NCBI GenBank assembly: GCA_016933055.1
Contig: JAFGBS010000033.1
Location: 60,001-92,000, forward strand
Direction: 5' to 3'
Source of the DNA: Promethearchaeota archaeon
Lineage (GTDB): Archaea > Asgardarchaeota > Lokiarchaeia > Sigyniarchaeales > Promethearchaeaceae
DNA: 32,000 nt
Positions 1 to 32,000 of the stretch are shown here, in pieces. Under the pieces are notes generated by a model. It made no database searches and had not been told where the DNA came from. It worked only from the letters and a program-made list of their open reading frames with translations. A program made the position numbers and the translations under genes. The stretch's first letter is position 1. Each line of letters opens with the position of its first letter.

Positions 1-566
1 ATTCCGCTAATAAAAGCCGAATCCCATAAATATGGATGGCCATACGGACCTCCAGGAATGCTAAATACATTGTTTATCTTTCCAAAGGGATGGATTAGGT
101 TTATGTCCAATAATTCATAGATTTTATCAAATGTAGAAACCAATGCTGAATATTCTTCAATATTATCTCCATTTTTGATGGATAGTTTTGGAGGATTTAC
201 AGGCTCTCTAAATGGTTTTGGCAAGATGGATACATATTTCCATATTTTAGTGGAAATAAATCCACATACCGCAATTATCACTAATTCCATCAAAATTAAT
301 AACACACGAATTCCCATATTAGCGGGGATCCATGAATACAGTACAAGCAATATATACAGTGTAATATTAATACCTAGAATTGTAGCAAAAACGAGAAACG
401 GTGCATATCCAAAAATACGAATCAGTGTGAATAATTTAGATTCCTTTAATTGTGCGAGCGCTTTGTTTCTAAACCGTTGCTTCACTTTAAGGAGCATTAA
501 ATTAATAATACCGATAAATACTCCAATGACCAAACTAAGAACGAGTATTAAACCTATATTATCCAT
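1..566 (-). CDS. Membrane-anchored glycoside hydrolase, GH63/MGH1-like or trehalase-like (partial; runs off the window start)
   Basis: Translated by hand; not in the ORF track. ATG at 566 and the frame is open to position 1: MDNIGLILVLSLVIGVFIGIINLMLL... Three hydrophobic helices are followed by ...SIPGGPYGHPYLWDSAFISG, matching the P..Y...W.WDSAF N-terminal motif of (alpha/alpha)6 MGH1-like/GH37/GH63 hydrolases. Confidence 0.7.
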   Translation of the reverse strand, partial: MDNIGLILVLSLVIGVFIGIINLMLLKVKQRFRNKALAQLKESKLFTLIRIFGYAPFLVFATILGINITLYILLVLYSWIPANMGIRVLLILMELVIIAVCGFISTKIWKYVSILPKPFREPVNPPKLSIKNGDNIEEYSALVSTFDKIYELLDINLIHPFGKINNVFSIPGGPYGHPYLWDSAFISG

Positions 567-652
567 GTGGTTGTTTTAATAACACATTAAAAAAAATGTT
601 AGTGTTATACTAATTGGAAGAGTTTTTTTAGGGATAAGGATTTTCCTTATGT

Positions 653-1015
653 ATGTTCCGAAAACGAATCAAACAGATATTTGAGCCCTATATGGGAATA
701 CCCATCGTAAAATATGCTCCAAATGTAAATTTTTTCGGGCAAGAATCTAAGGGATTGGGACAAGTGCGGGGAAATGGAAGTTTAATCTTAACGGATTCTG
801 AACTCTATTTTGAGATGTGGTGGCCTAATCGAAGCTTACGAATCCCTCGACAGATTATTACCAAAATTGAAACTCCAAAATGGCACTTGAAAAAAACAAA
901 GGGCACACCCCTATTAAAGGTATACTTTATCAATAATCAAGGAAAGCAGGATTCTGCTGCTTGGATTGTACCAGATTTGCAAAATTGGGTTAGCATCTTA
1001 ATTGGAAAATTCTAG
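653..1015 (+). CDS. Small hypothetical protein, probable PH-like/GRAM-like beta fold
   Basis: 120-aa ORF filling the gap between two genes. Pattern NFFG..S.G..Q.RGNG.LILT...LYF followed by beta strands and a terminal W-containing helix (DLQNWVSIL), as in PH-like folds. Confidence 0.6.
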   Translation: MFRKRIKQIFEPYMGIPIVKYAPNVNFFGQESKGLGQVRGNGSLILTDSELYFEMWWPNRSLRIPRQIITKIETPKWHLKKTKGTPLLKVYFINNQGKQDSAAWIVPDLQNWVSILIGKF

Positions 1016-1018
1016 ATT

Positions 1019-2503
1019 TTATTTATGTTTTTTCAATCGTAATAAAGCTCTACTTTTATCTCGTATTGCAGCGGCGAGTTGAACTGTTTCCGAGACAGTA
1101 GCTGATAGCGGAATATGAAATAATTCTAATGACTCTCGGATTAAATCATATTTTTCAATATATGGCACGAAACAAACTAATGGTTTAGTTGGATATTTCC
1201 GAGCTGTAATCGCTATTCTTCTTCCTATTTGCACACTAATCTGAGGAGGATAGGGCACCACGATGCATAGAACGATTTCGACTTTCTCTAATTGCATTAA
1301 ATAATCGAGAACGCCGATGATGTCTGCATCCGTACCTGCTCCTGTGATATCAATGGGATTACTAAAACCCCCAATATCAGCTACAGTTGATGTTACACGT
1401 GCTCGCATCTCTTCTTGCTCATGTTCAGTGAATTGGACTAATTCTAAGTCGTATTTGTGTAATAAATCAGAACATACAACACCATGACCTCCTGAAACTG
1501 ATAGAATAGCAACTTTTCCAGATAGACGTTTGTCCAAACGAATCGGCTTCTTGGAAGAAGCGAGAACAGAATAGGTTTTTATGTAATTCAGCACTTCCAT
1601 TTCAGTAATAGGTTGGAGAATTCCATACTGTTTAAAAGCAGATCTAGCCACCTCGAAATTTGTTGCAATACTAGCCGTATGGGATTGAATGGCAGACTTG
1701 CTTGCTTCGGTGGTCCCTCCCGAATAAATAACGATGTCTTTCTTCGTTTTTTTTGACGATTCTAAAAATTGTCTCCCTTCACCCGGTCCAAAACCCTCTA
1801 AATAAAACGAGATTACATCTGTTTCCTTGTCCTCCGCATAATATTCCAGCATATGTACTTCATTGATCACTGCTTTATTTCCGACAGAGACCGCAGAAGA
1901 AACTCCAATTTCCCGAGATTTGAACGCAAGAAAGAATTGATCTAGTAAGATCCCTCCACTTTGAGATACTATACTGACATTACCTTTCGGGGGAAAAACT
2001 AATTTTTCTGATTGCAAAAATATAGAATCGATATAAGGGGGGTTAAATACACCCACACAATTAGGACCTATGAGTGGAACATTATTTTCTAAACACATTT
2101 TTGCTATTTGATTTTGTATTTTTCGTCCCTCTTTCGTTCCCGTTTCTGCGAATCCTCCGCTAATTAAAATTAATCCTTTCACACCTAGAAAAATACATTC
2201 TTCAATAGCAAATACGGCAATATTCGGTTGAACTGCAATAACGGCTATATCAGGTATTTCGGGTAAATTTTTGATTTCCCTATAGATTTTTTGTCCTTCT
2301 ATTTCTCCACCACGTGGATTCACTGCATAGCATTTTTCACCCAAATTCGTCTCAAACACATTTTTAAGAAACGTTGTAGTCCCGGGATTTATGTAATTTT
2401 TTGTAGAAATACCTACAACTACCATAGATTTAGGTCGAAAAATCGGCTCAAGATTAAAATGTACTCCTAATTCTTTTTCAGTAGAGGTTCGAGTTTTTCC
2501 CAT
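1019..2503 (-). CDS. acdA: Acetate/acyl-CoA ligase (ADP-forming), alpha subunit
   Basis: N-terminal CoA-binding domain (IFRPKSMVVVG, AVNP, PDIAVIAV, ISGGFAETG, IGPNCVG), SQSGG and VSVGNKA motifs, phospho-His in SHTAS, C-terminal ligase-CoA domain (SVSGGHGV, NPIDITG). No ATP-grasp domain. Confidence 0.9.
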   Translation of the reverse strand: MGKTRTSTEKELGVHFNLEPIFRPKSMVVVGISTKNYINPGTTTFLKNVFETNLGEKCYAVNPRGGEIEGQKIYREIKNLPEIPDIAVIAVQPNIAVFAIEECIFLGVKGLILISGGFAETGTKEGRKIQNQIAKMCLENNVPLIGPNCVGVFNPPYIDSIFLQSEKLVFPPKGNVSIVSQSGGILLDQFFLAFKSREIGVSSAVSVGNKAVINEVHMLEYYAEDKETDVISFYLEGFGPGEGRQFLESSKKTKKDIVIYSGGTTEASKSAIQSHTASIATNFEVARSAFKQYGILQPITEMEVLNYIKTYSVLASSKKPIRLDKRLSGKVAILSVSGGHGVVCSDLLHKYDLELVQFTEHEQEEMRARVTSTVADIGGFSNPIDITGAGTDADIIGVLDYLMQLEKVEIVLCIVVPYPPQISVQIGRRIAITARKYPTKPLVCFVPYIEKYDLIRESLELFHIPLSATVSETVQLAAAIRDKSRALLRLKKHK

Positions 2504-2649
2504 ATGATTTCTGATAAAAAATTGATATGATTATGTTAAAATTTTATGTAATGACATCATCAAAAATCATTAAATTCGTAGGATTTGACGGAAGCTATTT
2601 ACGATAACTTGCGTTCATTAGTACCAATACTACATGATTGTGACCTATC

Positions 2650-2985
2650 ATGGAAGATGAGCAAAAAAGTGAACCGCTGATCTTATGGTGGAATAGCGAT
2701 TCGGGATCATTTGAACCCACAAAATCGAAAGCAACAGAGGGTGTATTTCTGGAAATGAATGATGAAAATCGACTTTGGTTATTCAGTTATTCTGATGGGA
2801 CAAGCTTAATCATTAGAAGGACGGCGATGAGAAGGGCAAATGAAATCGCTAAAGTGGGATATGTTCATAATGGCGCCCGAAAAGGAGTAGAATACGAGTT
2901 AAAGGAAATCACCGAGGAAGATTTGCCCGAAAGTTTGAAACAAGCTCAACGTGCATGGTATGAACGTAAAAAAGAACAAGAATAA
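2650..2985 (+). CDS. Small protein, candidate single-domain gelsolin-like (Asgard ProGel-type) protein
   Basis: Clean 111-aa ORF. VFLEMND..RLWLF....TSLIIRRTAMRRANEI matches the strand-strand-long-helix pattern of gelsolin repeats. The CDS itself is well supported; the fold call is an inference. Confidence 0.5.
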   Translation: MEDEQKSEPLILWWNSDSGSFEPTKSKATEGVFLEMNDENRLWLFSYSDGTSLIIRRTAMRRANEIAKVGYVHNGARKGVEYELKEITEEDLPESLKQAQRAWYERKKEQE

Positions 2986-3007
2986 TTCGTAAACCTAATT
3001 TTTTTTC

Positions 3008-3868
3008 CTACTGTATTTTTTCTCTTTGCTGGATATGTCGATCTATTGTCGATCCCAGAAGATATCCCTGCTTGTTATATAGTTCTGAGAGTTGAGATGG
3101 TAAACGTGAAAATATACCTTCATATGTATCTATTGGTTTTCCAGGAGATCCCGAATAATAGTTTTTGTTCGAAATTCCCTTCCAATCCTTAATAGCTGCA
3201 GAACGAGGCATTAAGGTATTATTTTTATCAAGATGCACACCTGGCCCAATTATTGTATGGGGAAAAACGGTAGCGTTCTCATCAATCATTACTTTTTTTA
3301 TAGTTAGATTTCCAAATATCGAATCCACAACATGACTTGCGGAAGCGCTTCCTGGATAATAACATACACCATCCCGAATCGTTGCAAATTCCAGTGTAGG
3401 AATCGTTTCCATAAATGTGACATCTTTACCAATAACATTTGCATAACCAACACGCGTTAATACTCGCTTGATCAACCATGGAAAAGGAGATTTATAAGCT
3501 AACCATACTGGAAACTTTATGATATAACCCCGATCATGGTAATATTTCAAATTTTCATCCTCTATATTGCCTTCCTTGAATGTGCGATGGAATACTCCTT
3601 CTATGGGGAGTAAATTCTTAGTCCATCTACGCGTGATGAATGTCGCAAACTCAATGACTAAGAAAATGTATAATAAGATTGCTCCAACTAAAACCATTGG
3701 AAATAGTAACCAACTCCAATACCACGGAATTCCAATCTTTTGGGTCAGTGGGTAATAATATGCGACCAGAAAAAATGAGGGATACAACGGAATTGTGAAA
3801 CTGAAAAAATTTAGAAAGAAATATTTAAGGAGGGGAAGTTGCACATTTTGGTTTCGCTGTTGTGTCAT
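3008..3868 (-). CDS. Membrane protein with a C-terminal left-handed beta-helix (hexapeptide-repeat acyltransferase-like) domain
   Basis: Two N-terminal hydrophobic helices, then hexapeptide-type repeats (VMIDENATVFPHTIIGPGVHLDKNNTL) ending in YSGSPGKPI. Confidence 0.7.
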   Translation of the reverse strand: MTQQRNQNVQLPLLKYFFLNFFSFTIPLYPSFFLVAYYYPLTQKIGIPWYWSWLLFPMVLVGAILLYIFLVIEFATFITRRWTKNLLPIEGVFHRTFKEGNIEDENLKYYHDRGYIIKFPVWLAYKSPFPWLIKRVLTRVGYANVIGKDVTFMETIPTLEFATIRDGVCYYPGSASASHVVDSIFGNLTIKKVMIDENATVFPHTIIGPGVHLDKNNTLMPRSAAIKDWKGISNKNYYSGSPGKPIDTYEGIFSRLPSQLSELYNKQGYLLGSTIDRHIQQREKIQ

Positions 3869-3996
3869 TATGATCTGTATTCATATTTCATATTTCATCT
3901 TTACTTTCATCGATGAGAAGGGGGAACAAATTTTATAATTGAGTATCCCCGATCACTAAGTGTTATTTCGAACCAAATCAAACGAGATGATAATAT

Positions 3997-4791
3997 ATGG
4001 AAAAATTTAAAGGTAAATCTGTATTCTTAACCGGCGGTTCCACCGGAATCGGCCGACAAACTGCACTAGATTTTGCGCGAGAAGGTGCTATGGTGACAAT
4101 TTTTGACATTAACGAATCGGGTGGAACGCAAACCGCTGAAGACTGTAAAGCAGTGGGTGCTGAGAAATCTCTATTCATAAAAGGTGACATTAGCAATTTC
4201 GAAAGTGTTGATGGAGCGATACAAAAAGCATTTGATGAAATGGGGGCGGTAGATATTTTAGTAAATAGTGCTGGAGTATTGCGAGATGCGATGATTCATA
4301 AATTGGAGGAGAAGAACTGGGATTTTGTAATTGCAATTAATCTCAAAGGGACGTTTTTGGCTATTCAAGCGTGTGCAAAACGCTGGATTGAGAAATGCAA
4401 AGAAATGGGAAATTTAAATACTATGGAATACCCTGATCGGAGAATTATAAATATAAGTTCCATGGCGGCAAATGGAAATATCGGACAAATGAACTACAGC
4501 GCATCTAAAGCGGGTGTGATTGGAATGACTCTTACGGCAGCAAAAGAATTAGTCAGATATAATGTCCGCACACATGCGGTTCAACCTACAATGGTCGCAA
4601 CTCCGCTAACGGAGGAACTCCTCACCAAACAAGAAGGCAAATTTAAAGAAATGTATGAGGGACGAATACCGTTCGGAATTGGAAAACCGAGTTATATCAG
4701 TGAAGTTATACTTTTCTTAGCGGGACCCGAATCAATATTTATGAATGGTAATATAATTCCAATTAATGGCGGGAAATTAGGGGATTTATGA
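3997..4791 (+). CDS. Classical short-chain dehydrogenase/reductase, FabG/3-oxoacyl-reductase-like
   Basis: TGGSTGIG Rossmann motif, VNSAG, NISS, catalytic YSASK, GNIGQMNY typical of FabG-like enzymes. Confidence 0.9.
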   Translation: MEKFKGKSVFLTGGSTGIGRQTALDFAREGAMVTIFDINESGGTQTAEDCKAVGAEKSLFIKGDISNFESVDGAIQKAFDEMGAVDILVNSAGVLRDAMIHKLEEKNWDFVIAINLKGTFLAIQACAKRWIEKCKEMGNLNTMEYPDRRIINISSMAANGNIGQMNYSASKAGVIGMTLTAAKELVRYNVRTHAVQPTMVATPLTEELLTKQEGKFKEMYEGRIPFGIGKPSYISEVILFLAGPESIFMNGNIIPINGGKLGDL

Positions 4792-4804
4792 TCACTTCTT
4801 TTCC

Positions 4805-5377
4805 TTAATCTATTAAAAAATCTTTAGGGATTTCTTGCCCTAATCCCTTTTTTTTAAACTCTCGACCCGTATTCACATAATTCTCTGCTTCAATTTTTGC
4901 CATTTCGATTCGTTCTTCTCCATAAAATTTCTTCTTTTCTGCTGGTATACCTGCATACAGACAAAATTTCTCCGTATTACCACGCAAAACTGACCCCCCA
5001 GCTAAAATACATCCTTCTGCGAGATGGGCATCCTGCAATATTGTAGCATGCAAACCTACTGTACAATGATCTTCTACTATGCCTGGGCCATGTACAACCG
5101 CCATATGACCAATAATTATATTAGATCCTATGATGATTTCAGAACCGGGTTCCGTATGAATTACACAATTCTCTTGGATACTGGTATTTTTTCCCACTAT
5201 AATTCTGCCATGATCCCCACGTAATTTGGCACCATACCAAATATTTACATTAGCACCAATTTCCACATTACCAATAATAATTACATCTTCCGCAATAAAA
5301 GCGGTAGAATGGATTTTAGGTTTCGTTCCATCAATAGGATTTTCTCTTATCAATTTTTGGTCTGTCCTCTTTATCAC
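4805..5377 (-). CDS. Gamma-carbonic anhydrase family protein (YrdA/CaiE/PaaY-like)
   Basis: GTG start. IHSTAFIA, IWYGAKLRGD, SIQENCVIH and IIIGHMAVVHG contain all three candidate Zn-ligand histidines; YAGIPA near the end. Confidence 0.9.
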   Translation of the reverse strand: MIKRTDQKLIRENPIDGTKPKIHSTAFIAEDVIIIGNVEIGANVNIWYGAKLRGDHGRIIVGKNTSIQENCVIHTEPGSEIIIGSNIIIGHMAVVHGPGIVEDHCTVGLHATILQDAHLAEGCILAGGSVLRGNTEKFCLYAGIPAEKKKFYGEERIEMAKIEAENYVNTGREFKKKGLGQEIPKDFLID

Positions 5378-5532
5378 AAATATTGATAAATCTGATTTAC
5401 TTTACACACAACACTTCAAAAATCTTCCGATTATGCTTTTCTACCAAATTAGAATAGAAATTTAGGCATAAAAATAAAAACAATATCTTAGTTTTAGTTT
5501 TTAAACAAAAGAATCTCGAAAATGGGATTTAT

Positions 5533-8500
5533 ATGCGTGAAAAAAGGAAGAATATTCTTTATTTAAGTATATCTCTCGTTCTGATAGTATTGTTACCAAC
5601 CATGGCTGAATTCACAAACAATTTTTACACTACATCAATTTTTGATGAAGTTACTAATCCTTTTGATGGATCAGACTCAACACAAATTGATGAAAGGATT
5701 ACTATAATAAATGCTTCGCAATATAATGTATCTGAATATGCTTATTATAGATCACCTAAAACTGATATATTAATAAAAAATGAAAATCTTTCGATGGGAA
5801 TACCAAATAATTGGGAAACATCCGTACTTTCTTTATCTGTCCCGTCTGTTTTTGAAGCCCTGGAAATTTTTAATGACTATGGTTTAAATGGTGATTTTTC
5901 GGGTGGAACTGCAAATCCATGGGAATACTATACCACTCATTCTTGGTACAGTGGAATTCCCATGAGTGAGCCATATGCAAATTTTACGTATGATTCGTTA
6001 GATGAAAATGCATATGCAGATTTTTATGGAGGGAATAAAGGATTTCCCGTGAGAAGTGACTTCACGGAACCTGCTTTTTTTGGCGCTGCATCCACAACAA
6101 TTCCAGATTTCGATAAATCTGATTCAAATCTCGAATTCGGAGAATTGTATGAAGAAGAAACGACCGAATTTTCTATCAATGATGAATTTTTTGAGGACCC
6201 TGAATATAATGTAATTCTTGATCCCTATGGCGGATACCGGGGAAATTCAAAAGTCACAGGAAATTGGATTGCTGGAATTAATGCATTAGAAAATATAATT
6301 GATACAAGATGGTCTTTGTTGTATGGTTATGGTTCACCTAGTGTGTGCTTCAGTACTCCCTTTTACATTCCTTTTGAAGCTGATAGCGTATCAATCACTT
6401 TTCGTTGGAGTGTCGAAAATTTAGGCTATGAATATGCTGATGATTTTTTGGTAGCTTCAAGGATTAATCATCAGTATATTAATGGTAGTGTAGGATTATA
6501 TGGAGAAGATTATTCCGTAGATACTCTTGATTACACTGTTTTAGAATATGATGGTACTAGATCAGGATATGGAAGCGGAGACATAAGGAGCCATGAGTAC
6601 TGGGAGAGAACTTATAACATTACTGAGTTATTAGGACCATATGGATATCATGCAGGATGGCATACTCTCGATTTTGGTATTGCTCTATTGAGTCCAGATA
6701 GCACCGATGATGATGTTATTGTTAATTGGGACTATATTATGATCAATGCTACTCATTATGATTGGTATAAATCCGCAGAATTAAATTTTGAATTTCTTTG
6801 GGAAGATTTAGGGAGCACCGACCCTAATGGAAATCTCGCATTTTCCATATACATTGGAGAAGAGGGAACAGATAATTTCATGAGATATTTTATTGGATAT
6901 AGCACCCAATTACAAGAAGGTAGTTGGAATGAAGCGAGTATAATTCTTCCTCAACACTATCACAAAGCTTTTGAAGTAGATACCTTCAATTTTTTTGTGG
7001 GAATGGAAGATGCTGGACCATTAGTAGGCCCTCCTGAAACAACTGTTGGATTTTACCGAAGATTAACCGTAGATAATTTCTACTTAACCGTTAATTTTGA
7101 CCTAGGTCCCCCTGAAACTTTGGGATTAGAAATGAAACTTAATGATGGAACTAATTGGATGCAAGTCAATAGTACAAACGAGATTTATACTGAAATCCAA
7201 TCTACCACTTTAGAGGTGCAGTTTAATTTAACTACCAATCCTATATCAGATTCATACATTCGGTTTCAAGCTTATATAGTAGCGAAAAAATTTTCTGAAC
7301 ATCAAGCATTTTCAACAGTTAGTATTCACTCATTTAATGACCTATCTGCGCTGTGGAACACAACCTATAACAATACAGAGTCTGTCAATGAATTTGATGA
7401 CCCTTCCTTGTTGGGTGCAAATTCTAAATTTCTACTTTACTTATTGCGATTTGAAAACCTTCCAGCTTTCGATGGGATGGGTGACAATTCTAACGATTGG
7501 AATGTATACCGAGCAGTGGACCCAAATGCACGTGATCAAACCCTCCGGATTATAAAAAATAGTAATGATCCTTTTCTTCAGAACATTACGATATATAACG
7601 CTACGTCAGGGAATCGAGGATCTCTTACACGAGGTTTATGGGAGTTAGATTCAAGTCAGGTTAATTATATGGTTAATGGAAGTCTCTATCTTGATGGTGG
7701 GATCAATAACGAGATATATTATAATGGGGACCTTGCAGAATATCATTTATATGTTAGAAATTCCAGTGGAATTTTTGGAAACTACAAAACTCAAATTTGG
7801 AATGCCACGTTGAATACAACAACGAATTTTCCAAAATACTATTCCAATGTAAATAACGCTACGTATGATTGGACGGTCTTTGATGAGGGAGTAGGATTAT
7901 ACCGGTTGTATAATCTTTGGAATGATACAAATTCCTTAAATCAGACTCGTAGACTTGGATGGTATCGGGACACTTTCGAAGTCTGGCGGCATACCACCGC
8001 TTCAATTCTTGAGGGGACGCTGGGAGTCACTGTAAGCTCAGGCGAATCTGCAGTCTATCATATTCAGTTTAATCAGACTAGTGTTGGTACCTCCGGTGTC
8101 ACTGGTGCGCATATATATGCGTATAATGCAAGTTCTGGTAATTTATGGGGTAGAGATATTCCTCCTTATGTATATCTATTAGATTATTTAACTGATGATT
8201 CTGGAGGCGCCTACACAATCGCCCTGAAAACGATTTCTGTCCCAACTGGAAGCTATCAAGTCAATTTTACTATCTACAAAGCCTTTCATGAAATTTTTAT
8301 AACATTGAATACGGGACTGACGATTACAGGTGCCTTGGGAAGTATGGATATAACCTATAATTCGGGAGCTTTTATCTATCAAGCATCTCCCACAAGATTA
8401 TATTTGGACTCAAATAATATCCCCTACGTAAATGATTCTACAAATTCAGTTATCGAAATAACCTTGGAGGATTCTACTAGCAGTGCACGACTAAGGGATG

Positions 8501-16401: not shown

Positions 16402-17228
16402 TGTATGAAACCATGACTATTCGAATTGATATTTGTCTAGATGTTCATTTGAAGTATTTAAGTTTTATTTGTTATATCTACTTACGTCATCTGCATTTAA
16501 CGTATATTCATATCCTCGCATAATCTTGTATTTTCTTGGATATGATAGAGTACCTTTAATATTGGGTATAAATTTTAGATGAATTCTAAGACGTGGTCCT
16601 TTTGCTTGATTATTAAGGTTAAGGTAAAAAGTTGGAGAATAGAAATTAATCCATCAATCAAATAGATGATGTGACATTTTAAGCATAATTGATTAAAATA
16701 TTTGCAATGGTAATTAAAAAACTAAATTTTGTGAATCCAATAGGTCGATGGGTTTTTATGGCGGATTGTGATTTGGTCTTGGGATTTCAATCCGTTCTGT
16801 ATCTCTCAAATAAAGGATGGATATACGTGAAACTATAACCAGTGTTGATTTTCCTAAGAAATTATTTTATAAAGTAATAAATCCTTCTTAGATTACATTT
16901 CCTGTGAACGTACATCAAGGAACAATAAGTTTCATTTGAAAAGATCAAAATCATACTATCATAAAATAGGTGGTGGAATTTACACCAAAAACCATGTGCA
17001 AATCATCTAAATTTGGATTTCTCTGATTTTTGATCACAAAGTATCATAAACGCTTGAAATGTATCGGGGAAAAAAAAAACAATCACAGAGTAAAGTTATA
17101 ACAAAATGTAATTTTCGCAATAATATTTTTTGCAGAAAGATATTTTCCATAAGTAATTTTCTTTGAATCATGTGCATATTTTTTCCGGAAGAGAATTGGT
17201 TAGAAGCATAAATTGAGAGGATATATCT

Positions 17229-19163
17229 ATGAATTTCCATAAATCCAATAAAACTGAAAAGACCCAACTGAAACAGCGCATTTCTCAACTGGAAGAGGAG
17301 TTGTCTTTATATAAAAAGAAATTAATGCACCATCAAATCCTCACATCCACCAAAAATATAAACAACGCATTAGATGTCTCCAATGCTCCGATCTTTAGCG
17401 TAGATAATCATGGAAATATAAATATTTGGAATCAAGGAATTGCTCGAATCACTGGTTATTCATTTGATGACGTAGGCGGATTGAATATTGAGAATTTTAT
17501 TGAAAAAAAAAAGAAGTATCACACAAAACATATCATCAAACGTATCTTAAAGGGAGAAAAACTTTCTTTTGAGGAAATTGCCATTAAAACTAGTATCGAT
17601 ACTGAAGTTCATATACTCTCAAATCCAACCCCAATTAAGGACGATGATGGAACCATCATTGGATGTATTTTTATCGGTCAAGATATAACGGAAAGAAAGC
17701 TTATTGCCGCAGCACTTAGGGAAAGTGAAAATTTTTATCGCAGAATTACGGAAAATTCTTCAGATTTTATTCTTATTTTCAGTTCCACTCAACACATCGA
17801 TTATATAAGCCCTTCTGTCACTAATATCTTAGGATATACCATTGAAGAGTTCATCGAACTAAATTTATCAGATTTAATTTTACCAGATGATTATAAATCG
17901 TTTAATGCGGCTATGCGGAAATTTATCTCCAATCAGATTTTTGAACATATCGTCGATCTTCATATAAGACATAAAGATGGGACTTGGCGAGTCATTGAAT
18001 GCGTTGCTCAAAATTATCTTGATGATCCTATTCTCAACGGAATCGTGTTACGCTCTCGTAATGTGACTGAACGAAGAGAAATGGAAGAAATTTTAGAATT
18101 TGAACGAAATCAATTATTTACACTTTTTGATAGTATACCCAGTGCAATTTATATAGCTGATCCCATAGATTATGACGTATTATATGCAAATCTAACAGTA
18201 AGAAAAACTCTAGGGTACAATCCCGTGGGTGAAAAATGTCATAAGGTGTTTTTCGACTTAGAACTTCCATGTCCTGATTGTACAAACAAGGATTTGTTCG
18301 AAAAAGATGGGAAACCGATGAATTATATTTTTCAAAATCCAAAATTCAATCGCACCTACATGATTCTTGACCAATTCATCAAATGGCTAGATGGGAGAAC
18401 AGTACGCTTTGAAGTAGCTACTGACATAACTGAATTAAAGCAAACTCAGAAAGAATTGGAAACTAAAAATATGCTATTGCAACAAAAAAATGAAGAGTTA
18501 GAAAATTTCGCCTATTTTGCATCTCATGATCTTCCTGAACCTCTTAGAATGGTAAGTACGTATCTTTCTTTATTTGAGCGCAAATATAAAGAAAACTTAG
18601 ATGAAAAAGCAGATCTATACATTCATTACGCGGTCGATGGAGCAAATCGGATGAATGAAATGATTAAAGCATTACTCAAATACTCTAGAGTAGATAAAGA
18701 GCAAAACTTCTGTGAATTTGATGTAAATCAAAAAATTAGTGAAGCCCTTAACAATATCAAAATGTTGATCGAAGATTCCGGTGCAAAGATTACAATTGGA
18801 GAGATGCCGCAAATTTATGGGGAACCGATTTTGTTTACACAAGTTATCCAAAATCTTGTATCAAATGCAATTAAATTTTCAGATGAAAACCCAGAAATCG
18901 TAATTTCTGTGAAAAATCTTGAACATGAATGGGAATTTTCTGTAAAAGATAATGGTATTGGAATTGATAAACGATATTTTGAACAAATCTTCAATTTTAA
19001 ACGTTTACATCCACGAGATGAATATCCTGGGAGTGGAATTGGTTTACCATTATGTAAAAAAATTATCACCAATCATAACGGTCGTATCTGGTTGGAATCA
19101 AAACTATCCAAAGGCACGACATTTTATTTCATTATCCCAAAAAACTTGAGGAGAATAAATTGA
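17229..19163 (+). CDS. Cytoplasmic PAS-PAS-PAS sensor histidine kinase
   Basis: Three PAS/PAC repeats ending in QDITE, RNVTE and TDITE; H-box FASHDLPEPLR (His433); N-box QNLVSNAIKF; G1 VKDNGIG; G2 GSGIGL. No TM helix. Confidence 0.93.
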   Translation: MNFHKSNKTEKTQLKQRISQLEEELSLYKKKLMHHQILTSTKNINNALDVSNAPIFSVDNHGNINIWNQGIARITGYSFDDVGGLNIENFIEKKKKYHTKHIIKRILKGEKLSFEEIAIKTSIDTEVHILSNPTPIKDDDGTIIGCIFIGQDITERKLIAAALRESENFYRRITENSSDFILIFSSTQHIDYISPSVTNILGYTIEEFIELNLSDLILPDDYKSFNAAMRKFISNQIFEHIVDLHIRHKDGTWRVIECVAQNYLDDPILNGIVLRSRNVTERREMEEILEFERNQLFTLFDSIPSAIYIADPIDYDVLYANLTVRKTLGYNPVGEKCHKVFFDLELPCPDCTNKDLFEKDGKPMNYIFQNPKFNRTYMILDQFIKWLDGRTVRFEVATDITELKQTQKELETKNMLLQQKNEELENFAYFASHDLPEPLRMVSTYLSLFERKYKENLDEKADLYIHYAVDGANRMNEMIKALLKYSRVDKEQNFCEFDVNQKISEALNNIKMLIEDSGAKITIGEMPQIYGEPILFTQVIQNLVSNAIKFSDENPEIVISVKNLEHEWEFSVKDNGIGIDKRYFEQIFNFKRLHPRDEYPGSGIGLPLCKKIITNHNGRIWLESKLSKGTTFYFIIPKNLRRIN

Positions 19164-19600
19164 TTAGACGCACAGAAATCCTTTTGATTGATGATGATCC
19201 TGAGGATATAATGCTATTTACAAATCTGATAGAAGAATTTGATTCTCATATTAATCTTAAAATTGCACAAAACTATGTGGATGCGGTAGATCTTCTGTTT
19301 CAAAAACATTTCGATGAGATCCAGTCAAAACCCCATATAATTCTGTTAGAATTAACGATCTCAAATCATAAAGGTATACAGTTACTAAAATCCATAAAAG
19401 AACATTCCGAATATAGGAAAATACCCGTATTAGTGGTAACAAAGTCAAACAATTCCCATGATATATGGAATAGTTATGACTACAATGTAAATGCATACAT
19501 TCAGAAACCCAAATCCAAAGAGCGATATTTAAGTCTAATAAGTATAATGCTCAAATTTTGGATGGAAATGGTTTCCATACCAGATTATACATGGAGCTGA
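19160..19600 (+). CDS. Single-domain response regulator (Rcp1-like) with the phospho-acceptor Asp replaced by Glu
   Basis: TTG start overlapping the kinase stop. ILLIDDD, IILLELT (E at 19349-19351 in place of D), VVTKS, NAYIQKP. Confidence 0.85.
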   Translation: MIRRTEILLIDDDPEDIMLFTNLIEEFDSHINLKIAQNYVDAVDLLFQKHFDEIQSKPHIILLELTISNHKGIQLLKSIKEHSEYRKIPVLVVTKSNNSHDIWNSYDYNVNAYIQKPKSKERYLSLISIMLKFWMEMVSIPDYTWS

Positions 19601-20076
19601 TTGAAATTAAACCATTAAAATCAATATTACTAGTCGAGGATAATCCTGCCCATGTGTTAATCACCAAGGAAGCGTTTTCAGAAGTTAAACTAGAAAATGA
19701 CAACTATGATATCGAAATCATAGATGTTCGAGATGGTATTGAAGCATTAAAACTCCTTAGCAAATTTAAATCTCAAGGTAGTCTGCCAGATCTCATCTTG
19801 ATAGATATTAACATTCCCTTATTGAATGGTCTGGATTTATTAAAAAAAATAAAATCCCATAAGCATTATAAGCGCATTCCCTCCATTATAATCACTAATG
19901 GGTCACGCATACATGAAATAGAAGACGCTTATAAACGATATGCAAATGCATTTATCATCAAACCATTTAGGTATGATGATTTTCTGGAAATGATCCAAGT
20001 AATGAAACTCTTTTGGTTTGAATATGCAACCATACCGATAAACACGAATGGGAGATTGAACAAGAATGAGGGATGA
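19591..20076 (+). CDS. Single-domain response regulator (Rcp1-like)
   Basis: ILLVEDNP, DLILIDINIP..NG with the Asp intact, IITNGS, ANAFIIKP. The start is placed at ATG 19591 rather than 19558 because the receiver fold begins just after it and it overlaps the upstream stop. Confidence 0.9.
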   Translation: MELIEIKPLKSILLVEDNPAHVLITKEAFSEVKLENDNYDIEIIDVRDGIEALKLLSKFKSQGSLPDLILIDINIPLLNGLDLLKKIKSHKHYKRIPSIIITNGSRIHEIEDAYKRYANAFIIKPFRYDDFLEMIQVMKLFWFEYATIPINTNGRLNKNEG

Positions 20077-22375
20077 GAAAATTAAAGTTTTATTAATTGA
20101 AGATAATCCTGGTGATGCTTTTCTCATTCAAGAATATTTGGAAGAAATACAGAATGCGACATTTATGGTAACTTTCGTAGATAGTCTCGCAAAAGGGATC
20201 GCCGAATATCAGATGAAAGAATTTGACGTTGTACTCTTAGATTTGACTTTACCAGATAGCACCGGGTTTGATACATTCAGAGAAGCGTTCGTCCACTTAC
20301 ATGATATTCCCATCATTATTTTATCAGGACTAATCGAGGAATTAGCAATACATGCTGTGCAAGAAGGAGCACAAGATTATATTCCAAAAGGTAATTTTGA
20401 TGCACATACCTTATATCGTTCCATAAAATATGCTATCGAACGGAATAATCTTCAAAGGAAATTACGAGATTCTGAACAACAGTTTCGAGTAATTGCAGAA
20501 AATTCTTTGATGGGCATTTTATTGATGGAAAGTGGGGAAATAAAATACATGAACAATAAAATGGAAGATATTACAGGATTCACCTTCGAAGAAGCACAGC
20601 TCTGGGAGCGATATCATTTTGCAAAGCATATTTATCCCGATGATCGTCATTTAATCGAAGAATTGCGAGAAGACTTTTATAATCCGAAATCGGAATTCAA
20701 GCGTAATTTGATCATCCGTTGGATGAAGAAAGACTCCGAAATAATATATTGTGAAATATTTATGGGACGTGCACCCCATTTAGGGGAAAAATCCGTACTG
20801 ATATCTGCTATTGAAGTAACTGATAGGATCTTAACTGAACAAGCGTTAGCATCAGAAACCGAGCGACTTTCTGTTACTTTAGACAGTATCGGAGATGCGG
20901 TCATTGCAACCGATATTTATGGAATCATTAATATTATTAATCCCACAGCTGAATATCTCACCGGTTGGCCCCAAGACACGGCCATAGGAATGCCTTTGCA
21001 AAACATTTTTCAAGTCACGCTAGAAAAAAATGAGAATCAAACCATAGAATTTATGGACACGGTGATCAAGACCCAAGACGTTTATGAGGTAACAGAACCA
21101 TTACTCTTAAAGGCAAAATCAAAAGAAAACCACATTATTCAAGCCTCTGCTTCCCCAATAAAAGATAAAGATGACAACATTATTGGTATGATTCTAGTAT
21201 TTCGAGATATCACCGAGCAACGAAAATATAATATGAACCTAATGAAAGTCCAAAAATTGGAAGCATTAGGAATATTAGCGGGGGGTATCGCGCATGATTT
21301 CAATAATATTCTTCAAGCAATTCTTGGTAGCATTTCTTTAGCGCGTTTAGAATTACCAGCAGAATCTGATGCGAGTAAAATATTATTTTCAGCAGAGAAG
21401 GCATCAGTCCGAGCAAAAGCATTGACTAATCAACTTTTAGCTTTTGCTAAAGGAGGAGTGCCAGTCAAGAAGCCCTTATCTTTGGACGTGATTATCAAGG
21501 AGACTGCATCATTTTGTCTGATGGGTTCAAAAAATCGATGCGTTTTTGATATAGATCAGGATTTATGGTTGGTAGAAGGAGATGGAGGCATGCTCAGTCA
21601 AATGATCAACAATATTGTAATTAATGCCGATCAAGCGATGGTAATGCCTAATCGGGGGACTATCCGAATTAATGCTATGAATTTTGATACAGGCCTCCAA
21701 TCTGATGTAAATCCGCAGTTAAATGGCAAATATGTTAAAATTGAAATCCAAGATCAAGGGGGAGGAATTCCCAACTCCATAATACATAGTATTTTTGACC
21801 CTTATTTTACTACAAAACCAGACGGAAATGGTTTAGGATTAACAATGAGTTTTACGATTGCTAAAAACCATGGAGGTACTATTGACGTGGATTCTAAGGT
21901 CGGGAAAGGCACCAAATTCACGATTTACATACCCGCATCCAGTGAAACGAAATTTACGGAGGAACTTGTAGTCTTAGATCCCGAGCTGCAGAAGGGAAAA
22001 ATATTAATTATGGATGATGAAGAACCCATCCGCAAGATTTTAGGAGGAATGCTGAAGAAACTGGGATATGAAGTCGAGTTTGCTGAAAATGGCGAAGAAG
22101 CCATTACTAAATACACAGCGGTTTACAAATCCTCCAAATCCTTTCTGGCTGTTATTATGGATTTAACTATTCCTGGTAGTATGGGGGGAAAAGAAGCAAT
22201 TCGGAAATTACTCAAAATAGATCCAAATGTAAAAGCAATCGTGTCAAGTGGTTATTCTTCAGATCCAATTATGGCCGAATTTTCGAAATTTGGGTTTATC
22301 GGTGTATTATCTAAACCCTATACAATCGTAGAATTACAAAAAACTCTTTCTCGATCTTTAAATCATATTTCCTAA
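20066..22375 (+). CDS. Hybrid histidine kinase REC-PAS-PAS-HisKA-HATPase-REC
   Basis: N-terminal receiver (LLIEDNP, LLDLTLP), two PAS domains, H-box AGGIAHDFNNIL, NIVINADQA, QDQGGGI, FDPYFTTK..GNGLGL, C-terminal receiver (IMDDE, IMDLTIP, SKPY). Confidence 0.93.
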   Translation: MRDEKIKVLLIEDNPGDAFLIQEYLEEIQNATFMVTFVDSLAKGIAEYQMKEFDVVLLDLTLPDSTGFDTFREAFVHLHDIPIIILSGLIEELAIHAVQEGAQDYIPKGNFDAHTLYRSIKYAIERNNLQRKLRDSEQQFRVIAENSLMGILLMESGEIKYMNNKMEDITGFTFEEAQLWERYHFAKHIYPDDRHLIEELREDFYNPKSEFKRNLIIRWMKKDSEIIYCEIFMGRAPHLGEKSVLISAIEVTDRILTEQALASETERLSVTLDSIGDAVIATDIYGIINIINPTAEYLTGWPQDTAIGMPLQNIFQVTLEKNENQTIEFMDTVIKTQDVYEVTEPLLLKAKSKENHIIQASASPIKDKDDNIIGMILVFRDITEQRKYNMNLMKVQKLEALGILAGGIAHDFNNILQAILGSISLARLELPAESDASKILFSAEKASVRAKALTNQLLAFAKGGVPVKKPLSLDVIIKETASFCLMGSKNRCVFDIDQDLWLVEGDGGMLSQMINNIVINADQAMVMPNRGTIRINAMNFDTGLQSDVNPQLNGKYVKIEIQDQGGGIPNSIIHSIFDPYFTTKPDGNGLGLTMSFTIAKNHGGTIDVDSKVGKGTKFTIYIPASSETKFTEELVVLDPELQKGKILIMDDEEPIRKILGGMLKKLGYEVEFAENGEEAITKYTAVYKSSKSFLAVIMDLTIPGSMGGKEAIRKLLKIDPNVKAIVSSGYSSDPIMAEFSKFGFIGVLSKPYTIVELQKTLSRSLNHIS

Positions 22376-22559
22376 AATGTTCTAAATTTCGAAATTGTCC
22401 TTTTATAAACAAACAAATTAGGGATTGGAAATTCATCATAGCTATTTCACCTCTGTTTGTGAAAGAGAGTTCATTTTATCCAAATTTTCCAACGATATTT
22501 TTGGTTTTTAATTCTGCAAATTATGGTGAGTTTAAGTAAGAGTAGGAATAGTTCCACTC

Positions 22560-23621
22560 ATGCGAATTGTAGATCTTCGATCAGATACAGTTACCAAACC
22601 ATCCCCCGAAATGTGGGAAGCACTAAAATCAATGGATAACAATAAATTAGGAGATGATGTGGAGCATGAAGATCCTACAGTGAATAAATTGGAAGAAAAA
22701 GCGGCCAGGCTAATGGGGATGCCTGCAGCTTTGTTTGTGACATCGGGTACCCAGGGAAATCTTATTTCCATTTTATCTCAAACACGACCTGGAGAGGAGA
22801 TCTTGTTAGAGGAACACAGCCATGTAGTGAAATGGGAAGTTGGTGGGGTTGCTCGAATTGGGGGGCTGATGGTAAATACATTTCCCTCAGTAAAGGGGAC
22901 TTTTAATCCATCAACTCTCAGTTGGCTTGTCAGAGATTCTTCCGATATTCATCAACCTGTTACATCTATGATTGCATTAGAAAATACTCATAATTATCAC
23001 GGTGGAATAGCTTTAAAAACAGAATTGTTTAGTAAAACGCGTGACGTTGCCGATGAATTTAGTTTAAAAGTACATTTAGATGGTGCAAGAATATTCAATG
23101 CGTGTGTTGCACTAAAAGTACCTATTACCGAATATACAAGACATGTCCATTCGATTCAATTCTGCTTATCCAAGGGACTTTCTTGCCCTATAGGAAGTAT
23201 AATCGCTGGTTCGGAAGATTTTATTGAACACGCACGGAAAATACGTAAGTTAATCGGCGGTGGTTTCAGACAGGGAGGGATCATTGCAGTTATGGGATTA
23301 ATAGCACTTGAACCTAAATGGATACAAAGATTAGAAGAAGATCATGCGATAGCTAAACTGTTAGCTAAAAGTATCTCCGAAATTGAGGCAGAGAAACCAG
23401 TTCATGTCCCCACACCTGACACTAATATTGTGATGGTTGAATTTAAGCAAAACATCCCTATGGAAACAATTTATAAAGTAGTGAATGAACTGCATAAGCA
23501 AGGAGTACTTTGCTTCGACATGGGACCCCGAATCCGATTGGTTACGCATTATGGTATTACTAAGGAAGATATTGATTATTGCATCCCTATAATTCAAAAT
23601 ACTCTCTGTAATCTATTATAA
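22560..23621 (+). CDS. ltaE: Low-specificity L-threonine aldolase (PLP-dependent)
   Basis: DLRSDTVTKP, LFVTSGTQGN, LENTHN, HLDGARIFNA, FCLSKGL (PLP lysine), RKLIGGGFRQ. Confidence 0.92.
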   Translation: MRIVDLRSDTVTKPSPEMWEALKSMDNNKLGDDVEHEDPTVNKLEEKAARLMGMPAALFVTSGTQGNLISILSQTRPGEEILLEEHSHVVKWEVGGVARIGGLMVNTFPSVKGTFNPSTLSWLVRDSSDIHQPVTSMIALENTHNYHGGIALKTELFSKTRDVADEFSLKVHLDGARIFNACVALKVPITEYTRHVHSIQFCLSKGLSCPIGSIIAGSEDFIEHARKIRKLIGGGFRQGGIIAVMGLIALEPKWIQRLEEDHAIAKLLAKSISEIEAEKPVHVPTPDTNIVMVEFKQNIPMETIYKVVNELHKQGVLCFDMGPRIRLVTHYGITKEDIDYCIPIIQNTLCNLL

Positions 23622-23662
23622 ATGAAAATCGATTATCAGTTCTCGACGTATTATCCTATCAA

Positions 23663-24829
23663 TTAAGTATCCCTCAAAGGCTTAAGAACCCAACCTGCGG
23701 TTCGTTTCGTCAATGGACCCATGGAATCATGTTTCTTTATTTCAAATGGTTTGGGCATGAGAAAATTTCCCATTTCTTTTAACTCGATAGTTAATAACTC
23801 TAATTGGTTCTTTGATAATTCTCCGAAGAGAAAATACTTTATGAGGGGAGGATCCAGCTCCCAATCCCATATTCCTACTACAACTCCATTTAAAATTATG
23901 GTGTTTGTTGCATTTCCAGATCTATCAAAGATATAATCCTTTCCTTCTTCAATATATCGGTCCCGAAATTTATATCCCATAATATAAGGATCCAGAATGG
24001 GCAATAGGGAAATAATGGATTCATGAGCCGGATTTAAAACTTTTGCTAAAATTAACTGATCTGAAGAAATATAGAATTCTTGATTAAACGGATTCACATC
24101 AATCGTGGTCAATTTTAAAAATAATTTCTCAAGGCTTTCCTTAACAACAGTTTTTCCAAAACCCGTCCACCATACAATATCATTAAGACAAACTGGACCA
24201 TAATGGTTGACGTATTGAAGAATTATTTTCTCGATAGCTTCTTGTTCTGTTATAGAATCTAATTTAACATTTGGTACTGCTTCTTCGAATAATTCATATG
24301 TGTGCATTCTATCCAACCAATTATTTCGGGGTTTACTACGAACAATCAGTCCCAGATCTGATAAAATAATTAAGATCGAGGACAGATCTACATCCGTTTG
24401 CAATTTTTCTCTTATTTCTCTTATTGTTAGTGGTTTGTTTTTCAATAAATCCAAAATTCTCTCTTTATAGTCCAACAAGGTTTGGTTTCCTATTTTAATA
24501 TAATCCAAACGTTTTTGCATCTGTCTTAGACGATATTTCAGAGTTGCAACATGCATAGTAGGTATTAGATCTTCATGATGAAAAAACACCGTACCCCGAA
24601 TACATCGAATTTTCGCAATATTCTTACTTTTATATAGAAGTTCGTGCAAAACATCGGTTGTAAAGTCCTTGCCGCGACAAAATAGCGATATATATGCAGA
24701 AGAAGTATTTGTTGCATGCAAACCCAGTAAATCCGAAATAATTTGACTTATATTATTGGTATGCGTGTCTTTTGTTAAATGTGATTTCTCTAAAATAAAC
24801 CGATTTCCGATTTCTTTAGGCATATTCAT
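23663..24829 (-). CDS. AlkZ/YcaQ-like winged-helix DNA glycosylase (HTH_42 family)
   Basis: GLHAT...AYISLFCR, RCIRGTVF, YVNHYGPV...DIVWWTG, LLPILDPYIMGYKFR, IILNGVVVGIW. Likely start is ATG 24829 (MNMPKE); the ORF track start of 24919 adds a poorly supported extension. Confidence 0.85.
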   Translation of the reverse strand: MNMPKEIGNRFILEKSHLTKDTHTNNISQIISDLLGLHATNTSSAYISLFCRGKDFTTDVLHELLYKSKNIAKIRCIRGTVFFHHEDLIPTMHVATLKYRLRQMQKRLDYIKIGNQTLLDYKERILDLLKNKPLTIREIREKLQTDVDLSSILIILSDLGLIVRSKPRNNWLDRMHTYELFEEAVPNVKLDSITEQEAIEKIILQYVNHYGPVCLNDIVWWTGFGKTVVKESLEKLFLKLTTIDVNPFNQEFYISSDQLILAKVLNPAHESIISLLPILDPYIMGYKFRDRYIEEGKDYIFDRSGNATNTIILNGVVVGIWDWELDPPLIKYFLFGELSKNQLELLTIELKEMGNFLMPKPFEIKKHDSMGPLTKRTAGWVLKPLRDT

Positions 24830-25169
24830 CTTATATTCAATTTTGATAACGGGATCTAATAAATAAATAGAAAAGTCGTTTATCATATCAACTTCCAGAA
24901 ACGAATAGGATAGGCTCATTTAAGATGTAGGCACTCCTATACTTTCAAAGCTATACTAGGGTTAGATCTTTTTTGGATAGGCTTGAAGCATAGGGTGAAA
25001 AAGAATAGGGCTTTTTGAACACTGAACTTTAGGTTCCTAACCATTGGTTCAATATATATATCAAGAAAATTCCCAAACATAAAATAAATACAATTCTAAT
25101 TGATATAAGTAATATTTTTATTCACATCATGGATGTCCTTGGTTATTTAAAATTTTGTTAGGTGAAAAT

Positions 25170-26081
25170 ATGGTAAAAAAAAAACGGAAAACTCCATATG
25201 TACCTGGAATTGCCGCTATGAAATTCAAACCGAACCATGATTGGACCATGATGGAAGCAAAAGCACTTTTTTTGGATATGAATAGCAATCGAAACATTCC
25301 TCTTGACACAATTAAATATGAGGATTGCATAATCGGAATGAGATCTCTCTCTGAAAGATCTGTTGATTTAGTAGTTGCAGATCCACCTTTTGGTATCGAT
25401 TTTTCAGATAAAGAGAGTCTTTATAATCGTAATAGTAACCTTATTCTGGATGGATATGAAGAAGTGTCTAGGATTAAATATTCAGATTTTACCAGTTTAT
25501 GGATACATGAATTACCCAGGATTATGAAAAATACTGCTTCTGCTTATATTTTCTCAGGCTGGACAAACCTAAAAGAGATTTTAGAAGCAATAGGTCAGTC
25601 CGGATTATTTATAATTAATCATATAATATGGAAATACCAGTTTGGAGTATTTACAAAACGTAAATTTGTAACCAGCCATTATCATATATTATTTTGTGTG
25701 AAAAATCCGAAAAAATATTTTTTCAACAAAATTGAACATTACCCCGAAGATGTATGGATAATTCCACGGAGATATCGGCCAGGTCAATCAAAAAACAATA
25801 CAAGACTACCCGATGAAGTCGTATCTCGTTGCATTCATTTTTCATCTAGACCCGGAGATGTCGTATTTGATCCGTTTCTGGGTAATGGCACTACGGCAGT
25901 TTGTGCTATAGCCAACTTTCGACATTATTTTGGATTTGAGATCAATAAGAACATGAAGGAGATAATTGAAAAAAGCCTCTCCGAGACAGATTTAGGCAGA
26001 GATTATATTCCTTATACCGAATTGTTACCATCACTAGAAGAACTGGCAGAAAAATATCCTGCTGTTAAAAAAAGATTGTAA
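25170..26081 (+). CDS. Site-specific DNA methyltransferase (N4-cytosine/N6-adenine, beta-class order), orphan
   Basis: EDCIIGM, motif IV DLVVADPPF upstream of motif I VFDPFLGNGTT, GFEIN. ATG 25170 is preceded by GGTGA (SD-like). No restriction endonuclease is recognisable nearby. Confidence 0.9.
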   Translation: MVKKKRKTPYVPGIAAMKFKPNHDWTMMEAKALFLDMNSNRNIPLDTIKYEDCIIGMRSLSERSVDLVVADPPFGIDFSDKESLYNRNSNLILDGYEEVSRIKYSDFTSLWIHELPRIMKNTASAYIFSGWTNLKEILEAIGQSGLFIINHIIWKYQFGVFTKRKFVTSHYHILFCVKNPKKYFFNKIEHYPEDVWIIPRRYRPGQSKNNTRLPDEVVSRCIHFSSRPGDVVFDPFLGNGTTAVCAIANFRHYFGFEINKNMKEIIEKSLSETDLGRDYIPYTELLPSLEELAEKYPAVKKRL

Positions 26082-26098
26082 AAACCATTAAAATAATA

Positions 26099-26710
26099 TT
26101 ATTTCGATAATTTCTCCAAAACTTCATTGATTTTATGAGTGATTTGTCGTTTTGCATTAGTTAAGATACGTTTTTCCTTGTCGAATGTCTCAGCGAGTAA
26201 CCGAATGAAACATAAATTATATAGTAGCGAAATACTCTTATCGCTTGTTTGGGCAAGTAATTGGAAATCTTCCTTCACTTCTTTGAACTCATTCTTTGAT
26301 TGCTTTTCGAAGGTTTTTTTTATGCGATTTAGTCCATAGCGTTTATATGCTTGTTCTCTGGCATTCTCAAGCAGTTTTGTTAGCACCATATAAATTACAA
26401 TAAGATTTTGGTTATGTAAATCCCCCATACCCTCAAAATTCTTGAGAATTTGCTCCCGTACATGAGAGAGATTCATAGAGAACAGATTTTCAAAATATAA
26501 TAAAAAGCGATCAATTTCATCGGGATTTAATAAATCTATTTGATCATAAATGCTTTCAATAAAAGTATCAAGAAGAAATCCTACATCTTTAAATTGCATA
26601 ACATTCTGGGGCATGCGACCCATAATTTTGTCCTTGGAAAGAAATAATTGCTGATACACGGCTTGTTGCAATAAAGTTGTCATGTTAAATTCAGGTACTA
26701 ACTCTGCCAT
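26099..26710 (-). CDS. Hypothetical all-alpha-helical protein
   Basis: 203-aa ORF filling the gap between two genes, with amphipathic helical composition; no family recognised. Confidence 0.75.
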   Translation of the reverse strand: MAELVPEFNMTTLLQQAVYQQLFLSKDKIMGRMPQNVMQFKDVGFLLDTFIESIYDQIDLLNPDEIDRFLLYFENLFSMNLSHVREQILKNFEGMGDLHNQNLIVIYMVLTKLLENAREQAYKRYGLNRIKKTFEKQSKNEFKEVKEDFQLLAQTSDKSISLLYNLCFIRLLAETFDKEKRILTNAKRQITHKINEVLEKLSK

Positions 26711-26841
26711 CTCGCAAATATTCCTCCATGCCCTAAGAGAAAAAATTACTCTATAATATTATAATGTATTATTAACTAAAAATCATATCCTTAATATTTA
26801 GTCCAAATTATCATTAAGAATCTCACACCGATGATTAAACT

Positions 26842-27702
26842 ATGAATACTTTCTTTTCTTTAATCTTCTTATATTCTCTTCAAAAAGATGAGAGATTTAT
26901 TGAAAACCTCTTGAATGTGAAAAAATTTTGCATATCTTGCGGAGAAGAAAAATGCGATGACTGCAGAGATAATTATGGACCATTTTCCGAGAATATTGTC
27001 GGAGTGTATCAATTACCAGAAAGTACAAGTTTGTCATCTCTAATTGATGAACCAGAATCATTTCTACCTGAAGACATTCCGGAAGCAAATGTATTGATTG
27101 TAGTTAATTTACACGGTGATATCCTCACTAGCATTCCAGAATTTGCTTATAATCACGGCATAAAATTGGTTATTGTGCCGATCGAAATTGGAGAGTTAGT
27201 ACCTGAGGGATTGGAACGCCAAGTTAGTGATGAATTAGACAACTATAAAATAGAATATGCATTTCCACGCCCTTTTTGTGCTTTAATGAAAAATTCAAAA
27301 TACCCATTGCTAAATGAGTTCATAGACTATTTTCATTTGGGATATCCAAAGATGGACTTTAAAATAGAGAACAACCGCATTATAGAATGTGAAGTAAAAA
27401 CTACTGCACCATGTGGTTCTACGTTTTATATTTGTAGAGAATTGGTCAGAAATAATACTCTTATAAATAAAAAACTTAAAGAACTGATTTCTAAATCTCA
27501 TCATGCGTATCCCTGTAATGCCAGTATGAAAGAAGATCCCGTTCTCGGAGATACTACGCTTCACATTGCTGGATATATCCATCGTGAAGCAATTTATTCT
27601 GCAATTTTAGAAAAAACCCATGATAGTAAGGCGAGAATAATCTCTGATTTGAAAAAAGAAATCGAAGAACTCAGGAAAAATTCTTTTGGAAATGCAAAAT
27701 AA
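26842..27702 (+). CDS. DUF166 family protein (Cys-rich)
   Basis: CISCGEEKCDDC, NLHGDIL, FPRPFCAL, TAPCGSTFYI, HHAYPCNASM..DP...DT.LH.AGY.H, as seen in archaeal DUF166 proteins. The exact start is uncertain. Confidence 0.75.
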   Translation: MNTFFSLIFLYSLQKDERFIENLLNVKKFCISCGEEKCDDCRDNYGPFSENIVGVYQLPESTSLSSLIDEPESFLPEDIPEANVLIVVNLHGDILTSIPEFAYNHGIKLVIVPIEIGELVPEGLERQVSDELDNYKIEYAFPRPFCALMKNSKYPLLNEFIDYFHLGYPKMDFKIENNRIIECEVKTTAPCGSTFYICRELVRNNTLINKKLKELISKSHHAYPCNASMKEDPVLGDTTLHIAGYIHREAIYSAILEKTHDSKARIISDLKKEIEELRKNSFGNAK

Positions 27703-27895
27703 GTCTTCTATCTATTTAGTCATCCTCCATAACAACAACAATAAAAATTTAATTGCAGTTAAAAGTGATATTCAAGCAATTCGTTAAAAGATGATGGCAT
27801 TTTTTCTTTAAGATCTCTTAAGTTTCAGAATACAATGCTTTTTTTTTGAATTTCGAAAAAAGTCCCGAATAAAAAATGATAAAGAGAAAAAAAAT

Positions 27896-30835
27896 CTATT
27901 CGATATAAATTGCAGGCTTCATAGGTCGTGCTTTTAATCTCTTATTCGAAGGGTCATAAATATCTTTCCGTCCCGCATTCGCAATTATGATTGACGTCCG
28001 GTATTTCTTTTTTAATATATCTATATACCCTTCAATTGCTTTCTGTTGATTATTGGGCGATAACATATCTATGCGGAAACTGTTGGGACTTTTTTGCATA
28101 AATTTGACTTCTTGTGCGACCTCCTTCATAACATTTTGTAATTCGGGAATTTTCTTTGCTGCAGACATAATTTTTTTTATGTCAATAGCTTCATGTTCGA
28201 ATAAACTATGAGTTAATTGATACAAAGTGTTTTTCCATGGTTCATTAATGTAAATATATATTGAATTGGGATCCTGTTTTATCAACGAAACAATTTGATC
28301 AATGTCCTCCGCTAACTGGGATAGGAATTTTGCTTGTTCGGCTAGAATTCTATCATGGTTAGTAACGGTGATGGATGGGATCAATGTATTTGTGCAAAAA
28401 TCTGATTTATTTTCCCGTAATCCCAACTGATCATAAATTTCTTCGCACAGGTGAGGAATTACCGGTGTTAATATCACAACTAAATCTTCAAAGATTGATC
28501 GAATCACTTGGTTACGCTCTTGTATATCTTCCATATCCTTGTCGTATTGGTCTAATTCATTAACAACATTGAAGAATCCTGTTTGAATGAATTCACGAGC
28601 ATTAAAATCTTTGATTGCTTGAATCGCTTTATTCATTAGGAGTTTGGTACTTGAAACCAGTAAATTCGAGCGGAAACTGAAATGTATTTTATCATCTTTC
28701 CTTACATTTGAGATGGATTGAGCATACTCATAGAATCTCCGTAATTTCTTCTTAGAATTTTCTACCTCTTTATCCCTCCAATCAACAATTGAATCGGCTG
28801 CAGCAACAGCTGCTAAATGCAAACGGGTTAAATCCACACTATATTGATCAGGGATATAAGCCATGGGAATTACATTTCCTTTTGATTTTCCCATTTTTGA
28901 TCCTTCACGAATTAATAAGTCATTCAGAGAAAACGCTTGTAACCAGTATTTTTTCGGAAATATTGCTGCATGATGGAATATGGCAAATGACAAATGATTA
29001 GAAATATGTGCAATCGCAGTATGCCTAAAATCATTGGGGTACCAATAAACGAATTCATTTCGGATTTCCTTAATTATTCCTACTGGGATTTTAATTTTCT
29101 CACTTAAGTCCTTCATTCTTCCTTTACGCAGAAATACATAATCAAAAAATTCGGGGATCAATTGCTTATCCGAAATACCATGTTCCCGCATCTTTTTGAT
29201 GATGGTGTAAAAAGCCATATATATTACGGAATCACTTAATGATTCAATAATCCAACCTTTGCCTTTTTCTAGTGGAAATTCTGTCCCTAATCCCCTTCGT
29301 CTGACGCAAGGACGCTTATCTAGCCAATCAAAGACGTTTTCAAAGCTTTGACGAAACTTCGGGGGGATTATCATCATATTGTTTAATTCATCTAACGCTT
29401 TCTTTTTCCATTCGGGATCTCCATAATTAAGGAAATATTGATCCGGAATAACTGCTACTTCAATATATGCTCCACAGCGACATTTTGCTTCAATTGAGGG
29501 TTCATAAAAATGCATTCCTAATTCTTTTTCGATTAACATCTGTTCAGCGCGATTTTTAGCTTCTTCTACTCGTAGTCCTTGAAGTTCCCCTGTGTTATCT
29601 TTCATTATCCCATTATAAAATTCCGTTTTATAGATCGTTTGTGTAGCTCGCTCTAACTTTTCCTCATCTAATTGACTGTTTACTCCCAGTTCTTTACAAA
29701 TTTCTACAGCCGGTAGGTCTCCAAAATCTTTGTTTGATATAATCGAAATCGGTTGTAATGCCTGTAATTCTTCATTATCTAATGTATATTGAACAATCGT
29801 GTTTTCATCTTTCTGTAAATCGACTAAGGCAATATAATCATAGGGCGCATGACCGGGTACAGAGTAAACTACACCCGTAGCATGATCTGTGTCTACAAAA
29901 GTAGCAGGATAGATAGGAACTTTCTTTTTAGTAATTGGAACTTCCACGGATTGTCCTATTAATTCTTCTCCAAAAAAGGATCTTACTTCAGTAAAGGATT
30001 GATTTTGCAATTTTAGTTTTTCTATGGCTTCCTTAGATACAATCCAAGTTTCCGAATTTATTTTTATTTCTACATAATAACGATCGGGATGGATCCAAAC
30101 ATTGGTTATACCAAAAATTGTTTCGGGGCGTAATGTTGCAGCTACTAAATACTTCTTATCCCTCAGTCGATACTTGATACCAACAAGTTCTTGTACTTCT
30201 ACTTTTTGTTCATCACCCGATTGAATGTCATCTTCTCCTACAGCGTTATTATCATTTGGACACCATAAAATCGGATATGAGCCCTTCGTGATATATCCTT
30301 TATCATTTAGTACTTTATATTGCCATTCGATAAATCTATTATATTCGGGATCTCCCGTGGTAAATTGATGAGTGGAATCAATGGAAAAACCCATGCGCTG
30401 AAAATCCTGGATCAGTTTACCCGAGAAATACATTGCAACATTCATAGGTTCTGCAAAGCTTTTAAGAACTTTTTCTATTTCTTGCTCATCTTTCTCGTAG
30501 ATACTAACATAGTCTTTATAAAGATCCCAATATTTCGGTTCCCGTTTTTTCAATCGATCTGCAACAGATAACACGGGAGTACCAGTTATATGAAATGCCA
30601 TAGGGAAAAATACATTATATCCCGATTGTCGTTTATATCGCGCAAAAATATCTCCCAAATTATAGGTACGGCAGTGACCAATATGTAAAGGCCCCGTTGC
30701 ATATGGATACGGAACAGTTATAAACCATTTCGGTTTTTTCGTATCGATCTTGCTTATGAAAATTTCTTCATCTTTCCATTTCTTCTGCCATTTCTTTTCA
30801 ATTTTGCGCAGTTCGGTCAGAAAGTCATCTTTCAT
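27896..30835 (-). CDS. leuS: Leucyl-tRNA synthetase, archaeal/eukaryotic type
   Basis: PYPYATGPLHIGH (HIGH), ATLRPETIFG editing (CP1) domain, GVVYSVPGHAPYD, KMGKSKGN (KMSKS), KARPMKPAIYIE C-terminus. Start is placed at ATG 30835, preceded by AGGAG, not at 30913. Confidence 0.97.
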   Translation of the reverse strand: MKDDFLTELRKIEKKWQKKWKDEEIFISKIDTKKPKWFITVPYPYATGPLHIGHCRTYNLGDIFARYKRQSGYNVFFPMAFHITGTPVLSVADRLKKREPKYWDLYKDYVSIYEKDEQEIEKVLKSFAEPMNVAMYFSGKLIQDFQRMGFSIDSTHQFTTGDPEYNRFIEWQYKVLNDKGYITKGSYPILWCPNDNNAVGEDDIQSGDEQKVEVQELVGIKYRLRDKKYLVAATLRPETIFGITNVWIHPDRYYVEIKINSETWIVSKEAIEKLKLQNQSFTEVRSFFGEELIGQSVEVPITKKKVPIYPATFVDTDHATGVVYSVPGHAPYDYIALVDLQKDENTIVQYTLDNEELQALQPISIISNKDFGDLPAVEICKELGVNSQLDEEKLERATQTIYKTEFYNGIMKDNTGELQGLRVEEAKNRAEQMLIEKELGMHFYEPSIEAKCRCGAYIEVAVIPDQYFLNYGDPEWKKKALDELNNMMIIPPKFRQSFENVFDWLDKRPCVRRRGLGTEFPLEKGKGWIIESLSDSVIYMAFYTIIKKMREHGISDKQLIPEFFDYVFLRKGRMKDLSEKIKIPVGIIKEIRNEFVYWYPNDFRHTAIAHISNHLSFAIFHHAAIFPKKYWLQAFSLNDLLIREGSKMGKSKGNVIPMAYIPDQYSVDLTRLHLAAVAAADSIVDWRDKEVENSKKKLRRFYEYAQSISNVRKDDKIHFSFRSNLLVSSTKLLMNKAIQAIKDFNAREFIQTGFFNVVNELDQYDKDMEDIQERNQVIRSIFEDLVVILTPVIPHLCEEIYDQLGLRENKSDFCTNTLIPSITVTNHDRILAEQAKFLSQLAEDIDQIVSLIKQDPNSIYIYINEPWKNTLYQLTHSLFEHEAIDIKKIMSAAKKIPELQNVMKEVAQEVKFMQKSPNSFRIDMLSPNNQQKAIEGYIDILKKKYRTSIIIANAGRKDIYDPSNKRLKARPMKPAIYIE

Positions 30836-31231
30836 CTTGCTTCTCCTTGGATGTTTGTATATAGTGGGTAAAAAAAACGTTTCTGAATCCTTGCATCCCG
30901 AATACGAACTCAATGCGTATCATATGCACTGAATGGCTGGTGTCTAAAAATGAGAATTCAGAATTTTCAAATGGTGATTGTGACCGAGGTTTTATGTATT
31001 TTTGAAATCTAACAGAGAAGACAATTCCTCACTTATAATCACCTATCATATTTATGGAGATTTTTTAGTATAAATCTTGCGTTTTTTCCATGTCACCTCC
31101 ATGTTACATCCTTAGAATAAGGATATTTGTCCATATCAAAAGGGGGAGGGAGTGGATTGTGATTCAATCCAAATCTACAAATCCCTTAGAATCTCTAAAA
31201 AGAAATTATTCTGCATAATAAGGCGGATATC

Positions 31232-31525
31232 ATGCTAGCAAATGAGATTGTTCTCAATGAGAACTGTCGTGTAATTCCCGTTCGAGAGATGCTACAATCC
31301 TGCTCAAAAACTGTATTAAATAAATTACTACATAGTGTAGATATTTGTACATGTTGTGGAGAACTTGTTCCCAAACATATTAACAGTCCAATACGAACAA
31401 CCGGTAAATGCAAATTATGCAATTCTCTGTTTGAAGAGATGCGAAAAAATAGCTTTGAAGCACTAGAAAATATGGTAGCCATAAGTAGATATCTAAAAAT
31501 TGAAATTAACAAGCAAGAGCGATAG
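31232..31525 (+). CDS. Small hypothetical protein with a putative Cys4 zinc finger
   Basis: 97 aa; CTCCG...(about 17 aa)...CKLC followed by an amphipathic helix; AGGCGG just upstream of the ATG. Confidence 0.6.
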   Translation: MLANEIVLNENCRVIPVREMLQSCSKTVLNKLLHSVDICTCCGELVPKHINSPIRTTGKCKLCNSLFEEMRKNSFEALENMVAISRYLKIEINKQER

Positions 31526-31621
31526 AGCGATATACCAAGATGTAATTTTTTCCTTTTTTTCCAAATTATATTGAATCAGGAAACCCATTAGTATTTTATA
31601 GATAAGTATGAATTCTTGATT

Positions 31622-32000
31622 ATGATAGATCCTTATCACTTTGCCAATCCTATATTAACAACGATTTTTAATCGAAGATCGGTTCGAAATTTTGATGAGA
31701 TGCCTATACCACAAAATATAAAGGATCTTATTATAACTGGTGCTATGCGTGCACCAACTGCAGGCAATATGATGTTATATTCCATTTTAGAAGTGGACTC
31801 TCAAGAGATAAAAACCGCATTGGCAAAGACTTGTGATAATCAACCGTTTATTGCCACCTCCCCTTTTATTCTCCTTTTTCTGGCAGACTATCAAAAGTGG
31901 TATGATTATTTTGAATTTTGTAATGTCAAAGAGATGTGTTCCCGATTGGAACTACAGTATAATGATCCGAAAGAATCCAATTTATTAATGTGTTTTGTGG
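31622..32000 (+). CDS. Nitroreductase/flavin reductase (NfrA/Frp-like), partial; runs off the window end
   Basis: Translated by hand; not in the ORF track. MIDPYHFANPILTTIFNRRSVRNF...AMRAPTAGNMMLYSI...CDNQPFIATSPFILLFLADY. Confidence 0.9.
   Translation, partial: MIDPYHFANPILTTIFNRRSVRNFDEMPIPQNIKDLIITGAMRAPTAGNMMLYSILEVDSQEIKTALAKTCDNQPFIATSPFILLFLADYQKWYDYFEFCNVKEMCSRLELQYNDPKESNLLMCFV

What the first reader, a model, noticed from the sequence alone, without database searches (positions are those of the whole stretch)
5533..11340. Giant surface receptor-like protein wired to a cytoplasmic longin-like domain and winged helices
Seen: a signal/anchor, an ectodomain of about 1590 aa (jelly-roll-like N-terminal part, then roughly 100-aa Ig-like beta repeats) with about 40 sequons almost all outside the membrane, one TM helix with positive-inside PRRKKR, and about 310 cytoplasmic residues. 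The cytoplasmic part has a longin-type pattern (ILIL.K.GL.VFSRSF; ETLISGFLSAI.SFG.EI; YKQFKIIV; LLLK) and two winged-helix-like segments. Known: longin and roadblock domains are small-GTPase regulators and platforms in eukaryotic trafficking (TRAPP, MON1-CCZ1, AP sigma/mu) and are expanded in Asgard archaea. Inference: a one-component transmembrane receptor that passes cell-contact or glycan binding to a small GTPase or to DNA, a possible archaeal route to receptor-GTPase signalling.
Basis: partly seen in the sequence, partly recalled or inferred. Interest (0 to 1): 0.72.

Follow-up and report, generated by a model that had tools for sequence, protein, structure and literature searches.

The report
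Asgard surface glycoprotein with longin tail
This gene of a Loki-type Asgard archaeon encodes a 1935-residue, probably sugar-coated surface protein whose inner tail has the longin fold that eukaryotes use to dock small GTPases, followed by two winged-helix-like units; the layout is real and common across Asgard archaea, but what the tail binds is untested.

Summary
Window 5533-11340 (+) is one open frame of 1935 aa. It has an N-terminal signal-like segment and about 1560 outer residues with 42 N-x-S/T sequons (21 expected, z 5.4). One TM helix is followed by PRRKKR and a 311-aa inner tail.

AlphaFold2 on 80 homologues models the tail at pLDDT 91. Residues 1647-1780 form a complete longin fold. 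The best matches are synbindin/TRAPPC4 (Z 13.5), Trs23, Sec22b and sedlin, then AP and COPI small subunits; roadblocks score lower and cover less. The last 80 residues are a winged helix (Z 9.5). The unit between them is winged-helix-like but was not matched on its own.

The outer part has CBM/MAM/Eph-like jelly rolls and a Big_1/MG-type Ig stalk.

The tail module gives 745 protein clusters. It occurs in 190 of 201 sampled genomes of the phylum, and in 136 of the 150 best clusters it follows a TM helix directly. Full-length orthologues exist in P. syntrophicum MK-D1 ("carbohydrate porin") and L. ossiferum ("hypothetical").

A related longin is fused to a small GTPase in the same genome. GTPase docking is therefore the leading reading, but it is unproven. 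DNA binding looks unlikely.

The scan had already found this module on other DNA of this genome. I found no published description.

The parts
5533..11340 (+). whole gene, 1935 aa, type-I membrane glycoprotein candidate
   Evidence: single ORF; 22 collinear orthologues of 1898-2145 aa
5533..5619 (+). N-terminal signal-like segment (aa 1-29: basic n-region, hydrophobic core, TMA|EF)
   Evidence: hydropathy; N-terminal hydrophobic segments in all the orthologue N-termini printed; cleavage not testable here
5698..7452 (+). beta-sandwich head (aa 56-640), tandem jelly rolls
   Evidence: AF2 pLDDT 81; Foldseek matches to the reelin N-terminal region and tandem CBM22
6157..6759 (+). best-defined jelly roll (aa 209-409), CBM/MAM/Eph-LBD-like; best conserved part of the head
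   Evidence: VIA Z 11.9 to CBM70 (136 aligned, rmsd 2.7); Z 10.7 to RPTPmu MAM; Z 10.5 to EphA2 and EphB2; conservation profile
7453..8808 (+). middle ectodomain (aa 641-1092), conserved among orthologues, fold not determined here
   Evidence: about 30% identity to orthologues, occupancy above 0.94; not modelled
8809..10302 (+). stalk of about five Ig-like repeats of ~105 aa (aa 1093-1590)
   Evidence: hhalign self-matches of the last repeat at aa ~1093, 1181, 1298 and 1406; Big_1 at aa 1509-1582; Big_1, Big_3_5, MG4 and MG2 in orthologues
10312..10404 (+). transmembrane helix (aa 1594-1624)
   Evidence: hydropathy; a TM lies directly before the longin in 136 of 150 representative relatives
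10405..10470 (+). basic juxtamembrane helix (aa 1625-1646, PRRKKR..., net charge +6) ending in the conserved D-x-E-N motif
   Evidence: AF2 helix continuous with the TM; P11, D29 and N32 at least 90% conserved; charge
10471..10872 (+). longin domain (aa 1647-1780)
   Evidence: AF2 pLDDT mostly above 90 apart from the alpha1-beta3 loop (about 60), topology b-b-a-b-b-b-a-a; Foldseek top 23 hits are all longins; VIA Z 13.5 synbindin, 13.2 Trs23, 12.8 Sec22b, 12.3 sedlin
10891..11091 (+). first winged-helix-like unit (aa 1787-1853)
   Evidence: AF2 helices and short strands in winged-helix order; present in 140 of 150 relatives by HMM; no fold match of its own
11098..11337 (+). second winged helix (aa 1856-1935)
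   Evidence: VIA Z 9.5 TubR (74 aligned, rmsd 2.3), Z 9.4 MarR Rv2887 and Rio2 wHTH; present in 51 of 150 relatives

Best explanation
A type-I, probably heavily N-glycosylated surface protein of a Lokiarchaeial (Promethearchaeota) cell. Shown: outside the cell it has lectin/MAM-like jelly-roll domains on a long Ig-like stalk; a single TM helix continues into a basic juxtamembrane helix; inside it has a longin domain and two winged-helix-type units. Inferred: the tail is a membrane-tethered docking platform. Its longin helix alpha1 is conserved on all faces. In known longins and roadblocks this helix forms the dimer interface and the GTPase-binding face. I propose that it binds a cytoplasmic partner, most likely one of the genome's many small GTPases or a longin/roadblock partner that carries one. 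The winged helices would add protein-protein contacts. The protein would then tie a fixed point on the cell surface (an adhesion or glycan-binding site) to GTPase-controlled machinery under the membrane. The direction of information flow, outside-in signalling or inside-out positioning, is unknown.
For: Architecture.

Longin fold: complete, with matches well above background. Z is 11-13.5 over about 115-130 aligned residues at rmsd 2.6-3.1. Roadblocks reach about Z 10 and stop at tail residue ~140.

Purifying selection on the tail: orthologues are 40-62% identical in the tail and 24-42% in the ectodomain, and the longin part is the best conserved 100-aa block.

Helix alpha1: all 17 consecutive residues (tail 59-75) score 5-9 on a 0-9 conservation scale and 15 of them score 6 or more. 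Conservation therefore covers both the buried and the exposed faces.

Module behaviour: 745 clusters. A TM precedes the longin in 136 of 150. The module was found in 190 of 201 genomes of the phylum and in 86 of 86 high-quality ones, usually in 5-11 places each. The four anchored paralogues of this genome share only the last Ig repeat, the TM and the tail.

Link to GTPases: a 294-aa longin plus small-GTPase fusion in the same genome has a longin 32% identical to this one, including the alpha1 motif. Full-length relatives of that fusion occur in 53 of 61 sampled genomes. The genome has 46 Ras-family and 12 roadblock matches.

Established knowledge: longin/roadblock dimers are platforms for small GTPases and use the central helix to dimerise (PMC10933270, PMC3747258).
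Against: No partner was identified. There is no GTPase or roadblock gene in the window and no conserved downstream gene among 26 orthologous loci. Longin domains also have roles unrelated to GTPases, for example in SNAREs and coat subunits, and the best structural matches include those classes as well. The similarity to the GTPase-fused longin is moderate (32% over 104 aa). That fusion shows that such longins can work with a GTPase in cis; it does not show that this one binds a GTPase in trans. No expression or glycosylation data were obtained.
Confidence: 0.5

Rival explanations
1. Structural coat or adhesion protein whose tail is a sorting or anchoring handle, not a GTPase device. In this reading the longin and winged helices are recognised by coat-, ESCRT- or cytoskeleton-type proteins, much as the Sec22 longin is read by Sec23/24 and tandem winged helices build ESCRT-II. 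That recognition would place or hold the glycoprotein in the envelope or in protrusions.
For: Orthologues keep their length and collinearity (1898-2145 aa), as expected of a structural envelope component. L. ossiferum lacks an ordered S-layer and shows complex surface densities on a single membrane (PMC9834061). SNARE and coat longins rank as high as the TRAPP longins. Sibling tails replace the second winged helix with a ~200-aa helical repeat that gives weak TPR/MIT hits, and MIT domains bind ESCRT-III.
Against: The MIT/TPR hits are at or below Pfam thresholds and lie in paralogous subfamilies, not in this protein. ESCRT-II-type winged helices did not appear in the fold lists, but those lists were filled by longins, so this point is inconclusive. 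No coat or ESCRT gene lies nearby.
Confidence: 0.3
2. Membrane-tethered transcription regulator: the C-terminal winged helix binds DNA, directly or after proteolytic release, in response to events at the ectodomain.
For: The last 80 aa match MarR, TubR and other DNA-binding wHTH proteins at Z 9-9.5.
Against: Net charge of the two winged-helix units is near zero across the family (medians +1 and 0; this protein -3 and +1). They are the least conserved part of the tail. The second unit is missing in about two thirds of relatives. Winged helices are also common protein-protein modules. The weak sequence hint is to the CheF C-terminal domain, not to a regulator.
Confidence: 0.07
3. The inner domain senses a small ligand. 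The longin fold belongs to the wider PAS/GAF/profilin-like group, so the domain could report an intracellular metabolite or bind actin as profilin does.
For: Fold kinship of longin, roadblock and profilin (PMC10933270); PAS/GAF kinship noted in PMC4917890.
Against: None of the top 50 rows in three fold searches is a PAS, GAF or profilin structure. The two C-terminal helices are the longin arrangement.
Confidence: 0.05

Closest known systems
TRAPP longin subunits (synbindin/TRAPPC4/Trs23, sedlin/TRAPPC2, Bet5)
   Same: Closest fold matches: Z 13.5, 13.2 and 12.3 with 119-126 aligned residues at rmsd 2.8. They share the full b-b-a-b-b-b-a-a topology.
   Different: Sequence identity is only 10-13% and there is no Pfam match. 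TRAPP longins are soluble subunits of a Rab GEF complex. This domain is covalently tied to a TM helix and a giant ectodomain and is followed by winged helices.
Longin SNAREs (Sec22b, VAMP7, Ykt6)
   Same: A cytosolic longin domain on a single-pass membrane protein; Z 11.2-12.8.
   Different: SNAREs are tail-anchored, with the longin at the N-terminus, a SNARE motif and almost nothing on the far side of the membrane. Here the longin follows the TM, there is no SNARE motif, and 1560 residues lie outside.
Asgard soluble longins and longin-GTPase fusions (e.g. PDB 8YQG Lokiarchaeota Roadblock-Longin protein; the 294-aa fusion at G000:C17:468101-468982)
   Same: Same phylum and same fold (8YQG Z 10.2-10.4). 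The fusion's longin is 32% identical and shares the alpha1 motif.
   Different: Those proteins are cytosolic and short. This family is membrane-anchored behind large glycosylated ectodomains.
NPRL2/NPRL3 (GATOR1) and 'NPRL2-like longin' Asgard proteins
   Same: A longin followed by a small C-terminal domain. Earlier notes of this scan read the related soluble adaptors this way.
   Different: NPRL2 and NPRL3 were not among the rows listed in any fold search here, and there is no sequence or Pfam match. Membership is left open.
Metazoan type-I receptors with a MAM or Eph-type head on an Ig/FN3 stalk (RPTPmu, Eph receptors)
   Same: Overall layout: jelly-roll head, beta-sandwich stalk, one TM and a folded inner domain. 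The head matches MAM and Eph LBD at Z 10.1-10.7.
   Different: The jelly-roll fold is equally close to bacterial CBMs (Z 9-12), so no specific kinship can be claimed. The inner domain is a longin, not a kinase or phosphatase.

Membership tests
Longin domain (structural superfamily) | beta-beta-alpha-beta-beta-beta-alpha-alpha topology, with two C-terminal helices packed on the sheet and no roadblock-type N-terminal helix | tested here: met
   DSSP order E33-40, E45-50, H58-79, E90-94, E97-103, E107-113, H119-141, H150-166 in a model with pLDDT 91. Longin hits align to tail residue 162-167; roadblock hits end at 134-142.
Longin domain (structural superfamily) | significant structural similarity to solved longins over the whole domain | tested here: met
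   Foldseek E 1e-4 to 1e-3, probability 1.00, top 23 hits all longins. VIA Z 11-13.5 with 113-130 aligned residues.
Pfam longin-type sequence families (Sybindin, Sedlin_N, Longin, Clat_adaptor_s, Fuz_longin_1) | match to the family HMM above the gathering score | tested here: not met
   No Pfam or NCBIfam family at E <= 1 on aa 1600-1935, apart from a chance-level FadR hit. Not a sequence member of any curated family.
Small-GTPase platform/regulator (GEF, GAP or scaffold) | binds a small GTPase through the longin dimer face | not testable with these tools
   Indirect only: a homologous longin is fused to a GTPase.
Longin/roadblock dimer | homo- or heterodimer through alpha1 and the edge strand | tested here: inconclusive
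   alpha1 is conserved on all faces. The one co-fold job gave no verdict (see Tried and rejected).
Winged helix-turn-helix DNA-binding regulators (MarR-like) | winged-helix fold | tested here: met
   aa 1862-1935: Z 9.5 TubR, 9.4 Rv2887, 9.1 YtfH.
Winged helix-turn-helix DNA-binding regulators (MarR-like) | conserved basic DNA-reading surface | tested here: not met
   Family median net charge 0 (WH2) and +1 (WH1); low column conservation.
NPRL2/NPRL3-like proteins | NPRL2-type longin plus NPRL-specific C-terminal domain | tested here: inconclusive
   Not among the listed rows; no sequence match. The lists are capped at 50 rows and filled by single-domain longins.
Archaeal N-glycosylated surface proteins | Sec signal, sequon-rich outer domain, C-terminal TM anchor | tested here: met
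   (z 5.4; the bias is shared by 19 orthologues). Actual glycosylation is not testable here.
Bacterial Ig-like group 1 (Big_1) repeats | Pfam PF02369 above the gathering score | tested here: met
   37.4 bits against a cut-off of 34.9 at aa 1509-1582; 19 of 22 orthologues.

The most novel reading that the evidence does not exclude
Asgard archaea carry a phylum-wide family of single-pass surface glycoproteins whose own cytoplasmic tails are TRAPP/SNARE-type longin platforms. These tails would recruit small GTPases, or coat/ESCRT parts, to defined spots of the plasma membrane. That would make them a prokaryotic forerunner of receptor- or cargo-driven GTPase recruitment in eukaryotic trafficking, and a direct wire between cell-cell contact and the 'eukaryotic signature' machinery.
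Probability: 0.3. Interest if true: 0.85.

Novelty: new variant of a known kind. Interest (0 to 1): 0.62.

Why it matters
Asgard genomes hold dozens of small GTPases, longins and roadblocks, but the cultured cells show no inner compartments, so it is unclear where these proteins act. A conserved, abundant family that fixes a longin platform to the inner face of the plasma membrane behind large adhesive ectodomains offers a concrete place for them to act. It also offers a short list of experiments, because orthologues exist in both cultured Lokiarchaeia: QEE16527.1 in MK-D1 and UYP48577.1 in L. ossiferum. If the tail recruits a GTPase or a coat, this would be the first defined surface-to-GTPase link in the closest archaeal relatives of eukaryotes. 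It would bear on models in which protrusions and cell contacts led to eukaryogenesis. If it does not, the protein is still a strong candidate for one of the 'complex surface densities' seen by cryo-tomography.

Tried and rejected
- **Homodimer co-fold.** Two copies of tail residues 12-321 with alignment A1 scored 0.18 against a mark of 0.42: no verdict, not used as evidence either way.
- **Expression.** The sequencing-run search lists no RNA holder. The only full holder is a sediment metagenome that may be the source of the DNA. No reads were laid.
- **Sequence families on the tail.** Pfam and NCBIfam gave nothing usable. The profile search against PDB sequences gave nothing below E 0.1; the weak CheF C-terminal hit (E 0.21) is a hint only.
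- **The search for related loci with A1.** It was repeated with the 25 closest sequences.
- **Conserved operon partner.** None was found downstream in 26 orthologous loci. The upstream gene is divergent (hexapeptide transferase), and the downstream 7TM gene is convergent.
- **NPRL2/NPRL3 and ESCRT-II winged helices.** Neither appeared among the listed rows of the three fold searches on the tail. The lists are filled by longins, so neither is excluded.
- **Protein-atlas feature search on the head.** Scores of 0.84-0.86 only, with a CBM_4_9 lead. The fold search superseded it.
- **Pfam on the remoter own-genome matches.** Only sub-threshold hits to HTH_47 and Fuz_longin_1.
- **Literature.** Six searches and seven papers consulted. 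None describes a TM-anchored longin tail on a large surface protein, and the orthologues' accession numbers occur in no held paper. The library lacks many subscription papers.
Full report
**1. The gene**

Window 5533-11340 (+) is one ORF of 1935 aa with no stop. The window is C10:60001-92000 of a 3.76-Mb, 36-contig genome that is 91% complete. GC is about 35%.

The relatives of the protein are nearly all labelled Promethearchaeota, that is Asgard archaea. They include Promethearchaeum syntrophicum MK-D1 and Lokiarchaeum ossiferum. The host is therefore a Loki-type Asgard archaeon. The DNA is held by a sediment metagenome.

**2. Topology and sequons**

Hydropathy finds only two hydrophobic segments:
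- aa 6-29, a basic n-region and hydrophobic core ending T-M-A|E-F, which looks like a signal peptide;
- aa 1594-1624, followed by PRRKKR.

Of the 44 N-x-S/T sequons, 42 lie between the two segments. Shuffling that part gives 20.7 +/- 3.9 and never more than 33 (z 5.4). The tail has 2, with 1.7 expected. Nineteen orthologues show the same asymmetry: median 3.4 per 100 aa outside and 0.32 inside. This fits an outside-facing, N-glycosylated ectodomain and a cytoplasmic tail of 311 aa. Glycosylation itself is inferred.

**3. The tail**

Neither Pfam nor NCBIfam recognises aa 1600-1935, and neither does a profile search of PDB sequences.

A full HMMER scan of 1.84 billion cluster representatives found 745 clusters at E <= 1e-3 and 334 at E <= 1e-10.

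AlphaFold2 was run on an 80-sequence alignment of these tails (A1). It gave mean pLDDT 91 and pTM 0.81. The model has these parts, in tail numbering (add 1614 for protein numbering):

| Tail residues | Element |
|---|---|
| 2-32 | helix continuous with the TM |
| 33-166 | beta-beta-alpha-beta-beta-beta-alpha-alpha |
| 173-239 | helix-rich unit with short strands |
| 242-320 | second such unit |

Fold searches on the model gave the following.
- **Foldseek against the PDB.** The first 23 rows are all longins: COPI delta/zeta, AP sigma/mu, and the TRAPP subunits Bet5, Trs23 and sedlin. VAMP7, Mon1/Ccz1 and Fuzzy come further down. E is 1e-4 to 1e-3 and probability 1.00.
- **VIA-align over 48,161 representative chains.** Synbindin Z 13.5 (119 aligned, rmsd 2.8), sedlin 12.2, Sec22 12.0, AP-5 sigma 12.0, then VAMP7, AP-3/AP-2, SRX, Ykt6 and Lst4.
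- **Second look at Foldseek's own matches.** Adds Trs23 in TRAPPIII-Ypt1 (13.2) and Sec22b (12.8).
- **Roadblocks** (MglB, LAMTOR, Asgard roadblocks) reach about Z 10 and cover only residues 28-142. The longins align through the two C-terminal helices to 162-167.

The domain is therefore a longin, not a roadblock.

The last unit, tail residues 248-321, matches winged-helix proteins: TubR Z 9.5 (74 aligned, rmsd 2.3), MarR family 9.4-8.7, and the Rio2 wHTH 9.4. The middle unit has the helix/strand order of a winged helix without a full wing, but it got no match of its own. Weak indirect support comes from two places. An Asgard cluster that aligns over tail residues 32-248 has Pfam HTH_47 on half of its members. 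A soluble paralogue has a sub-threshold HTH_47 hit after its longin.

**4. The ectodomain**

AF2 of aa 28-640 with 22 orthologues gives pLDDT 81 and an all-beta model.

Residues 209-409 are a jelly roll. They match the CBM70 hyaluronan-binding module (Z 11.9, 136 aligned), the RPTPmu MAM domain (10.7), CBM16, the EphA2/EphB2/EphA3 ligand-binding domains (10.3-10.5), reelin, and many CBM4/22/27/35/61 modules. Foldseek's best rows are the multi-jelly-roll reelin fragments and tandem CBM22. This suggests two or three jelly rolls in series. The fold does not reveal the ligand.

The membrane-proximal part is an Ig-like stalk:
- Pfam Big_1 at aa 1509-1582;
- profile self-matches of that repeat at about aa 1093, 1181, 1298 and 1406;
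- Big_1 in 19 of 22 orthologues, Big_3_5 in 11, MG4 in 8 and MG2 in 4.

Residues 641-1092 were not modelled.

**5. Family and distribution**

Twenty-two proteins of 1898-2145 aa align with this one from end to end. Identity is 24-42% in the ectodomain and 40-62% in the tail, apart from the most distant member, P0054, at 27%. The longin block is the best conserved 100-residue stretch.

Two of the orthologues are the proteins of the cultured species:
- QEE16527.1 / WP_147663402.1 of MK-D1, named 'carbohydrate porin';
- UYP48577.1 (NEF87_004862) of L. ossiferum, named 'hypothetical protein' or 'Big-1 domain-containing'.

Public annotation therefore does not recognise the tail.

Among the 150 best representative clusters, 136 have a TM helix directly before the longin, behind 40 to 2500 outer residues. 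Most of the rest are short and may be cut gene calls. That last point is my inference.

The tails come in three forms:
- longin plus WH1 only, about 53 clusters;
- longin plus WH1 plus WH2, 51 clusters, including this protein;
- longin plus WH1 plus a ~200-aa helical extension, about 35 clusters. The extension gives weak TPR and MIT hits; the best MIT score is 29.9 bits against a cut-off of 30.

A profile of the tail finds matches at E <= 1e-8 in 190 of 201 sampled genomes of the phylum and in 86 of 86 high-quality ones, usually in 5-11 places per genome.

The pattern-limited scan of one genome per prokaryotic species returned 53 loci. Three bear non-Asgard labels: two contigs of one 'Bathyarchaeota' bin at 43-44% identity and one weak 'Thermoproteota' match. 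A number of others are labelled only 'uncultured archaeon'.

This genome has four anchored copies, of 1935, 1758, 1381 and 748 aa, plus one cut by a contig end. They are alike only from the last Ig repeat through the tail. The tail therefore behaves as a mobile module attached to different ectodomains. A polytopic membrane protein also ends in a related longin.

**6. What the tail may do**

Shown:
- It is a conserved longin fixed to the inner face of the membrane.
- Its helix alpha1 is conserved along 17 consecutive residues, so on the exposed faces too.
- The winged-helix units are less conserved, and their net charge is near neutral.

Known from the literature: longin and roadblock domains form dimeric platforms for small GTPases, and the central helix makes the dimer (PMC3747258; PMC10933270).

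Found here:
- The same genome encodes a 294-aa protein with an N-terminal longin and a C-terminal small GTPase (Pfam Roc/Ras/Arf, with P-loop, DxxGQ and NKxD motifs).
- Its longin is 32% identical to this one over 104 residues and carries the same alpha1 motif.
- Full-length relatives of this fusion occur in 53 of 61 sampled genomes. Longin-GTPase fusions in Asgard archaea are published.
- The genome has 46 Ras-family and 12 roadblock matches.

From these points I infer that the most likely role is docking of a small GTPase, or of a longin/roadblock partner, at the site of the surface protein.

This step is not shown. The window has no GTPase gene and the orthologues share no neighbour. The high-ranking SNARE and coat longins leave a sorting or anchoring role open, and the MIT/TPR-like extensions of sibling tails point the same way. 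A DNA-binding role is the weakest reading.

**7. Novelty**

Asgard longins, roadblocks and their GTPase fusions are catalogued. L. ossiferum is described as covered by complex surface proteins without an ordered S-layer. I found no paper that joins the two, and the orthologues' accession numbers appear in no held paper.

Earlier agents of this scan reported the same module on other pieces of this genome and on one other genome. Their NPRL2/3 comparison could not be confirmed or excluded here.

I rate the finding a new variant of a known kind. It has a well-supported structure, a wide distribution and an open function.

Noticed in passing
G000:C17:468101-468982 (-), locus L007:916-1800 (-): 294-aa longin plus small-GTPase fusion (Roc/Ras/Arf hits at aa 130-266). 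Its longin shares the alpha1 motif with the tail studied here. Full-length relatives occur in 53 of 61 sampled genomes of the phylum.
   Followed up: partly
relatives P0057, P0061, P0083, P0085, P0150 and others (alignment A4): A sibling subfamily of TM-longin-WH1 tails carries a conserved ~200-aa helical extension in place of the second winged helix. It gives weak TPR and MIT-domain hits (best MIT 29.9 bits against a cut-off of 30), a possible lead to ESCRT-III.
   Followed up: partly
window 11360-12142 (-): 260-aa seven-TM protein with no output domain, convergent with the giant gene and ending 19 bp after its stop. It has a weak HisKA_7TM hit (E 1.5e-4, below the cut-off). It is not conserved next to the orthologues.
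   Followed up: partly
window 17229-22375 (+): Two-component cluster: PAS-rich histidine kinase (644 aa), two single-domain response regulators with overlapping frames, and a hybrid PAS kinase with receiver domains (769 aa).
   Followed up: no
G000:C10:54938-55849 (+), about 5 kb before the window start: Roadblock and Ras-family matches in one 382-aa open frame, that is a roadblock-GTPase fusion.
   Followed up: no
G000:C5:78415-80670 (-): 751-aa polytopic membrane protein (ten or more hydrophobic segments) that ends in a longin related to the tail. This is another way of tethering the module to the membrane.
   Followed up: no
P0018 = QEE16527.1 / WP_147663402.1 (MK-D1): The orthologue in the cultured P. 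syntrophicum is annotated 'carbohydrate porin'. That name does not fit a single-pass protein with Ig-like and jelly-roll domains and a longin tail, so it is a likely misannotation.
   Followed up: partly
window 12408-16401: Two NAD-dependent epimerase/dehydratase genes, an HTH_10 regulator and a steroid 5-alpha-reductase-family membrane protein. These are possible sugar or lipid modification genes near the glycoprotein gene. No link was tested.
   Followed up: no
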